Part shown: positions 1-64,000 of the stretch, piece by piece
Layout of the letters: each line of letters begins with the position of its first letter
Position numbering within the stretch: position 1 is the first letter of the stretch
IMG/VR virus record: IMGVR_UViG_3300037851_000542
Span: 64,001 to 128,000 of that record
Length of the DNA: 64,000 nt
From: a virus
Lineage: Duplodnaviria; Caudoviricetes
Reading direction: 5' to 3' (one strand)
Program-made: the position numbers and the translations under genes
Notes under the pieces: generated by a model
Told to the model about the DNA's origin: nothing
The model's input: only the letters and a program-made list of their open reading frames with translations
Database searches by the model: none

Positions 1-1
1 A

Positions 2-142
2 CATTGCATAAGAAGAATTTTCGAACTTTTTACTAGTATACCAGACAAGATCTATATTACTATCGGCAAAGTAAAATGTTTTATCCTTAGCAATAAATAA
101 CATAAAACATTCAAACAAAAGTTTTAATAATGAAATAAGCAT
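2..142 (-). CDS. hypothetical protein, runs off the left edge (partial)
   Basis: Read by hand: ATG at 142 gives MLISLLKLLFECFMLFIAKDKTFYFADSNIDLVWYTSKKFENSSYAM, open to the window edge and co-oriented with the neighbouring minus-strand genes. Not in the ORF track. Confidence 0.4.
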   Translation of the reverse strand, partial: MLISLLKLLFECFMLFIAKDKTFYFADSNIDLVWYTSKKFENSSYAM

Positions 143-176
143 TATAGTTATGTATGACGCTATAACGAATTTCAAA

Positions 177-545
177 TTAAAAACCTTTGATGAATATTAA
201 AGCTTCATTGATTTTACTTAGCAGTTCTTTTTTGCCCTCAATAAGAATACCGGAATCTCGATTAGCACTCTCCCCTTTTAAAGTTATTAATAAATAAGTA
301 GCTTTAAAAGATATGGTTTTTATGTCCCCTGTATTAAAGAGTTCAGATCTTATTGCGAAAGCTTGTCTCCCCTCAGGGTACTCCTCTAACTGAATAAAAC
401 CTCTTTGTAGTTTTTTTAATGACCAAAAAGCTGGTAAATCGGAGTAAGTATTGTGATAAAATCCTGCTGAATCAGAAATATAAAGCGTTTTTGCATCATA
501 CCAGCAATTATATTGAATATAATAAGTAGGTTCTTCTTGTGCCAT
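177..545 (-). CDS. hypothetical protein
   Basis: 122 aa ORF, co-oriented with neighbours, no recognisable motif. Confidence 0.7.
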   Translation of the reverse strand: MAQEEPTYYIQYNCWYDAKTLYISDSAGFYHNTYSDLPAFWSLKKLQRGFIQLEEYPEGRQAFAIRSELFNTGDIKTISFKATYLLITLKGESANRDSGILIEGKKELLSKINEALIFIKGF

Positions 546-576
546 ATTAACTAACTCTAAATCTTTTTCAAACTAT

Positions 577-813
577 TCAAGGATTGCCTGTCCAAGCTGA
601 CTCTAACTCTAAGTCTTGTTCAAGCTCTTCTAACCTAGCCTCTAGTAATAATATTTTGTTAGCAGTTTCTACTCTCTTATCATTAAGAAGATCTAATACA
701 TTATTTAATCTATCTATGTAACCTTGTAATAAAGATTCTACTACTTGATTATCACTTTCCATTTGCCTGATTACATATTTTAACTGTCCTTCAATTTCCC
801 TAAATGATGCCAT
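577..813 (-). CDS. hypothetical coiled-coil protein
   Basis: 78 aa ORF with heptad-like Leu/Glu pattern; AAGGA upstream of ATG. Confidence 0.75.
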   Translation of the reverse strand: MASFREIEGQLKYVIRQMESDNQVVESLLQGYIDRLNNVLDLLNDKRVETANKILLLEARLEELEQDLELESAWTGNP

Positions 814-850
814 AATTTATCCTTTTTAATTATTTAATTATTTAATTAAC

Positions 851-867
851 CGATAATTATATTATCG
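851..867. promoter_or_regulatory. operator-like palindrome CGATAAT-tat-ATTATCG
   Basis: Perfect 7-bp inverted repeat in the intergenic gap upstream of 577..813; contains a minus-strand TATAAT. Confidence 0.3.
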
Positions 868-898
868 ACAGGATAATGTTTTTTCTTTAGGTATTTAT

Positions 899-1183
899 TT
901 AACTATGAGGCAAAGTGGATGAATAGATGTCTTTTAGTGCTGTAGCTTCTTGTAGAGTAAAATCAAGCAGTAACATAAAATATGCCAATCCTAGTACCGC
1001 CATAGTTGCTAACACAGTTACTACTGTATATTTTGCAGACTTAATAAAACAACAATCAAGAGATGTTAGTTCAATAATAGCACTAAACAAGGCAACTAAC
1101 CCACCACAAGCGCTAATAACCATCGCTGTCAATATAAAAACTCTAATAATTAAATAAATCACAAATTGTGTAAAAGCGTCCAT
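899..1183 (-). CDS. small membrane protein with two predicted TM segments
   Basis: 94 aa, two long hydrophobic stretches, AAGGA upstream. Confidence 0.7.
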   Translation of the reverse strand: MDAFTQFVIYLIIRVFILTAMVISACGGLVALFSAIIELTSLDCCFIKSAKYTVVTVLATMAVLGLAYFMLLLDFTLQEATALKDIYSSTLPHS

Positions 1184-1304
1184 ATTTTTATGCGTCCTTT
1201 AGTTTTTAAAATTACTACATACCTATCCCATAGTACTTGTTGAGAAATTAGTTATTCAACTAAATTACCACATTTTACGGTAGATTCACAATAGTACCAG
1301 ATAC

Positions 1305-1343
1305 AAAAAAACCTAGGTAGGTCCGATTGGACCTACCTAGGTT
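1305..1343 (-). terminator. Rho-independent terminator
   Basis: Perfect 15-bp stem AACCTAGGTAGGTCC-gatt-GGACCTACCTAGGTT (1310-1343) followed on the minus strand by a 7-T run; lies just downstream of 1371..2612. Confidence 0.85.
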
Positions 1344-1370
1344 AAAGGATTAACTAATGCGATTTAAGTA

Positions 1371-2612
1371 TTATTTATCAGCACATACCTTATTTTTACA
1401 CTTTTGGATCTCTTTTTGAAGTCTTTCTAGGTCTGATTTAGTCGCAGCAATTCCTGGTCCTTGTGTGTTGCAGTACTTGCGTGCTGCTCTTTGAGCTGGT
1501 GCGGCAAAGTCTACATATAACTTTACTGACAACTTTTTAAGTTTTCTAATTAAAGTCTTATTTTCTGTTACTACACATTCTCCTGGGCACAAGTACACTT
1601 CTGTGATTAAGGAATCTACTAGATTTTTAAATGCGTCCCATACTTGTTTAGACTTTTTAGTGTAATCTAGCTTTGGTGCCCCGCAACTTTCTGCTTTACT
1701 GCTGTAAATTTCAGTTTTGGTAACTAAAATTTTAGATTTTGAAAGTAGCGCACTTACGTCAGTTTTTGTATAGTAAGGTTCTGGTATACAACCTGCAACG
1801 GTAGGCTCTACAACTGGAATCTCTGTGGGCACTTCAGTAGGTACTTCAGTCTGTACGATTATTACTGTAGGCGCAATCGTAGGTTCAGATGTGGGTACAG
1901 TAGTAGGCGTTTCAGAGGGTATTGCGGTTGGTGTATTTGTAATCGCTACGGTTGGCGTTTTCGATGGAGTGCTAGACGGAGTACTTGTAACCACCTTAGT
2001 CGGAGTACGAGACGGCACTGTTGTAGGAGTACTTGTCGATACTTTAGTAGGTGTCTTAGACGGAGTGCTTGTTGGCGTACTTGTAACCACCTTAGTAGGA
2101 GTATTAGACGGTACTTTTGTTGGAGTGCTTGTAGGCACTTTTGTAGGCGTGGCGCTTGGAGCACAGACAGTAGGGGTATTTGTTGAAACCGCTGTAGGAG
2201 TGCTTGTTGGCGACTTAGTAGGAGTTTTTGAAGGTGTTCTAGTAGGAGTAGGAGTAGGAGTAGCACATACATTTGAGTTAGGGTTTGTAAACTGCTGCCC
2301 TAGTCCGTTTACAGTGCTGTTGCACCCGCTCTTAATAAAAACTGTAGTTATAGGTTTTTGAGTACTGTAAGTTTTAGTATAACCTGACAAGTTATCATAT
2401 TTAATTTCAGTGTCGTCGCAAAACCTAATAATAACATTGGACAATTCCTTATTAGAGCTAACCGTTACTGAGGTATTACTATTAAATATAGCCGAAGGGG
2501 TTGATAAGCAACTACTGTCTTCAAAAGTCTCCTGTGTTTGAGCCTGTAGAACAGGTTGCTCTATAATAAGAAGTAAAAGTAAACATAAGTATAAGATTCT
2601 ATTATTCATCAC
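1371..2612 (-). CDS. secreted Cys-containing protein with a long Pro/Thr-rich linker
   Basis: N-terminal signal peptide (RILYLCLLLLLII...LQA), small N-domain, about 155 aa of PT/PS repeats, and a Cys-containing C-domain. Confidence 0.85.
   Translation of the reverse strand: MMNNRILYLCLLLLLIIEQPVLQAQTQETFEDSSCLSTPSAIFNSNTSVTVSSNKELSNVIIRFCDDTEIKYDNLSGYTKTYSTQKPITTVFIKSGCNSTVNGLGQQFTNPNSNVCATPTPTPTRTPSKTPTKSPTSTPTAVSTNTPTVCAPSATPTKVPTSTPTKVPSNTPTKVVTSTPTSTPSKTPTKVSTSTPTTVPSRTPTKVVTSTPSSTPSKTPTVAITNTPTAIPSETPTTVPTSEPTIAPTVIIVQTEVPTEVPTEIPVVEPTVAGCIPEPYYTKTDVSALLSKSKILVTKTEIYSSKAESCGAPKLDYTKKSKQVWDAFKNLVDSLITEVYLCPGECVVTENKTLIRKLKKLSVKLYVDFAAPAQRAARKYCNTQGPGIAATKSDLERLQKEIQKCKNKVCADK
1795..2262 (-). 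repeat. coding low-complexity PTSTPTKV-type repeats
   Basis: Degenerate 8-aa units; exact 20-nt direct repeat gtacttgtaaccaccttagt at 1981-2000 and 2077-2096. Confidence 0.85.
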
Positions 2613-2652
2613 TGTGCCTTAAAATATTTAATTAAACAAAAAGTCCGATTTA

Positions 2653-2666
2653 AAGGTATTACGGCA
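2653..2666 (-). promoter_or_regulatory. candidate promoter motif TGCCG-N3-TAnnnT (copy 1)
   Basis: TGCCG-TAA-TACCTT upstream of 1371..2612; the same pattern occurs at 18625-18638 and 26117-26130. Confidence 0.35.
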
Positions 2667-2781
2667 TATATTTAAATAAACTTGAGTGAAAAATTAAAAA
2701 AATGCCTTGTTGAGTTGTTAGTTTTAACACTAAAATGGGCAAATAGCAACCTATTTGAGGAAAACAGACTATATCTTTTAA

Positions 2782-3162
2782 ATGGGAAAATTAAAATTAA
2801 AACACCTTACGCCAGAACAATATGAATTCTATAAGAAAAATATCTTTAACGGTGTGGGTACTAGTTTTGCTGGTATAAATCCTCCCGATTTTAAATTTGA
2901 AGAAGCAGCATTATATCACGATTTAGCCTATTGGGTTGGAGGTAATGAACTAGACAGGTTACAGGCTGACTTTATATTTTTTTATATAGGTGTAAAATGC
3001 ATTTTTAAATCACCTTGGTATATGTGGTTAGGGCTTTCAATAATTTTACCTATTTATAGTCTTTTTGTGTTATTATTCGGTTGGATCTCTTTTGAGTATG
3101 GTAAACCTTCTAAAAACTGGGAAGAACTTCTAGATAAATATAATAAATCTAAAACAAATTAA
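2782..3162 (+). CDS. prokaryotic/phage phospholipase A2-like protein with hydrophobic C-terminus
   Basis: NGVG...PDFKFEEAALYHDLAYWVGG...DRLQADFIF matches the NGCG...HD..Y..GG...R..AD pattern of sPLA2-like proteins. Confidence 0.55.
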   Translation: MGKLKLKHLTPEQYEFYKKNIFNGVGTSFAGINPPDFKFEEAALYHDLAYWVGGNELDRLQADFIFFYIGVKCIFKSPWYMWLGLSIILPIYSLFVLLFGWISFEYGKPSKNWEELLDKYNKSKTN

Positions 3163-3167
3163 AGCAC

Positions 3168-3196
3168 TTGTAACTTAAAAAAACTTAGTATATACT
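3168..3196 (+). promoter_or_regulatory. sigma70-type promoter upstream of the small ORF and uS2 unit
   Basis: TTGTAA (3168-3173), 17-nt spacer, TATACT (3191-3196). Confidence 0.6.
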
Positions 3197-3266
3197 GTTG
3201 TATATAAGCAAGAATTGCTTTACCATACTATCTAAATGTATAATTTTTAACTTGGATATCTAAAAT

Positions 3267-3368
3267 ATGATGTATTTTGTTATAGGATTTGTTACAGGAC
3301 TTGTTTTTCATAAATATAAAGATAAGCTATTAACTAAAGCTATATCCTTTTTAAAAAAGGATGAATAA
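3267..3368 (+). CDS. 33-aa single-pass membrane peptide coupled to uS2
   Basis: Read by hand: MMYFVIGFVTGLVFHKYKDKLLTKAISFLKKDE*; its TAA (3366-3368) overlaps the uS2 ATG (3368). Too short for the ORF track. Confidence 0.6.
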   Translation: MMYFVIGFVTGLVFHKYKDKLLTKAISFLKKDE

Positions 3369-4297
3369 TGGAACTTAGCAATAGTAACGAAAACGAGAAT
3401 AAAATTAGTAATTTATCTGAAATACCAGTATTTGAGGTAGGATTTCAATCCCTATTGGACGCTAAAGCCTTTTATGGTACCTCGTGTGATGACTGGAATC
3501 CTAAAAGTGCCCCTTTTATCCTGTGTACAAAAACCAATAGACAGCCTAAAAGAAAGGGAAGATCAAAACATACTTATTTAATTGATTTAAGTATAACATT
3601 AAAGTCTTGGAACCGCGCCAAACAGTTTATTGAAAATACCGCATCTGCGGGTGGCAATTTTATGTTTGTAGGTACCCAACCAGAAGCAGGCAAGCTAATA
3701 CGAAGATGCGCTGAACAAGTGGAGGCGCTTCATGTGACAAAAAAGTGGAAGGGAGGAACTCTAACTAATTTAAAAATAACTCTAAACTCTATAAAAAGAT
3801 TAGCTAATCTAGAAAAACTTATTAAAAAACTAGACGATGCCGAAGCAGAAGGTACTTCAATCAATAAGAAAGAATTAAATTTATTAAAAAAAGAACAAAT
3901 TAAACTAGATGAACAGTATGGTGGAATAAGAAAGTTAAAAAAACTACCTAGTGCTTTAATAGTTTTTAACATGCTAGAACATAAAACAGCAATATATGAA
4001 GCTAAAAAATTAGGAATACCTGTTATTTGCGTATCTGATACTTTGGGTAATCCTGAACTCTCTGAATATTTTATAGCCTGTAATACTTCCTCTACCTCAG
4101 CTTTAAGACTCTTTATTATAAATATGTTTTCTGCTATTGAAACGGGATACAGAAAAAGAGACTTTAAACTATCCCAAGAAAATTTAATTAAAGAATTTGA
4201 TACCTTAGAAGAAGATACTAATATGGTAGTGAGTATTACAGCTACTGATATTCCAGTGGTGTACAAAAATAACAAAAACAGCTTGACTGTTAAGTAA
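3368..4297 (+). CDS. rpsB: 30S ribosomal protein uS2 homologue (divergent)
   Basis: Collinear uS2 motifs: LLDAKAFYG...WNPK, LIDL..T, GGNFMFVGT, KWKGGTLTN, IKRL..LE, KKE...L.KE..KL....GGI, LPSAL, AIYEAKKLGIPVI.VSDT..NP. Confidence 0.9.
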   Translation: MELSNSNENENKISNLSEIPVFEVGFQSLLDAKAFYGTSCDDWNPKSAPFILCTKTNRQPKRKGRSKHTYLIDLSITLKSWNRAKQFIENTASAGGNFMFVGTQPEAGKLIRRCAEQVEALHVTKKWKGGTLTNLKITLNSIKRLANLEKLIKKLDDAEAEGTSINKKELNLLKKEQIKLDEQYGGIRKLKKLPSALIVFNMLEHKTAIYEAKKLGIPVICVSDTLGNPELSEYFIACNTSSTSALRLFIINMFSAIETGYRKRDFKLSQENLIKEFDTLEEDTNMVVSITATDIPVVYKNNKNSLTVK

Positions 4298-4363
4298 TTA
4301 CTTTATATAATTAAATAAACAATTAGTGTTTAATTAATGTAAATTAAAATTTTAAGGTAAATT

Positions 4364-4585
4364 ATGCAACAAGAAGAACTCCAAATGCAACTAAGAACGT
4401 TTGTTGAATCGCAATCAGAGCCTGTAACTAAGTCTATGTTTAGCAGAGAATTACGAAGGTTAACAAAAAACCCTAGAGTAGATTCTGGGGCTATTTTGCT
4501 TGAACTGGCTGACATTTTTGAAGTTGAAAAAGTAAGAAATACACCTAAAGGTAGACCTACTGAAGTAGTTAGACTAAGGTCTTAA
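4364..4585 (+). CDS. small basic protein, possibly winged-helix DNA/RNA-binding
   Basis: 73 aa; helical N-part and a wing-like TPKGRPTEVVRL end; AAGG upstream. Confidence 0.55.
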   Translation: MQQEELQMQLRTFVESQSEPVTKSMFSRELRRLTKNPRVDSGAILLELADIFEVEKVRNTPKGRPTEVVRLRS

Positions 4586-4627
4586 TACTACCAACAAGGC
4601 TACATTAGCCCAATCCTCTTGATACTA

Positions 4628-4661
4628 TTTATACTATAGGAAGATTGACCTATAGTATAAA
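4628..4661. promoter_or_regulatory. 13-bp inverted repeat carrying the ATACTATA motif on both strands
   Basis: TTTATACTATAGG-aagattga-CCTATAGTATAAA, 20 nt upstream of the tail fibre start. Confidence 0.5.
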
Positions 4662-4681
4662 ATATTTAAGGGGATTTTTTT

Positions 4682-6943
4682 ATGATTACATTACCTAGTG
4701 GATCAATTCTAGTACAAAGGGTTATAAACAATGATTTTATTGATACTAAACTAGAATCTGATTTAATTCCAGTTTCTGTAACAGGAATTAATTATATCAC
4801 TGCTGGTATTTCAGGTTCAAACTTGCAGGAACTTCTAGACGACATTGTAATCACTTTAGCAACCAGCGGAAATCTAACAGCATACTCCGGTTATGCTGAA
4901 ACCAATTTTGTTACAGTAACTGGAACTCAAAACGTAACAGGTGCAAAAACATTTACCAACACACTAACATTTAGTGGCAATGTGCTTCCCGCCACTTCCG
5001 GAACTTTAAATATAGGATCTGATACTCTTGCAACTGCTAGTGTATTTACAAGAAATGTTTCAAGTGATGTAGGACAAAGTTTAACCCTTAAGACCGGCAG
5101 TGCTGGTGCTTTATGGGTTATATCCACAGATTCTATTGGAGTAAAATCATCCTTAAGTAGCTCTAACCAGGTTGGAGTAATAGGTCTAAATACTACTGAC
5201 GGTTCTGATAATGGCAGGTTAGAGTTAAGAGGTTATAGTGCTGATGGTTTTCCTAGCCCTTCTACAAGAGGAGGGGCTATATATTTAAACGGTAATGAAA
5301 ATAGCGGTACTGTCGGTATACTAGCAGGATCGTCTGGAAATATAGAATTTAGCACAGATAATACTGAAAGATGGAGAATTGCTACTAACGGGACACTGAT
5401 CAACCCGCAATCTGGTATATCAGCAATTCAATGGAGCGCTGCTAGTTCAGTTGGTAGAATTTTAGGGGCAACAAACAACACTGGACGGTTACAAATTGCC
5501 TCTGCTTCTTTGCCTGATAATACTTTGGGACCTTATATTGATATGAATGCAGCCACAGGGGACTGTAGTATTGTTGGTAAGACTGGGTTTGGAGTTGTGC
5601 TAAACACAGCAGGTGGAAACACGCTTACCGCGAACAGCAATGGGACTGTTAGTATAAACACTACTAATAACTCTGACGTGTTAAACGTACAAACCAATTC
5701 GCCCGATCAAGGAATAACAATAGACGGTTTTGGTAGTGGTACAAGAGCCCAACTTACTTTAAAATCTACAGGTACTACACAGGCTTGGATATCTTGTGAC
5801 AATGGGGCTTTTGCAACCGGGTATAATGGGGCTCTGATTTGTGCATCGACATCAGCAATAGTCTTATTTTCGAACGGTGCAAGTAGGTGGGTTGTTGATC
5901 CTTCTGGAAACGTTCTGCCATACGCCAATACTACTTATGATATCGGTAGTGGTAGTAATGCTTGCCGAATAGTACATACAAGAAATTTAATTAGTGATAC
6001 CGGACAAAACTTGGGTATCGAAGGAAAAAGTGAAATTTACTTTTACACAGGAGGAAGCTCTTCTATTAGGTGGGCATTTTCATCAGCTGGTCATTTTGTG
6101 CCTATCCTAAACCAAGGTTATAATATAGGAGTAGGCGGATCAAACGCTGTGGGATCTATTTTTGCTGTAAACTATTTTGGACCATCAGATATAAACAGAA
6201 AGAGAGATATATCTTCTTCTGATTATGGACTAAATGTTTTAAAACAAATTACACCTATAAAATACAAATATAAGAAGTTTAAATTAAAAACAGTTGACAA
6301 CAAACAGGTAGAAGACTTAGAAGATGAAGATACTCAAGGGGTCTCTAATAAACCACTACAGTTGGGGCTGAGTGCACAAGAAGTAAAAAATTTAATACCT
6401 GAGGCTGTAGTAGGAGATGAAGAAGATTTTAGCCTTTCTATCGACTATACTAAATTAATACCTGTATTAATTAAAGCAATTCAAGAGTTGGACTGTGAAC
6501 ATAAGCCAGTATTTCCTTGTCATTCTGGTTATAGTCCTGTTTTAAATGATATTGTTACTTTGAACTCTGAACTTAAAATTATTGCAAGTACTGAAGCACA
6601 ATCAACTACATCCTTGGGGCTTGTAGGAGAAATTTTAGGTGTAATGCCTTCAGGTACTACTATTGTAGATGCGTTTAATAATAGTTATATATACAACGGG
6701 GTAGTATCTTATAACCTCTGCTCATTAAACTTAAATGGTATTGTTAATAATATCAAAGTATCATCAGAGGGAGGTAACATTGTAGAAGGAGACCTTTTGT
6801 GTACCTCTAGTGTTAGCGGATGTCTTATGAGACAGTCTACAGATTCAGTAAAATCATATTCAATTGCACGGGCTCTAGTTCCAGTTACTTTTAGCGGTGG
6901 GGTCACAGTAATTTCAGGAGTAACAGCTAAAATGTTTAATTAA
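4682..6943 (+). CDS. tail fibre protein with intramolecular chaperone (peptidase S74) domain
   Basis: Gly/Ser/Thr/Asn-rich beta-repeat shaft; PSDINRKRDI...GLSAQEV...IDYTKLIPVLIKAIQEL (about 6185-6490) plus about 150 aa of extra C-terminus; AGGGG RBS. Confidence 0.85.
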   Translation: MITLPSGSILVQRVINNDFIDTKLESDLIPVSVTGINYITAGISGSNLQELLDDIVITLATSGNLTAYSGYAETNFVTVTGTQNVTGAKTFTNTLTFSGNVLPATSGTLNIGSDTLATASVFTRNVSSDVGQSLTLKTGSAGALWVISTDSIGVKSSLSSSNQVGVIGLNTTDGSDNGRLELRGYSADGFPSPSTRGGAIYLNGNENSGTVGILAGSSGNIEFSTDNTERWRIATNGTLINPQSGISAIQWSAASSVGRILGATNNTGRLQIASASLPDNTLGPYIDMNAATGDCSIVGKTGFGVVLNTAGGNTLTANSNGTVSINTTNNSDVLNVQTNSPDQGITIDGFGSGTRAQLTLKSTGTTQAWISCDNGAFATGYNGALICASTSAIVLFSNGASRWVVDPSGNVLPYANTTYDIGSGSNACRIVHTRNLISDTGQNLGIEGKSEIYFYTGGSSSIRWAFSSAGHFVPILNQGYNIGVGGSNAVGSIFAVNYFGPSDINRKRDISSSDYGLNVLKQITPIKYKYKKFKLKTVDNKQVEDLEDEDTQGVSNKPLQLGLSAQEVKNLIPEAVVGDEEDFSLSIDYTKLIPVLIKAIQELDCEHKPVFPCHSGYSPVLNDIVTLNSELKIIASTEAQSTTSLGLVGEILGVMPSGTTIVDAFNNSYIYNGVVSYNLCSLNLNGIVNNIKVSSEGGNIVEGDLLCTSSVSGCLMRQSTDSVKSYSIARALVPVTFSGGVTVISGVTAKMFN

Positions 6944-6945
6944 GT

Positions 6946-6979
6946 TAAAATAGCATAGCCCAAAGGCTATGCTATTTTA
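6946..6979. terminator. bidirectional intrinsic terminator
   Basis: Perfect 15-bp stem TAAAATAGCATAGCC-caaa-GGCTATGCTATTTTA between the convergent tail fibre and ssb genes. Confidence 0.85.
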
Positions 6980-6982
6980 CAC

Positions 6983-7465
6983 CTAAAATGGGGCATCCAC
7001 TTCCCAATGCTCATTATTAGATTCTGTATGATTTATTGGACCTTTTACAGTAGCAGTTCGATTCTCAAAAGGATTAATCTGCTGTGTGTCTGAATTACTA
7101 TTAACCTTCTTTTTTAAACTTTTAACTTCAAAATCAATATCAAAAGCTACAATCTCTACTCTTCTAATACTAGTTTCTTCTATTGCTCCGGTTTTAGTGT
7201 TTAGTGCATTAATTTTATAATTATAAGAGCTAAGTTTCCCTCTTAGTGTAATTTGATCACCTTTTGATAACAAGTTAGAAACTCTATCTGCTTGACTACC
7301 ATATACTACAATATTATGCCACTCAGTAGATTCTTGTTTAGAATCACTATTATATTCATTAGTTGCTAGTGTAAATGCTGCATAAGAAGTACCTTTAGCA
7401 GTTTCTTTGCGTACAGGATCTTTTCCTATACGTCCTGATAGTATTACAAAATTCATATTTCCCAT
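6983..7465 (-). CDS. ssb: single-stranded DNA-binding protein
   Basis: MNFVILSGRIGKDP...AAFTLATNE...TEWHNIVVYG...GDQITLRGKL OB-fold and acidic tail ending EVDAPF. True start is probably 7465 or 7456 rather than the TTG at 7528. Confidence 0.92.
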   Translation of the reverse strand: MGNMNFVILSGRIGKDPVRKETAKGTSYAAFTLATNEYNSDSKQESTEWHNIVVYGSQADRVSNLLSKGDQITLRGKLSSYNYKINALNTKTGAIEETSIRRVEIVAFDIDFEVKSLKKKVNSNSDTQQINPFENRTATVKGPINHTESNNEHWEVDAPF

Positions 7466-7499
7466 TTTGCTGCCTATAAAAAAACAAGTTAATATAGGA

Positions 7500-7528
7500 A
7501 TTATATACGGATGTTTAGTTAACAGCAA
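7500..7528 (-). promoter_or_regulatory. sigma70-type promoter of ssb
   Basis: TTGCTG (7528-7523), 17-nt spacer, TATAAT (7505-7500). Confidence 0.6.
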
Positions 7529-7555
7529 GTGCTAATTTTGAATTAAATATACTAT

Positions 7556-8230
7556 ATGATTAACATGTCTATATTATTACAAAAAATTATTCAATTATTT
7601 AAAACAGTTTTTAGTATTACCACTGCTGCTGATCAGGAAGATACTGTAGGAACTGAGCAAGTTGGCATAGATATGCAACTAATTTATGCTCAATTTCCTT
7701 ATGCTAAAAAAGAAGATATAGACTTAAACTACCCTCTTTTAGTTAAAGCATTAAATAAACATGGAATTTTTAGTAGAGAAATGCTTATTTATGCGTTAGC
7801 TACTGTATCTGTTGAAGTTCCTAAATTTAAACCAGTAAAAGAAATACCTTCAAAATACTCTACTAAAAATAAACTAAAACCGTATGATTTTTCAGGATAC
7901 GTTGGAAGAATGGGAAATAAGGATCTTGAAATGGCTACAAAATACTCAGGAAAAGGACTTATTCAACTTACCGGCTATAATAACTACTGTGATCTTGATA
8001 AAAAACTTTTATTAAATGGTGAGTTAGTACAAAATCCAGATTTAGCCTTGGACGCTAAAATCTCAGCAGAGGTGTTAGCTATATACTTTAAAGACAGAAT
8101 TGACAGGGTAAAACAGGCGCTAATTAATAAAGATTTTGCTGAGTTAAGAAAAATAGTAAATGGTGGTTTTCACGGTCTTGATAAATTTGTAGCAAAATTT
8201 AAAGAATTAGATCAAGTTTTTCCTAAATAG
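7556..8230 (+). CDS. glycoside hydrolase family 19 endolysin
   Basis: YALATVSVE..., MGN, YSGKGLIQLTG..NY, NPDL, IVNGG..GL motifs of GH19 phage lysins. Start may be the second ATG at 7565. Confidence 0.88.
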   Translation: MINMSILLQKIIQLFKTVFSITTAADQEDTVGTEQVGIDMQLIYAQFPYAKKEDIDLNYPLLVKALNKHGIFSREMLIYALATVSVEVPKFKPVKEIPSKYSTKNKLKPYDFSGYVGRMGNKDLEMATKYSGKGLIQLTGYNNYCDLDKKLLLNGELVQNPDLALDAKISAEVLAIYFKDRIDRVKQALINKDFAELRKIVNGGFHGLDKFVAKFKELDQVFPK

Positions 8231-8277
8231 CCTTTAGTATATCTTTCTAGTTTTAAAAATGCTATCATACTTATATT

Positions 8278-8640
8278 ATGAGCTTTGACCAAATTCCTTA
8301 CAAATTTATTAAAGAATTAAACTCTTTAGAGGATTGTTTTACCAAGCAATGGGTCATTAATTTCTATAACCATATAAAAAAATTAAACCTTTTATGGGTC
8401 TCACCTCATATAACTTTCGACGAGGATAATAATTCTTGTTTAGAATGGTGGTACAATAATAGAAAAGTTACAATATACTTAGAGTTAGAAAATAAACAAA
8501 TTACTGTGTTATTTTATGAAGAACCTGACCAAGATGCTATTTTAAAGTTGGATAAAATTACTGATTTAGTTTTACCTTTAAGCAATTTACAAGAAGTTAC
8601 TAGGATATGGTGTTGGTTTACATGTAAGTATAGGATTTAA
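8278..8640 (+). CDS. hypothetical protein
   Basis: 120 aa ORF; no Shine-Dalgarno; a -10-like hexamer lies immediately upstream. Confidence 0.7.
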   Translation: MSFDQIPYKFIKELNSLEDCFTKQWVINFYNHIKKLNLLWVSPHITFDEDNNSCLEWWYNNRKVTIYLELENKQITVLFYEEPDQDAILKLDKITDLVLPLSNLQEVTRIWCWFTCKYRI

Positions 8641-8651
8641 ATATACTATAT
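8639..8651 (+). promoter_or_regulatory. candidate late-promoter motif AAATATACTATAT
   Basis: The 12-mer AATATACTATAT also occurs at 7546-7557 and on the minus strand at 56928-56939; the core ATACTATA also occurs at 4631 and 11428. Confidence 0.45.
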
Positions 8652-8685
8652 ACTATTAAGTATATAATTATAATGGGGTTTTTAT

Positions 8686-9363
8686 TTGATGTCTGTAGAC
8701 GACCGTGTAAATCTTCAAAAAGCTCTTTACACTATATCACATGAGTTTAAAAATGACATTATAACCCTGCAAGGTTTAATAACTATTCTTGCCCAAAAAT
8801 ATGAAAAAACCTGGGACGAAGACGATAAGGAAAATATAGACTTGTTATTTGAGTCTATTAAACACCAAGAATCATATATTCAAAGTTTGCTAGATTATTC
8901 TAGAGTCAATACTAGAGGCAGACCAAGCTCTATAAAGTCCATACAAGAGCTTATAGCCATAGCGTTAAAGTCTATAAACAACGAACAAGTTAAAATTGAA
9001 TGTAACTGTAATACTAAATTAAAGCTGGACAATGCTCAATTTACAAAAGCTCTAAGTTGTATAATTATTAACTCTATTCAGTACTCTAACTGTAACCCCG
9101 TTATTATTAACTTTAATTGTGATTCTAAAGAAAATGACTATATATTAAAAATTAAAGATAACGGTACTGGTATAGATGATAAGTTTAAAGATCAGATATT
9201 CTCTGTGTTCTCTCCTGGTAAGAATTCGGTATCAGGAATAGGTATGGGACTTGCCACGGTAAAAAAGATAGTAGAGAGGCAAGGAGGTTCTATTTCTTAT
9301 GATTTTAGTACCAAAGAGTTTATAATAATTTTACCAATTGCATTGTGTTACCAAGATGTCTAA
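8686..9363 (+). CDS. sensor-less histidine kinase (HisKA + HATPase_c)
   Basis: H-box SHEFKN, N-box IINSIQYS, G1 KDNGTGI, F-box IFSVF, G2 GIGMGLA. Confidence 0.88.
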   Translation: MMSVDDRVNLQKALYTISHEFKNDIITLQGLITILAQKYEKTWDEDDKENIDLLFESIKHQESYIQSLLDYSRVNTRGRPSSIKSIQELIAIALKSINNEQVKIECNCNTKLKLDNAQFTKALSCIIINSIQYSNCNPVIINFNCDSKENDYILKIKDNGTGIDDKFKDQIFSVFSPGKNSVSGIGMGLATVKKIVERQGGSISYDFSTKEFIIILPIALCYQDV

Positions 9364-9796
9364 TGATTTAATAAATATCTTAATGGTAGAAGACAGCAAA
9401 GCACATGTAAAGCTTACTCAAGAAGCTTTAAAAAGGGCTAAACTTATAGCTAATTTTTACTATGCTAAAGACGGAGAGGAAGCATTAAATTTTATTTATA
9501 AAAAAGGCAATTATTCAAATGCCCCTACACCAAATTTAATACTACTTGATTTAAAGTTACCTAAGTACAGTGGTAAAGAAATATTAAAAATACTAAAAGA
9601 GGATGAAGATTTAAAGTCTATACCTGTAATTATTTTAACTACTTCATCGGCTATACTAGACATAGACGAGTCTTATAAAAGCCACGCTAATAGTTATATT
9701 ATAAAACCTATATCTTTTGAAGGATTGATTCAAACCTTAATGGGTCTAAATAATTTCTGGTTTGTTTTATCTACAAAACCACCAGTTAATGATTAA
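9356..9796 (+). CDS. single-domain response regulator (Rcp1/CheY-like)
   Basis: ILMVEDS, DGEEAL, P.LILLDLKLP (phospho-Asp), IPVIILTTS, ANSYIIKP. Probable ATG at 9356 overlaps the upstream gene. Confidence 0.93.
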   Translation: MSNDLINILMVEDSKAHVKLTQEALKRAKLIANFYYAKDGEEALNFIYKKGNYSNAPTPNLILLDLKLPKYSGKEILKILKEDEDLKSIPVIILTTSSAILDIDESYKSHANSYIIKPISFEGLIQTLMGLNNFWFVLSTKPPVND

Positions 9797-10982
9797 TTAC
9801 ATAATATTTGTATCTTTACTATTATGCTTGCTGTCATACAGGTCAGGTTATAAAAAAGGACTAGACTTAAAAAATAAAACACTAAGTGAGAATCGTCTCT
9901 TAATAGAGGAATTGAATTTTAGGTTAAATTTAATCTTAAATGTTTCTAAAGTAGGTATATGGGTACTAGACATAAAAACCAGAGAATTAAATTGGAACAA
10001 GGAAATGTTTGCAATTTATGAACTAGACCCTAATGAATCCGCTTGTCAAAGTAGATGGTCAGCATCTCTTCTTCCTGATGATTTAGTATTAACATTAGCT
10101 CAGTTAGAAGACAGCATAGCTAATACAAAAGAATTCAATACTTCTTTTAGAATTGTTACAAAAACTGAAGGAATCAGGCATATAAAAGCAATTGGAAATT
10201 TTCTCATAGACGATGATGGACTAGCTTATAAAATGGTAGGTATCAACTACGACAATACAAGTGAAGAAGTATTTAAAAGTAATATTTTATCTTTAAACAG
10301 GGAACTTTTAGATTTTACCTCGATTTTGAGCCACGATCTTCAACAACCTACAACAATAGCTTCTATGTACTTGGATCTTTTGGGCGCTAAAAACCCATAT
10401 TTAGACCCAGACAGTCAGGAGTATTTTAATTATGTTAAAACTTCTTTGAACGAGATAAGTTGCATTTTAAAGGATCTAATAGATCTTATACGTGTAGATA
10501 ACTTAGAAAAAAACCAAGAAGTTAACAAGTCAGAATTATTAAATTTAATAAATTTTAAAGAGATCTTAGAATCTTTAAATTACAACAAGAATTTGATTGA
10601 AATAGTTCTACCCAAAGAAGATTGTTACTTAAGTATGTGCAATAGAGATATTAAATCTCTTTTTACTAACTTAATATCTAACGCTATAAAGTTTTCTGAC
10701 CATAATAGAAAAAACACAATAACAATTACCTCTGATTGTTTAGATAATGGTAAAGTTTTTACAGTATCAGATAAAGGCATAGGTATAGACTCTAGGCATT
10801 TAAATGAGGTAATTAAGCCTTTTTTTAGAGTATACAGTTCTGAGGACTATCCAGGTACAGGGTTAGGTTTAGCTTTATGTGATAAAATAGCAAAAAAATA
10901 CGGAGGTACCTTAAGAATTGAATCTAAATTAGGAGTAGGTACAGATATAATTATAAAATTTCCTTGTCAAGGTACTATATAG
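9789..10982 (+). CDS. membrane-anchored PAS-domain histidine kinase
   Basis: N-terminal TM segment, PAS/PAC (GIWVLDI...PDD...FRIV...GINYD), H-box SHDLQQP, NLISNAIKF, DKGIGI, GTGLGLA. Probable ATG at 9789 overlaps the RR stop. Confidence 0.92.
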   Translation: MINYIIFVSLLLCLLSYRSGYKKGLDLKNKTLSENRLLIEELNFRLNLILNVSKVGIWVLDIKTRELNWNKEMFAIYELDPNESACQSRWSASLLPDDLVLTLAQLEDSIANTKEFNTSFRIVTKTEGIRHIKAIGNFLIDDDGLAYKMVGINYDNTSEEVFKSNILSLNRELLDFTSILSHDLQQPTTIASMYLDLLGAKNPYLDPDSQEYFNYVKTSLNEISCILKDLIDLIRVDNLEKNQEVNKSELLNLINFKEILESLNYNKNLIEIVLPKEDCYLSMCNRDIKSLFTNLISNAIKFSDHNRKNTITITSDCLDNGKVFTVSDKGIGIDSRHLNEVIKPFFRVYSSEDYPGTGLGLALCDKIAKKYGGTLRIESKLGVGTDIIIKFPCQGTI

Positions 10983-10987
10983 AGATA

Positions 10988-11407
10988 ATGCCTAACTCTG
11001 ATTTAAACTCTAAAGATAAGATAGCACTAGCTCGATTAGAAGAGAAGTTTAAAAACCTATCTGAATCTCATAAAGATTTAAAAGAGAGGTATAAACTAAC
11101 TCAAGAAGATCTTATTAAGAAATCAGAAGAAATATCTGAGGCTCATATACAAAATAAACTTTTAGAAAAAGAATTAAAAAGAAATGTAGAGCTGCTGTAC
11201 AAAGATTTTGATGCATTTCTAGATAATATGCAGAAAATAGAGTTAAGTCATAACCTGTTTGAAAAAAAAGTAACAGAAGAACTAAAAACAATAAAAGAAA
11301 AGGGATCTGAAACATTTCTCCTATATGGAAAAATGGCTATGTATTTTATAGGCGGGGTTTTTGCAACAGTGTCTACATTTATAGGTATAGGTATTCTTAA
11401 ATTCTAG
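10988..11407 (+). CDS. coiled-coil protein with C-terminal TM helix (holin/XhlA-like)
   Basis: Long coiled coil plus hydrophobic C-terminus MAMYFIGGVFATVSTFIGIGILKF; lies in the lysis region. Probable start 10988. Confidence 0.55.
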   Translation: MPNSDLNSKDKIALARLEEKFKNLSESHKDLKERYKLTQEDLIKKSEEISEAHIQNKLLEKELKRNVELLYKDFDAFLDNMQKIELSHNLFEKKVTEELKTIKEKGSETFLLYGKMAMYFIGGVFATVSTFIGIGILKF

Positions 11408-11482
11408 AGTGGTTTTGGTGAGATTAAATACTATAGAAACGGTATCTATTCACACTTTTAACCACTTTTAGAGGTCTTTATA

Positions 11483-13519
11483 ATGATTCAATTAAACCCT
11501 GTTTTAACCTCCCAGAATGGAAAGCTTTTAGTTGGGGATACCAATAGTACTGGAAAATTTACAAATTTAAGTTATTCAGAATCAGGTAGTAATTCTAACT
11601 TAATATCTTCTGGAACTTTTTTATTAGGTACCACAGGATCTAATGAGTTCAGAATACAAACTAATGGATCTTTAAAATGGTCTGTTGGGTCAAATGGTGC
11701 GCTTAGTGCTGCGGTCGCTGCCAATATAACGACTGGAGGTAGCGTTCAAAGTCCTACTTTAGAAAACATTGGATTCACAGACTTAAACTTAAACTCTAAT
11801 AATGCTGGTATAAAATTCTATACGTCCAACACTAGCCGTTGGGAAATGAGTAGCGCTGGTAATTTACTCCCTGCTACTTCTGGGACTTTAAATATTGGAT
11901 CTTCGTCTAATCCTATTCAAGTTATTACGGGTAACAATTTAAGTTCTTCTCCAGCACAGCAATTAAATCTTCAAATTGGTGGATCTACAAGGTGGATAGT
12001 AGAACCTAATAGCGGAAATCTTCAGCCCAATGGTGCTAATACTTACGGTATTGGAGGAGGATCAAGACCTTGTAATCAGGTGTGGACAAGAGTACTAACC
12101 TCTGATGCTGGGCAGAATCTAGTTTTAGCTGAAAACGGTGCTGCTAGGTGGACACTAGAGGCAGGTGGAAACAACTTAACTGCTGTCGGAGGGGCTGTAA
12201 TTAAATCTAGCAATAGTAATTTATCTTTACAAGGAAACTACTCATTTGGTTCTACAGGGGCTGCTATAGAACTTTTAAATAATGGACCTTTAAATTTAGT
12301 AGCTCAAGATGTAATCAGCATTTATAATGCGGGCGGGCTTAGATGGACTTTTAATACCTCTGGTGATATTGTACCTGCTAGTGGTTCTCAAAGTATTGGT
12401 ACAAATTCTTCTGCAATACTTTCAACTTATACTAGAAATGTATCCTCCGACGGCACTAATAATTTAAATTTACAAGTAGGAGGGAGCACAAAAGTATACA
12501 TAACTAATGCTGGAGATCTCATTGCAGGTGGAATTAGCACTACTTATTTAAATATAGATAACACTTTAACCTTAAACGATAATAATTTAACCTCAACTGG
12601 AGATTTAATTTTTAATAATGGGCAGTGGTTAAGATTATACGCTAGCGGTACAGAACGCTGGAGAATGTTTGGTAATGGAGAACTTTTAGCAGTACAAGAA
12701 TCTGTGAATCATTTTTTTGGTACTTTTAGCAATACGTCCTTATTCTTTAGAACAAACAATCAAAACAGGCTTTATTTAGAAGCAAACGCTAGTAACTTAG
12801 TAGGGGTAGGTTCTGTAGGTTTAGCTAGTAATGGTGGGGTAGTTACACTAGGATCAACAAATGATGGTAATCAGGATCCAAATAGCGCTACTATTATTAT
12901 AACTGGATTTGGAGGACCTTCTCCTAAAACTTTAGCTAGATTTACAAAAAATTCAATCAATCTTCAATGTCCTGATCGGGCTGGATTTAGCGGAGATCGC
13001 TTTTGGCTTAAAATTTATCACGGTGCTCAAGAGATGTGGGCATTTTATAACGCTATTGATGATTCATTAGCTGATGGAATGTTTGCCCCTCCGGTAACAA
13101 ACGCTTTTAATATTGGTCACCCTTCTCACAGAGTTAGAGATATACATACACAAGCAATAACAATATACTCTGACGAAAGAGGTAAAAATACAATACAACC
13201 TTCTACATTAGGGTTAGACTTTATTAATTCATTAAATCCAGTATCATATAAAATGAATGTTGGTAGGAATCAAACACTTGAAGAAGAAGATGGTACTCCT
13301 ATAATAGTGCCAATATCTGGAGTAAGAACACACTGGGGATTACTAGCCCAAGAAGTTAAAGCTGTAATTCCAAGTGGTGTAGATTTTGCGGGATGGGTAC
13401 TAGCAGATCTTGAAGACCCGGATAGTCAACAGTCTTTACGGTATTATCAATTTATTTGTCCTTTAATTAAAGCAATTCAGGAGCTGACCGCAAGAGTAGA
13501 GTCTTTAGAAAATCCTTAA
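11483..13519 (+). CDS. second tail fibre protein with C-terminal S74 chaperone domain
   Basis: Beta-repeat shaft sharing motifs with fibre 1; YSDERGKNTI...HWGLLAQEV...LRYYQFICPLIKAIQEL; GAGGT RBS. Confidence 0.88.
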   Translation: MIQLNPVLTSQNGKLLVGDTNSTGKFTNLSYSESGSNSNLISSGTFLLGTTGSNEFRIQTNGSLKWSVGSNGALSAAVAANITTGGSVQSPTLENIGFTDLNLNSNNAGIKFYTSNTSRWEMSSAGNLLPATSGTLNIGSSSNPIQVITGNNLSSSPAQQLNLQIGGSTRWIVEPNSGNLQPNGANTYGIGGGSRPCNQVWTRVLTSDAGQNLVLAENGAARWTLEAGGNNLTAVGGAVIKSSNSNLSLQGNYSFGSTGAAIELLNNGPLNLVAQDVISIYNAGGLRWTFNTSGDIVPASGSQSIGTNSSAILSTYTRNVSSDGTNNLNLQVGGSTKVYITNAGDLIAGGISTTYLNIDNTLTLNDNNLTSTGDLIFNNGQWLRLYASGTERWRMFGNGELLAVQESVNHFFGTFSNTSLFFRTNNQNRLYLEANASNLVGVGSVGLASNGGVVTLGSTNDGNQDPNSATIIITGFGGPSPKTLARFTKNSINLQCPDRAGFSGDRFWLKIYHGAQEMWAFYNAIDDSLADGMFAPPVTNAFNIGHPSHRVRDIHTQAITIYSDERGKNTIQPSTLGLDFINSLNPVSYKMNVGRNQTLEEEDGTPIIVPISGVRTHWGLLAQEVKAVIPSGVDFAGWVLADLEDPDSQQSLRYYQFICPLIKAIQELTARVESLENP

Positions 13520-13522
13520 CTT

Positions 13523-13903
13523 TTACCAAATCCCAGTATAGATTATTTTATACTGGGATTTAATAGAAGTTAGTGCAAAAGTTAAAACCTCAAATTCTTC
13601 TGATACAATATCGTCCGGCTCTATTTTAAATTTTGCTTTTACTTTAGTAATTTCAGTTAATCCCTCATCTACTCTACAAAAGCTTTTTAAATCGGAGTAA
13701 TTATTATAGTTATCTGGTATCCACAGTTGACCTTTTACAGTAGATATACCTAACCTTGTATAGCCGCTGTCATTACCTATATCCCACAAGGTTCCATCAA
13801 CTTCAGCATTCCAAGTTAGCACTCTAAATCCTGGAATTGCAGCCTCAGCAAGAGGATTTAAAGGTTTTGCTTTTAAGTTGTTATAAATAAAAAACAGATC
13901 CAT
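13523..13903 (-). CDS. hypothetical protein
   Basis: 126 aa ORF convergent with tail fibre 2. Confidence 0.65.
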   Translation of the reverse strand: MDLFFIYNNLKAKPLNPLAEAAIPGFRVLTWNAEVDGTLWDIGNDSGYTRLGISTVKGQLWIPDNYNNYSDLKSFCRVDEGLTEITKVKAKFKIEPDDIVSEEFEVLTFALTSIKSQYKIIYTGIW

Positions 13904-13906
13904 ATG

Positions 13907-14185
13907 CTATGTCAACATTTCTAGAGCAATACCACATATAACTTTATCCTCTGCATCAAATTTGGTAATTAGTTGCTTATTGTTAGTTAGATAAGCAGAT
14001 ATAAAGTTTATTAAATGATCTAATACTATCCTAGCTAATGCTTTTGTACTGGCTTTTAAATTAGCATTATTACCAAACTCAGAAATCCACAGCAAGACCA
14101 TATCTCGACGGGTTTCGAGTTCCTTTAACTTATCAAATCTAGCGGTCGTTAGAATCAATTCCATACTTATAATATAGTATGCCAT
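13907..14185 (-). CDS. hypothetical protein
   Basis: 92 aa helical ORF in tandem with 13523..13903. Confidence 0.65.
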   Translation of the reverse strand: MAYYIISMELILTTARFDKLKELETRRDMVLLWISEFGNNANLKASTKALARIVLDHLINFISAYLTNNKQLITKFDAEDKVICGIALEMLT

Positions 14186-14216
14186 TTGATTAAATTAATC
14201 TATATAAATTACATAG

Positions 14217-14245
14217 TTGCATTAAAAATAAAAATATGTTAATAT
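14217..14245 (+). promoter_or_regulatory. sigma70-type promoter upstream of the sigma-factor gene
   Basis: TTGCAT (14217-14222), 17-nt spacer, TAATAT (14240-14245). Confidence 0.45.
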
Positions 14246-14287
14246 TATTAAATAGTTATCTATTATAAAAAATAACGAGGAACATGA

Positions 14288-15259
14288 GTGACAAAAGAAT
14301 ACAAATTTAAAAACTACTATGAATCTGAACCTCAAGTAGATAAAATACTTTATGACGAATCTAAAGAAAAAGTATTAAAAGCTTTTGCTAACATTAGTCA
14401 AACCTATGCAAGAAAACACGTTAGACCAGGTATTGACTATGAAGATCTGTATAATGAAGCCCAACTTGGAGTTTTAGAAGCTATTGAGTACTTTTCTGAT
14501 CCAAGTAAGGTAGAAAAAAAATATCCATTCAAGCAATATGTTCTTTACAAAATTAGGGAAAGAACTTATCAGTACTGCTTGCGTAATGCTATAAAAATAA
14601 AAACTCCTTATTATATTCAGCGCGGTTCAAAACATGTAGCTCAGATTACAACTTTATTAAAAAATGCTCCGGTTGCTTTTCAAATTCTTGGTAAAGAGGA
14701 CGTTAGTGATAGTGATATTAGAGAGTTTTTATATAATGAGAATGAAAGGTTACCTTTAAAATCTGATGAGTTTATTCGTGCTCAAATAAATAAAAATCTA
14801 ACTACAGATCAGTTTAATCAGGTTTATGATAACGTAGTAAATCATAAAAGAGGAAGTGCTCATTCTTTTGTAAAGAAAAACTTAACTGATGTTGGTAAAA
14901 TATTACATATAAAAGAAAAGATCTGGTATAATGCTACAAGTAACAATATGCCATTTAGTAGAGTAATATCTTTAATATTAGAGGCTCGTAGTGCCAGATC
15001 CAGCCACGATTCTGTTTTTTGTGGGACTATAAATGGGCTCTCAGAAAAAAATATTATTTTTGCAGAAATGGTAAAACGGGGCAGGGAAGTTTGTGGGACT
15101 AAAAATTTTGATATATTTTTATCAAATAAATACTTAAATAAAACCTATAAAGAAATCTCAGTACTTTATAACGTCCCTAAGAATGATATAACTGAAATTA
15201 TAAAAAGGTGTATAAAAAGTCTAAAAGAAGACGACATAATAAACGAATTTAACGATTAA
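14288..15259 (+). CDS. phage-encoded sigma70-family RNA polymerase sigma factor
   Basis: Region 2: EDLYNEAQLGVLEAIEYF.DP...PFKQYVLYKIR...IKTP; region 4 HTH: NKTYKEISVLYNVPKNDITEIIKRCIKSL; GAGGA RBS with GTG start. Confidence 0.82.
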   Translation: MTKEYKFKNYYESEPQVDKILYDESKEKVLKAFANISQTYARKHVRPGIDYEDLYNEAQLGVLEAIEYFSDPSKVEKKYPFKQYVLYKIRERTYQYCLRNAIKIKTPYYIQRGSKHVAQITTLLKNAPVAFQILGKEDVSDSDIREFLYNENERLPLKSDEFIRAQINKNLTTDQFNQVYDNVVNHKRGSAHSFVKKNLTDVGKILHIKEKIWYNATSNNMPFSRVISLILEARSARSSHDSVFCGTINGLSEKNIIFAEMVKRGREVCGTKNFDIFLSNKYLNKTYKEISVLYNVPKNDITEIIKRCIKSLKEDDIINEFND

Positions 15260-15263
15260 TGCT

Positions 15264-16061
15264 ATGGCACTGGAAATAGGAGATAAAGCAGTACCCAAGT
15301 CTGATGTACAGGTTTTAAACGCTACATATAGAACAGGCGGGATAGAAGGTTTAGTACTAAATAGAAAACTAATAACTATTAACTCAGAAAATCAGGACAT
15401 TTTTACCTATCAAGTAAGTTTTCCTTCACCTATTACTGGGACTACGACTAGTGGTACTGAAGCAGATGTTCAAAGTTTGTTTTGGTTTTCCTCTGAGGAG
15501 CTTGGACAAGAGGGTATTCTAATAGAAGAATACGATTATAATAAAATTAACTCTGATCTAAACAATGCTAGATCTACATCGGCGCAAGCACTAAGTATTG
15601 TAGGATCTATAGAAAACGAGGTAGTACCTACTGATTTATTTTCAGAGTCTATTTATACAATTGCAAAGTCTGTACAAGAAAATAATAACACATTGGCTGA
15701 AGCGTCTTTTAACAGTAATGATTCTAAAGTAAGAGAACAAGAAGCAAGTAAAGTAGGATTTGACTCCCTTGGATTAGAGGTTAATCAGGCAGTTTTACAG
15801 GAAATAGCTGAAAATATGTCTAATTTTAATAGCTTACAGTCACAAACACAAGCAGAGATTGACAGGCAAGGTCAACAGACAGCAGAACAAGTCAAACTTT
15901 ACAATACCTCAAAGGAAGAGGACCACTTGGCGTATACAGAAGCTTTAGTAGAAACTGGACAGAGGCTCCCTCAGGGTTCTATTTATAAATTAAGAACAAC
16001 TGACTGGGAGACTGCTCTAACCCCACCTCTGACTGTAAATATTACGCCAGAAGTGGAGTAG
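15264..16061 (+). CDS. hypothetical protein, possibly structural
   Basis: 265 aa acidic ORF with a Ser/Gln-rich helical region. Confidence 0.7.
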   Translation: MALEIGDKAVPKSDVQVLNATYRTGGIEGLVLNRKLITINSENQDIFTYQVSFPSPITGTTTSGTEADVQSLFWFSSEELGQEGILIEEYDYNKINSDLNNARSTSAQALSIVGSIENEVVPTDLFSESIYTIAKSVQENNNTLAEASFNSNDSKVREQEASKVGFDSLGLEVNQAVLQEIAENMSNFNSLQSQTQAEIDRQGQQTAEQVKLYNTSKEEDHLAYTEALVETGQRLPQGSIYKLRTTDWETALTPPLTVNITPEVE

Positions 16062-16077
16062 AAGCTTTAAACTAAGA

Positions 16078-16974
16078 TTACCAAGTGGATAAAGAAAATC
16101 TCTTCCAGCTGTTAGTATTTACTGCATAGTAACCATAATCATCAGCAAATATAAAAGTACCTTTAACCCCTGATGTAGTTGTTGTAGGAGGCTCAGAAGC
16201 TGAGCTTAAAAGCAATAAGTTTCCAGAAACTGTAAGGTTATTTAAAACACTAAGGTTTCCTGTTACTTCTAAATTTCCTCCAACATAACCTGCAGTATTA
16301 CCCTGTACTCCTCCTGGAACATTGTCCACGTAAAGACCTACTAACGAAATATCGTTGTTTAATGAGTCCGACAGCCCACTTCTGCTTATATTAAACGATC
16401 CAATAAAAGGAGCAGACCCCGATGAAAAGTTACTAGCAGGTATGCTAAAGTTAACCAATTTTAGCTGCTCTAAAGAGTTTGTACTTATTGTGAGGGTTTG
16501 AGGTGTGCTATAAGAAAAAGCACCGGGCGTTAAATCTGCATTGGTATTTTGGTTAAATAAGTTATAACTCATGTTAAAATCGGCATCACCTGTGCCACTA
16601 CCTCTGACAGTGCAAAGCATTCTAACTACTACTGGAGACACAGGTTGTGCCCCTAAAGTTAGCTGAAATCCTGCTGTAGACACAATACCATCTGGAAATG
16701 AAACTACTGCTAAATCTCCAACATTGTCAGAAGTTAGCCCTGACACATTTATTATATCATATATTTCTACAACACCACTTGCCGCCGAAAATTGTAAACC
16801 CGAAAATACATTATCTACTGTTTTAAAAACATCCTGTGAATTGTCGCCGGATATTACTACAAACGTGGAGTCATCTATTGTTATCATAGATCCGTCTAAT
16901 TTAGATTGCACGAACCCACCAGAAGCACTATAAAACCGATCTACTGAAACTTCACCGTCATCAAATGTTATCAT
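16078..16974 (-). CDS. putative virion structural/fibre-associated protein
   Basis: Ser/Gly/Asn-rich; C-terminal PPTTTTSGVKG...DDYGYYAVNTNSWKRFSLSTW resembles a motif common in tail-fibre-associated proteins; GGAG RBS. Confidence 0.6.
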   Translation of the reverse strand: MITFDDGEVSVDRFYSASGGFVQSKLDGSMITIDDSTFVVISGDNSQDVFKTVDNVFSGLQFSAASGVVEIYDIINVSGLTSDNVGDLAVVSFPDGIVSTAGFQLTLGAQPVSPVVVRMLCTVRGSGTGDADFNMSYNLFNQNTNADLTPGAFSYSTPQTLTISTNSLEQLKLVNFSIPASNFSSGSAPFIGSFNISRSGLSDSLNNDISLVGLYVDNVPGGVQGNTAGYVGGNLEVTGNLSVLNNLTVSGNLLLLSSASEPPTTTTSGVKGTFIFADDYGYYAVNTNSWKRFSLSTW

Positions 16975-17046
16975 TTTTTAATTACTCCAAAGGTCTGTAT
17001 TTTATATAAGTGTGTTACTGTAGCACATTCTTATTTAAAAATTTAC

Positions 17047-17075
17047 TTGACAATACCTTAACAATAGTATATATT
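17047..17075 (+). promoter_or_regulatory. sigma70 consensus promoter
   Basis: TTGACA (17047-17052), 17-nt spacer, TATATT (17070-17075). Confidence 0.65.
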
Positions 17076-17125
17076 TATTATTTTAATTTAAAAATTACCA
17101 ACATAAATTACCAACATTTGAAAGA

Positions 17126-17680
17126 ATGGTAGGCACTTATATACCACCTGAGCTATCTTTACTTCTAAGATCTGACCTAGAAGAAATAATAACTGAAAAG
17201 TTTGCGGAGCACTACTCAGTAAATATTAATAACTGGATTATACCGGATTTATATTATAATCAGTCTCTTAAAAAACTAATTTATAATAAAAAACCTGCTA
17301 ATGGTATGTACTGCTTATTAGGTAAAATAAACTACGGTAGTCCTGATAAAAGAAGTAAACATACTGTCTTTCAATTTAATCTTGCTAGCATAAATCTTGC
17401 TGAAACAGTTTGGGCAGATTCATTTTTACCCTATCCAAATATAACAGGTGAGGTCAAAGAAAACTTATACTTTCCTCTATTTAAAGTAGGACCATATTCA
17501 AAATATAAAAGGTACTTTGATATTTATCACTCTGAGTTAAATGCTTCTTTTACTCTAGATGCTTTAAAAGATAAAATCAATTATATGCAGTTTAGAGACC
17601 CAGATAAAGATGTAGTAAAAATAAGGATATATAAACTGAGACTAGCGCTCCAGAGGATGATAGATTTAGAAAAAGTTTAA
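17126..17680 (+). CDS. hypothetical protein
   Basis: 184 aa ORF downstream of the consensus promoter. Confidence 0.7.
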   Translation: MVGTYIPPELSLLLRSDLEEIITEKFAEHYSVNINNWIIPDLYYNQSLKKLIYNKKPANGMYCLLGKINYGSPDKRSKHTVFQFNLASINLAETVWADSFLPYPNITGEVKENLYFPLFKVGPYSKYKRYFDIYHSELNASFTLDALKDKINYMQFRDPDKDVVKIRIYKLRLALQRMIDLEKV

Positions 17681-17686
17681 TTACTG

Positions 17687-17715
17687 TTGATTTTACCTAA
17701 AGCTGCCTGTATACT
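17687..17715 (+). promoter_or_regulatory. sigma70-type promoter
   Basis: TTGATT (17687-17692), 17-nt spacer, TATACT (17710-17715). Confidence 0.55.
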
Positions 17716-17755
17716 AATTAAACATATTTAACTTAAACTTATTAACTGCAGAACT

Positions 17756-18001
17756 ATGGCTAGTAAATTAAAAATATTCACTGTAAAACAACTTGGTCAG
17801 AAGGATGACTATTCAGATCCGAAAAACCCTACAATCATCCCTGCTGAGACGGAAGAAGACCTGATGTTAAAAATTCAAGCAGTTATAGATGACGCTGGTA
17901 TTGCGCCTGGCGCTTTGACTAACTGGAGCATTGTGAAGTTAGAGCGTATTATAAAAGGCTCTGGGGATGCTAGTTATTGGGTAGTAGTTGAGGGCGACTA
18001 A
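17756..18001 (+). CDS. hypothetical protein
   Basis: 81 aa ORF with its own candidate promoter. Confidence 0.7.
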   Translation: MASKLKIFTVKQLGQKDDYSDPKNPTIIPAETEEDLMLKIQAVIDDAGIAPGALTNWSIVKLERIIKGSGDASYWVVVEGD

Positions 18002-18618
18002 CCTTCGGAAGTATTAGCAGCTGCTTCGGACAAAGAGTTAAAATAATCTTGGACTGTAATAATTCTTATAGGATAGGTTATTTTTGACCTTTTTGCCCAG
18101 CTCTTTAGCTTATCCTCGTCCTCAATGCCTTTTTTCGAGCAATTAATCTTTCTACACACAGGTATTAGGGTCGGAGTATTTAAGTCTGAGAGATTATACT
18201 CTAACTGAAAAGCATCGCTAGCCTTGTAATTATGACATTGCAGAGGTATCTTGGAGTAGGCACATCTCCACCCATACCTATCTAAAAGGGTCTCAATATC
18301 AAGATCGTCAAACTCTATACTATTTAGGGTTTTATAGCCCTTTTTTCCAACAGGATGCCTTTTTTCCCCTACCAATAGGTTGAATTTATTCCATTGATCA
18401 TTATATAACCTATGTGTTATTGATAGTCTTCTGTAACATGATCTGCACAACCCTTTAGCCCAGTGAGATTTATTACCTTCTGGGTTCTTAGTCTTACATA
18501 ACTTGCAGCATACGTAGCTGCTTGTATCCCAAGGACCTTTATGGTAAGATGAGCCGTGGAAGTAAACTTCGCCTGGCAGGAATTGCTGTAAACTATTTAA
18601 ATTATCAAAATGTCCCAT
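17998..18618 (-). CDS. Zn-finger plus degenerate HNH-like protein
   Basis: CKLC...GLCRSC zinc finger; RYGWRCAYSKIPL...QLEY...LIPVCRKINCSK resembles HNH folds with the DH replaced by EY. Probable start 18618 (MGHFD); the track gives 18639. Confidence 0.5.
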   Translation of the reverse strand: MGHFDNLNSLQQFLPGEVYFHGSSYHKGPWDTSSYVCCKLCKTKNPEGNKSHWAKGLCRSCYRRLSITHRLYNDQWNKFNLLVGEKRHPVGKKGYKTLNSIEFDDLDIETLLDRYGWRCAYSKIPLQCHNYKASDAFQLEYNLSDLNTPTLIPVCRKINCSKKGIEDEDKLKSWAKRSKITYPIRIITVQDYFNSLSEAAANTSEG

Positions 18619-18633
18619 ACTCAAAATATAGTA

Positions 18634-19760
18634 CGGCATCCATTATTTATTTTAGTAAATAATTTCCCCTGATGGGCTCTCATGCCCGAGAGCGAAAATA
18701 AGAATATTCTTTGCCGCGTTTACATCTCTTTGATGCTGACTTCCACAAGAGGAACACTCCCATTCTCTTACCCCTAACGCACTTAGTCCACTCGGTCCTG
18801 TTTTTTGAAGACAATGCGAGCAAGTTACGGTAGAGTATTTTTCGTTGGTTACTCGGAAGTCAATACCAAGCTTTAGAGCTTTATATGCAAGCATTGATTT
18901 AAATCGCCCCCAACTGGCGTCTAAAACGGACTTTGCCATTTTAGTTTTTACAAGTTTAAGGGCATTTACGTCTCCAACGAAAATTTGTTTATTCTCCTGC
19001 GCTAATTTAGTGGTAGCTTTATGCAGGAAATCTTTACGCACGTTCTTAATTTTGGCGTAGATTTTAGTGACTTGTTTTTTCTTTCTAGCTCTTTGGGCTT
19101 TAGCGAGTTTTTCTGCGTATTTTGACAAAACTTTGGGATTTTCTATTGTACTACCATCCGAGCATGTTGCTAAGGTCTTAAGACCTAGATCAATCCCTAT
19201 GACTCCTTGCCCTAAATGCTTAGCCTGAGGTTCAACTTCACAGTTTAGGTTTATGTACCATTTTCCCTCGGAGTCCTAATTAAAAGAGGCTGTCTTAAGT
19301 TTTCCTTGAACCTCTCTGGACTTCCAGAATTTAAATTTACGTTTAAGGTAAACTACCGAGTCACCTTTAAGTTGAATACCTTTTGAGTTAACAGGTATCC
19401 ATCCTAAGTTTCTTTTGTGACTTCTCCATCTTAACTTAGGCTTCTTTAAATTGTTTCTCTTAGCTATAAATTCTCTAGCTATCTCATTGATAGTAGTGGA
19501 GCTAAGTCCTAATTCTTTAGAAGATCCTACTGTTAGATAATTTAAATCGTATTCCGATATCCATCTTTTATTTCCACCTGCAGATCTTCGATCAGCGGAT
19601 TTTTTAGATACCTCATTGCAGTAATTCCATACAAAGTTCACTGATTTTGCCTTACAATTGAGCAGGTTTAAATGCGTAGAATCTTTTATTCGGAATTTGT
19701 AAGTAATCATTGCTTTCGCCATTCGGTTAGTTTATACTTTTTAAATGAAACTTTCAAGTT
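18634..19760 (-). mobile_element. tnpB-only IS200/IS605-type element (no tnpA); ends approximate
   Basis: tnpB with a 3' hairpin ATTATTTA-ctaaaa-TAAATAAT followed by GGATGCCG, at the position where the right-end hairpin and GGATGTCA-like motif usually lie. Left end not defined. Confidence 0.5.
18652..19722 (-). pseudogene. tnpB: IS200/IS605-family TnpB interrupted by one in-frame TAG
   Basis: ORFs 19276..19722 and 18652..19128 are in the same frame. Reading through TAG (19278-19276) gives SFN*DSEGKWYINL...GIDLGLK (RuvC-I), IFVGDV (RuvC-II), CSHC/CSSC zinc finger and RDVNAAKNI (RuvC-III); 356 codons in total. Confidence 0.9.
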
Positions 19761-19805
19761 TAAAAACATTATCAGAATCAAACAGCGGGTTTTGAGCTTA
19801 ATTTT

Positions 19806-20639
19806 ATGAATAATTATAAACTAAAGCCCTTCTTTAAATGTCCTGGTGGTAAAACTAAATTGCTAGCAGAGCTGCACAGTAATTTGCCCAAAGACTACCA
19901 AGATCATAAATATGTTGAATTATTCCTTGGAGGTGGGGCTTTATTTTTAAGCCTTTTACAAAGCGAGATGTCAGAATTTTATATAAATGATTATAATTTT
20001 GATACTTTTAACTTATGGAGTACTTTAATAAATGATCCTAGTAAACTTAACTATACAGAAGAACAGGATTATTATAAAAACAGATTAAAATTAAATACAG
20101 TCACCTTGTCGCCAGAGGAAAGAGCAAGTACCTTTTTATATTTAAATAAAAATTGCTTTAACGGTCTTATAAGGTATAACTCCTCTGGAAAATTTAATTC
20201 CCCAGCAGGTAAGTACGCCCGAATTCAAATGCCTAATATGCAACTTATTAACGATTTGAGCCAAGCTATCAACTCTAAATTAGTCCATTTATCAAACTCG
20301 GACTTTAAGGGATATTTTGATACACATTTTAGTTCTAAATCTTGCTTAAACGGGTGGTTTTTTTACTTTGACCCTCCTTATATTCCTATTTCTTCTACTT
20401 CTAATTTTACCGATTATACTCAACAAGGATTTAATATAGAAGGTCAACTTAAACTTGTAGAATGTATGAATAAAATTAATGAACTAGGAGGTAAGTTCTT
20501 ATTATCTAACTCATCTTCCCCTATTGCTTTAGACCTGTATAAAGATTACAATATAGTTAATATAAAAGCCTTAAGAACTATAAACAGTAAGGTTCAGAAT
20601 AGAGGACCTATATTAGAAATTTTAGTAAAAAATTATTAA
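19806..20639 (+). CDS. dam: Dam-family DNA adenine methyltransferase
   Basis: KPFFKCPGGK, YVELFLGGGALF (motif I), YLNKNCFNGL.RYN..G.FN.P.G, FYFDPPY (motif IV). Confidence 0.92.
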   Translation: MNNYKLKPFFKCPGGKTKLLAELHSNLPKDYQDHKYVELFLGGGALFLSLLQSEMSEFYINDYNFDTFNLWSTLINDPSKLNYTEEQDYYKNRLKLNTVTLSPEERASTFLYLNKNCFNGLIRYNSSGKFNSPAGKYARIQMPNMQLINDLSQAINSKLVHLSNSDFKGYFDTHFSSKSCLNGWFFYFDPPYIPISSTSNFTDYTQQGFNIEGQLKLVECMNKINELGGKFLLSNSSSPIALDLYKDYNIVNIKALRTINSKVQNRGPILEILVKNY

Positions 20640-20657
20640 AGGGGAAGAAAACTAAAA

Positions 20658-20855
20658 ATGTTATCAGAGTTTATAAACTACATCTTATCTTTGATTTCTA
20701 GTGTTTCGGGTGAAAATTTACAGAATTTAGCCCTGCTGGTACTGGCTATATCTGTCTGGATTTTAGCACTGCGAGTAAAAGCTATAAGTAAATTAAATGG
20801 TATACGGGATCTTTTGGCTGCGAAGAAGTTAAACCGTAAAAACAAAAAACAATAG
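20658..20855 (+). CDS. small membrane protein
   Basis: 65 aa with a hydrophobic segment and a basic C-terminus. Confidence 0.6.
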   Translation: MLSEFINYILSLISSVSGENLQNLALLVLAISVWILALRVKAISKLNGIRDLLAAKKLNRKNKKQ

Positions 20856-22240
20856 TGACTAAGTGTAGTAATAATATTCTAGGAAAAGTTGGATTTAGTA
20901 TAACTCAGCAAACTATAAAAGAACTGTGTTATAACCTATCAGCTTATTCTGTAATTAATCTATACCCCAGTGTTGTATTAGGTTACAATGGATCTTACTG
21001 GTCTAAAGAATTTTATAATGAACTTATTAGGCAATTTACTGAGCTTAATATTGATTTAGTATTAATCGACCGCCCGACTACCTTGTATGAGACCTGTTGG
21101 CTCTCTAAAGAGTTAAAAACGCAACCACTGGTTGTTTATCTTACTGAGACAATGCAAGGTCCAGAATACATAAGTATCTCTCTTTTTAAAAGAGATTTAG
21201 AACCTTTAACTACTGATGAGTTAAAAGATTTAAAACTTGAATCTAACAGTACCTCTAAAGGTAACATAGATACGGTAAATATAAAGGGCTTAGTTAAATA
21301 CCTACAGGACTCTAAAGTTTCAGATTTAAGCGGGCTGTCCGAATTTAAACTGTATATCGACTCTATGTTTGGTGCAGGTGAGTACATCTTTAGGGACTTA
21401 AATCAGCAGAAGCTTATAGATGTTTCTTTCTTTAACCCTCAATCTTCACCTACAAGAATAGTAAATTATACCTCTAACCCTACTGGACAATTTCTTAGCA
21501 ATTACGCAAAGGTATGTTTAAATCCTGACTTTAAGACTTTATTTTTTGGTCTAGGTCCTGATGGCGAGAAAATAGGTCTTTATGACTTAAAACAAGATAC
21601 CGAAATTAGCTCTTCTAGTGTTATAGCGTTACTGGCATATTATTATGCTAAAATACGTAAAAAAAAGGGAACTGTTATTCTAACACCTCTTACTGGAAGT
21701 AAAACTTTAGAAGTCATAAACAAATTAGATTTAAGTTATGAAATCGTTGATTGTGGGGCTCAGGCTTTTTATGAAAGCATACATAAAAAACGAAGAAGAC
21801 CTGCATTATTTTATGCGAATGAGTATGGTAATATATGGTTTAAAGGGGATATAAATGCTTGTAATAATGTATTAGCTGTATTGGCTATAACTAATTTATG
21901 TAAAGAAATGTCCAGGTCCCCCGGAGAAATATTAGATATAATTCATACTTCGTTTTTACAAAATAATTATTTACATTTTAATTATGCTGTTATCAAAGAT
22001 GTAATAAGTGTAGAAGAATTTGAATTTATAATGAAAGATTATATAAATGATAAGAAAAATTATAATAATAGTTCCGTATACTTATTAAATAACTCATCTA
22101 GGCTTGCACTAAAAGATAATTTAAATTATAATAGATTAGAGATAAGTGTAGAATCCACTAATCAAGAAGATTTAAAGAATATTGCTATATTTTTACAAGA
22201 GGAAATAGGTAAAAAATGTTTAGAGGTATATGCTCCTTAG
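20855..22240 (+). CDS. alpha-D-phosphohexomutase (PMM/PGM)-like protein with degenerate active site
   Basis: 461 aa with collinear degenerate motifs: VVLGYN, LTETMQGPEY (for TASHNP), LGPDGEK (for DxDxDR), DCGAQAF (for VGFK), ANEYG (for GEESG). Confidence 0.7.
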   Translation: MTKCSNNILGKVGFSITQQTIKELCYNLSAYSVINLYPSVVLGYNGSYWSKEFYNELIRQFTELNIDLVLIDRPTTLYETCWLSKELKTQPLVVYLTETMQGPEYISISLFKRDLEPLTTDELKDLKLESNSTSKGNIDTVNIKGLVKYLQDSKVSDLSGLSEFKLYIDSMFGAGEYIFRDLNQQKLIDVSFFNPQSSPTRIVNYTSNPTGQFLSNYAKVCLNPDFKTLFFGLGPDGEKIGLYDLKQDTEISSSSVIALLAYYYAKIRKKKGTVILTPLTGSKTLEVINKLDLSYEIVDCGAQAFYESIHKKRRRPALFYANEYGNIWFKGDINACNNVLAVLAITNLCKEMSRSPGEILDIIHTSFLQNNYLHFNYAVIKDVISVEEFEFIMKDYINDKKNYNNSSVYLLNNSSRLALKDNLNYNRLEISVESTNQEDLKNIAIFLQEEIGKKCLEVYAP

Positions 22241-22713
22241 TATTGTTATTACTTACTTTCACTCCTACTGCCGATACGGAATGTAGAGAGAATTATAACA
22301 TAAAGGAGCATTTTAGAGGATCCCAATTATTTATAGCATCATCTGTTGATACTTTACCTTCTGCTACAGATATTACTTGTATATTGTTAGAAACTATCAG
22401 CCTTAAGTCTAAAAATCTCCCTACGGATTTTATTATAGCAATCTCTGATTTAAATAATATAGGTGGGGCTATTTTGAGAGTCTCTGTAAAAGATAATCTT
22501 TTTATATTAATGGATTTTGCTAAATCTGATAGTAATAATTATACAATTACAGCTATTACATATCCAGACCCTTTAAAGAGGATTCAAGAGGTATTAAGTA
22601 AAAAAAGATTACCTACTACTTCCGATTTAACTACTTATGAGCTTTTAAAGTATAAAGCTTTAAAGTCTTCAATTACAAGTACTGAGCTACTAGAGGTAAT
22701 AGGAAAACAATGA
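22216..22713 (+). CDS. hypothetical protein, possibly exported
   Basis: 165 aa with a hydrophobic N-terminus (ICSLVLLLLTFTPTA). Confidence 0.65.
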   Translation: MFRGICSLVLLLLTFTPTADTECRENYNIKEHFRGSQLFIASSVDTLPSATDITCILLETISLKSKNLPTDFIIAISDLNNIGGAILRVSVKDNLFILMDFAKSDSNNYTITAITYPDPLKRIQEVLSKKRLPTTSDLTTYELLKYKALKSSITSTELLEVIGKQ

Positions 22714-23387
22714 TAAAATATAATTCCGATAACGAAGTTTTAGAAGCTTTAAAAAAAGAATTTAGTAGAGACTCCGAAAAGGTTTTATCTATTGGGTATG
22801 GCAAAGGTAAGAAAGATTTAGTTTACTTGTCCGTTGAAAGTGTAAGAGCACGTTTAGATGACGTTCTTGGTTTAAACTGGAATTGGGAAACTATTGAAAC
22901 TGTTTATTCTCAGTTTATAAAAGCCCCATCTAAACAGAAGCTGGACGACGGTTCCTACGGTGTTCCTGCCGGAGCAGGTCCTGTCTCGATACCTACAGTA
23001 TCTGTTACAGGCAGACTCACCTTACACTTACCTTCAGGGATTGCTGTATTTAGAGACGGTAACGGTGGAAGCTCTTTAGACAAAGGTACTGGACCTGGTG
23101 ACCCTGAGAAAATTGCAGCTAGTGATGCTTTTAAGAGAGCTGCCTGGTTTTTTGGTATAGGGGCATACTTAAGAAACGGTACTGCTTCTATAGATAATAC
23201 TTCAGTTATGGACTCAAGCAGACAGGGTTTTATTCCTCAGGTGCCAAACCAGCAGCAGCAGAATTGGAACCGAAATACAACAGTAGGAGGAGTTGTTCCC
23301 CACAATAACACTTTTACTGGACCTACGAATCATCAACAAGAACCTATAATTCACCAGACAGGTGGGTTAAAACCGGGCAGACCATAA
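22710..23387 (+). CDS. Rad52/Rad22-family single-strand annealing protein (Sak-like)
   Basis: YLSVESVRARLDDVLGLNWNWE...VTGRLTL...DG.G...EKIAASDAFKRAAWFFGIGAYL, plus a disordered Gln-rich tail. Confidence 0.88.
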   Translation: MIKYNSDNEVLEALKKEFSRDSEKVLSIGYGKGKKDLVYLSVESVRARLDDVLGLNWNWETIETVYSQFIKAPSKQKLDDGSYGVPAGAGPVSIPTVSVTGRLTLHLPSGIAVFRDGNGGSSLDKGTGPGDPEKIAASDAFKRAAWFFGIGAYLRNGTASIDNTSVMDSSRQGFIPQVPNQQQQNWNRNTTVGGVVPHNNTFTGPTNHQQEPIIHQTGGLKPGRP

Positions 23388-25228
23388 TGGAAATAAAACC
23401 TGTTTATATTAAAGATCTTTATAGTAAGATAAATATAATTGTTTTAAATAAAAGAGAAAGCGTAAATGAGTTAAAAAAGGTTAGTGTAAAGATAACAGAA
23501 GAGGACTACAAGCTGTGGGTATTAAATACCTGTGTTATAGGTATAAATAATATATCCTCTTATTTAAAGGACGGGACTGCTTCTTTAATATCCCAACTAC
23601 AGGAAGCTAATGAGGATATTTATAAAAGAGTAATAGCACTAAATGAATTTTTAGATCCTAAAAACTTGTTTATTAGCAACAAACGTGAACTTACGCACAA
23701 CAATACCAAACACCTTTTAACAAAGACTAAAAACTGGTCAAAAGAAGGTACATATAAAGAGATAACTACTGTAGATTTTCAGAACTTTTTAGATATATGC
23801 TCTGCATCTAGTTTGATGGAGTACACTCAAGTACCTGAAACCTTTAAAGATTTAAATTTAATTGTAAATATAAGATCTTTTTCTGAGAATGATCTCACTG
23901 CTCTTGTAAACTTAATGGATCTGGAAACAGACAGTCATTTAAAGTACTCAGTACTAGCAGAATGTATAGATAACTTCTCAGAAATTATTACGTTAATTAT
24001 AGACGAGGTAAATAAAAGTAGACTGGATATGGTTAAAACTGTATCCAGTCTTTACAGTTTATGCATCAAGCATAACTCTTTTCTTTATTTAAATTTAAAT
24101 GAAGCAAAGTATTTAAAGAAAGAACAGATAACTTCGTCATTTTCACAGACTAGTTCTGCTTTTAATAGCTTGTTTGAAAAATTAGAAGCTGACGAAGAAG
24201 AGGAAGAATTAAAAACTAAACCACTTAAAAGTGTACCACTAGCGCAGGTAACTGAACTAGAAGATAAACTAAAAAGTAGCATTTATGGGCAGGATGATGC
24301 AATTAAAGCTATTTACAATTCCGTAAAGCGTGCGCATATGGGTTTAAAACCTCAAAACAGACCTATAGCTGCGTTTTTATTCTATGGTCCTACTTCTACT
24401 GGTAAAACGGAGCTAGCTAAGGTTCTAGCCGAGTGTTTAAGGGGTTCTGCGTCAGAAGGTCTTGTAAAAATACCTTGTGGTACTGTCTTGAATGAATCTC
24501 ATACTATACAAACTTTAATTGGTGCGCCCCCTAGCTACGTAGGGCACGAATCTAAAAGTCTATTTGGAGCGCATTTTTCTAAGGATCCTAATTTAAAAAT
24601 TATATTATTTGATGAGATAGACAAAGCACATCCTAAAGTTTTTGATTTCTTGTTAGAAGCAATGGATGAAGGTAATATGATGGATAGTAAAGGTAACTGT
24701 TTAAACTTAAGAGATTCCATATTAATCTTTACTTGTAATACTGGACAAAAAGAGGCTATAAAAGCATCTAAAGCCGCAGGTTTTACATTAAATACTAGCA
24801 ATGAGAGCCATCAACATACAGTAGAAGAAATATATAAAACCACTATAGACAATAAATTAGTAGCTGAATTTAGAGCTAGACTTAACGGGCAATTCTTCTT
24901 CCGGAGGTTAAGTGAGAGTGAACTAATACTCACAGGTAAAAAATACCTTAATGACTTTTTTAAGGTCTGGGAAAAAGAAAATAAATCTATAGTGAATGTT
25001 TCTGAAGAAGTTTATAACTTTATGCTAAAAAAATGTATAAGCAGTCAGAAAGATTGTCACGCTAGACATTTAAATCACTTTATTGACGATCAGATTATAG
25101 ATAAGTTAGGAGATTTGCTAATAGATAAAAATATTACCCCATCTTCTATAAAGTCAATAGACATTACTATAGAAAATGATTTAATTGACTTTCATATAAT
25201 AGAAAAAAAGAAAAAGCTAAAAAAGTAG
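23387..25228 (+). CDS. ClpA/ClpB-like AAA+ ATPase with only the D2 module
   Basis: IYGQDDAI, RPIAAFLFYGPTSTGKTELAK, LIGAPPSYVG, IILFDEIDKAHP, DEG...D.KG, FRARL; about 270 aa of unrelated N-terminus. Confidence 0.88.
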   Translation: MEIKPVYIKDLYSKINIIVLNKRESVNELKKVSVKITEEDYKLWVLNTCVIGINNISSYLKDGTASLISQLQEANEDIYKRVIALNEFLDPKNLFISNKRELTHNNTKHLLTKTKNWSKEGTYKEITTVDFQNFLDICSASSLMEYTQVPETFKDLNLIVNIRSFSENDLTALVNLMDLETDSHLKYSVLAECIDNFSEIITLIIDEVNKSRLDMVKTVSSLYSLCIKHNSFLYLNLNEAKYLKKEQITSSFSQTSSAFNSLFEKLEADEEEEELKTKPLKSVPLAQVTELEDKLKSSIYGQDDAIKAIYNSVKRAHMGLKPQNRPIAAFLFYGPTSTGKTELAKVLAECLRGSASEGLVKIPCGTVLNESHTIQTLIGAPPSYVGHESKSLFGAHFSKDPNLKIILFDEIDKAHPKVFDFLLEAMDEGNMMDSKGNCLNLRDSILIFTCNTGQKEAIKASKAAGFTLNTSNESHQHTVEEIYKTTIDNKLVAEFRARLNGQFFFRRLSESELILTGKKYLNDFFKVWEKENKSIVNVSEEVYNFMLKKCISSQKDCHARHLNHFIDDQIIDKLGDLLIDKNITPSSIKSIDITIENDLIDFHIIEKKKKLKK

Positions 25229-25564
25229 TCAGTGTTTTCTAGTTCTAAGTCTTCTTTTCCTCTGTCCTAAAGCTATAACTGAAGTTGAGTTATCTGTTTT
25301 TCTAGTCTTTAAAACAGACTTAACTCCTTGAAAAAATCTGCAATAAGGTATATCTAAGTGCTCACATATGCTTCTGTAAGCATACAGATAACTATCGTTA
25401 TCACTTTCAAACCAACCTTTAGCCTCCTCGTGTCTTGTAATATCTTCGGATAAAAAATCATTAACTGCCGAAATTAAAACGTGCTGCATCAAGTCCTTTT
25501 CGTGGTAAGCAGGATCTGTTACATCAAGAAAGTCAGCATCTAATACTGGTCTATTTTGAGACAT
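25229..25564 (-). CDS. hypothetical protein
   Basis: 111 aa ORF with an Arg-rich C-terminus. Confidence 0.7.
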   Translation of the reverse strand: MSQNRPVLDADFLDVTDPAYHEKDLMQHVLISAVNDFLSEDITRHEEAKGWFESDNDSYLYAYRSICEHLDIPYCRFFQGVKSVLKTRKTDNSTSVIALGQRKRRLRTRKH

Positions 25565-25773
25565 TACTTGTCTCCGAGTTTATTAAAGTAATCTTTAATT
25601 ACAACTCCGCTTGAAGTTTCTTTCTTTAAAACCAAGTCTCCATTATAGACGTAAAACTCCCATCCATCGTTAAACAACTCATCTAGCGTCTGCTCTTGTG
25701 CAGGCTTAAATATAAGACTACAAGATGATAAAAATAAAGTTATAAGTACGAATATTAGTTTATTGATCTGCAT
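25564..25773 (-). CDS. small lipoprotein
   Basis: MQINKLIFVLITLFLSSC lipobox; probable start 25773. Confidence 0.65.
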   Translation of the reverse strand: MQINKLIFVLITLFLSSCSLIFKPAQEQTLDELFNDGWEFYVYNGDLVLKKETSSGVVIKDYFNKLGDK

Positions 25774-26083
25774 TGGTCCTCTTTCCAAATATAACTGTAG
25801 AACACTCTATAACTAGCTCGTCGTCTGTTTTGCTCCTGACTGTTCCTACGAAAATTCCAGGTTCTAGTGATCTTTGTTTAAGAACATTAACCTTATCTTG
25901 CTCATAAACATTTAACTTGGCTTTAATTTTAAAATTAAGTTCTACTTCTACTTTACCAGGTGTATCATTTATAAACTTGGTAATCATACCGTATATTGGA
26001 TACGACTTGCCTACCTCTACCTCGCCCTCTTGAACTTCTAGTCCAAACTTTTCAAAAAAGTTCTCTGCTTTGCTATCTTCCAT
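25760..26083 (-). CDS. hypothetical protein
   Basis: 107 aa ORF with a strong AGGAG RBS. Confidence 0.8.
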   Translation of the reverse strand: MEDSKAENFFEKFGLEVQEGEVEVGKSYPIYGMITKFINDTPGKVEVELNFKIKAKLNVYEQDKVNVLKQRSLEPGIFVGTVRSKTDDELVIECSTVIFGKRTNADQ

Positions 26084-26116
26084 TTATCTCCTGAAGTTAT
26101 TAAAAGTTTACTCACA

Positions 26117-26130
26117 ATTGTATATCGGCA
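26117..26130 (-). promoter_or_regulatory. candidate promoter motif TGCCG-ATA-TACAAT
   Basis: 34 nt upstream of the ATG at 26083; same pattern as 2653-2666 and 18625-18638. Confidence 0.4.
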
Positions 26131-26246
26131 AGGTAGGTTCAATACTTTAGTAGTTATTTGAATAAAATTAAAGCTTGAAGTCTTTAAACAGATATAGTAA
26201 CATTATATCATTAAATTTAATATAATATCTATAGATTTTTTACAGT

Positions 26247-26909
26247 ATGAAAGTTTTAGCACTAAGTGATACTCACGAAAAAGAACATCTGTTACTTAAC
26301 GATCCTATATATTTAGATTATTATGATCTAGTACTTGTTGGAGGGGATGTTACAGGAGACGGGTGCCTATTTAAATATGAGCAGTTCCTAAAGTGGTTAA
26401 ATACTATCTGTGCTACCCATAAAATAATTATAGCGGGTAACCACGATTTTCAATTTTACCTACCTTCTAAAAGAAAGGAAGCATTAGAATTAACAAAACA
26501 ATATAACTGCATTTATCTTGAAGATCAATTAATTGAAATTGATGGTAAAAGAATATATGGATTCCCTTGGACTCCTGTATTTTTTAACTGGGCTTTTATG
26601 TTAGAGAGAAAAGGGGAACAAATGCAAAGAAATGTTAATTTTATACCAGAAAACTTAGATATATTACTAACACACGGTCCTTGTTATAGCATACTAGACT
26701 CTAATAAAGCGGGGCACCTTTGTGGTTGTGAAACTTTAAAAGAGCGTGTAGAACTGATAAAGCCTAAATATCATCTTTTTGGGCACATACATAGTTATAA
26801 TAAGGAGGTCCCAAGAGAGTATATAACTGCCTCTACTACTTATTATAACATCTCTATATGTGATGAGAGAAATAAGCCAATAAGCCAGCCTAGGGTTTTT
26901 GATATCTAG
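26247..26909 (+). CDS. calcineurin-like metallophosphoesterase (MPPED-like)
   Basis: LSDTH, GGDVT, IAGNHD, LLTHGP, FGHIH motifs. Confidence 0.9.
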   Translation: MKVLALSDTHEKEHLLLNDPIYLDYYDLVLVGGDVTGDGCLFKYEQFLKWLNTICATHKIIIAGNHDFQFYLPSKRKEALELTKQYNCIYLEDQLIEIDGKRIYGFPWTPVFFNWAFMLERKGEQMQRNVNFIPENLDILLTHGPCYSILDSNKAGHLCGCETLKERVELIKPKYHLFGHIHSYNKEVPREYITASTTYYNISICDERNKPISQPRVFDI

Positions 26910-26937
26910 AAATACCCTTCTATACTATTTACTTGGT

Positions 26938-27297
26938 ATGGAAGATAAATTGTACTTTTACAAAGCTTTTTGCTATAACTGTGTAGACGGCGACACTATA
27001 GATGTTAATATAGACCTAGGTTTTAATTTATCTAGTCAAAATACAAGAATTCGGCTTCTACACATTAATACACCAGAAAAGAATAGAAAATCAAGTAAAA
27101 AAGCAGGGTTAGAAGCAAAGGCTTTTTTAGAAGAACAAATTTTAAATAAAGAAATATATGTACACTCCACAAAGTGGGACCACTTTGGTAGAGTGTTAGC
27201 AGACGTTTGGACTTTAGAAGGTCAAAGTATAAACACCCTATTAATAGAAAAGGGTTATGCTGTTGCGTTGGACCCTAATGATAAGAAATCCAAGTAA
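26938..27297 (+). CDS. thermonuclease (SNase-like)
   Basis: VDGDTIDV..DLGF, IRLLHINTPE, DHFGRVLAD, INTLLIEKGYA. Probable ATG at 26938. Confidence 0.88.
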   Translation: MEDKLYFYKAFCYNCVDGDTIDVNIDLGFNLSSQNTRIRLLHINTPEKNRKSSKKAGLEAKAFLEEQILNKEIYVHSTKWDHFGRVLADVWTLEGQSINTLLIEKGYAVALDPNDKKSK

Positions 27298-28043
27298 TCC
27301 CTAACAGTATTTCTTGAAATACCTAGCTCCTCAGAAATTTGATAAACGCTCAAACCATCTTCATCTAGGTCGTTTACAGCAATCTTTAGAAATTCAACCC
27401 TAGAAAGTCTTCTATCTGCCTTTATTTTGTTTCTTTGAGATAGATTTTGTAAGTTAGTCTTTCGTCTATGGTTACGAGCAATGCCTTTATAGAGCCAGCT
27501 GTATAGGCTAGGAGCTTGTGAACTAGATACCCATACTCTGTGTACTACGGTACCAAAATCTCGCTCCTCTGCCCCATAGGTAGCCTCTATACCGTTAGCT
27601 TTAAGCAGTTTAATTAAACTTTCGGCAAATACCTTAGAAGGTACTGTAAATCTTGGTCTGTCGCTTGGTGTTACATAACCGTGTCTCTCATAGAATCCCC
27701 TAACAAAAGAAGATTGCAGCTCTTTCTTAATTACGGGCAAAACTTTAGCACTCTCTTTAGCAAAGTACCATTTTTCTAGGGTCTCTGAAAGACCTTCAGA
27801 AGATGCTACTAGTCTAAAGCTTAAGGTCTGAGTATTAGTATTGATCTTAGGAGAAATCTTAGTATTGACCCTAAAAAGGTTTTTAATAGTGTTTAAATCT
27901 GACTTTTCTGTAGCAAGGACTTGAATCGCAAACTTATCAAATGTAGTATCTCTTCCACCCGCCCAAGCTAGATACCCTAATACGTAAGCAGTCTCTGCAT
28001 CTTTTATGTTCGATAACTTATCTAGATTAATATGCTTATTCAT
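27255..28043 (-). CDS. LAGLIDADG-fold protein with C-terminal HTH; catalytic acidic residues absent
   Basis: Motif 1 AYVLGYLAWAGG and motif 2 FVRGFYERHG, neither with the terminal Asp; C-terminal GLSVYQISEELGISRNTVRDYL HTH. Confidence 0.75.
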   Translation of the reverse strand: MNKHINLDKLSNIKDAETAYVLGYLAWAGGRDTTFDKFAIQVLATEKSDLNTIKNLFRVNTKISPKINTNTQTLSFRLVASSEGLSETLEKWYFAKESAKVLPVIKKELQSSFVRGFYERHGYVTPSDRPRFTVPSKVFAESLIKLLKANGIEATYGAEERDFGTVVHRVWVSSSQAPSLYSWLYKGIARNHRRKTNLQNLSQRNKIKADRRLSRVEFLKIAVNDLDEDGLSVYQISEELGISRNTVRDYLDFLSLGSNATA

Positions 28044-28059
28044 TTTTTCCTATCTAAAT

Positions 28060-30033
28060 TTAAATACTAGTTTGAGTCATTTTTAAAGATTCCATTTCTA
28101 AATCATAATCTACCATTTCTTTAACTAAACTGTCAAATGAAATTTTAGGTTCCCAACCTAATACTGTTTTAGCTTTAGTTGGATCTCCTATAAGTAAATC
28201 TACCTCTGCTGGTCTAAAAAAGGCAGGATCTACAACTACATACTCTTCCCAATTAAGCCCAACATGTTCAAACGCAATCTTTACAAATTCCCTAACGGAA
28301 TGGGTTTCGCCAGTGGCGACTACATAATCGTCTGCTTGTGGTTGTTGCATCATTAAATACATAGCTTCACAATTACCAATCACATTTATAGTACCAGAAT
28401 CTCTAGTAATCATGGTGCCGTTCTTTGTAGTTATACACCATGTTTCACTTACACCGTCGTTATAAACTTTACTTTCCGTAATATAATTATATCTTTTTCT
28501 AGCAGATATAACATAAACAATCCACATATTGTTTGAATTTTCCACTAACTGAGTTGTATTATATCCTGAAAGATGAGCTATAGATTGAAAATCGGCGGCA
28601 AGTTCCGATTTCTTGGAGTGGTAAGAAAGAGAACCCCATGACCCATCCCCATCCATCATTGCCTCAAAGACAATATGAGCTTGTCTTCTACTTAAAGAGT
28701 AGAAGTATTTTGGAACTCTATGTACATTTGGAGTATCAAACCAAGTTAAAATTTTTCTACTATCTTCAGCGTTAAAAATCCACTCACAAAGTCCGTCATT
28801 TCGCACCCGTTCTCTTGGAGAAAATGATAAAAGTTCTAGTGTAGAAAGTATTTTATTATAAACTTTTTTATTCTGAATTTTAGATTGTGATAGGGATACA
28901 CTTACTCCGTTTCCAGGTCTTTCAGAATTACCTGAATCCAAGCAACCTTCTGCCAATAACATGCCTATTAAATATAATTGAGGATCTATCACACCTTCTA
29001 AATCTGGCTGTTGATACCCAAAAAAATCTGGTAAAGCACAGCTATACTTAACACTATGGGATTTATTATGAACCATTTGATGAAACTCTAAAGCTGTACA
29101 AAATCTCCACTCAGAGTAATTTTTCTTGTGTCTGTAAACCTTTTTATACAGAATTCTATGGTCCGGTGTAACATTTATGTAAGAGTTTCTACCTTTTAAT
29201 AATACTTTTTCCCCATTGGTACGGTTTTCAATTTTATTGATTACAATATCTCTTTCTATGTTACCAGTATGTGTATTAAAATTAATTACCTCATCTCCTA
29301 TATTTAGGTCAGAATAAAACTTCCAACCATTGGGGGTAAGTACAGGAACATCTTTATTTATACAATAATCTTTCGCATGTCCCCAATCTCGCTGTGCATC
29401 TAAATTACCTAGTCTTAACTCTGATTGTAATCCTAATTTTATTCTAGCTACAGCATTACTTATTTTTCTTGTAACAAATTCTAGACCCCTCCTCGGACCC
29501 TCGTGGTTAAAAAGTATACCCGAAGTACAGAACATACCATAGCTTTCTCTATAATTGATCGTCATGTAGTGAGCAAACACTTTAGCTACTCCGTATGGTG
29601 ACCTGGGATGTAGAACAGTATCTTCTTTTTGTGGTACCTCATGTACTTTACCAAACATTTCAGAAGAAGAAGCTTGATAAAACTTAGCGGTAGGCTTTAC
29701 TTCTTTAAGTGCTTGTAGAAAGTTTAAACAACCTATACCTGTTATTTGGCTCGTTAATTCTGGCTGTTTCCAAGATAATCCAACAAAAGACTGCGCTGCT
29801 AAATTATAAACCTCATCTGGATCTGATACTCTTATGGCTTCCCTCAAAGAGGAAGGATCAGTAAGATCGGCTTCTAAAATAGTAACCTTATCTAGGACGT
29901 GTTTAATCCTAGAGAAGTTAGGATTAGCTGAGTGCCTTACAATACAGAAAACTTTATAGTTTTTTTCTAATAACAGTTCTATTAAATAACTACCGTCTTG
30001 TCCTGTAGCGCCACTTATTAATGCGGTTTTCAT
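28060..30033 (-). CDS. gmd: GDP-mannose 4,6-dehydratase containing an intein
   Basis: MKTALISGATGQDGSYL, YNLAAQSFV, FYQASSSEMFG, PRSPYGVAK, GILFNHE.PRRG..FVTRKI, LGNLDAQRDWGHAKDY, FRPAEVDLLIGD. Start 30033. Confidence 0.95.
   Translation of the reverse strand: MKTALISGATGQDGSYLIELLLEKNYKVFCIVRHSANPNFSRIKHVLDKVTILEADLTDPSSLREAIRVSDPDEVYNLAAQSFVGLSWKQPELTSQITGIGCLNFLQALKEVKPTAKFYQASSSEMFGKVHEVPQKEDTVLHPRSPYGVAKVFAHYMTINYRESYGMFCTSGILFNHEGPRRGLEFVTRKISNAVARIKLGLQSELRLGNLDAQRDWGHAKDYCINKDVPVLTPNGWKFYSDLNIGDEVINFNTHTGNIERDIVINKIENRTNGEKVLLKGRNSYINVTPDHRILYKKVYRHKKNYSEWRFCTALEFHQMVHNKSHSVKYSCALPDFFGYQQPDLEGVIDPQLYLIGMLLAEGCLDSGNSERPGNGVSVSLSQSKIQNKKVYNKILSTLELLSFSPRERVRNDGLCEWIFNAEDSRKILTWFDTPNVHRVPKYFYSLSRRQAHIVFEAMMDGDGSWGSLSYHSKKSELAADFQSIAHLSGYNTTQLVENSNNMWIVYVISARKRYNYITESKVYNDGVSETWCITTKNGTMITRDSGTINVIGNCEAMYLMMQQPQADDYVVATGETHSVREFVKIAFEHVGLNWEEYVVVDPAFFRPAEVDLLIGDPTKAKTVLGWEPKISFDSLVKEMVDYDLEMESLKMTQTSI
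28372..29364 (-). mobile_element. 331-aa intein with LAGLIDADG homing endonuclease inside gmd
   Basis: C1 in CINKDVPVLT.NGW, block B VTPDH, endonuclease motifs GMLLAEG and AMMDGDG, end TWCITT.NG...VIGN, +1 Cys. Removal restores DWGHAKDY-CEAMYLMMQQ. Confidence 0.92.
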
Positions 30034-30037
30034 ACTT

Positions 30038-30532
30038 TTAAACTCCTGTACTTCCAAAGCCTTTATCTTCTCTTTGAGTTTGATTTAACTCTTCAACTTC
30101 CTCTAGCGCAAAATCATTATTAAAGCTTCTTAAAATAATAGCTTGTGCTATTTTTTCACCTTTCTTTATAAAATAACCTGATATACCTGTACCTACTAAT
30201 CTGGAATTAGGATCTTGTTTGTAGATATCGGAAGTATTAAACTGGCTCCCATTTGTTACACGTAATGAAACTAGAATTTCACCTGTGTAACCTTGATCTA
30301 CTATACCTGCATTGGTCTCATAGAACAAGGCTTTTGATGACCTATCTTTTATCATTAACCAAAATCCTTTTGGGGGCTGTAGAGCTATACCAGTACTTAT
30401 TCTTGCTGAGTACCCGTTACAAATAAAAACAGACTCTGCTGCATAAAGATCTATACCTACATCCTCACTAGGTATAGACATTTCAACATTTTCTGGAAAG
30501 TTACTGAACTTTTTTATCTTTAAAGTATTCAC
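30038..30532 (-). CDS. dut: trimeric dUTPase
   Basis: GIDL, STGIA, DRSS, AGIVDQGYTGEI, IAQ, GFGSTG motifs. Confidence 0.92.
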   Translation of the reverse strand: MNTLKIKKFSNFPENVEMSIPSEDVGIDLYAAESVFICNGYSARISTGIALQPPKGFWLMIKDRSSKALFYETNAGIVDQGYTGEILVSLRVTNGSQFNTSDIYKQDPNSRLVGTGISGYFIKKGEKIAQAIILRSFNNDFALEEVEELNQTQREDKGFGSTGV

Positions 30533-30906
30533 AGACTGTCTCTCAAAATTAAAATTGAACCAATACCAATAAGTGAATTGTCAAATAAATCTTTTGATAC
30601 CTCTAAAGCGTATCTATACCACGAATTACCTGCACACACCTTCGACTTATCGCCTGCCCTCAGATGAATAAAATCTGAAACTGCACCTACTTTTCCATAC
30701 ATATCTTCTATAAGAAGGACTGTAATATTTTCATTAACCCCTGTATTATGAAACGATAATGGCATTTTAGTTTTAAAGTCAAATAAAATAGAATGAGTAT
30801 TACCTAAAGGGGGTACTAATTTAGCGCCCCCCTTATACTCAGAGATTGTATTAGGTACATAAGCTACTAATGAAATATTATTTAATGTTATAAGTATTTC
30901 ATTCAT
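30529..30906 (-). CDS. hypothetical protein, weak DUF192-like resemblance
   Basis: ILFDF...SFHNTGV...YALEV loosely recalls DUF192; unverified. Confidence 0.5.
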   Translation of the reverse strand: MNEILITLNNISLVAYVPNTISEYKGGAKLVPPLGNTHSILFDFKTKMPLSFHNTGVNENITVLLIEDMYGKVGAVSDFIHLRAGDKSKVCAGNSWYRYALEVSKDLFDNSLIGIGSILILRDSL

Positions 30907-30907
30907 A

Positions 30908-31258
30908 CTAACGTATTGAAACCCTAGGTAATGCTCTAGTTATTTGATCTAGTACTTTTACAATTTCATCATTTTTAGCGTTAACTGCATCGCCAACTGC
31001 TATAAGCTGAGTTAATCTAGTTTGACCTAATTTAATTGTAGTTAATAGAAACTCTAAATCAGTATAGCTTATGTTAACATCTTTAAAGTCTGCTGATTCA
31101 CTAGAATTCCTTAAGTTCTCTACTATACTTAGAGCTTTAGAAAATCTAACATTCTCTTTTTCAAATAAACTCTTCTCTTGCACAACTGGGGAAACGCTTT
31201 GAGCTTCGTTTAGTGCTTCTTCTACTTCTGGGTTTATTTTTTGTAACATAGTATTCAT
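30908..31258 (-). CDS. hypothetical coiled-coil protein
   Basis: 116 aa ORF in a tight operon. Confidence 0.7.
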   Translation of the reverse strand: MNTMLQKINPEVEEALNEAQSVSPVVQEKSLFEKENVRFSKALSIVENLRNSSESADFKDVNISYTDLEFLLTTIKLGQTRLTQLIAVGDAVNAKNDEIVKVLDQITRALPRVSIR

Positions 31259-31716
31259 TATTTTCTCCTAACTTTTTTATTACGTCTCTTTCCTATTTTT
31301 AAACTCTCTCTAACTTTTAAAACCTTTTCTTGTCTTTCAGTATTAAGTCTCTGAGAAAATTCATTAGCTATATCTGGGAACTTTTTTAGAAAAAACTCAA
31401 ACCTTGTGCCGTCCAAGATGTAGTCCTCTAAAGACATATTATGATTGCCTGGTTTTTGACATAGCTTTAAAACTCTATTAATTAAGGTTTCATCTTGAGC
31501 TATCCTTAGCGATATTTCAACTAATGCCCATTTTTTAGCGCTAGGTTTTTCTGTAATGTTACCATCTAAGTCCATCACAGTTTCTGTTTTAATATTACTT
31601 ATTTCAAAACTTGACTGCTCTCCTGTTGCTGTTGCAACCCTAGTAAGAGCTTCAGCCATCTCACTTTCCATTGATCCAGTTAATCCAGAAACATCTGAAG
31701 GACTTGTTGTATCCAT
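31258..31716 (-). CDS. hypothetical protein
   Basis: 152 aa ORF, AAGGA RBS, basic C-terminus. Confidence 0.72.
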   Translation of the reverse strand: MDTTSPSDVSGLTGSMESEMAEALTRVATATGEQSSFEISNIKTETVMDLDGNITEKPSAKKWALVEISLRIAQDETLINRVLKLCQKPGNHNMSLEDYILDGTRFEFFLKKFPDIANEFSQRLNTERQEKVLKVRESLKIGKRRNKKVRRK

Positions 31717-31736
31717 TATTTTCCTTATGAGTAGTT

Positions 31737-32771
31737 TTAATAATCAAAACACAGTTCTTTTAAATCTTTTAACTCTAAGTATCCTATCATAGATCCTTTA
31801 CTATATCTAGATATTTTATAACTAATTGGTTCATTATTTTTATTAACAAAGACGCTAAGCAGTAATCCAGTTTTTAGATTAATTTTAGGCAACCTGTGTG
31901 GCATCTTTTCAGATTTGGTAGTATGTACAGAAAGCATAATACTTTCAAAAGTATCCCTATTAATTAACCTGAAAACGTCCCCCTTAAGTCTTAAGACAGT
32001 TACATTATTAAAAATCTTGTCGGTTACTGGGCAATCTTGATTTAAAGTACTTATAAAACCTTCTGCTACCTCGGTGTACCATTTTCTTGTGGATTGTGGT
32101 ATAGAAAGATATTCCTTTAAAATATAATCTAGGTTGCAAGACTTATAATGCTGTAGGTTATGTTTGACTAGTTTTGTTTCTAGCTGTACTGCTTTATTGT
32201 TTAAACTTTTTATAGTTTGATTATTACTTAGGTGTGCAGGATCGTCTATATGACTATGTATCTTAGTTAAGGTAGTATTAGTTTCTACCTTTAAGCCTAA
32301 CTCTGCTATCTTAGAAAATAATAACTTAACCCATTTTTTCAAAGCAGGTTTACCTAGGGCTTCAAACCATTGATTACTATGGTTTACTACTCCTATTGTA
32401 TTTAAGTCGCCTATGTCAAAAATAACAACATTATACTGACTTCTTAATACACTTATCCTTGCTCTATGCCTATTATCTAAATATGCATAAGAAGTTGGCA
32501 GTATCAACAAGTACACAGGTTTATTATCTACTTTAAAAGAGTTTAACTGGGCTGTAACTATATAACTGTTATGAGATTTTAATTCTAACTCATCTATTGT
32601 GTTTTTACCTTTTTTTACAGTAAACTTGCTTGCTAAATTTAATTTAATATCGTGTTTAAATGGTATATTGCATAAATATAAAAACTTATACAGAACTAGT
32701 TTACTGTCCTTAAATCTTAAAAAGGGATCAGCATTACTTTTGACTACATCTGGTCTATCTAAGTTAGTCAT
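31737..32771 (-). CDS. hypothetical protein
   Basis: 344 aa basic ORF coupled to the DNA polymerase stop. Confidence 0.72.
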   Translation of the reverse strand: MTNLDRPDVVKSNADPFLRFKDSKLVLYKFLYLCNIPFKHDIKLNLASKFTVKKGKNTIDELELKSHNSYIVTAQLNSFKVDNKPVYLLILPTSYAYLDNRHRARISVLRSQYNVVIFDIGDLNTIGVVNHSNQWFEALGKPALKKWVKLLFSKIAELGLKVETNTTLTKIHSHIDDPAHLSNNQTIKSLNNKAVQLETKLVKHNLQHYKSCNLDYILKEYLSIPQSTRKWYTEVAEGFISTLNQDCPVTDKIFNNVTVLRLKGDVFRLINRDTFESIMLSVHTTKSEKMPHRLPKINLKTGLLLSVFVNKNNEPISYKISRYSKGSMIGYLELKDLKELCFDY

Positions 32772-35020
32772 TATTTCATCCAGTGTGGGTTAATATGTCC
32801 TTCTACTTTACCTTTAACAAAAGGGCAGTATTCTTTAAACGCACTAATCATACACTTTTCTACCATAGTTTTGCAGTCCTCTGCTGAGGAGTCTATTACT
32901 TCTACTACCATCTCATCGTGCACTAGTGCTACTATTCTGGCATCCATTTTTGTGTCTCTTATAGTTTGAAACACATTGTTTGCCGCTTTTTTTAACATAT
33001 CTCCTGCGGTACCTTGAATTACGTGGTTACCTGCTTGTCTATCAATTCTTCTTTTTATACTTTTAGTTATTTTTTCCTTAACAAGATCTATATTTTCTGG
33101 GGTTATTGGTAGAAGGTATTCATAGTTCTTCTTGGCTTCTTCTGTTAACTCAGCAACTCCTAGACTTCTTATATGTCTTATGTATCTATAAGGCTCAGAA
33201 TATAACCTTCGTCGTCCTAGTACTGTATTGGAGTATAAACTTTTGTGAGATTTTTTAGAAAAAAGTGGCATTACTTTTGCCAAATAAGGATATGCTTGCC
33301 AGTATTTATCTAATATGACCTGTGCATCAACATCTGTTATTCTTAACTGTTGGGCTAAGTTATAAGCACTAGAACCGTAAAGAGAGGCAAATGACGCTAC
33401 TTTAGCTCCAGTTCTTTTTTCAACCCACTCTTTATCTTCTTCTACTTTACACTTTTGAAAAACCTGTTCATACGAAATCTTTTCCATCAAACTGACTGTA
33501 TAACAATGAAGATCTTTATCTTCATTAATGGCACTAAGCATAAAAGGGTCTTGACTAACGCACGCGGCAATACATAGCTCCTGCGCACTATAATCTAAAA
33601 TTACAAACTTATAACCCTCTCTAGCTACAAAACATTCCCTCAACCCGTATCTATTTTTAGAAGCTTCTTTATCTGCCCAAGGTACTTTTCTAGGGATTTG
33701 TTGAATATTAGGGTTTTTTACTGATATACGTCCAGTGTCAACCATTTGATTTATATTTGGATATAACCTAGACGTATCCTCGTTAACAAGTGCAGTAAGG
33801 CTAGTTCCAAAAGCAGAGTTTAATTTAGATATTTTTCTATATTTAGATAGGGCAGTTAATATTTGCCCATTATAGATATATTTATCCCTTTCACTTTGAG
33901 GGATGTTTTTAGTCGCAGCTAACATCTTCAGATCCATCTCTAGGTTTTCTAGCTCCATAGCATCCGTGGATTTAATGCCTAAGAATCCTACATTATACAA
34001 GGCTCTTAGTAGCTGCTCTGGTGACTCTAGGTTAATTGCCGCCACACCTAATAAAGTTTTTTGACTGCTAGAAGGACTTAATAATTTTAAAACCTCGTGT
34101 TTAAGGCTTTTATGATCGGCACATAAATTTTCTATAACTTCTGCGTGCCTATCTAGATCAAAAGATATACCGTTTAACTCCATATCAATTACAACTTCTA
34201 GAAAGTCAAACTCAAGTTTAGCTGTAGGCCATAAACTTAGTTCGGGAGGAAATACTCTTAAATATTCCTTTCTTTCTTCCTCTGTACTTAGTTGTCTAAC
34301 TACTTGCTCGTTAAAAATAATATTAGCACTGCACTTCTTTAGTTCTTCATACTGCTGTTTTGCTATTTTAAATACAGTATCGTAGGCTACATCTTGCGAT
34401 GCGTAAGCTAACTGAGCTGGTGACAATTGATCTCCTGGTTGCATACCTTCAAAAGATCTTTGCATTCTTTTCTTAGCATTTTCTACCTTAATTTCCGAAT
34501 CAAAAGAGGATGAGCCTAAGTCGTTTCCTACAAACTTTAGCTCTCTTCCTAGTCTACGTTGTATAACGGCGTCCAATGAAAGAGGTGTTCTATTCTGATT
34601 ACCCAGATACAATAATTTTTCTGCCACAAAAGTGTCAAAGAAATTAGTAAGAGTTATTTTATAATGATAATTAATAAATTTAGCATCAAACTTTAAGTTA
34701 TGTCCTAATTTCCAAAAAGGTTTTAAGAGAAATTTTCTAATTATATCTCTGTCTACCCTTGAGGTGTCAAATATAAATTGCTCGTTTTTAGATGTTCCTA
34801 ACTGCAAGGATAGTATCTCTGAATCAAAGTGACTTAAACCTGTGGTTTCTATGTCGAGCCCTATTAAACATTGGGGATTAGACAACATAGGGTCTAAGTA
34901 GTCAAATACTTCTAATGCTAATTTATCATTATCTACTTGGAGATAGTTAACAGTACAAGGTAAAATTAGGGTTTCACCCCCGTCCAGATGAATTTCTGAT
35001 ATTGTCGTAAACTCGAACAT
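32771..35020 (-). CDS. polA: family A DNA polymerase with 3'-5' exonuclease
   Basis: Exo I DIETTG, Exo II GHNLKFD, Exo III YASQD; TGRIS..NPNIQQIP; motif A DYSAQEL; motif B R..AK...F...YG; motif C VHDEMV. Confidence 0.94.
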   Translation of the reverse strand: MFEFTTISEIHLDGGETLILPCTVNYLQVDNDKLALEVFDYLDPMLSNPQCLIGLDIETTGLSHFDSEILSLQLGTSKNEQFIFDTSRVDRDIIRKFLLKPFWKLGHNLKFDAKFINYHYKITLTNFFDTFVAEKLLYLGNQNRTPLSLDAVIQRRLGRELKFVGNDLGSSSFDSEIKVENAKKRMQRSFEGMQPGDQLSPAQLAYASQDVAYDTVFKIAKQQYEELKKCSANIIFNEQVVRQLSTEEERKEYLRVFPPELSLWPTAKLEFDFLEVVIDMELNGISFDLDRHAEVIENLCADHKSLKHEVLKLLSPSSSQKTLLGVAAINLESPEQLLRALYNVGFLGIKSTDAMELENLEMDLKMLAATKNIPQSERDKYIYNGQILTALSKYRKISKLNSAFGTSLTALVNEDTSRLYPNINQMVDTGRISVKNPNIQQIPRKVPWADKEASKNRYGLRECFVAREGYKFVILDYSAQELCIAACVSQDPFMLSAINEDKDLHCYTVSLMEKISYEQVFQKCKVEEDKEWVEKRTGAKVASFASLYGSSAYNLAQQLRITDVDAQVILDKYWQAYPYLAKVMPLFSKKSHKSLYSNTVLGRRRLYSEPYRYIRHIRSLGVAELTEEAKKNYEYLLPITPENIDLVKEKITKSIKRRIDRQAGNHVIQGTAGDMLKKAANNVFQTIRDTKMDARIVALVHDEMVVEVIDSSAEDCKTMVEKCMISAFKEYCPFVKGKVEGHINPHWMK

Positions 35021-36301
35021 CTATTTATCCTTTAACAGTTTTAAATATTGCTCTCTAGATTCTGGGATTAGAATTTTATTAGCTTCTGGGTCTTCTAACA
35101 ATCTTTTTGTGCGGTCTTGGAAGGTACCATAATCTATTTTGGAAAATTCTGCTCCGGCTACATCCATTATTTTCTTTGTTTCTAAAAGTCTTTTTTCCTT
35201 TCTTTTTCTAAACGCTTCTTTGGCTCCGTAGGCTGTCGGGTCAATAATATAATCCTCTGATAAAATCTGAGCTATTGCCATTTGATTAGCAACCTCGTAT
35301 CTTCTGACTTTAATATAGTCAGTCAAGAAACTATCTAAATTGTAATTACCCTCATATGGAACAAGCGAATGGGCTATATCTGCATTTAAAAGCTTCGGTT
35401 TTATTTTTAAGCGTTTTGTATATTTAAAATTAGTCTCACTTTCTGGAAGTATATTTTTAATTTTTTGTGAAATTTCTCTAAGAGTGAATATTTGATCTCC
35501 TGCTAAATTGTATGTACCCGTCCTTCTTTTATTTATACTATCGGACATAAACTTAGTTACGTAATTAACATGTACAAAGTCATAAGGTGTGTCGGCAGAG
35601 TATAATTCAACTTCTTTTTCCATCCTGACAGTCAAATCTACATATAGGGGTAAAAAACCAATCCATTTTCCTTTATTTATTTCATTAATATCTGTATCTG
35701 ACTTTCTGCCAAACACTTCAGGAAGTCTTAAAATTGAGTAATCATTTTCATTAGTTTCACAGTAATGTTTTACCAAATCTTCGGCTGCCAGCGCTAGACA
35801 CCCTGAGTAGTGGTTTGGTTTTAATTTTTCAGACTCTTTGCATATCTGACTACTGGAATTCTCATAGACCGAAGAGGATGATAGATATAAAAAGTAAGGT
35901 TTCCTTTGTATAGACGGGGTTCTTACTCTAACCAGTCCAGATAGGGTATGTGTCAAAGATTTTAAAGCATTAATTTCATTTAAATGGTTATCTGAAATAC
36001 CTACAGTAGGGCTATACGCGCCTGCACAGTAGACGACAACATCTATGTTTGAAGATATCAAAAAGTTATTAACTGTGTCTACAGCAGTAACGTCCATTGA
36101 TATCTGATTTAGGTTAAACTTCGCAGTTTCTGGAATATGGATAAAGTTTGAGGATATATTTTTATCTAAAGAATATATGGTGATGTTTTCTTTATTTAAA
36201 AATCTATAAATAAAGTGCCTACCTATAAACCCATTACCGCCTATTACGGCAATACGAATTCTTTGATTTAAAGTATGAGGGTTAAGTATAGAACTAGTCA
36301 T
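35021..36301 (-). CDS. NAD-dependent epimerase/dehydratase-like (extended SDR) protein with C-terminal extension
   Basis: IAVIGGNGFIG, DVVVYCAG, YLSSSSVY, ILRLPEVFG; the YxxxK Lys appears to be missing (YSGCLALAAE). Confidence 0.78.
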   Translation of the reverse strand: MTSSILNPHTLNQRIRIAVIGGNGFIGRHFIYRFLNKENITIYSLDKNISSNFIHIPETAKFNLNQISMDVTAVDTVNNFLISSNIDVVVYCAGAYSPTVGISDNHLNEINALKSLTHTLSGLVRVRTPSIQRKPYFLYLSSSSVYENSSSQICKESEKLKPNHYSGCLALAAEDLVKHYCETNENDYSILRLPEVFGRKSDTDINEINKGKWIGFLPLYVDLTVRMEKEVELYSADTPYDFVHVNYVTKFMSDSINKRRTGTYNLAGDQIFTLREISQKIKNILPESETNFKYTKRLKIKPKLLNADIAHSLVPYEGNYNLDSFLTDYIKVRRYEVANQMAIAQILSEDYIIDPTAYGAKEAFRKRKEKRLLETKKIMDVAGAEFSKIDYGTFQDRTKRLLEDPEANKILIPESREQYLKLLKDK

Positions 36302-36596
36302 TGAAATTAAAATAAAATTTATTAGACCTTACATAGCTTTTTAGTTTTAATATAGTGGAATATTTACTTATTAAGCTTCTATTGTATTGGGTCAGCAGAT
36401 CTCCTATGACATAAAGGTGATCAGAATTAACTATAAAATCTGAATCTATCTTATTTGTAACTTTGTAAATGGTAGACTCTAGTGTTTTGTTATTATACTT
36501 ATAATCGTAAATAATGTGCCCTAAAAGATTGTCTAATTCGGTATCGTTTACATTATTGTTCATATTATTTTTTAGGGAAAGTCTTATATTTCTCAA
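36294..36596 (-). CDS. hypothetical protein
   Basis: 100 aa ORF in an operon. Confidence 0.6.
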   Translation of the reverse strand: MRNIRLSLKNNMNNNVNDTELDNLLGHIIYDYKYNNKTLESTIYKVTNKIDSDFIVNSDHLYVIGDLLTQYNRSLISKYSTILKLKSYVRSNKFYFNFND

Positions 36597-36786
36597 TAAT
36601 TACATTGCTATTACCGTCTGTAACTGAAAATTTATATTTCATAGTACAGCAACTTTTACTTATAAACTCTACTTGAATATCAACTTGACACACCTTACAT
36701 TTTATCACTTTTGGGCTATTTATACTAATACTTTTATAATCAAAAGTGTTTATATTATTGCAACTTAAGCAGGAATAAATTTTCAT
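36565..36786 (-). CDS. small zinc-ribbon protein
   Basis: CLSC...CKVC pairs. Confidence 0.65.
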   Translation of the reverse strand: MKIYSCLSCNNINTFDYKSISINSPKVIKCKVCQVDIQVEFISKSCCTMKYKFSVTDGNSNVIIEKYKTFPKK

Positions 36787-37586
36787 TTTAGACCTTTTAG
36801 TAGCGTTCTAGTTTTAAGATAATAATTTTCCAAAGATTTTTGTCTTTCTTTTTTAGTAGGGTTTAGTTTCCAACTATCAATTCCCTCACTATTAAGATTT
36901 ATAATATGTATTTTATCACTCTCTTTTATTTGACTTAATACGCTTTTTTCATATAATTTTTGTACGCATAGAAAGCTTCTAGAGATTACTTTTGCAGGTG
37001 AATTTAAAAAAGTAAAGTCTTTAGTTGAAGGTTCGGGTGTGCAGCTCACTGCAAATGTTGGAAATCTACTTTTATGATTATCTTTAAAATATAGATAAGG
37101 TGTAGCTTGCCACACTGCCCCATCTACTAAATAATCACTACCGTGCTTTATTGGTTTAAATAATACTGGGATAGCACAAGAAGCTTGAACAATCTTTGAT
37201 AGATCTTCTTTATCTGGATTTTTAAATATTACGGGGTCTCCTGTTAGTATACTACATGTAACTATGTGAAGGTTTCTAACCCTATCTAAGTTTTTTACCT
37301 TTAAAGATATATCTTTTCCTAGCTTATCTAAGTTGTATATACCATTCTTTAAAAAGCCAACCTTATTAAAAGATCTATATTCATAGAAATTTTGATTTAA
37401 AGCGTACTCAACTAAAGCGTCAAAATCATAATTATATGACAACAGGCTAGCTATAATGGAGCCTGCTGAAACGCCACAAACATTGGCTATTTCCCAATCG
37501 TCTTCGAGCAGAGCTTTTATAGTACCCAGTTGTCCAATGGCTTTAGCTCCACCTGCGCCTAGTATTAAATTACATTTCTTTTTCAC
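36783..37586 (-). CDS. patatin-like phospholipase
   Basis: LILGAGGAK (oxyanion loop), GVSAG (nucleophile elbow), ASCAIP.LF.P, LVDGA (catalytic Asp). Confidence 0.9.
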   Translation of the reverse strand: MKKKCNLILGAGGAKAIGQLGTIKALLEDDWEIANVCGVSAGSIIASLLSYNYDFDALVEYALNQNFYEYRSFNKVGFLKNGIYNLDKLGKDISLKVKNLDRVRNLHIVTCSILTGDPVIFKNPDKEDLSKIVQASCAIPVLFKPIKHGSDYLVDGAVWQATPYLYFKDNHKSRFPTFAVSCTPEPSTKDFTFLNSPAKVISRSFLCVQKLYEKSVLSQIKESDKIHIINLNSEGIDSWKLNPTKKERQKSLENYYLKTRTLLKGLK

Positions 37587-37904
37587 TTAGATTATTCTAG
37601 CCTTTATTTCAGCTATAGTATTTAAAAGTTCATTTATTTTTTTAACACTTTTGCTGTACTCAGAATCTACTGCGGATTGTAGTTGGTTTTGTTCGGGCTT
37701 GCGTAAGTTAAATTTGTATTCTTTACCCAGAGCTAAAGATATACCTTTAGGGTGAGGAACTTTAGATATGACCCCGACCCTTAACTTGCTAGTTAGTTTT
37801 CTGCTAAATTTTAAATATCTATGATAAATTAAATAGTTATTTAACTCTTCTCTGACAAGTGCTAACTCAGTATGTAATTTCCGTTGCTCGGCTGTTAAGA
37901 CCAT
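37587..37904 (-). CDS. hypothetical protein
   Basis: 105 aa basic ORF with AAGGT RBS. Confidence 0.68.
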   Translation of the reverse strand: MVLTAEQRKLHTELALVREELNNYLIYHRYLKFSRKLTSKLRVGVISKVPHPKGISLALGKEYKFNLRKPEQNQLQSAVDSEYSKSVKKINELLNTIAEIKARII

Positions 37905-38005
37905 AAATTACCTTAAAATTAAATATTAAAATTTAAACTACCTACTATAAGCAGTATCGGACAATTTTTAAATTAACTTTAGTTAAAAAATAATTTATTT
38001 TAATT

Positions 38006-39499
38006 TTACAAACTTTGCTGTGCTAACTTTCTCTGGTTTAAAATCTCTTGCTCTCTTTTATTTTTTAGATTATAAGCATAAGAGAAAACTTGATCAAACA
38101 TTGGTACAACATTAGTGTTCCAGTTTATAGTAGATGTCACCCAATTATAGGCATTGTCTTCTATTTTAGCTTTTACCTGAGGATTATTATAAATGAAGAG
38201 CATTTTTTGTAACATATCTTCCACGTTTGGTAAAGGACGTATAACATCATTATCATTAGGAAATACACATTTTAAGGACAATGTATTTCCAGATGCATAC
38301 AGAACCCCCCTAACTTTTTCTATGTCGTTTTGATCACCGCACAGCTCGGTATGAGACGTATTAGCAGGGGCTATAACGCAGGTTTTGGTAGCAAAAGCCT
38401 GTGTTAGAGCAAATTCCCATCCACCTCCTGTAGCAGAGGTCAATAGTAAATCAGCAGTATTAAATACTTGGTTGAGTTCGGAAATAGATAGCCCGACTTG
38501 CACATTAAAATTTGGAGGAAAAATAACATCCTTGCCTATTACCAATCCAAGACTGTTACAAACTTCAGGAAGATTCCATCCGACATCTACAGGTTTCATA
38601 TTCATATACAAGAAGGTATTATCGCCTACTGCTTTCTTGAACTCTGCAAAAGCCATTAAAGTAGCAGGTAACATTTTTCTTGGTTGATTTCTATTTACGT
38701 TTAAGCACATAAATTTATCAACAAAAGCATCCCCAAACATTACTCTTCTGAATCTTCTGGACTCCTCTTTAGAGATAGGAAAGAATTCCTTTGTATTAAT
38801 ACCGTGGGGAATAGAACTTAGTTTTTTCTCTATATCTGGACAGGCTTCTATAGACAACTGTCTACCAAAATTTAAGTATGTTATCGGGAACTCTACTTTG
38901 TTTATTTGATTTAACCACGCTGCTTTTGGGATACCGTCTATAGGAAAATAAGCTACGATAGGAACGTGTCCTAATCCTCTGGAGTTTAGGATATCCTTGA
39001 TCTTGTCTATAAATCCATCGTTAGATCCTAGTATATTACCACCAATCAGGAACGGATCTTCAAACAAAAAAACAGTGTCAATTAACCTTGGATCGATTGA
39101 GCTTAATAATTGTAAAAACTTATGTTGTCCATATTGGTGAACAGGTGCGCTAGTATGCGCCTGCATAGCAGGCCACTGCTGGTAAATGCCGTTAGAAGGT
39201 GAACCTACTATTTGGTTAGGATCAAATGCATCTCCAAAGTAGTTTATACCAACCTGTCTTACTTCATATTTTCCAGCATAATTATTAAATAAATTAGTAA
39301 GTATTTCCTTCATTACCACACCAAATCCAGTAATCACTAATGGACTAGCGCCCCAGGCTAATATCTTTATGGTCTGTTTATTAGCTACAGGCTGTAACTG
39401 TACTTGTTGGTTTGTTTGCATACTTTGCCTTATTTGATTTATTTGATTTAGAGCCTGTGGTGCATTAGAAGATGTGTTTTTATATTTTTTCTTACTCAT
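38006..39499 (-). CDS. GT-B fold glycosyltransferase (GT4-like, phage type)
   Basis: TGFGVV, YFPIDG, IPHGINT..F.P, VNRNQPRK, LNQVFNTADLLLTSATGGGWEFALTQA (GEG.GL..LEA-like). Confidence 0.85.
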   Translation of the reverse strand: MSKKKYKNTSSNAPQALNQINQIRQSMQTNQQVQLQPVANKQTIKILAWGASPLVITGFGVVMKEILTNLFNNYAGKYEVRQVGINYFGDAFDPNQIVGSPSNGIYQQWPAMQAHTSAPVHQYGQHKFLQLLSSIDPRLIDTVFLFEDPFLIGGNILGSNDGFIDKIKDILNSRGLGHVPIVAYFPIDGIPKAAWLNQINKVEFPITYLNFGRQLSIEACPDIEKKLSSIPHGINTKEFFPISKEESRRFRRVMFGDAFVDKFMCLNVNRNQPRKMLPATLMAFAEFKKAVGDNTFLYMNMKPVDVGWNLPEVCNSLGLVIGKDVIFPPNFNVQVGLSISELNQVFNTADLLLTSATGGGWEFALTQAFATKTCVIAPANTSHTELCGDQNDIEKVRGVLYASGNTLSLKCVFPNDNDVIRPLPNVEDMLQKMLFIYNNPQVKAKIEDNAYNWVTSTINWNTNVVPMFDQVFSYAYNLKNKREQEILNQRKLAQQSL

Positions 39500-39500
39500 T

Positions 39501-40748
39501 TCACTTAACCTTTCTAGTTCTAATTTGAGGAGATTGTAATCTATATTGTGCTGATTGTTGTATTTGGGCTACTACATCAGAAGGTAAAGTAGCTAATATA
39601 TCGTCTAGTTTGCTGTTACTGACATCCACGCAATCAAGTAAAGTATTTAAATCTATATAATTGGCTAATATCTTAGCGTTATAAGTCCTATTTGAATTAC
39701 TTAATGTGTAAACTTCCTCTGTGCCATTTGTTATTTTAGAGTTATTTTCATTATCCAGGTGTATCAGAGCCCACTTAGTTAAATCTCTTTTTAACTGTTC
39801 TAGCTCTGTTATTGTATTTTTAATATCTTTATAAATACCTAAAAAAGAACTAGGGGTAACTTCTGGAATTTTAAATGTGCTTCCTACCTGTATTAAACTA
39901 TCATTATAAGTAGTACAAGAATGCTTGAACTGACACCAAGAACAGAATGTACTTAACTTTCCTTCTGGCAAGTAACCGTCTTCGCTATTTTGAATACTTT
40001 CAACAAATTTTAATAATCCATTTCTAACTGAAAACAGCTGTTGCCTAAAACTATAACGCTGAGTATCTGTTCTAGTACTAGTAACAGTTTTTTTAAGGCG
40101 TAAGTAGTTCAACTCAACCACGCGATTAGGAAACTGAGGAAACAAATAGAAGGCAGCTAAATCGTACATAGACAGCTGTTCATCTGTTCTAGCGTCCTGC
40201 CAAGACATAGCAGTATTTGATGTCTTATAATCTATAATTTTAATTGTGGTATCGTCTAACTGTACAATTTTATCAATAAAGCCATTTATTCTAACTCCTT
40301 CTGGAAACTCAATATCAAATTCTTGCTCTACTGCGATTATTTTTTCTGGAACTAAATCTGCACGTCTTCTGTCTAGTTCTTCTTTGATTAACCTTTCACC
40401 TTCTTCGAATAGAGCAACATTATGTATAATAGAGCTGTTGTCTACCACCCTAGACATGTAATCTCTAAATGCTTGATAAGCCTCTTCATAATCTGTAAGA
40501 CTGACAGGGCATCCTGTTTCCATTACCTTTCTGGCTATTACTTCAAGTCCGTGATGAACAGCGCTACCAAAGGTAAAAATTTCAGTATCTTGTCTGGGAA
40601 GCTTATCTATATAAGAGTAATAAAACTTCCTAGGGCACTCTAAAAAAGTTTTATACTTCGATGCAGACATCTTAGTATAAATGGACTTTATCTCCTCTGG
40701 AGTTTTGCCTGTCAATGGATTGGGTCTTAGAGCTATATTATTATTCAT
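39501..40748 (-). CDS. PD-(D/E)XK RecB/AddB/Cas4-like exonuclease with Fe-S staple
   Basis: SASKYKTFLECPRKFYY, GSAVH..LE, EQEF, GFIDKI, IIDYKT, QLSMY, CSWCQFKHSC. Confidence 0.88.
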   Translation of the reverse strand: MNNNIALRPNPLTGKTPEEIKSIYTKMSASKYKTFLECPRKFYYSYIDKLPRQDTEIFTFGSAVHHGLEVIARKVMETGCPVSLTDYEEAYQAFRDYMSRVVDNSSIIHNVALFEEGERLIKEELDRRRADLVPEKIIAVEQEFDIEFPEGVRINGFIDKIVQLDDTTIKIIDYKTSNTAMSWQDARTDEQLSMYDLAAFYLFPQFPNRVVELNYLRLKKTVTSTRTDTQRYSFRQQLFSVRNGLLKFVESIQNSEDGYLPEGKLSTFCSWCQFKHSCTTYNDSLIQVGSTFKIPEVTPSSFLGIYKDIKNTITELEQLKRDLTKWALIHLDNENNSKITNGTEEVYTLSNSNRTYNAKILANYIDLNTLLDCVDVSNSKLDDILATLPSDVVAQIQQSAQYRLQSPQIRTRKVK

Positions 40749-40749
40749 A

Positions 40750-41280
40750 CTATTTAGTATAATTTAGGAGAAACCATTTTGCAAGTATAATCGCGTCGGT
40801 AGTATCATTATCTTTTTCAAAACTAAAATCATTTAGTGAGTATTCTTCTACAGCCCAATTATAAGCCCTTAATTTTTTTGCTGATTTTTTAGGGTGAGTT
40901 TCTTCTTTGGCTTTATTTTTAGTTCCTGCTTTAACTTTGTATCCTGCTGGAATTACAAGGGCTCTTGCCTTTGATGCCTCTACTGACTCATAGCGAATAG
41001 TATTAACTATTGCTTCTATGACTACCCCACGATACTGATTTAATAAGGCTGTTGTTTTAACATTCCTATCGTGATAAACACCTTCTAAAACTACAACATT
41101 TGGTTTTAAATCACTAATAAGAGAAAGTACTTCTTTTCTTAACTCTTTAAATCTTTTCCTATGATCGTGTTTAGGATTAAGCTGTATAGCCCCATAGGAT
41201 ATTAAAGAATCCCCAACAATAAAAGCATAACCCGTTTTAGTGGCAATGTCTAACCCTAGTACTCTGTATTTTTTTGTCAT
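40750..41280 (-). CDS. RuvC-like Holliday junction resolvase
   Basis: VLGLDIATKTGYA, VVVLEG, DTTDAIILA. Confidence 0.82.
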   Translation of the reverse strand: MTKKYRVLGLDIATKTGYAFIVGDSLISYGAIQLNPKHDHRKRFKELRKEVLSLISDLKPNVVVLEGVYHDRNVKTTALLNQYRGVVIEAIVNTIRYESVEASKARALVIPAGYKVKAGTKNKAKEETHPKKSAKKLRAYNWAVEEYSLNDFSFEKDNDTTDAIILAKWFLLNYTK

Positions 41281-42068
41281 ATTTTACTTAGGAGATTTTT
41301 TAAACTTTGCATCTCTGAAATTGATAAGTTGTTTAACCTTGGTCTGATAAGCTTTGGTATGATATATAAATTAGAAGAATTCGTCAGGTGCCCTTTGTGC
41401 CCTTTTCCCTTAAATAAAACTGGTTTATTGAATTCAAAACCACTTGGAAATCTCCATTTTATTGTTTGCTCTTCGTCTTCTAAAAGGGTATTTTTACAGG
41501 ATGTGCAGGATCCAGAGCGATTGTACCCAGATCCTTTACAATAGTTACATACCTTTACCTGCTTATGCATACCGAAAGGTGTTGGTACTTGGGTTTCAAT
41601 AGTTCCATAACCGTCGCACTGTCTGCATTGACTAAAATATGAAGAATCTACTAGACATATACTACACGGCTTCTTGGTTACAATTTTAAAAGTTAAAAAT
41701 TCTTCATACAAGTACTGGTATAAGGAGACTTGTAACTCTAACTTTATATCATTAACTTTTATTGGTCTTAGTTTTGGATGGGCTTGATGAGCCCTGTTAA
41801 CTGACGTTTCTCTAAAAAATGCTTTAAAAAAATCATTAAACTCGCCAAACCCACCTTGTTCATCAAATTTTAGCCCTGCCACAGTCTCTGTTTTTTGAGT
41901 TAAGACTGAGTAAGCCTCTGTAATTTCTTTAAATTTAGCCTCGGCTCCTTGCTCCTTATTTACATCAGGATGATACTGTTTTGCTAGCTTCCGATAAGCA
42001 GCTTTTATATCATCGTCAGACGAATCTCTAGACAATCCTAGGATTTTTAGGGCTTCTGCTCTAATCAT
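41277..42068 (-). CDS. dnaJ: DnaJ-type co-chaperone (J-domain plus zinc finger)
   Basis: ILGL...DIKAAYRKLAKQYHPDVNK...AEAKFKEITEAYSVL; CRQCDGYG, CNYCKGSG and two degenerate CxxC motifs. Confidence 0.9.
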   Translation of the reverse strand: MIRAEALKILGLSRDSSDDDIKAAYRKLAKQYHPDVNKEQGAEAKFKEITEAYSVLTQKTETVAGLKFDEQGGFGEFNDFFKAFFRETSVNRAHQAHPKLRPIKVNDIKLELQVSLYQYLYEEFLTFKIVTKKPCSICLVDSSYFSQCRQCDGYGTIETQVPTPFGMHKQVKVCNYCKGSGYNRSGSCTSCKNTLLEDEEQTIKWRFPSGFEFNKPVLFKGKGHKGHLTNSSNLYIIPKLIRPRLNNLSISEMQSLKNLLSKI

Positions 42069-43149
42069 ATTTAAACTTTGTATATGGATTGTTTAAGAAT
42101 TCTTTAATATTGATTAAAGTAGGATTATCTAGTAAACTTTCCAATTCTAAAAAAGGAGCTTCATCTGGATCTTTATCCGGTAATTCTGCATAGCTTACTG
42201 TAATTATACCAGACTTATCTAACTTTTCCAATGTTTTTATAAATCCTTGCCTTGCGGCGGCGCCCCTTTCTATAAGAAAAAACAGATCTAAGCTACAAGA
42301 AGCTGCTAATGTTATCTGTTTTTGACTTAAAGTATTTCCTAGGCAAGCTACTGAGTTAGTCCACCCATAGAAATTTAACCTTATACAACTAAACTCACCT
42401 TCTACTATTATTAGTGACCTTTTGCCGTTTTTTAAATCTACATTGTTTAAGTTAAACAAAGCATTTTCTTTTTTATAACCTGGTGTAATCCAATACTTTG
42501 GGCAGTCCCCGTATTGGAGTATGCCATCTAACCTACGTGCATTTACCCCCACCAGTGTCCCCTCCTTACTATAAGAAGGTATTCCTACTCTCAACTGTTT
42601 ATAACTATCTAAAAAAGGATAAAGATTATATTTACTTATGCTTTGAAGTCCTGGATAATTCCTTAATTGAATATATTTTTCTACGTATTCAAATCCTACT
42701 GGGTGATTATAAAAATTAGGAAACTCTTGTAAACCTGCAAGTTCTGCCACTCTAGCTCTATCTTGTTCTGCATTGGATTTAATTATAGATATTAACTTTT
42801 GATAATCTTCTAAGTTTGAAACTTGATCATCCTTTTCCAAGTTAAAATTGCACAATTCGGCTAATCTTTCTACTGCCTGGTTGAAACTACAATTAAGTTT
42901 TAATTTAATAAAACCATATACATCGTGGGCTTCATTTCCTCCACAACTCTTAGTAAAGCATTGCCACCCATCATACTTCTTACTCCAAGAAAAACCTTCT
43001 TTAGTGTCCCCTCCGTGAAGAGGGCAAGGGCACCTTACTTCAGTTTCCCTATTGCATATTTCAGAATAAGGAACTCCTCCAATACTTACAAGTACTTGTA
43101 CAGGATCTGCCAGTGCTTTAAGTGTGTCAATTGTTTGTTTGCTGTACAT
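42061..43149 (-). CDS. DnaG-type DNA primase
   Basis: CPCPLHGGD...WQCF..SC zinc-binding domain; TOPRIM IIVEGEF, ACLGN, DKDPDE. Confidence 0.88.
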   Translation of the reverse strand: MYSKQTIDTLKALADPVQVLVSIGGVPYSEICNRETEVRCPCPLHGGDTKEGFSWSKKYDGWQCFTKSCGGNEAHDVYGFIKLKLNCSFNQAVERLAELCNFNLEKDDQVSNLEDYQKLISIIKSNAEQDRARVAELAGLQEFPNFYNHPVGFEYVEKYIQLRNYPGLQSISKYNLYPFLDSYKQLRVGIPSYSKEGTLVGVNARRLDGILQYGDCPKYWITPGYKKENALFNLNNVDLKNGKRSLIIVEGEFSCIRLNFYGWTNSVACLGNTLSQKQITLAASCSLDLFFLIERGAAARQGFIKTLEKLDKSGIITVSYAELPDKDPDEAPFLELESLLDNPTLINIKEFLNNPYTKFKYD

Positions 43150-43159
43150 GACAATCTAG

Positions 43160-44782
43160 TTAAAATAGTGGATCTTCGTCTTCCTCAGGAGTAACTTGAG
43201 AAACATAGGTGGTAAGATCTTCTATATCTCTTTGGTTATTATTTGACAGCTTATCATTTTTAACCTTATTTATCCAGATATCATTACTACTGGAACTTCT
43301 TCCGTTTTTAGAAAGTGTATTTAGTTTATAATTTATTTTAGCTTTTCTGCCGTCTTCATTATCTTCATCCTCTTCTTGCTTTGTATCAGCCTCTATTGTT
43401 TTTAATATAGATTTATAAAAAGTTACTGGTATTCTTTTTGCAGAACCTCCTCCTCTGGACTCTTTAACAGTTAGCCAGTGGGTTCCGTATTTCTTAACAT
43501 CCTCTTCAAAAGTGTCGCTATCAATATCAAACTCTTTATCACTCTTAGGATCAAATCTTATCAAGGTATTACAGTATCTAATGAGCCTATCACTATCAGC
43601 CACATTGTTTGTTCTAGTATTTATTTGGCAACCTGTGACAACTGGTATATCTAAAGTTCCGGCTGATATTTTTAGTGCATTTGTTATATCTCCGAGTATT
43701 TGATCTTCTCTTATATCTTTACTATTTTCTGCTACTGTCTCCATTTTTATATAATCAAAAACAGCCAACCCTATACCATATTTTAATTTAGCTCTTCTAA
43801 TTCTATTGGTTATAATTTTAGAATTAAACTGAGGTAAGTACTCGTAATATAAATTAAATTCATTTTTAATTTTAAATATAGCAGCTTCAACCCTTTCTTG
43901 GTCCCTTTTATCTTCTTTAAACTTACCACTAATAATCGCACGCTCGTCTACTTCGCTAATTTGAGCAAGTAATCTGGAAAGATCCTCTTTATAACTCATT
44001 TCTGTACTAAGGTATAACACTGGAATTTTATGATGTTCTATAACATGTCTAGCTATGTTTAGCATTAAAGTAGATTTACCACCCTTTGGTGGACCTGCAA
44101 AAATAGTTAATGTTCCAGCCCTTAATCCATTTATTGCTTGATCTAAACTTTTAAATCCAGTTTCTAATCCTATTAGGTCATTACCTCTACTGTTTATTTC
44201 TTCTACAAAATCGTCAATTACTTCAGACATAGATACTGTTTCATCCCTATCCTGTCCAGCCTCAATTAGACTTAACTCGGCTAGAAACTTTTCTGTAAGC
44301 TCCTCACCATTAGGATTAGTACTCAGGTCCTGTCTGAATGAAAAAACCTCGTTTTGCATTCTAGACGCAGCAGTATAGAGTTTATACTTTTTATAGGAAT
44401 TTTTTAATTTATCAACATAAAAATCGTAATTAGATTCATCTGGTGATGTGGAGCTAATAATAATAAAATATTGGTCCAGTACTCCTGTAGATTCTATTCC
44501 CAAACTTTTGCTTGCTTGTATAAGCAGAGGTAAATCAATTTTTTCTACTTTTGGATCGTTTTGTAATAAACTCAAAGCTAAAAATACAATCTTATTATGT
44601 TGGGATAGAAAATATTCTTCAGTCACGTCCCCCATTAATTCCACTAACTTAGTCTCGCTATGAAAACAAATTGATAGTAATAGTCTTTCGTACTCAGTGG
44701 CAAAACTGTTACTAGAATGGTTAGTACTTTCAACGGAACTTAAGTTGGTGTTTGATTTTTTTGCCAGAGTTTTATACATCAA
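43160..44782 (-). CDS. DnaB-like replicative helicase
   Basis: GLETGFKSLDQAINGL, GPPKGGKST, YLSTEM, AVFDYI, GCQIN. Confidence 0.92.
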   Translation of the reverse strand: MMYKTLAKKSNTNLSSVESTNHSSNSFATEYERLLLSICFHSETKLVELMGDVTEEYFLSQHNKIVFLALSLLQNDPKVEKIDLPLLIQASKSLGIESTGVLDQYFIIISSTSPDESNYDFYVDKLKNSYKKYKLYTAASRMQNEVFSFRQDLSTNPNGEELTEKFLAELSLIEAGQDRDETVSMSEVIDDFVEEINSRGNDLIGLETGFKSLDQAINGLRAGTLTIFAGPPKGGKSTLMLNIARHVIEHHKIPVLYLSTEMSYKEDLSRLLAQISEVDERAIISGKFKEDKRDQERVEAAIFKIKNEFNLYYEYLPQFNSKIITNRIRRAKLKYGIGLAVFDYIKMETVAENSKDIREDQILGDITNALKISAGTLDIPVVTGCQINTRTNNVADSDRLIRYCNTLIRFDPKSDKEFDIDSDTFEEDVKKYGTHWLTVKESRGGGSAKRIPVTFYKSILKTIEADTKQEEDEDNEDGRKAKINYKLNTLSKNGRSSSSNDIWINKVKNDKLSNNNQRDIEDLTTYVSQVTPEEDEDPLF

Positions 44783-45252
44783 GATCCTAAGTTTCTTTCA
44801 AATGTTGTCTGTCGTCTTTGCAATTCTTTTTTTAGAGCGTTTGTTAGCTCCATTAACATTTCAGGCAAATTATGTAGAATATTAACACTTATTTCAAGTT
44901 GCTTCAATGTTTGATCCTGCTCTGACAGCGCACTATTTTGAGACAATGCATATACTGATTTTTCTTTTATAGTCTTTCCCTCTTTAATATTACTGCAAAA
45001 CCTTATAAGTGCTTGCTCGTGCTCTTTCTTTAAATATATTAAATTAGCATTAACTTGATTATAATACAACTGCACATACATCATATACCTAGCAGTATTA
45101 AAAATAGTTTCAGATAATTTTGTTGGCGACATATTTGTAATGTCCGAGCCTGAAAGTTTTAAAAGTTTAGTAGTTTCAGAATTTAACTCTGATGAGGATA
45201 TTAAATCTAATCCAGTGGCTTTTAAAGTAAACTCTACTTGCTCATCAAACAT
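44779..45252 (-). CDS. coiled-coil protein, possibly a UvsY-like recombination mediator
   Basis: All-helical 157 aa protein between recA and the helicase; the UvsY call rests on context and architecture only. Confidence 0.45.
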   Translation of the reverse strand: MFDEQVEFTLKATGLDLISSSELNSETTKLLKLSGSDITNMSPTKLSETIFNTARYMMYVQLYYNQVNANLIYLKKEHEQALIRFCSNIKEGKTIKEKSVYALSQNSALSEQDQTLKQLEISVNILHNLPEMLMELTNALKKELQRRQTTFERNLGS

Positions 45253-45599
45253 TACTTTACACCGTTAATAATGGTTTTTTTAAATACCGCTGTTGTCATT
45301 TTACTTAATTCTTTATCTGTTATACTACAAAAAGAAGCTCCTTCCAGCTCACACCACTCTTCTTTTAAACTATCTCGTCTTTTTTGTTTTTTAAAGTCTA
45401 ACTCACTTTCATAAAAAAAACTATTAAAAGTAAAGTGTTGCTGACCTTGTACCTCTACATATAAATTTAAACTTGGTATAAAGAAATCAAACCTTAAGAT
45501 CTGCCCATTATATTTTATTTGTTTCTGCTTAACAAGTCTTGTACGCGGAAACGCAGCTTTAAATAGCTTTTCAAAAGCTCTTTCGTTAGAACTACTCAT
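45252..45599 (-). CDS. small PD-(D/E)XK (Vsr/DUF559-like) endonuclease
   Basis: LRFDFFIP.LNLYVEVQGQQHF...QKRRD..KEEWC. Probable ATG at 45599 overlaps the recA stop. Confidence 0.8.
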   Translation of the reverse strand: MSSSNERAFEKLFKAAFPRTRLVKQKQIKYNGQILRFDFFIPSLNLYVEVQGQQHFTFNSFFYESELDFKKQKRRDSLKEEWCELEGASFCSITDKELSKMTTAVFKKTIINGVK

Positions 45600-46692
45600 C
45601 TTTAATAAAAGGATTAAAGATTTTAACATTAGGGCTGTAAACAATTCCTAATTTTTCTATAACCTGTTGTCTTAAAGTTTTGTACATTTCTTTATCTTGA
45701 AATAACAGTTCATACAGATTATTTATTCCATTAGCTTTTAGATCGTTAAAATAGTACCAAGCCCCACTACGTTCTATCAACTTCTCCTGTATTGCTAAGT
45801 CTGCTACTTCCATAAAAGGATTAACTCCTTGCCCTAATATTATTGGAATCTGTATTGATTTCATAGGAACGTCTAATTTATTTTTTTCTGATTTTACAGT
45901 AACTTGTTGCCCAATTACTTTATCACCAGGTCCTAGTATCTGAGCTGATTTAGATCTAGCTGTCCCACTCAAGTGTAGTAATGTACTTATGTGATGCTCT
46001 ACAGCTTTTAATTCGTATCTTTTAGTATCTGCACCATAGCCTGACATATTTGCTCTTACTTGATTCAGTATTACAAAGATACAGTTAGCGTCGTAACAGT
46101 AATCATTTAGAATTGGTATTATTTGTGATAAAAATAGTGCCTTTTCCGCCATTTTAGGTTTAGTTATATCAGGGTCTGCTTCATTCTTTTTACCCTCTGG
46201 TTGAGGATTCCAAGAAGGAAGAGAATCCAGTACAATAATACCTATTTCGTTAGTAGGAAGCATCTTACTTAAAAGATTTGCTTGTTCTCTTGGATCCCCT
46301 TTAATTAGAATGTTAAACATGCCTTTTTTGTCAGGAGTATTGAGTCCCATATTTACTGCCATACTTTTTTGGAAAGCTTTTTCAGCATCAATAAATACTG
46401 CCTTTTTTCCGTTTGCAATCACGTTGGCACACAGCTGCAAAGCTAGTGTAGTCTTCCCAGTAGAGTAATCTCCATAAATCTCTAGTAATCTGCCTGCCTC
46501 CATACCTCCCATCGGGGCGCTTATCACGTAGTCTAACCCTATGCTACCGGTACTGTAAACAATAGAGGGTCTCTCAACCATTTCCTCCAGCGTCTCAATA
46601 AACTTTATATTGTATTTATCACCAGCCGTTTTGATTATTTTGTCTAGTAGACTTTCATCGCCGGTTTCTGAATTTTTTGATTTTTTACTCAT
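45592..46692 (-). CDS. recA: RecA/UvsX-like recombinase
   Basis: STGSIGLD, GRLLEIYGDYSTGKTTLAL, FIDAE, IIVLDS, ILNQVR, KNK. Confidence 0.92.
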   Translation of the reverse strand: MSKKSKNSETGDESLLDKIIKTAGDKYNIKFIETLEEMVERPSIVYSTGSIGLDYVISAPMGGMEAGRLLEIYGDYSTGKTTLALQLCANVIANGKKAVFIDAEKAFQKSMAVNMGLNTPDKKGMFNILIKGDPREQANLLSKMLPTNEIGIIVLDSLPSWNPQPEGKKNEADPDITKPKMAEKALFLSQIIPILNDYCYDANCIFVILNQVRANMSGYGADTKRYELKAVEHHISTLLHLSGTARSKSAQILGPGDKVIGQQVTVKSEKNKLDVPMKSIQIPIILGQGVNPFMEVADLAIQEKLIERSGAWYYFNDLKANGINNLYELLFQDKEMYKTLRQQVIEKLGIVYSPNVKIFNPFIKDE

Positions 46693-47147
46693 TTTCTCTC
46701 TATGGTTAATGCGCTCTGTATTAAAAAGTCTAAATAATCCGGTGAATAGTTAACAGCTACTTTTCTAAGTACCCACGAACCTTTATCACTTAAAAGCCAA
46801 TTAAAAGATTTTAAATCTGTAAGCTGCAATTTATTAAAATTATCAAACATCTTTTTTAGAACAAACATTAAATCTCTATTAAAGTGATATTTATCTATTC
46901 CTTTTGCCTCGGCTTTTAATTGACACTGTTTCAGCGCTTTTAAATCGTCTGATTTTAAAGAACTTGGTAAAAATGTAAAAGACGATCCGCAAATCCTTGA
47001 AAGTTTAAAATAAAAAAAATCTATAAGTTGACTGTCTGTAATTCTTTTACTTAGTTTAACGGGCTTCAATACAGTGTAGTTTAAACTTTTAAGAAAGTCT
47101 ATAGCTGTTCTTTCGGTAAGTACCTCTATTTTATCTTTTTTTATCAT
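46689..47147 (-). CDS. hypothetical protein
   Basis: 152 aa ORF in the replication operon. Confidence 0.7.
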   Translation of the reverse strand: MIKKDKIEVLTERTAIDFLKSLNYTVLKPVKLSKRITDSQLIDFFYFKLSRICGSSFTFLPSSLKSDDLKALKQCQLKAEAKGIDKYHFNRDLMFVLKKMFDNFNKLQLTDLKSFNWLLSDKGSWVLRKVAVNYSPDYLDFLIQSALTIERK

Positions 47148-47157
47148 TTCAATTTCT

Positions 47158-48321
47158 CTAAGACATACCTTGTACCAAGAAGGTCAGGTTAGTTTCTCTT
47201 AATTGTAAACACCAAAGATTTCTTTCTGTATCAAACCCGATATTAATTGTGTCTTTTTTATCTATTTTGCTTAACACGTTCGTTAGTAGATAGGCATCTA
47301 CTAGACCTGTTATATCTTTGTTCAGGTTAATAGGTATATTAGATATCTTTCCATCTGCGCTTGATAAGTTTAACACGTCTTTGGCGGATTTGCCGTCTAA
47401 CTTTAATTTAAAAAACTTAGTTTTAGAATTGCTTATAAGACTTTTAATGCTTTCAGTAAGGGGTTCCAAATCTATCTCCCCTAGCACTTCAGGCAAAGTA
47501 TCAAACAATTCCATATAAGGTTCTAGATCTTGTTCTCCTGATGAGACTGGAAAGATCATAAAACTATTCTCAACTCTAACAAACACTTTCTTATTTTTTA
47601 CATAGAATAGTAATTCATCTGCTGATTTTAATATAAAAGACTCTAATATTTTTAGACACCCTGCGTTTACAGCTAGACTTATTTCCTCTACCTTTTCGCT
47701 ATTTAGAACTGTATTTACAACTTTAGCTGCAGTGGTAGAGTCAGTACTTAGAGTTAAAAACTCGTTGTTGCTGACTTTTAATAGAATATTATTAGCTTGT
47801 TTAGTTGTAGCATCTGAAGAGTATATATTTATTAACTTCAGGGTATTGGATATACCGCTACACTGCACCCTTACTGCTTGAGAAAAGTCTAAATTACTAA
47901 ACTCTTTAAATTCGTTTTTTTTCTTAGGTTCCGCAGAGGTAAGTAGTTCGAGGGAATAGACACTAGGTTTACTCTCAGCTTTCCATTGATGAATATAAGT
48001 TAGAATTAATTTGGATTCTTCTATATCAATTGTAATATCATTAGAAGATAGTGTGTCTTTCTTGGAAGAACTTGGCAACTTAACATTTATAAGCTCGGAT
48101 ACAGGCAAATAAACTGTAGTTTTTATTGAACTTTCTATTTCTATAACTTCTGAAAAGATAATTTTCAGACCAGTTTTATCTACTTGATTTTTATAATAAA
48201 CAGTTAGCTTATTTTGTTCAATATTTAACAGCATAAGTTCTGAATTATTGCCTCTAGTGAGTAAGGTTACCTTGTTAAGTAACTTTATAAAATCCAATAA
48301 CTTGATCTTAAAACTTTGCAT
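47158..48321 (-). CDS. probable DNA polymerase sliding clamp (beta/DnaN-like)
   Basis: 387 aa with a three-fold alpha/beta periodicity (e.g. LLTLSTDSTTAAK, VDAYLLTNVL..I...TINIGF, TFLVQGM end) and replication context; motifs are weak. Confidence 0.55.
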   Translation of the reverse strand: MQSFKIKLLDFIKLLNKVTLLTRGNNSELMLLNIEQNKLTVYYKNQVDKTGLKIIFSEVIEIESSIKTTVYLPVSELINVKLPSSSKKDTLSSNDITIDIEESKLILTYIHQWKAESKPSVYSLELLTSAEPKKKNEFKEFSNLDFSQAVRVQCSGISNTLKLINIYSSDATTKQANNILLKVSNNEFLTLSTDSTTAAKVVNTVLNSEKVEEISLAVNAGCLKILESFILKSADELLFYVKNKKVFVRVENSFMIFPVSSGEQDLEPYMELFDTLPEVLGEIDLEPLTESIKSLISNSKTKFFKLKLDGKSAKDVLNLSSADGKISNIPINLNKDITGLVDAYLLTNVLSKIDKKDTINIGFDTERNLWCLQLRETNLTFLVQGMS

Positions 48322-50717
48322 TATACTCCAGAAATTGTTGCTGCTAAATTTTGAATACCTATTCCTACAATATAGACATTTAAATCAGGAGCTAGGGTAC
48401 CTGATAGTGTACCACTAGCAGTAAGAGGTGTCAAATATATATTAAGATCGCTAAAACTAACAGTACCGCTTATAGTTGCTTCTAGATCCGGTACATATGT
48501 AACACCATTATAGCTCATATTTAAATCGTAAGAGGGTGTATCCTCTGCTATTATTTCTGCAGTTAGATCATTTAACCCGCCAATTGCAGTAATAGACGCT
48601 GAGAGATTTGTGCCAAAAGTAGCCACAGCACACTCTATCCCAAACTTTATAGCTTCATCTATACTGCTAAATCTCTCTAGATTATCTATAATACACGAAT
48701 TTGTATTTTGTTTTGCGTATAATAGTGTCCCGTCGTCTTCTAAATTATTGTAACTCTCTACAACAACTACCATTTTATTAAAAGGGTCTAATGTAAAAAC
48801 TTTATTAGCGTCTTCAGAGTAATAATATGTCAAATTGTCACCTTCGAAATAGATTCTTACTGATTTAACTTCACCTGTAAGAGTATTGACCCAATTTATT
48901 ATTGGTGTGCCTCCGTAGGAAGTAGTTGGGTTGCTGTAATATAGTGATTTAATTTCAGCATTTAGATCTGAGCTTAATTGAACACCTTCAATTTCTGCGT
49001 GTAAATCTAGTATTGGACTAGTCACTAAATCTATTCTGGCTTTATTATAGGTTATTGCTGGATCTGTGAGTAAAATAGGTAACCAGTTCTGATACTTATT
49101 AGTCAAGTTCCTAGTTATAGAAATTCTATTAGACGCAACGGTATACTGACCTTGCACTGCAACTATTTTAGCCTGTAAATCTCCTGCCTGTTGAGCACTG
49201 ATAAACACTGCTAAATCTTCAAAATCACTCCTACTATAACAGGTATTGGCATTAATCCTGGCTCTTAAATCTCTTACTGCAAAAGTGTTAATTAAAATAC
49301 TAGACTCGATAAAATAATATTTAGGTTTTATAGTAGCACTTAAATCCACAGGACTTATAGCTGCTATTTCCGCATTAAGCGGTGAGTTTACAGTCAAATC
49401 ATAGCTAGCGGTTAAGTCTAGTCCACTTTGTGTAGTATAACTTGCGCCTAGTGACAAGACTCTTGTACCGGTGCTATCTATTTCAGCATATAAGTCTAGA
49501 ACTTTATCAGACTCTATGGTTGCAAATAAATCACTACTTATAGTACCCTCAATTGTTGAAGTAAGGTCTAGTTGTCCTTGTGTATTTGAGGTTATATATG
49601 TGGATAAGTTTGTATAAGACCCTGTAGATGTTATAGTAGCTAACAAACCTCCTGAAAATAAATACCCTGAGATCGTAGCTGATAAATCATTGCTGGTAGT
49701 TGCAGAATAACTAGCATATAAACTTGAAGGGATTATAGCAGAGTAAGTAGCCGGTAAATCAATGGGAAAGTTTGTTACATATCTAGCATTTAAACCCTGT
49801 AAACCGCTATTGCTTGGAATTATTATACCACCTAGGTCTTCTGTATAATTCACGCCAAGGTTTCCTTCTATATGTGCATTTAGATTATTAAGCCCAGAGC
49901 CTAATCCTGTATAAATGGCATACAAATCCTTTTGAAAAACCCCATCTATACTTCCAGAAAGGTCTGAGGTGTTTACCCCTTCTATGTTTGCATATAAATC
50001 CTCTACAGATAATCCAAGAATATTTGCACTTAAAGTGATACCTTCAATAGGAGATATATACCCAGAAAGCTCGGCATATTGAAAAGCTTGATACTCAGCG
50101 TACAGATCAACTGGAGGTGATGGCTCTATGAACCCGTTTAAATCACCGTACCTTGACTGTAACGCCCTGTAAAAACCATTAAGGTCCTGTAGTGCTATAC
50201 CTTCAACAGAGGCTCCTAGGTCAAAATAGGAGCTTAAGGTAGGACGTATAAACGCTAATAAAGAAGAACTTGATGCTATAGTTGGCTGAATGTAAGCTAA
50301 TAGGTCTTGGGTGGACCTTTTTGGCACACCGTCGATACTCGCCTCTAAGTCTGGTAAAGTACGAGTATCTATTAAAAAAGCAGAGCCGTTTCCAAAAATA
50401 GAAGAACCTTGCGAGGTCTGTGACGCAAAGTTTGACCTAATATACGCACTCAGATTATACTCACTTGGTGGGATAAAAATTACTGCGTCAATAGCTGCAT
50501 TTAAATCCGGTAAAGAATTAGAATTAAGTAAAAAAGTAGATCCTATCCCAAAAATAGAGGATCCCTTATCTGTATTAGTATTGAAATTACTAGTTATGTA
50601 AGCGTTAAGATTCTCAGTTTGTAACTCACGACTAATACCATTTATATAAACACTTAGACTTCCAGTTACAGAAGACGTTGTTATAAAATTACTGTCTGCG
50701 TAGACTCCAGTAATCAC
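48321..50717 (-). CDS. repetitive virion structural protein
   Basis: 798 aa with about 40 copies of a (D/N)L-x-(A/G)-x-(I/Y) motif; AGGT RBS with GTG start. Confidence 0.75.
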   Translation of the reverse strand: MITGVYADSNFITTSSVTGSLSVYINGISRELQTENLNAYITSNFNTNTDKGSSIFGIGSTFLLNSNSLPDLNAAIDAVIFIPPSEYNLSAYIRSNFASQTSQGSSIFGNGSAFLIDTRTLPDLEASIDGVPKRSTQDLLAYIQPTIASSSSLLAFIRPTLSSYFDLGASVEGIALQDLNGFYRALQSRYGDLNGFIEPSPPVDLYAEYQAFQYAELSGYISPIEGITLSANILGLSVEDLYANIEGVNTSDLSGSIDGVFQKDLYAIYTGLGSGLNNLNAHIEGNLGVNYTEDLGGIIIPSNSGLQGLNARYVTNFPIDLPATYSAIIPSSLYASYSATTSNDLSATISGYLFSGGLLATITSTGSYTNLSTYITSNTQGQLDLTSTIEGTISSDLFATIESDKVLDLYAEIDSTGTRVLSLGASYTTQSGLDLTASYDLTVNSPLNAEIAAISPVDLSATIKPKYYFIESSILINTFAVRDLRARINANTCYSRSDFEDLAVFISAQQAGDLQAKIVAVQGQYTVASNRISITRNLTNKYQNWLPILLTDPAITYNKARIDLVTSPILDLHAEIEGVQLSSDLNAEIKSLYYSNPTTSYGGTPIINWVNTLTGEVKSVRIYFEGDNLTYYYSEDANKVFTLDPFNKMVVVVESYNNLEDDGTLLYAKQNTNSCIIDNLERFSSIDEAIKFGIECAVATFGTNLSASITAIGGLNDLTAEIIAEDTPSYDLNMSYNGVTYVPDLEATISGTVSFSDLNIYLTPLTASGTLSGTLAPDLNVYIVGIGIQNLAATISGV

Positions 50718-50730
50718 TGGGTTAATTTAC

Positions 50731-51966
50731 CTACCTAATACCTATGTTCTTAGCACCAGATACTGCTAAGCCTACTCTTTTCAGTCTGAGGTCTACCCCA
50801 CCTGACGTAAAAGTAGAGGTGATTGTATTTGTTTGTAAATCTAGCTGTTGTATCACTCCACTAAAAGTGTTTAAATCATATGTTGAAAAGAATAAAGTAC
50901 CGGATGTAAATGTAGAACCTGTAGTCACTTCTATACTAGCTATATCTAATGATGAGCCTGATATAGTTTCTAATTGAAAAGTCTTCACACTGCTTAATGA
51001 TATGTTGCTCCTGTTTTCATCCATTACACTTATTCCGGAATTGGTAGCCATAATTATTAAATAACTACTGCTGGTTGGAATAACTTCTAAATCGTTAATT
51101 GTATTTCCTGATATACTTGGAGTGGAGGTATTATTTATAAAATAATCTGGAGAAGTCCAGTTGCCAGAAGGAGTGTACTTAACGTATAAACCGCTTCCTG
51201 TTGGAGAGTAATAAACATCTCCTTCATTATTTAATTTAAGAGAAGTATTTCCTATCGCTGATCCATACTGAGTATAGCTCCTGATTTGAGTATCGCCTGT
51301 AATGAAATCCACTCCTGAAATAGATCCTAATGCTAAATCATTACTATAATTTTTACTAACTTTGTTTATATTGTTAGAAAGGATATTTGGAACTTGCCTA
51401 AAAGTAACTAGTGAAGATGCTGATATAGCAGCCGGACTTTCTGATGTAAAGTCATATAAATAAATCCCACTATTAGGTACAGATAGATAAACAGTTTGAT
51501 CTCCGCATATCTCCCTACAGACGCCAACATCAAGCAAGCCACCGGAGATTTTTAAATAACTTCTACTGGTTATACTATTACTATCAATAATATCTAATCC
51601 ATTGTCGGTTATTATAAACGCATCACAAGGTGTAGTAATAAGCCCACTCACTGTCCAGGATGTTTTCAACGGTGTATCAAAAAAGTCAATAGATTCAGTA
51701 GGTGTAATATAAGCTTTAGGTTTTACATATAAATCTATATTATCTAAATACCTTTCTAAAGTCCTTGTATAACCTACATAACCAGAAAGACTAGGGTAGT
51801 AAATTATTAAACTGTCTGTGCCGCTTACTGTAGGACAATTCCAAGTACCACTACTTGATGTAATACCTGACGCTAACGCACCGGAAGTTACAGTACCGAG
51901 TATTATAACATTTACTCCAGATACTGGAACATCGTTTAAATAGTTTAATACTTTACCACTAACCAT
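50731..51966 (-). CDS. virion structural protein (Ig-like N-terminus plus beta-propeller-like region)
   Basis: PVSGVNVII...TSSSGTW prealbumin-like start; NNINKV, TINDL.V, IMATNSGISV two-component-propeller-like blades. Confidence 0.65.
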   Translation of the reverse strand: MVSGKVLNYLNDVPVSGVNVIILGTVTSGALASGITSSSGTWNCPTVSGTDSLIIYYPSLSGYVGYTRTLERYLDNIDLYVKPKAYITPTESIDFFDTPLKTSWTVSGLITTPCDAFIITDNGLDIIDSNSITSRSYLKISGGLLDVGVCREICGDQTVYLSVPNSGIYLYDFTSESPAAISASSLVTFRQVPNILSNNINKVSKNYSNDLALGSISGVDFITGDTQIRSYTQYGSAIGNTSLKLNNEGDVYYSPTGSGLYVKYTPSGNWTSPDYFINNTSTPSISGNTINDLEVIPTSSSYLIIMATNSGISVMDENRSNISLSSVKTFQLETISGSSLDIASIEVTTGSTFTSGTLFFSTYDLNTFSGVIQQLDLQTNTITSTFTSGGVDLRLKRVGLAVSGAKNIGIR

Positions 51967-53860
51967 TCTTTCTAACGCCTATCCAGTTAATACGCGGTCC
52001 TTTGAAGTCTTCTGCTGATATCATTACAGCTATGCGCTCAGGGGCATTTAATAATGGACTTGATGAGTCTGTGTATGTCATTAGGCTTACAAAATTTGGA
52101 TAAATTGACAACGGGCTATCAAATGTAACACCAGAAATATCTGCATCACCTCGCAGTACTTCAAATTCTACTAAATTACTGTTTGAATTACTTTTCCATC
52201 TAAACTCTAACCAGACTGGATATTCATAAGCTCCAACTGTAACATTTGAACTAGTGACTAAAGTAGATATAGTAGTTGGGAAGGTGTGCTTATAAAGCCT
52301 AGTAACAAGTGTAGTAGATCCAAAAGAGTGTATTGTAAATTTATAACAACTATTATTTGTTATCGACCCTGTTCTATTAATTACAAGTTCAAACTGCTTT
52401 CTGTCTGGTGTGTCTGCACCAGAGCCGAAATTAGATAAATTTCTAAATAATACTCTTACTGCACCGTGTGTTACATTTTCTGAATTTTTAATATAGTATC
52501 TTAATTGCCTAAATTTTGAAGGTCCAGTAATACTGGCTTGACCTAAAAATCCTTTAACAGGAACATTAAAATAGTCTTTAGAAGAATTATTTAAAAAGTT
52601 ATAATGTCGAATTATAGGATTAGAAATGGCACTATCCCAAAGAGGTTGAAATAAGTTTCCTTCTATAGATCCTGATGCAGTATAACTTCCAACATTAGGG
52701 TTTATAATAGCTGCAAAAGTTGTAAAATCAGTATTTAAATCTAAATGAGAGGCGTTTGCTATGTTGCTATTATCATATACAATTTGATTAGAGTGTAATC
52801 CACTTGTTGGTTTAACTTCACTAAACTTTTCAAGACTTATGTTGTCAATTAAAGTAGCGTCACTAGATAGGTTATCATCTACTAATATGAAACTTGGTTT
52901 AAATGAATTATTAAAACTATTCCAATTAGAGGTGCCAGATGGGGTATAAATGGCACTTTGAATAATTTGATACGCTTTATTTTTAAATGTATCTAAAGTA
53001 TCCCCACTTTCATAAGGTTTTGAGTATAAAGTAGTAACAACTACTGGCAGCCCAACGTCAGTATCTCTATATTCCCAATCTAACCCCCACCATCTCAGTG
53101 CTTGGTCCGAGGCAGTGGTGGAATTAGTATATATCAACCTGAGAGAATCGTTAGTAAAAGCATTACTAAATTGTAGAGGTACGCCAGAATAAGCTTGATA
53201 GTAAGGTTGCTTTACAAAGTCTACACTGTGCCTATTAGAGTTATTTCTTTTAATTCTAATTGCATAGGTGTTTAGATCGATGTCTTGTGCAAATGCAAAT
53301 AACAACGCCGATGTATTGTTTGCAGTTAAGGGTACTCTATGAAGCCAAGACGCTCTACCTATTTTAATACCAGAAGCTCCTGCAACATTAGTCTCTACGT
53401 AAAGCCTAGCCTCAGAAGTACCGCTAACTCCTAATGAAAAAGATCCTAGGAGCCCTGGTGTAAGCCTGCCTGATGAACTAATAGAGCCCAGACCAGATAT
53501 GGTAAAGTTATTTAATGAGTCTGCGGTTTCAAAATTAATATTATTTAAAAGTGTTTCCCCAGTAATATTTAAATCAAAACCGGAAGGTGTAGGCAGTTGA
53601 AAGTCCATTGTCAAAAGATCGTTAGTGTTATCTTTTGTGTAATTAAATGCTGTTGAAGTAAAATTATTAGCAGCTGGAATTAACTTTAAATTATTTGAAA
53701 AAGAAAATGCATCATCGCTTATTGAATTTATACTTAACAACCCGCTTGTTATGGTATAAGGTCCTTGAAACAAGTTATTGTTATCTATGTAAACTGTGCC
53801 TGATCCGATAACAGGATACTGTCCACTTAGTGTGCTTGAAAAGTTAAATAATGGTGACAT
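51959..53860 (-). CDS. virion structural protein
   Basis: 633 aa Ser/Thr/Asn-rich, beta-rich ORF coupled to both neighbours. Confidence 0.7.
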   Translation of the reverse strand: MSPLFNFSSTLSGQYPVIGSGTVYIDNNNLFQGPYTITSGLLSINSISDDAFSFSNNLKLIPAANNFTSTAFNYTKDNTNDLLTMDFQLPTPSGFDLNITGETLLNNINFETADSLNNFTISGLGSISSSGRLTPGLLGSFSLGVSGTSEARLYVETNVAGASGIKIGRASWLHRVPLTANNTSALLFAFAQDIDLNTYAIRIKRNNSNRHSVDFVKQPYYQAYSGVPLQFSNAFTNDSLRLIYTNSTTASDQALRWWGLDWEYRDTDVGLPVVVTTLYSKPYESGDTLDTFKNKAYQIIQSAIYTPSGTSNWNSFNNSFKPSFILVDDNLSSDATLIDNISLEKFSEVKPTSGLHSNQIVYDNSNIANASHLDLNTDFTTFAAIINPNVGSYTASGSIEGNLFQPLWDSAISNPIIRHYNFLNNSSKDYFNVPVKGFLGQASITGPSKFRQLRYYIKNSENVTHGAVRVLFRNLSNFGSGADTPDRKQFELVINRTGSITNNSCYKFTIHSFGSTTLVTRLYKHTFPTTISTLVTSSNVTVGAYEYPVWLEFRWKSNSNSNLVEFEVLRGDADISGVTFDSPLSIYPNFVSLMTYTDSSSPLLNAPERIAVMISAEDFKGPRINWIGVRKNG

Positions 53861-56694
53861 TACTGTTTATCTGTTCTCATCCATGTTTTTAAATATATAG
53901 TACTGCTACCTGTCTGATTAGATGGTGGAAAAGTATACCTTAAATATACAGACTTAGTATCTCCTGGTTGGGTGTCTTTTAATACTAAAGTATACGGAAA
54001 TTTAACACCTTGGATTATAGCCTGATCTTGTCCAGTACCGTCTGATTTTAAAGTAAATTTAAACTGAGTAAAATCTGTCTTTGGTAATACTATACCATTT
54101 AAAGTATTTATATTCCAAGGAGTACCTGGCACTCCATAGAAAGTATCATCCCTAAATATAGGTGTATAATTAACAACACTGGATGGTATATTTCCAGCCC
54201 TGCTTATAGATAAAGCTTTGTATTTCTCATTTGCTGATACTGTCTGACAAGCGCTAAAAATTTCATAAGTATGGTTTGGTGCCAGTTTTTGAATCTGTAT
54301 GGCTGGAATAACCCCACTTAATATCAACACGCTATTTAAATATAGTCTATACGTTGCGTTAGCCCAATCTATAATTAAACTTACTGGATAGAAATTACCA
54401 GTAGTTAATGAAACTGTGGCACTGCTACTTACAGAACCGTTAAAAAACTTAATAGCCTTTAAAACGCCTCCGGAATCGGTAGAAGCTCCAAACTCAATAT
54501 AAACAGAGTCGTTATCCGTCCTAACCAGAGAGTCTCCATTCCTCTTAGGAGCGTCACCGGATACAAGAGAATCTACGTAAGGGGCTATGTAAAACCTAGA
54601 ATAGTGAGTTGAGTTTAATTGACGGTTGGATGCAGGATTATAAAAGAAATTATACTGCATTACCCCTTGAGTAGAAAATGGAAATTGAAAAGTAGATACA
54701 GCAGAATTAAATGTATTCCCTACATTCTGATGTGATAAAATTAAGGAATTACCACTGACTGAAATACTACTTCCTCCTGTTGTTAAGTTCAAAAACTCTG
54801 TAGTACTTAACGGTACGTTAAAAAGCTGTAAACTGTTTTGACCAGTTGGTTTTGTAGTAAAGCCTCTGACCTCAATGGTTTCTACCCCCAAACTATTAAC
54901 AGCATCTAATACAACCCCATCTTGCTTATCATATTGTATGTAAGGCTGCACAAATAAATTATTATCATCACTTGAGAGTTTGATTGGAGGAGAAGTCCAA
55001 GTACCACTTGTTACACCTAAACCGTTAAAAGTAATTTCATCTACTACTTTTAATATACCTGTTCTTACGCTTATGTTCTCATCAAAGTCTACAGCCAAAA
55101 CTGCCCCATTTTTGCAGACTCCTGCTGCCCCGCATCTCCAAAATGTGCCTAAACTCGGCACAGTAGCAATTGCTTCAGCATCTGTAATAATAGTGTACGA
55201 CGACCAACTTAAATTTGTAACATCGAACTTATAACCAGTATAATTTTCGTTTGGAGACGTACCTGCTGTGTGCAGTATAACCTGATTATGATCAGGGTCT
55301 GATGACAGTCCTCTAATACTAGCTGCATTTGAATTAAAAGCAGTGGCTAAGAATGTCCATAAATTGTTTGTAGGTTCATACTTTAAAAAAAATGGTTGTC
55401 CTGAACCGTCCCTTGTACTTACATATATAGTATTGTCATGACTTATCATTTGAGTTGCTGTTGAATCTGGTGCAATAGGACAGTTTGCTAATTGCGTAAT
55501 AACTGAAGTTATAATGTTTATTTTCCATAATTGGTTAAAGGGCGCTACATTGTAAGTAGTAGATCCTCCCAAAATGTAAAGATCGTTGTTAATTATAGCT
55601 ACTTGCCTAACAGTAGAATTAAAAAAGCCGGAAGTAGTAGCAAATGTAGAAAAACTATTTGCAGAGATTGAATATTTATAAACTAATTGCGTATTTTTTC
55701 CATTTAAAAAATAAATACTATCGTTTTTATCATAAGCTAAGCTGCTTCCATCTCTTTCTCCAGTTAAGACTGTATAAGGTGGTAATCCTGATACTCTTCT
55801 TGTATTAAATATTGGATCAAAAATCTGAATTGATTGATCTAAAAAATTGGCAGTAGCTAATTTTTGAATACCATCTATATCAGTAATTTCTACAATTTGC
55901 TTATTAGTATATGTGTAGTTGTCATTAAAAGAACCACTACTGTAACTTTTTAAACTACCAAGCCCTAATGTACTAAAGTCTACTGGATTATTAAACCATA
56001 GTGCGTTATCCTTTATTTTAAGATTCTTTAAATCTCCTAGTTCCCAAGGGATACTTTCTGGAACACTAATTAAATCATTAAACTGATAAAAAGTACCAGT
56101 AGGTGTAAGACTCAACTCTAGATTTTCTAATACTTCAAATTCTGTATCTGGATCTATGCACACAAAAATATCAGCTATTAAATTTCCACTGTTTGTTATA
56201 GGTATTTCTATAATCTCACTGGTAGAGGTTAATACATCTCCAACTAGAGTTAAATTATCTAAATTGCCGTTTGCTCCAAATCGGATCTCATCGTCAGTAT
56301 TAATAACATTGATTTGATTTACTTGTCCCGAAAACCCTAGGAAACTGTCTATTATTTGAATAAATCTAGGTTCGGTGTACCCTGACTGGGTAGGGCTTAC
56401 TACAACAAAACCCCCTGATACTGAAGGGGCTGCAGAATACATTGAATTTAATGTTCTACCATATTTTATTTGAACCCCTGTAGCAGTTAGTGGTGTATTT
56501 TTATACTGAATTTGATAAATACTAGATTGAGTGCCTAGATCTATGTCTACTCCAACCCTTTGATTAATTACAGGGATTACAGCGTCTGTCAGACTTAATA
56601 TATTGGAAATATCATTAGGTGTGAAGAAATACTGACTTCCAGTTAAAGTAGTATTATAAATTATAGAGCTATCTAGAAGATCAAATTTAGTCAT
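53860..56694 (-). CDS. virion structural protein with Kelch-like beta-propeller
   Basis: Repeats AYDKNDSIYFLNG, NNDLYILGG, DNTIYV, KYEPTNNLWTFLA. Confidence 0.75.
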   Translation of the reverse strand: MTKFDLLDSSIIYNTTLTGSQYFFTPNDISNILSLTDAVIPVINQRVGVDIDLGTQSSIYQIQYKNTPLTATGVQIKYGRTLNSMYSAAPSVSGGFVVVSPTQSGYTEPRFIQIIDSFLGFSGQVNQINVINTDDEIRFGANGNLDNLTLVGDVLTSTSEIIEIPITNSGNLIADIFVCIDPDTEFEVLENLELSLTPTGTFYQFNDLISVPESIPWELGDLKNLKIKDNALWFNNPVDFSTLGLGSLKSYSSGSFNDNYTYTNKQIVEITDIDGIQKLATANFLDQSIQIFDPIFNTRRVSGLPPYTVLTGERDGSSLAYDKNDSIYFLNGKNTQLVYKYSISANSFSTFATTSGFFNSTVRQVAIINNDLYILGGSTTYNVAPFNQLWKINIITSVITQLANCPIAPDSTATQMISHDNTIYVSTRDGSGQPFFLKYEPTNNLWTFLATAFNSNAASIRGLSSDPDHNQVILHTAGTSPNENYTGYKFDVTNLSWSSYTIITDAEAIATVPSLGTFWRCGAAGVCKNGAVLAVDFDENISVRTGILKVVDEITFNGLGVTSGTWTSPPIKLSSDDNNLFVQPYIQYDKQDGVVLDAVNSLGVETIEVRGFTTKPTGQNSLQLFNVPLSTTEFLNLTTGGSSISVSGNSLILSHQNVGNTFNSAVSTFQFPFSTQGVMQYNFFYNPASNRQLNSTHYSRFYIAPYVDSLVSGDAPKRNGDSLVRTDNDSVYIEFGASTDSGGVLKAIKFFNGSVSSSATVSLTTGNFYPVSLIIDWANATYRLYLNSVLILSGVIPAIQIQKLAPNHTYEIFSACQTVSANEKYKALSISRAGNIPSSVVNYTPIFRDDTFYGVPGTPWNINTLNGIVLPKTDFTQFKFTLKSDGTGQDQAIIQGVKFPYTLVLKDTQPGDTKSVYLRYTFPPSNQTGSSTIYLKTWMRTDKQ

Positions 56695-59600
56695 TATTTA
56701 AGCGTCCACCTAGTGGTTAAAAATAGCTCTCTTAATAAATTTTCACGATTTATAGGGAAATTTATTTTTATATATACAGTAACTTTTTCTCCCTGCTCTA
56801 TACCATAAAATTTAAATGGGATATTTAAATCATCTATATTATAAAACGTTACATTGTCTATTGATAATAATACATTATCTCTTATATGTCTAATTTTATT
56901 AAAATCTATCTTTTTAGGTATACTGGAATATAGTATATTCTCTATTCCACCAGTAAGGCTTTTAACCTCAGCGGAAAGGTATGTAGCAGTTATACCATTA
57001 TAGAAATCAGATGAGGAGAAGGACACACTGGAAAGAGGGGATATACCTCCTATAATAAGATTGCTATTTTTACTGTTTTCACTAAACCAAGGTTGATTAA
57101 AGTCCATAATAAACTCATCGTCTATATAAAAAATAACATTAGCTGAGTTTTTTATGTCGTTTATATTTCCATCAGCAGACCAAGACACTGCTAATTTAAA
57201 TGGTGTAAATGGTTTAATTTTATTTATATACCCTATATTATAGTTGTATTTTAAATCGGCGTTATTGGTAAACACAAATTTAAATCCAAAGCGAGAATGA
57301 TAAAATAGATTTAAAGATTCATTTAAATTATTAGCTATTGTAAATATTGTAAAGGCTTCTTCCTGTTTATATGTAGTCCTGCCCAGTTTATTCCAATCGG
57401 GTGTTACTATAGCTTCAAAGTAACCTTGATTTAAATTAACATTAGTTATTGGAAAAAATAACAGCTCAGAGTTATTTAAATACAAAGTTTTATTAAATTT
57501 ACTCTGAATGTTAAAGTCTTCTCTTACAATATTAAAGTTATCTATCCATACATTTATAGGGGCTGGTGTTGTAGACACAGGTTTTAATGCTATTTCAAAA
57601 TACTCTATAGGTCCTGTTTTAAAGTCGGTTGTGGTTTCTAAATCTATTACTGATGGTGTACTTAAATTTAAGTCTCCAAAAGATTGTTCGTCCGCTAATC
57701 TAAATTTTAACTTAACTAACTCAAAGCTATTTGTATTAATTCCACTAACTGAAGATAATGACCACTTATAGAATTCTTCTGAATTTTTACCTAATTTTAT
57801 ATAGGAGTTTGACCAGTCCATTAAATCGGAATCAGCTCTAATATAAAAAGACAGGTAATCCTGAAATGACCATAAAGGGTCATTGCTTATAGGAAAGGTA
57901 CCATAGCAACTAGCAATACCACTATTTAAGGTAGGGTAAGTTAATTTTAAAGACCTTCTTCCACCAACCCTATTAGCATAATCTGAGGATAAGGTTAATT
58001 TAGGAATAGCTTCGTCCGGTGCTTTAAATATTTTAAAGTTATTTAAAGTTATGCTGCTATTATCTGGATCTTGAGACTGTGACTCTGTTATTAATAGTCT
58101 TGCTCCTGACACTACTATAGGTTCTGTGAAGTAGTGAATATAGGGCAAAGAGTTATTAAAAAAGAATTCATTGTCAGTGCCTCCAGACGTTACCAGATCT
58201 GTTTCTGTAAAAAAATCAAGCCACGAAGTATTAGAGTTTGGGTCTTGTCCTGTAAGTGTTTGAAACTTTATAGTGTTAGGTAAGGACTCACTGCTCCCCT
58301 CTACCTGAAACTGGAAACCAATGATACTGACAGGATCATAGTTTATAGTTGTTGTAGAGGACGTAGTGATTAAATCGTACGGTACTCCATTTTCATTCTC
58401 AAATGTTTGAGATCCTGAGCTTACTATGCCACTCGGCGTTCCAAATACTCTCCATAGAAAACCAGTTGAGCCTGACATAGTAGTGTAGGTATTTTCCTCA
58501 CCATCAAACACCGCTAAAGGTGAACTGATCTCTTGTAAGACACTATCTGCGCCTGAAGTAGTACTGTAAAGTATTCCATTATAGTTTCGGTCTATGTCTT
58601 TTATAATTGCTATGTCTATTAGCTCAGGTGCGCCTGACACATTAAACCATTCTGGAAATTCTGTAAAATCTACCCTATCCGTATAAGTATAAAATCCGTC
58701 ACTACGCAAATCTAAGGTACTTGCTATAAACTGAGAAGCTTCATACTTAGGACTGTTTATAATACCCCCACTAACAGTAAAGTTTTCATTTTTAAAAGCG
58801 AACCATTTAGCCGTACTTATAACTTTAGAATCTTTATTGTAGTCTGACCATTGTCCCCACTCTATAAGGTTAGGATCTTCTTGCCAAGAATTTACTAGTA
58901 TATACTCTGAAGAGCCTCCCCATCCGGTAAAAGCATTAGAGCCTTTTTTAAATTCTACATTATTCTTATCAACTAGTTTATAGTCCCCTATGCTGAAAGA
59001 CTCTGCTAATCTTATAGATATTATAGGGTATTCTGTTTGTGTAATATAAGTATTTAAATTGTTATCTGACAGTATGTTGCCTAAATCTTTCCAAATTAAT
59101 GGGTTTTTATAAGGTAATGATATATCTGGGTATATTCGCAAAGCCTCTAAATATTTGATGCCTGTAGTGGTAGTAGGAGTCTCTTCAAATAAAACCCATC
59201 TAACTTTGTTTATTGTTGTGTTGCCCCAAGTAACCTGAGACACATCTGGTGTATCAGAATCAGAGAACTGTACTCTATTTTTGTCCCAAAGAAGTTTATT
59301 AGTATTACTATAAATATTTAAAATATCTAAAGAAGTCGTATTTTCAAGATCAATTGCAGCTACGGTAGTTTGTTGAGTAGGATACACAGATGAGTTTGTT
59401 ATATTAGTCTCACCATTGTTTCCAGTAAGATTAAAAGAGGGTTGAAAGTTTATAACTCTACTAGTTTCATAACTACTACTGCCCCCAAAAAAGAAATGCT
59501 TTATGTTAACGTTTGTAGCGGTACTGCTAGCAGTTCCATCCTTACTCCAAACATTTCCAACTACAATCTTTAATTGTCCAATTAAACTTAATGAGTTTAA

Positions 59601-62600
59601 ATCAATTTCATAAAATTCATTTCCTGCCCATTCTAGTTCGCCTTGTTTAGCTCCGTTGACAGCATCAGCATATGAAAACCTTAAAACATCAACACCACTT
59701 AGAGGATTAAATATTCTTTCTAAGTTTAAAGTATAGTCAGTTAAATTAGAACTAATTCCATCTTTAGTAATACCGTTTGGACAGTAAGTAGGACCGGATA
59801 AGCAGAACATTAACTCATTGTCTATTTCACCAGACAAACTATCTATAATCCTATAATGGTGCCAATTTCTGGTTATTGAGGCTGCAGACCAATAAGCCCT
59901 ATCGCTAATTATATAAATCATTCTTCCTGTAGAATCTGTAATGCCAACAAAAGACCCTATAGACCCTGAATCACTTCCAACATTGTAGTTGGCAATAATC
60001 CTTGCATTAAAACTTCCTGTTATGTGCCAATTAGACCTTAAAATTGCAAAAATAGGATTAGTAGGTGAGCCTGTCGGTCCTGGATCTGGTTCCAGTTTAA
60101 ATCCTGGTGCTGTACGCTTTATTCCTAACTGAGGATAGTTAGTGCCCAGTACCGTCCACTTTGATCCGTCTATAAAATTGTAAATAAAAGAATCAGATTC
60201 TGTTAGATATTCGTAGGCTTTGTATATTTTCTTATTTGCTGCTAAATTTATTAGTCCAAAAGTTTTAGCATTTATAGCCACATTGTCAGAAACATAAAGT
60301 GACTTATCTGAGTCCTTATACAGTATACCTGGTGGTCCTATTTCTGGAACTAATATGTCGTTTAAAGTATTAGCAGAAGTTTTTAACAAGATTGAGTCTG
60401 TTCTAAGATCTTTTCCTATGTTTATCTCTAAATCAGACGTATTACAAGTATTATTAACTATGTCTACTTCATATGTTTCAGAAAAGCCACTTATAATAGG
60501 CTCAATGTCTAACACATCTACGCACAGATTATCATTTTTATATAAAATTAAATCATCCAGTGGGGAAGCATATATGGAGCTAAGTTCCAGTGTGCTACTT
60601 GGAAAAGTCCTTAATCTTATATACTTAATAGGCTTATGTATTAAAAAGGAAACCGTATTATCTTCTAATACCTCATAAGGTGCTTTAAAAAATAACTGAT
60701 CTTCACCTGCTACAAAAAGCTCTAATACATCTTCTAAGTTTATATCTACTAACGTTTCTGCAAATAACTCTATCTCACTTATCTTTGTAGACTTGTGAGC
60801 TATACATCCAAAATTAAAAGCCGTTGTTTCAACTGGTGTAAATTCTTTTTCAAGTACATTATACGGAAATCTTCTATAGAACTCATAAGCAATGACCGCA
60901 TCTAGATCTTGATTGTTTAAAAAACCATCATAGGTTTTAAAAAAATGTCTATATAAAGCCTCGTTAGTATTTAAATTTTCTTTTAGTAATGTAGTTTTAT
61001 CTAGACTTACCTTAGTGTATTCTATTTTATCACCTAGTCCTATTATGTGAAACAAGTTGGAACTGCCATCCCCATTAAGTAAATTTGAGTCTAGATACTC
61101 AAAATAATAACCTTCACTGTGTGGAAACTCTTTAAAATAAATCTTAACTTTGGATATAGTTACTGGACTGTTCCAGTTAAAATTAAGTGAATAGGGATCG
61201 TCTTCAAATTCAGAAAGCTCTATATGCAAGATGTTAGAAGCAAACTCCTCTGTATCTACCCACTCACCGTCTCCGCTAATATAAAAATAAGTCGAGCTAT
61301 TAGAGTTTTGTTCAAAGCTACCTACTACCCCATTTGATGCATACTTATTACCGTCATAAATAGCATTTAAATTGTATCCAACATTATTATGCGTAAGTGT
61401 GAGGATATCCCCAGTGCTTGTATTTTCTACTCTGTGTTTATGCGTGCCAGAAACAGAAGCGCTAACATTCAGTCCGTTTCCTGCGGATGTTAAAAGATTA
61501 TAAGTTCTATTTTCAGATCTGTGTCTACCTTTTATTTCTATATTTTCTATGGCTGATTCTACTGGAAGTTCTAGGTCTATTACTGCTACATTTTGTATTT
61601 TACTGGATCTACCGTATAGACCAATACCAAAAATATTATTACCTTTCGGTATATTTAAAGAGTTAATAGTATCAGTTACTTCTCCTTGAACTTCCAAATA
61701 TGTGGCTTCTAAAAGGTATATATCATTAGCCCCTCCATATAGGGTACTAGGGTTATAGATACCTATCATATCACCTTTATTAAGGTACCAGTTAACTTCT
61801 AATCTATAGGTATCTGGTGAGGTTGTATACAAAACCCCGTTTTCTTGGACGCCTATTATCTGCTCATTAAGTAAAGTTAAATTACCACTAATGTTAGGTC
61901 TAAAGTGTTTTAATTTAGCTGTATTAGAGATAGAGTACTCTAAGTTACTAGCAAAAAATAAATTAACACTATCGTCTAAAAATATATCGTTTCCTACAAC
62001 CCTGTCAATTACATAAGTACCATTACTAACATAACCAGATGTGTTAATAATTAATAAATCACCCTTTACTATATTAACGCTAGTTATATCGGAGTTTGTA
62101 AGTGAAAATATGTTTGTATGTGCAAAGCCGTCCGATCCTTCTAGTTTCACTCCAATGGAGTTTGGAAGGACTCCGTGAAAATAAACTTCATCAATGAAAC
62201 CTTCACTGGTAGCTCTATTTAAAAAATCTACAAATGTTTTTCCAGACCCGTCTATCTCTACTCTTCTGCTTAGTGTTTCAGCAGAGGGGGACCCGATTTC
62301 TACGGAAGGTACTTGTGGACTTTGAATAAAATATGCATTTTTATCTTCTGAGGTTTTTTCTTTTTTTAAGTTTTCCAGTAAGTACGCTTTTTCCCTAAAG
62401 CTATTATTAAAATTAAATCCAGCAGCGTGAGGTCTTCCAACTTCGGCTACATAATTAGAAAAACCTAATTGATTACTCAATTGGGTAGGTTGTAATACTA
62501 CTGAACTTGTAGAACCATAAGTACCTGATTTTATTGTAAAAGTTCCATCTTTTAATATAACTTCTGCATTAACATAACCACCAAGATCGATACTAGATAT

Positions 62601-63929
62601 ATTAGTTTGTAATAGCGTCCTTAAATCATCTAAAGACAACGCTAAAGTTTGCGGTAATTTAAATACAGCGTCACCATAGTTATCTATGTTGACAACTAGT
62701 GTATCATTAATACCTTCTAAAATATCTAACCGATCAAAAGATAAGGGTTCTCCTGTAATATAACCTTGTTGACCTATTCCGGTACAGACATTAGCATCTA
62801 ATACTTCAATAATTAAAAAGTCATCGCAGTAGGTACTTGAACCTGTTTCTAAAGTCTCCAGTGAAAAACCCTCGATAGGTCCTGAATAAACCTTTGGTAC
62901 CTTATTATCTACCAATTCGCCATTGATTGTTACGGAAAAAACATTACTGGAAATATCTATATTTATAAAAATATCATACCATTTTCCGTATTCGTAGATG
63001 AATGGAACTTCGAAGTTTAAAAATGTATTTAAAATAGATTTATATTTTATGCGCAAATCCGAATCAAAGAGTAACTCTATTGCGGAGTAGCTACTAATAA
63101 CACTTGTTAAAAGTTTAAGCACTGACCTACCACTTTCTGGTCTTAACTTTGCAGAAAAGTATCCTTTAATTAATGGTTGAGGTAGTGTATAGACTGCTCT
63201 TGGTCCATTTAGTGAAGGGTGTGAGTTATTAAGCAAAACAGAGGCGTCTAATAAATTAGAAGGATTGTTTACTACCTTTACTGTTCTTTCTACACTTGAT
63301 AAGGCTAATGAAAACTCTGATGGACTATTGTTTAAATCAGCCAGTGAAAAGCTAGAGATATATCTGACTTCTTCTGTTTGATTTTCACAGCTATCCAAAC
63401 ATATGGTAAAACTAGAAGATTGTATTTTAATAAACTCTAGAAATATAGAATCGTTGTTACCTCCATCTATTGCAAAAAATAACTTTATATTAGATATTAA
63501 ACCTACCCAAGTTGATACAGGTCCCATATCGAGATTGTATGTATGCCAACTTCCATCCGAAATTAAGTCAAAGGTTATAGATTTTGTGTCAGTAAATGCT
63601 GGATCCGAGGTTGTTGTAAATTGTAACTTACCTAAAGAAGCAGAGGTACTATCATTATACTTACTATATTTATATCTAAAGGATACTTGGGTGTACTGTG
63701 CGGAATCAAAACTTACTAAGTTCTGTGACCTAGTTATAGAAGGAGAAAAACCAGACGAGTTTAAAAATAAAAATCTTCCAGATACACCGTACATTGATAC
63801 ATTTTCTAAAAAATCCCACCCTTTAAGGTCGCGTTCAGTATCAAAAATAGAATAATGTATTATATTCTCATTCTCTTTACATACGTTGGCGTTACGTATT
63901 ATTGCGTTACTTAATACGTTCTTTTTCAA
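56694..63929 (-). CDS. giant (2411 aa) virion structural protein with beta-sandwich/LamG-like domains
   Basis: Uninterrupted 7.2 kb ORF; N-terminal DGSWHTYNLDM...W.GLI..I carbohydrate-binding-like module; C-terminal QGYFEAIVTPDW...FKLAVSW...FYIDD...LIIGG LamG-like region. Confidence 0.8.
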   Translation of the reverse strand: MKKNVLSNAIIRNANVCKENENIIHYSIFDTERDLKGWDFLENVSMYGVSGRFLFLNSSGFSPSITRSQNLVSFDSAQYTQVSFRYKYSKYNDSTSASLGKLQFTTTSDPAFTDTKSITFDLISDGSWHTYNLDMGPVSTWVGLISNIKLFFAIDGGNNDSIFLEFIKIQSSSFTICLDSCENQTEEVRYISSFSLADLNNSPSEFSLALSSVERTVKVVNNPSNLLDASVLLNNSHPSLNGPRAVYTLPQPLIKGYFSAKLRPESGRSVLKLLTSVISSYSAIELLFDSDLRIKYKSILNTFLNFEVPFIYEYGKWYDIFINIDISSNVFSVTINGELVDNKVPKVYSGPIEGFSLETLETGSSTYCDDFLIIEVLDANVCTGIGQQGYITGEPLSFDRLDILEGINDTLVVNIDNYGDAVFKLPQTLALSLDDLRTLLQTNISSIDLGGYVNAEVILKDGTFTIKSGTYGSTSSVVLQPTQLSNQLGFSNYVAEVGRPHAAGFNFNNSFREKAYLLENLKKEKTSEDKNAYFIQSPQVPSVEIGSPSAETLSRRVEIDGSGKTFVDFLNRATSEGFIDEVYFHGVLPNSIGVKLEGSDGFAHTNIFSLTNSDITSVNIVKGDLLIINTSGYVSNGTYVIDRVVGNDIFLDDSVNLFFASNLEYSISNTAKLKHFRPNISGNLTLLNEQIIGVQENGVLYTTSPDTYRLEVNWYLNKGDMIGIYNPSTLYGGANDIYLLEATYLEVQGEVTDTINSLNIPKGNNIFGIGLYGRSSKIQNVAVIDLELPVESAIENIEIKGRHRSENRTYNLLTSAGNGLNVSASVSGTHKHRVENTSTGDILTLTHNNVGYNLNAIYDGNKYASNGVVGSFEQNSNSSTYFYISGDGEWVDTEEFASNILHIELSEFEDDPYSLNFNWNSPVTISKVKIYFKEFPHSEGYYFEYLDSNLLNGDGSSNLFHIIGLGDKIEYTKVSLDKTTLLKENLNTNEALYRHFFKTYDGFLNNQDLDAVIAYEFYRRFPYNVLEKEFTPVETTAFNFGCIAHKSTKISEIELFAETLVDINLEDVLELFVAGEDQLFFKAPYEVLEDNTVSFLIHKPIKYIRLRTFPSSTLELSSIYASPLDDLILYKNDNLCVDVLDIEPIISGFSETYEVDIVNNTCNTSDLEINIGKDLRTDSILLKTSANTLNDILVPEIGPPGILYKDSDKSLYVSDNVAINAKTFGLINLAANKKIYKAYEYLTESDSFIYNFIDGSKWTVLGTNYPQLGIKRTAPGFKLEPDPGPTGSPTNPIFAILRSNWHITGSFNARIIANYNVGSDSGSIGSFVGITDSTGRMIYIISDRAYWSAASITRNWHHYRIIDSLSGEIDNELMFCLSGPTYCPNGITKDGISSNLTDYTLNLERIFNPLSGVDVLRFSYADAVNGAKQGELEWAGNEFYEIDLNSLSLIGQLKIVVGNVWSKDGTASSTATNVNIKHFFFGGSSSYETSRVINFQPSFNLTGNNGETNITNSSVYPTQQTTVAAIDLENTTSLDILNIYSNTNKLLWDKNRVQFSDSDTPDVSQVTWGNTTINKVRWVLFEETPTTTTGIKYLEALRIYPDISLPYKNPLIWKDLGNILSDNNLNTYITQTEYPIISIRLAESFSIGDYKLVDKNNVEFKKGSNAFTGWGGSSEYILVNSWQEDPNLIEWGQWSDYNKDSKVISTAKWFAFKNENFTVSGGIINSPKYEASQFIASTLDLRSDGFYTYTDRVDFTEFPEWFNVSGAPELIDIAIIKDIDRNYNGILYSTTSGADSVLQEISSPLAVFDGEENTYTTMSGSTGFLWRVFGTPSGIVSSGSQTFENENGVPYDLITTSSTTTINYDPVSIIGFQFQVEGSSESLPNTIKFQTLTGQDPNSNTSWLDFFTETDLVTSGGTDNEFFFNNSLPYIHYFTEPIVVSGARLLITESQSQDPDNSSITLNNFKIFKAPDEAIPKLTLSSDYANRVGGRRSLKLTYPTLNSGIASCYGTFPISNDPLWSFQDYLSFYIRADSDLMDWSNSYIKLGKNSEEFYKWSLSSVSGINTNSFELVKLKFRLADEQSFGDLNLSTPSVIDLETTTDFKTGPIEYFEIALKPVSTTPAPINVWIDNFNIVREDFNIQSKFNKTLYLNNSELLFFPITNVNLNQGYFEAIVTPDWNKLGRTTYKQEEAFTIFTIANNLNESLNLFYHSRFGFKFVFTNNADLKYNYNIGYINKIKPFTPFKLAVSWSADGNINDIKNSANVIFYIDDEFIMDFNQPWFSENSKNSNLIIGGISPLSSVSFSSSDFYNGITATYLSAEVKSLTGGIENILYSSIPKKIDFNKIRHIRDNVLLSIDNVTFYNIDDLNIPFKFYGIEQGEKVTVYIKINFPINRENLLRELFLTTRWTLK

Positions 63930-63999
63930 TGTACTTGATTAAATCCTTTATTACAGGATTCTGCTCCAGATTTTTATTTTTTAAAACTTCTTCTATGTT
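63907..63999 (-). CDS. 3' end of a CDS entering from the right edge (partial)
   Basis: NIEEVLKNKNLEQNPVIKDLIKYIEKERIK*, stop at 63909-63907, overlapping the next gene's start. Confidence 0.5.
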   Translation of the reverse strand, partial: NIEEVLKNKNLEQNPVIKDLIKYIEKERIK

Positions 64000-64000
64000 C

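Follow-up and report, generated by a model that had tools for sequence, protein, structure and literature searches.

The described two-component systems closest to the locus reported here are Cph1/Rcp1, with the receivers RcpA and RcpB, and the DivJ/PleC-DivK circuit of Caulobacter. The output of Rcp1-type receivers is poorly known; in the Caulobacter circuit, two HisKA kinases are combined with one output-less receiver that acts by protein contact. On the usual view, phages sense cellular conditions via host pathways or via small peptide or quorum signals. Phage phiCDHM1 carries an agr cassette (AgrB/AgrD/AgrC) whose AgrC kinase has no accompanying regulator and has been proposed to signal via the AgrA of the host (PMC3901668). 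In the Ectocarpus virus EsV-1, hybrid histidine kinases have been proposed to time virus activation (PMC12993054).

The locus under study is a cassette of three plus-strand genes, encoding a kinase (HK1), a receiver (RR), and a second kinase (HK2), at positions 8689-10982 of the window, i.e., the whole 64,000-nt stretch of DNA that was analysed, which is part of a 260-kb IMG/VR phage genome. As in Cph1/Rcp1, the receiver gene overlaps a kinase gene; RR matches Rcp1, RcpA, and RcpB over its full length including the C-terminal FW segment, and HK2 possesses an HDLxQP-type H-box. In contrast to these systems, the cassette is devoid of a PAS-GAF-PHY module, comprises two kinases, one of them sensorless, and is phage-borne. 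DivK is a detectable relative of RR (1M5T, E=2e-12), but the likeness to DivJ/PleC-DivK is a circuit-design analogy and not an orthology, with kinase and phosphatase roles that we infer for the phage proteins. With phiCDHM1 the cassette shares a phage-borne histidine kinase thought to provide the phage with a signalling input; that system has no response regulator, uses peptide quorum sensing, and is recently host-derived, whereas the present set is complete, old, and without a close host counterpart. EsV-1 likewise encodes two-component sensors, but it is a eukaryotic giant virus with hybrid kinases, while kinase and receiver are separate genes here.

The sequence-only reading had set the cassette apart from the known phage signalling genes, yet it has turned out to be less singular. 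Microcoleus phage My-WqHQDG (OR578706.1) encodes a PAS histidine kinase and two receivers, and on six IMG/VR contigs (39-348 kb) a kinase gene lies directly 5' of a gene for an Rcp1-like receiver that is 37-47% identical to RR of the window. Common to these loci and the cassette is a PAS/HisKA kinase with one or two stand-alone receivers encoded immediately 3' of it; the difference is that they have one kinase, lie among replication genes or ORFans, and have no homologue of the endolysin or of the coiled-coil protein TMCC (see below) nearby. No paper describing these pairs was found in the literature. A further candidate precedent for a phage kinase, MW462191 ("Bacteriophage sp."), was rejected, since its neighbours look chromosomal.

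Organization of the locus

The locus and its borders are composed as follows (coordinates in the window).

7556-8230, plus strand: endolysin (GH19-like lysozyme fold; phrog_181 and PDB profile matches), conserved upstream neighbour of the cassette
8278-8640, plus strand: lineage-specific ORF of 120 amino acids, between endolysin and HK1
8643-8650, plus strand: ATACTATA, promoter-like motif (by recurrence and enrichment), 38 nt 5' of the HK1 start
8689-9363, plus strand: HK1, soluble class I histidine kinase with DHp and CA domains, 224 amino acids (Pfam, HK853 alignment)
9356-9796, plus strand: RR, stand-alone Rcp1-type receiver, 146 amino acids (Pfam, PDB matches)
9789-10982, plus strand: HK2, membrane-anchored PAS histidine kinase, 397 amino acids (Pfam, HK853 alignment, hydropathy)
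10973-10979, plus strand: TACTATA, the promoter-like motif minus one base (read from the sequence)
10988-11407, plus strand: TMCC, coiled-coil protein with a C-terminal transmembrane (TM) segment, 139 amino acids (TM segment in all homologues)
11483-13519, plus strand: tail fibre 2 with Peptidase_S74 chaperone domain (Pfam PF13884, E=2.3e-11), downstream border

The earlier description of three overlapping genes proved correct: at both the HK1/RR and the RR/HK2 junction, the reading frames share 8 nt (ATGnnTAA). In the public gene calls, the three genes begin with the ATG codons at 8689, 9356, and 9789; alternative longer starts are at 8686, 9338, and 9762. The cassette has a GC content of 0.29-0.30 and is, as had been stated, as AT-rich as the flanking phage DNA, and phage genes (fibres, SSB, endolysin) are found on both sides. 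HATPase_c and receiver matches in the 260-kb genome are confined to the cassette itself, and BLUF and ETR1_N domains are absent from this genome. The window yielded no tRNA in a tRNA scan and nothing meaningful with PADLOC. Among 50,697 phage records no nucleotide match was obtained, and an IMG/VR search for related loci with HK2, RR, or the endolysin profile revealed no close relatives. A neighbouring gene at 14288-15259 encodes a sigma-like protein.

The proposed placement between the endolysin and a holin-like gene holds for the endolysin and the general neighbourhood; the 120-amino acid ORF, however, intervenes, and the downstream gene matches no holin family. The ORF has no Pfam, PHROG, or NCBIfam match and no homologue in the relatives, and its AlphaFold model (pLDDT 42) is unusable. 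The endolysin matches phrog_181 (E=6.9e-25), and a profile of three orthologues matches two phage endolysins of solved structure, 9ms7 (E=5.8e-14) and 4ok7 (E=4.7e-12); its orthologues in the related loci L006, L007, and L102 are 50-58% identical. Positions 10988-11407 encode TMCC, which consists of an N-terminal cytoplasmic coiled coil and, in all homologues (134-139 amino acids), a C-terminal TM anchor. TMCC is without a Pfam, PHROG, or NCBIfam match, has only 11 matches among 1.8 billion representative proteins, and gave none by tblastn against the 50,697 phage records. Weak architectural leads to XhlA (Atlas rank 71), DUF2951, and DUF7201 were discarded, being confirmed neither by Pfam nor by tblastn. 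Between 6.9 and 14.4 kb, no membrane protein other than HK2 and TMCC is encoded; lipoboxes, spanin-like ORFs, and further membrane proteins were searched for in this interval and not found.

A candidate promoter motif had been noted upstream of the cassette, and its statistics agree with that role. Of the 36 occurrences of ATACTATA in the genome, 16 lie within 70 nt 5' of a same-strand gene start, compared with 2.2 expected randomly. Further copies stand ahead of the genes for fibre 1 (at 4631), the endolysin (at 7549), and fibre 2 (at 11428), and its position upstream of HK1 is conserved in L008/L009 and L006. The shortened form TACTATA overlaps the end of the HK2 gene and is 8 nt away from the TMCC start codon; in L005, L006, and L007 the full motif precedes the TMCC gene by 8-9 nt, in coding or non-coding sequence. 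Scans for sigma-70 promoters and terminators remained at chance level.

The kinases and the receiver

All domain calls made from the sequence were recovered with Pfam above the gathering thresholds. HK1 (8686/8689-9363) contains HisKA (E=1.4e-7) and HATPase_c (E=1.1e-13), and HK2 (9762/9789-10982) contains PAS_3 (E=4.2e-11), HisKA (E=8.5e-8), and HATPase_c (E=1.5e-23); the HATPase_c scores are 52 and 84 bits, respectively, at a Pfam cut-off of 26.4. RR (9338/9356-9796) consists of Response_reg alone (E=1.4e-17), with no output domain. In NCBIfam no equivalog reaches its cut-off, and the cassette proteins are not nameable as PhoR, AtoS, or similar.

Alignments with HK853 and Rcp1 showed that the phospho-His residues, the ATP-binding boxes, and the Asp, Thr, and Lys of the receiver are intact, as had been claimed. 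The phospho-His is H18 in HK1 (nt 8740-8742) and H182 in HK2, and it does not vary among the orthologues of RR-bearing lineages. HK1 has preserved the ATP-binding boxes N128, D157xGxG, and G183xGxG, these motifs being invariant across four orthologues; their HK2 counterparts are conserved as well, and the ATP-lid motifs are intact in both kinases. With an H-box His and a CA domain carrying N, G1, F, and G2 boxes, HK1 and HK2 are both class I (HisKA) kinases. An assignment of HK1 as a histidine phosphotransferase of the Spo0B/ChpT type was rejected, because it retains intact, invariant N, G1, and G2 boxes. Neither a sensor domain (Pfam) nor a TM segment (hydropathy) was detected in HK1, while HK2 has a single N-terminal TM segment. 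The two kinases do not result from a recent duplication, as they share 23% identity; their DHp specificity residues differ when compared by eye, the sequences being too few for a covariation analysis. At the position His+4, the HK1 orthologues have Asn and all HK2 orthologues have Gln. The phosphatase motif E/DxxT/N is well established, reportedly by Willett and Kirby (2012); the Gln of HK2 might still permit phosphatase activity.

In RR, the active-site residues E12/D13, D65, T95/T96, and K117 are retained, align with those of Rcp1, and are invariant in four phage orthologues. The ranking of PDB matches is headed by 5te9 (E=2e-37) and 1i3c, which is Rcp1 (E=4e-32), followed by 1jlk, 1k68, 5ic5, and 1k66, with RcpA and RcpB included; many cellular homologues carry the JGI name Rcp1. 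The suggested Cph1/Rcp1 resemblance thus holds for the receiver and for the wording of the H-box, but no phytochrome or GAF sensory module accompanies them. Bacteriophytochrome kinases match HK2 over the kinase core only (E about 1e-10). A photoreceptor of the Cph1/bacteriophytochrome type was rejected for both kinases, since HK2 has PAS_3 only, HK1 is sensorless, and a PAS-GAF-PHY module is lacking.

Conservation in related phages and the host

The locus is contained in only two freshwater DNA runs, possibly its source, and no RNA run was listed. Its gene order recurs unchanged on contigs of 97.9 kb and 11.2 kb, which come from two further runs (two independent Logan assemblies), and is shared by at least four diverged relatives at 40-83% amino acid identity. 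This disposes of the two objections raised beforehand, that the segment might be chimeric or host-derived or might lack synteny in relatives. The order endolysin-HK1-RR-HK2-TMCC is whole in L006 and L007 (40-63% identity), and parts of it are present in L005, L008, L009, and L103. A metagenome scan with the HK1 profile gave one 30% match (L101), which is unrelated. The cassette is under purifying selection, with dN/dS values of 0.10 for HK1 (versus L008) and 0.05 for TMCC, and all catalytic motifs are conserved across lineages at 40-45% identity. The receivers of these phages group together in a single clade (SH-aLRT 94) and are 57-61% identical to each other, compared with at most 54% to any cellular receiver.

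The relatives differ in what they have kept. In L006 and L007 the HK2 orthologues have two TM segments and two PAS domains, and the HK2 of the window has therefore lost about 130 amino acids, including the first PAS domain. L102 possesses a tight endolysin-HK1-TMCC operon (gaps of 4 and 2 nt), in which RR and HK2 are absent and the phospho-His of HK1 is replaced by Glu, with the N, G1, and G2 boxes intact; this HK1 is 44% identical to the window copy and as diverged as those of full-cassette relatives. In L104, a decayed HK1/HK2 remnant is left, HK1 having lost its CA domain, and TMCC is retained; nothing 5' of TMCC matched the window genome. The cassette is therefore dispensable in some relatives, as its reduction in L102 and its decay in L104 show, with TMCC kept in both. 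In five lineages the gene directly before TMCC is HK2; in L102 this place is taken by the His-less HK1 and in L104 by what is left of the cassette. The endolysin lies upstream of TMCC in all relatives whose contig includes the endolysin region. In L005, fibre 2 is absent from this place, and TMCC is directly followed by homologues of 13523-14185.

In the slot of the 120-amino acid ORF, L006 carries a BLUF gene on the opposite strand, adjoining the cassette. Its product is a short protein of 143 amino acids with the Y, Q, and W/M residues, matches PixD/Slr1694 and Tll0078, and looks photoactive. In Synechocystis, the short BLUF protein PixD binds the receiver protein PixE; the arrangement in L006, where the BLUF gene is divergently adjacent to HK1-RR-HK2, may be reminiscent of this pair, but the window genome has no BLUF domain. 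Viral scaffolds 270 and 496 kb in length have also been described to carry BLUF genes (Rahlff et al. 2023, PMC10564846).

The host is probably a member of Bdellovibrionota, as pointed to by a recently acquired RF1 gene; no jumbo phage is known for this group. In the putative host MAG (JBIIDM01), the best match to RR is 32% identical, so that a recent capture from this host was rejected, and a close cellular donor of the cassette was not found. The closest cellular receivers (50-54% identity) come from unrelated phyla, and, taken together with the distant host match, they give no sign of host-pathway mimicry.

Proposed signalling route and its alternatives

HK1 and HK2, both class I, would act on the single receiver RR. 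HK2, located at the membrane and equipped with a cytoplasmic PAS sensor, would provide a signal-dependent input, while the soluble, sensorless HK1 with its H-E-x-x-N phosphatase motif could exert a constitutive kinase/phosphatase counter-activity; the arrangement would amount to a push-pull switch like that of DivJ/PleC-DivK. The loss of RR and HK2 in L102, along with that of the phospho-His of HK1, would fit His-Asp transfer from HK1 to RR where both are present, and the phospho-His of HK1 is invariant in all four lineages possessing RR. Since RR is devoid of an output domain, RR~P would have to act by protein contact. The promoter-like motif of the tail fibre and endolysin genes would also drive transcription of the cassette. 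Because of this shared motif and the position between the endolysin and TMCC genes, the leading candidate for the output would be a late membrane-linked event, e.g., lysis timing; control of lysis timing by the cassette is plausible from the gene order. The division of labour between kinase and phosphatase, the signal, and the output are all putative. The adjacency of cassette and TMCC may reflect an insertion site rather than a functional link, because the cassette is dispensable while TMCC stays, and because TMCC has its own promoter-like motif; the kinase-receiver pairs of other large phages are not beside lysis genes. The PAS domain missing from the HK2 of the window lineage likewise speaks against the proposed route. 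On balance, there is about an even chance that the cassette is a functional two-component module owned by the phage and vertically inherited among freshwater jumbo phages that make up a small clade, with a late membrane-linked event as candidate output. Where the set is intact, the phages probably sense something inside the cell.

Of the alternatives, a takeover of host signalling has to be taken most seriously, although we regard it as unlikely. The kinases and/or the receiver would then act mainly on host pathways, with the proximity of the endolysin being incidental: HK1 and HK2 might phosphorylate or dephosphorylate host regulators, or RR might drain phosphate or bind host targets, the motility, the cell cycle, or the predatory cycle of the Bdellovibrionota host being affected. 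It would accord with a receiver without output domain in a phage without DNA-binding regulator, with a sensorless HK1 that could be constitutively active, with the persistence of an HK1-like protein in L102 without a phage receiver nearby, with the use of host AgrA proposed for the regulator-less AgrC of phiCDHM1 (PMC3901668), and with the non-lysis contexts of the other kinase-receiver pairs of large phages. Yet the host MAG contains no close receiver homologue, the nearest cellular ones being those of unrelated phyla; a complete kinase-receiver set under purifying selection would not be needed by a pure hijacker; and the HK1 of L102, lacking the phospho-His, is unable to transfer phosphate to a host regulator by the usual route.

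L102 is also the starting point for an improbable third explanation, by which HK1 would chiefly be a GHKL ATP-binding partner, or pseudokinase, of TMCC, with RR and HK2 as regulatory additions acquired later and found in some lineages only. Precedents for function without His phosphorylation are DivL, which the His-less HK1 of L102 recalls, and anti-sigma kinases; the intact N, G1, and G2 boxes in the L102 operon and the constant position of TMCC directly after a kinase gene are in line with it. Against this stand the invariance of the phospho-His in all RR-bearing lineages and the retention of TMCC in L104 despite the lost CA domain of HK1, from which it follows that TMCC does not need HK1; the divergence of the L102 HK1, equal to that of full-cassette copies, favours a secondary loss of RR and HK2 over a primitive state. 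That a bacterial operon was picked up and is decaying without a role in infection is very improbable: the decay in L104, the reduction in L102, and the PAS loss in the window lineage would be expected of such a passenger, but not the catalytic motifs conserved at 40-45% identity, a dN/dS of about 0.1, a fully phage-adapted base composition, and the missing close cellular donor. An assembly chimera or misjoined host DNA, an idea that stems from two-component genes being typical of cells and for which no support was found, can practically be dismissed in view of the repeated gene order in other runs, the synteny in diverged relatives from other samples, and the phage genes and matching GC content on both sides.

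Returning to the phage-owned module, a complete kinase-receiver-kinase set under selection is present in a late-gene region beside an endolysin, and natural mutants are at hand: besides relatives with the full cassette, one has a kinase that lacks the His and no receiver, another has a decayed remnant, and yet another has gained a BLUF sensor. The recurrence of kinase and Rcp1-like receiver pairs on unrelated large phage contigs suggests that sensory genes of phages form a broader class that has hardly been described. As a far-reaching proposal with only a small chance of being right, a freshwater clade of Bdellovibrionota jumbo phages might use its own sensory phosphorelay to time a late membrane event, most simply lysis, with a PAS kinase as input everywhere, joined in some relatives by a blue-light sensor (BLUF) or a kinase of the ethylene-receptor type, and the output via RR and TMCC. 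If true, phage release would be gated by an environmental or physiological sensor that the virus itself encodes, a mechanism unlike holin clocks, T4 lysis inhibition, arbitrium, or quorum-sensing eavesdropping.

Architecture of the cassette

The 259,994-bp virus record is 95% complete according to CheckV, and the runs in which the locus was found are freshwater metagenomes. Within the window (GC content about 33%), a soluble histidine kinase (HK1), a stand-alone receiver (RR) and a membrane-anchored PAS kinase (HK2) are encoded, followed by a coiled-coil protein with a C-terminal membrane anchor, TMCC. With ATG starts as in the public gene calls for the three signalling genes, the locus reads as follows:

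8689-9363 (+): HK1; HisKA and HATPase_c, about 10 residues ahead of the DHp helix, no transmembrane segment
9356-9796 (+): RR; receiver domain alone
9789-10982 (+): HK2; single N-terminal transmembrane segment, PAS_3, HisKA, HATPase_c
10988-11407 (+): TMCC; 139 residues, about 115 of conserved coiled coil, then a single transmembrane segment at the extreme C-terminus
Around the cassette: two Peptidase_S74 tail-fibre genes, an SSB gene and the endolysin gene (Pfam and PHROG matches)
Farther along: UvsX-like, DnaB-like and PolA-like replication genes

Given these starts, HK1 overlaps RR, and RR overlaps HK2, by 8 nt in the pattern ATGnnTAA. All three domain assignments made in the sequence-only reading hold, with Pfam scores above the gathering thresholds, and the catalytic residues it described as intact are confirmed by alignment: both kinases possess the phospho-His and the N, G1, F and G2 boxes when compared with HK853, and the receiver has the Asp/Asp/Thr/Lys set of Rcp1. 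The solved structures closest to RR are 5TE9, Rcp1, RcpA, RcpB and bacteriophytochrome receivers, so that the label "Rcp1-like" is correct. The suggested likeness to Cph1/Rcp1 systems applies to the receiver and the H-box but not to the sensory part, since Pfam finds a GAF or PHY module in neither kinase. HK1 and HK2 share only 23% identity, which rules out a recent duplication. Besides these three proteins, the 260-kb genome encodes no further kinases or receivers.

Judged by sequence, the genome is without a close known phage; a nucleotide search of 50,697 phage records gave zero matches to the window DNA, and the phage DNA polymerase shares no more than 26% identity with those of crAss-like and Thermus phages. 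The phage also encodes a uS2 ribosomal protein (3368-4297; Pfam Ribosomal_S2, precomputed gene calls), which is 46% identical in two related contigs, L006 and L007, at the equivalent relative position. A TnpB-like fragment is found at 18652-19128 (-), a 158-aa ORF with OrfB_IS605 and Cas12f-like TNB Pfam matches in the precomputed gene calls.

Conservation, origin and natural variants

A chimeric assembly can be dismissed, because the identical protein and gene order recur in two other runs, on contigs of 97.9 kb and 11.2 kb. By word-based protein search, relatives were found of HK2 on L005 (70% identity), of HK1 on L008 and L009 (82%), and of the receiver on L006 (29.6 kb) and L007 (21.6 kb; 59-61% for the two across the full alignment). 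At 33-63% amino acid identity, the latter two contigs are collinear with the window genome from uS2 through fibre, SSB, endolysin, HK1, RR and HK2 to the gene that follows. The catalytic motifs are all invariant among these lineages. Against the nearest relative, HK1 has a dN/dS of 0.10 and the TMCC gene one of 0.05; for HK2, dN is 0.22 and dS is saturated. A tree that includes 75 cellular Rcp1-like receivers places the four from phages in a single group (SH-aLRT 94). The top cellular relatives are distant and spread over many phyla (RR, 50-54% identity; HK2, 25-35%), and the word-based search detected nearly none for HK1. Taken together, these sequence comparisons identify the cassette as a long-standing resident of this phage clade and argue against a fresh capture.

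The RF1 gene of the phage (positions 42822-43907 of the genome, outside the window; L010:823-1905; 46% GC) looks like a recent capture that points to the host. With prfA of a Bdellovibrionota MAG from Lake Mendota it shares 89% protein and 84.5% DNA identity; the similarity is limited to the gene itself, and groES adjoins prfA in the MAG. As the following matches (56-63%) are mostly from Bdellovibrionota as well, a host of this phylum is likely. In the MAG, nothing comes close to the phage receiver, the top match being 32% identical.

Three related contigs carry reduced or partial versions of the region. In L102, which lacks RR and HK2, the SSB gene comes before an operon of endolysin, HK1-like gene and TMCC, these three being 4 and 2 nt apart; in the HK1 orthologue (L102:2758-3453) Glu replaces the phospho-His (LSEEL versus ISHEF), yet boxes N, G1 and G2 are retained. 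Such joint loss of His and receiver would be expected if HK1 normally exchanges phosphate with RR. In L104 (3540-3948) the cassette has decayed to HK1 residues 5-81, frameshifted, fused to HK2 residues 333-392; RR is absent, and an uninterrupted full-length TMCC-like ORF follows. In L103, the HK2 C-terminus is succeeded by TMCC and a fibre-gene start. From these contexts, TMCC is read as the stable element and the signalling genes as accessory, open to trimming or loss. In L005, a relative at 70-83%, tail-fibre gene 2 (window 11483-13519) is missing from this position (L005:1220-1281); TMCC is directly followed by homologues of window 13523-14185, indicating an indel of the entire fibre gene.

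Sensory inputs vary likewise, and the clade, as its gene content indicates, acquires them repeatedly. HK2 of L006 and L007 has two transmembrane segments and two PAS domains; window HK2 lacks about 130 residues, the first PAS domain among them. Adjoining HK1 in L006 is a divergent gene for a short BLUF protein (L006:8786-9217 (-); 143 aa, E=1.1e-24), which matches PixD and Tll0078 and has the flavin-site Tyr, Gln and Trp/Met intact. L007 encodes, away from the cassette, a kinase of 322 aa that has HATPase_c and, at the N-terminus, a domain of the ethylene-receptor type (ETR1_N, E=8e-22), its gene being cut by the locus end (L007:1-266 (-)). Neither BLUF nor ETR1_N was found in the window genome.

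TMCC and the promoter-like motif

The topology of TMCC leaves the coiled coil, by prediction, cytoplasmic. The downstream gene had been called holin-like; it does encode a membrane protein, with a C-terminal transmembrane segment, but no family in Pfam, PHROG or NCBIfam, holins included, matches it. A profile search run exhaustively against 1.8 billion representative proteins returned only 11 matches, and tblastn against 50,697 phage records found no homologue. The proteins that a language model ranks as similar to it are for the most part hypothetical viral ones of about its length; XhlA, DUF2951 and DUF7201 come up as weak leads only. Within window 6.9-14.4 kb, HK2 and TMCC alone are credible as membrane proteins, and a spanin-like lipoprotein was not found.

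The candidate late-promoter motif noted ahead of the cassette is supported by its placement. The 8-mer ATACTATA occurs at window 4631, 7549, 8643 and 11428 (+), 38-47 nt 5' of the starts of fibre 1, HK1 and fibre 2 and abutting the endolysin start. Counted over the window, it is no commoner than chance predicts (12 versus 9.2 ± 2.9 expected); of the 36 copies in the whole genome, however, 16 have a gene start on the same strand no more than 70 nt downstream, where random positions give 2.2 (maximum 7 in 2000 trials). The motif is kept 5' of HK1 in L006, L008 and L009, and stands 8-9 nt ahead of the TMCC start in L005, L006 and L007, in coding and non-coding DNA alike; the window counterpart is TACTATA at 10973-10979. 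From placement and conservation, the cassette and TMCC appear to share the promoter class of the fibres and the endolysin, and TMCC would probably be transcribable on its own. In several cases (endolysin; TMCC in relatives) the motif is so near the ATG that a leaderless, or almost leaderless, mRNA would result. Generic sigma-70 and terminator scans stayed at chance level. A sigma-70-family protein (14288-15259; Sigma70_r2 E=3e-4, TIGR02937 E=1.6e-9, both under cut-off), whose gene is kept just 3' of the cassette region in L005 and L006, is a possible reader of phage promoters.

Proposed circuit and phage-borne kinase–receiver pairs

The comparisons establish that the kinase–receiver–kinase set is intact, under selection and placed between endolysin and TMCC in a transcription unit of late type; the module is very probably biochemically functional. 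HK2 would be the signal-dependent kinase, its cytoplasmic PAS domain tethered at the membrane, and HK1, devoid of a sensor domain and equipped with the HisKA phosphatase motif H-E-x-x-N, would set the counter-activity; among orthologues, position His+4 is invariantly Asn in HK1 and always Gln in HK2. The receiver would work through protein contact, in a circuit resembling DivJ/PleC-DivK. As target, a late membrane event is the candidate, and the conserved gene order puts TMCC and lysis timing foremost. That lysis timing is the main output is improbable, and action of the module on host signalling is the main rival.

Among precedents, phiCDHM1 has AgrC and no regulator (PMC3901668), EsV-1 has hybrid kinases (PMC12993054), and the only receiver taken up in a survey of 224 jumbo phages is divergent and lies outside histidine-kinase systems (PMC7824862); BLUF genes have been described from viral scaffolds of 270 and 496 kb (PMC10564846). 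MW462191.1, a 103-kb GenBank "Bacteriophage sp." entry with a PleC-like kinase, was rejected as a precedent, since it looks like bacterial chromosome and not phage; the kinase neighbours are aminopeptidase N, glutamine-synthetase adenylyl-L-tyrosine phosphorylase (as annotated), HigB and ParS/CprR. Microcoleus phage My-WqHQDG (OR578706.1) encodes a PAS kinase and then two stand-alone receivers between primase and PIF1 helicase genes. Six IMG/VR contigs (L107-L112, 39-348 kb), two of them of about 345 kb and 22.7% GC (L110 and L111), carry a histidine kinase gene with that of an Rcp1-like stand-alone receiver immediately downstream; in none of the six is an endolysin or TMCC homologue near the pair. 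From these phages and the literature precedents, phage-borne kinase–receiver pairs are a recurring feature, hardly described so far, to which the present locus adds the two-kinase layout, the fixed place between endolysin and TMCC, and a series of natural variants.
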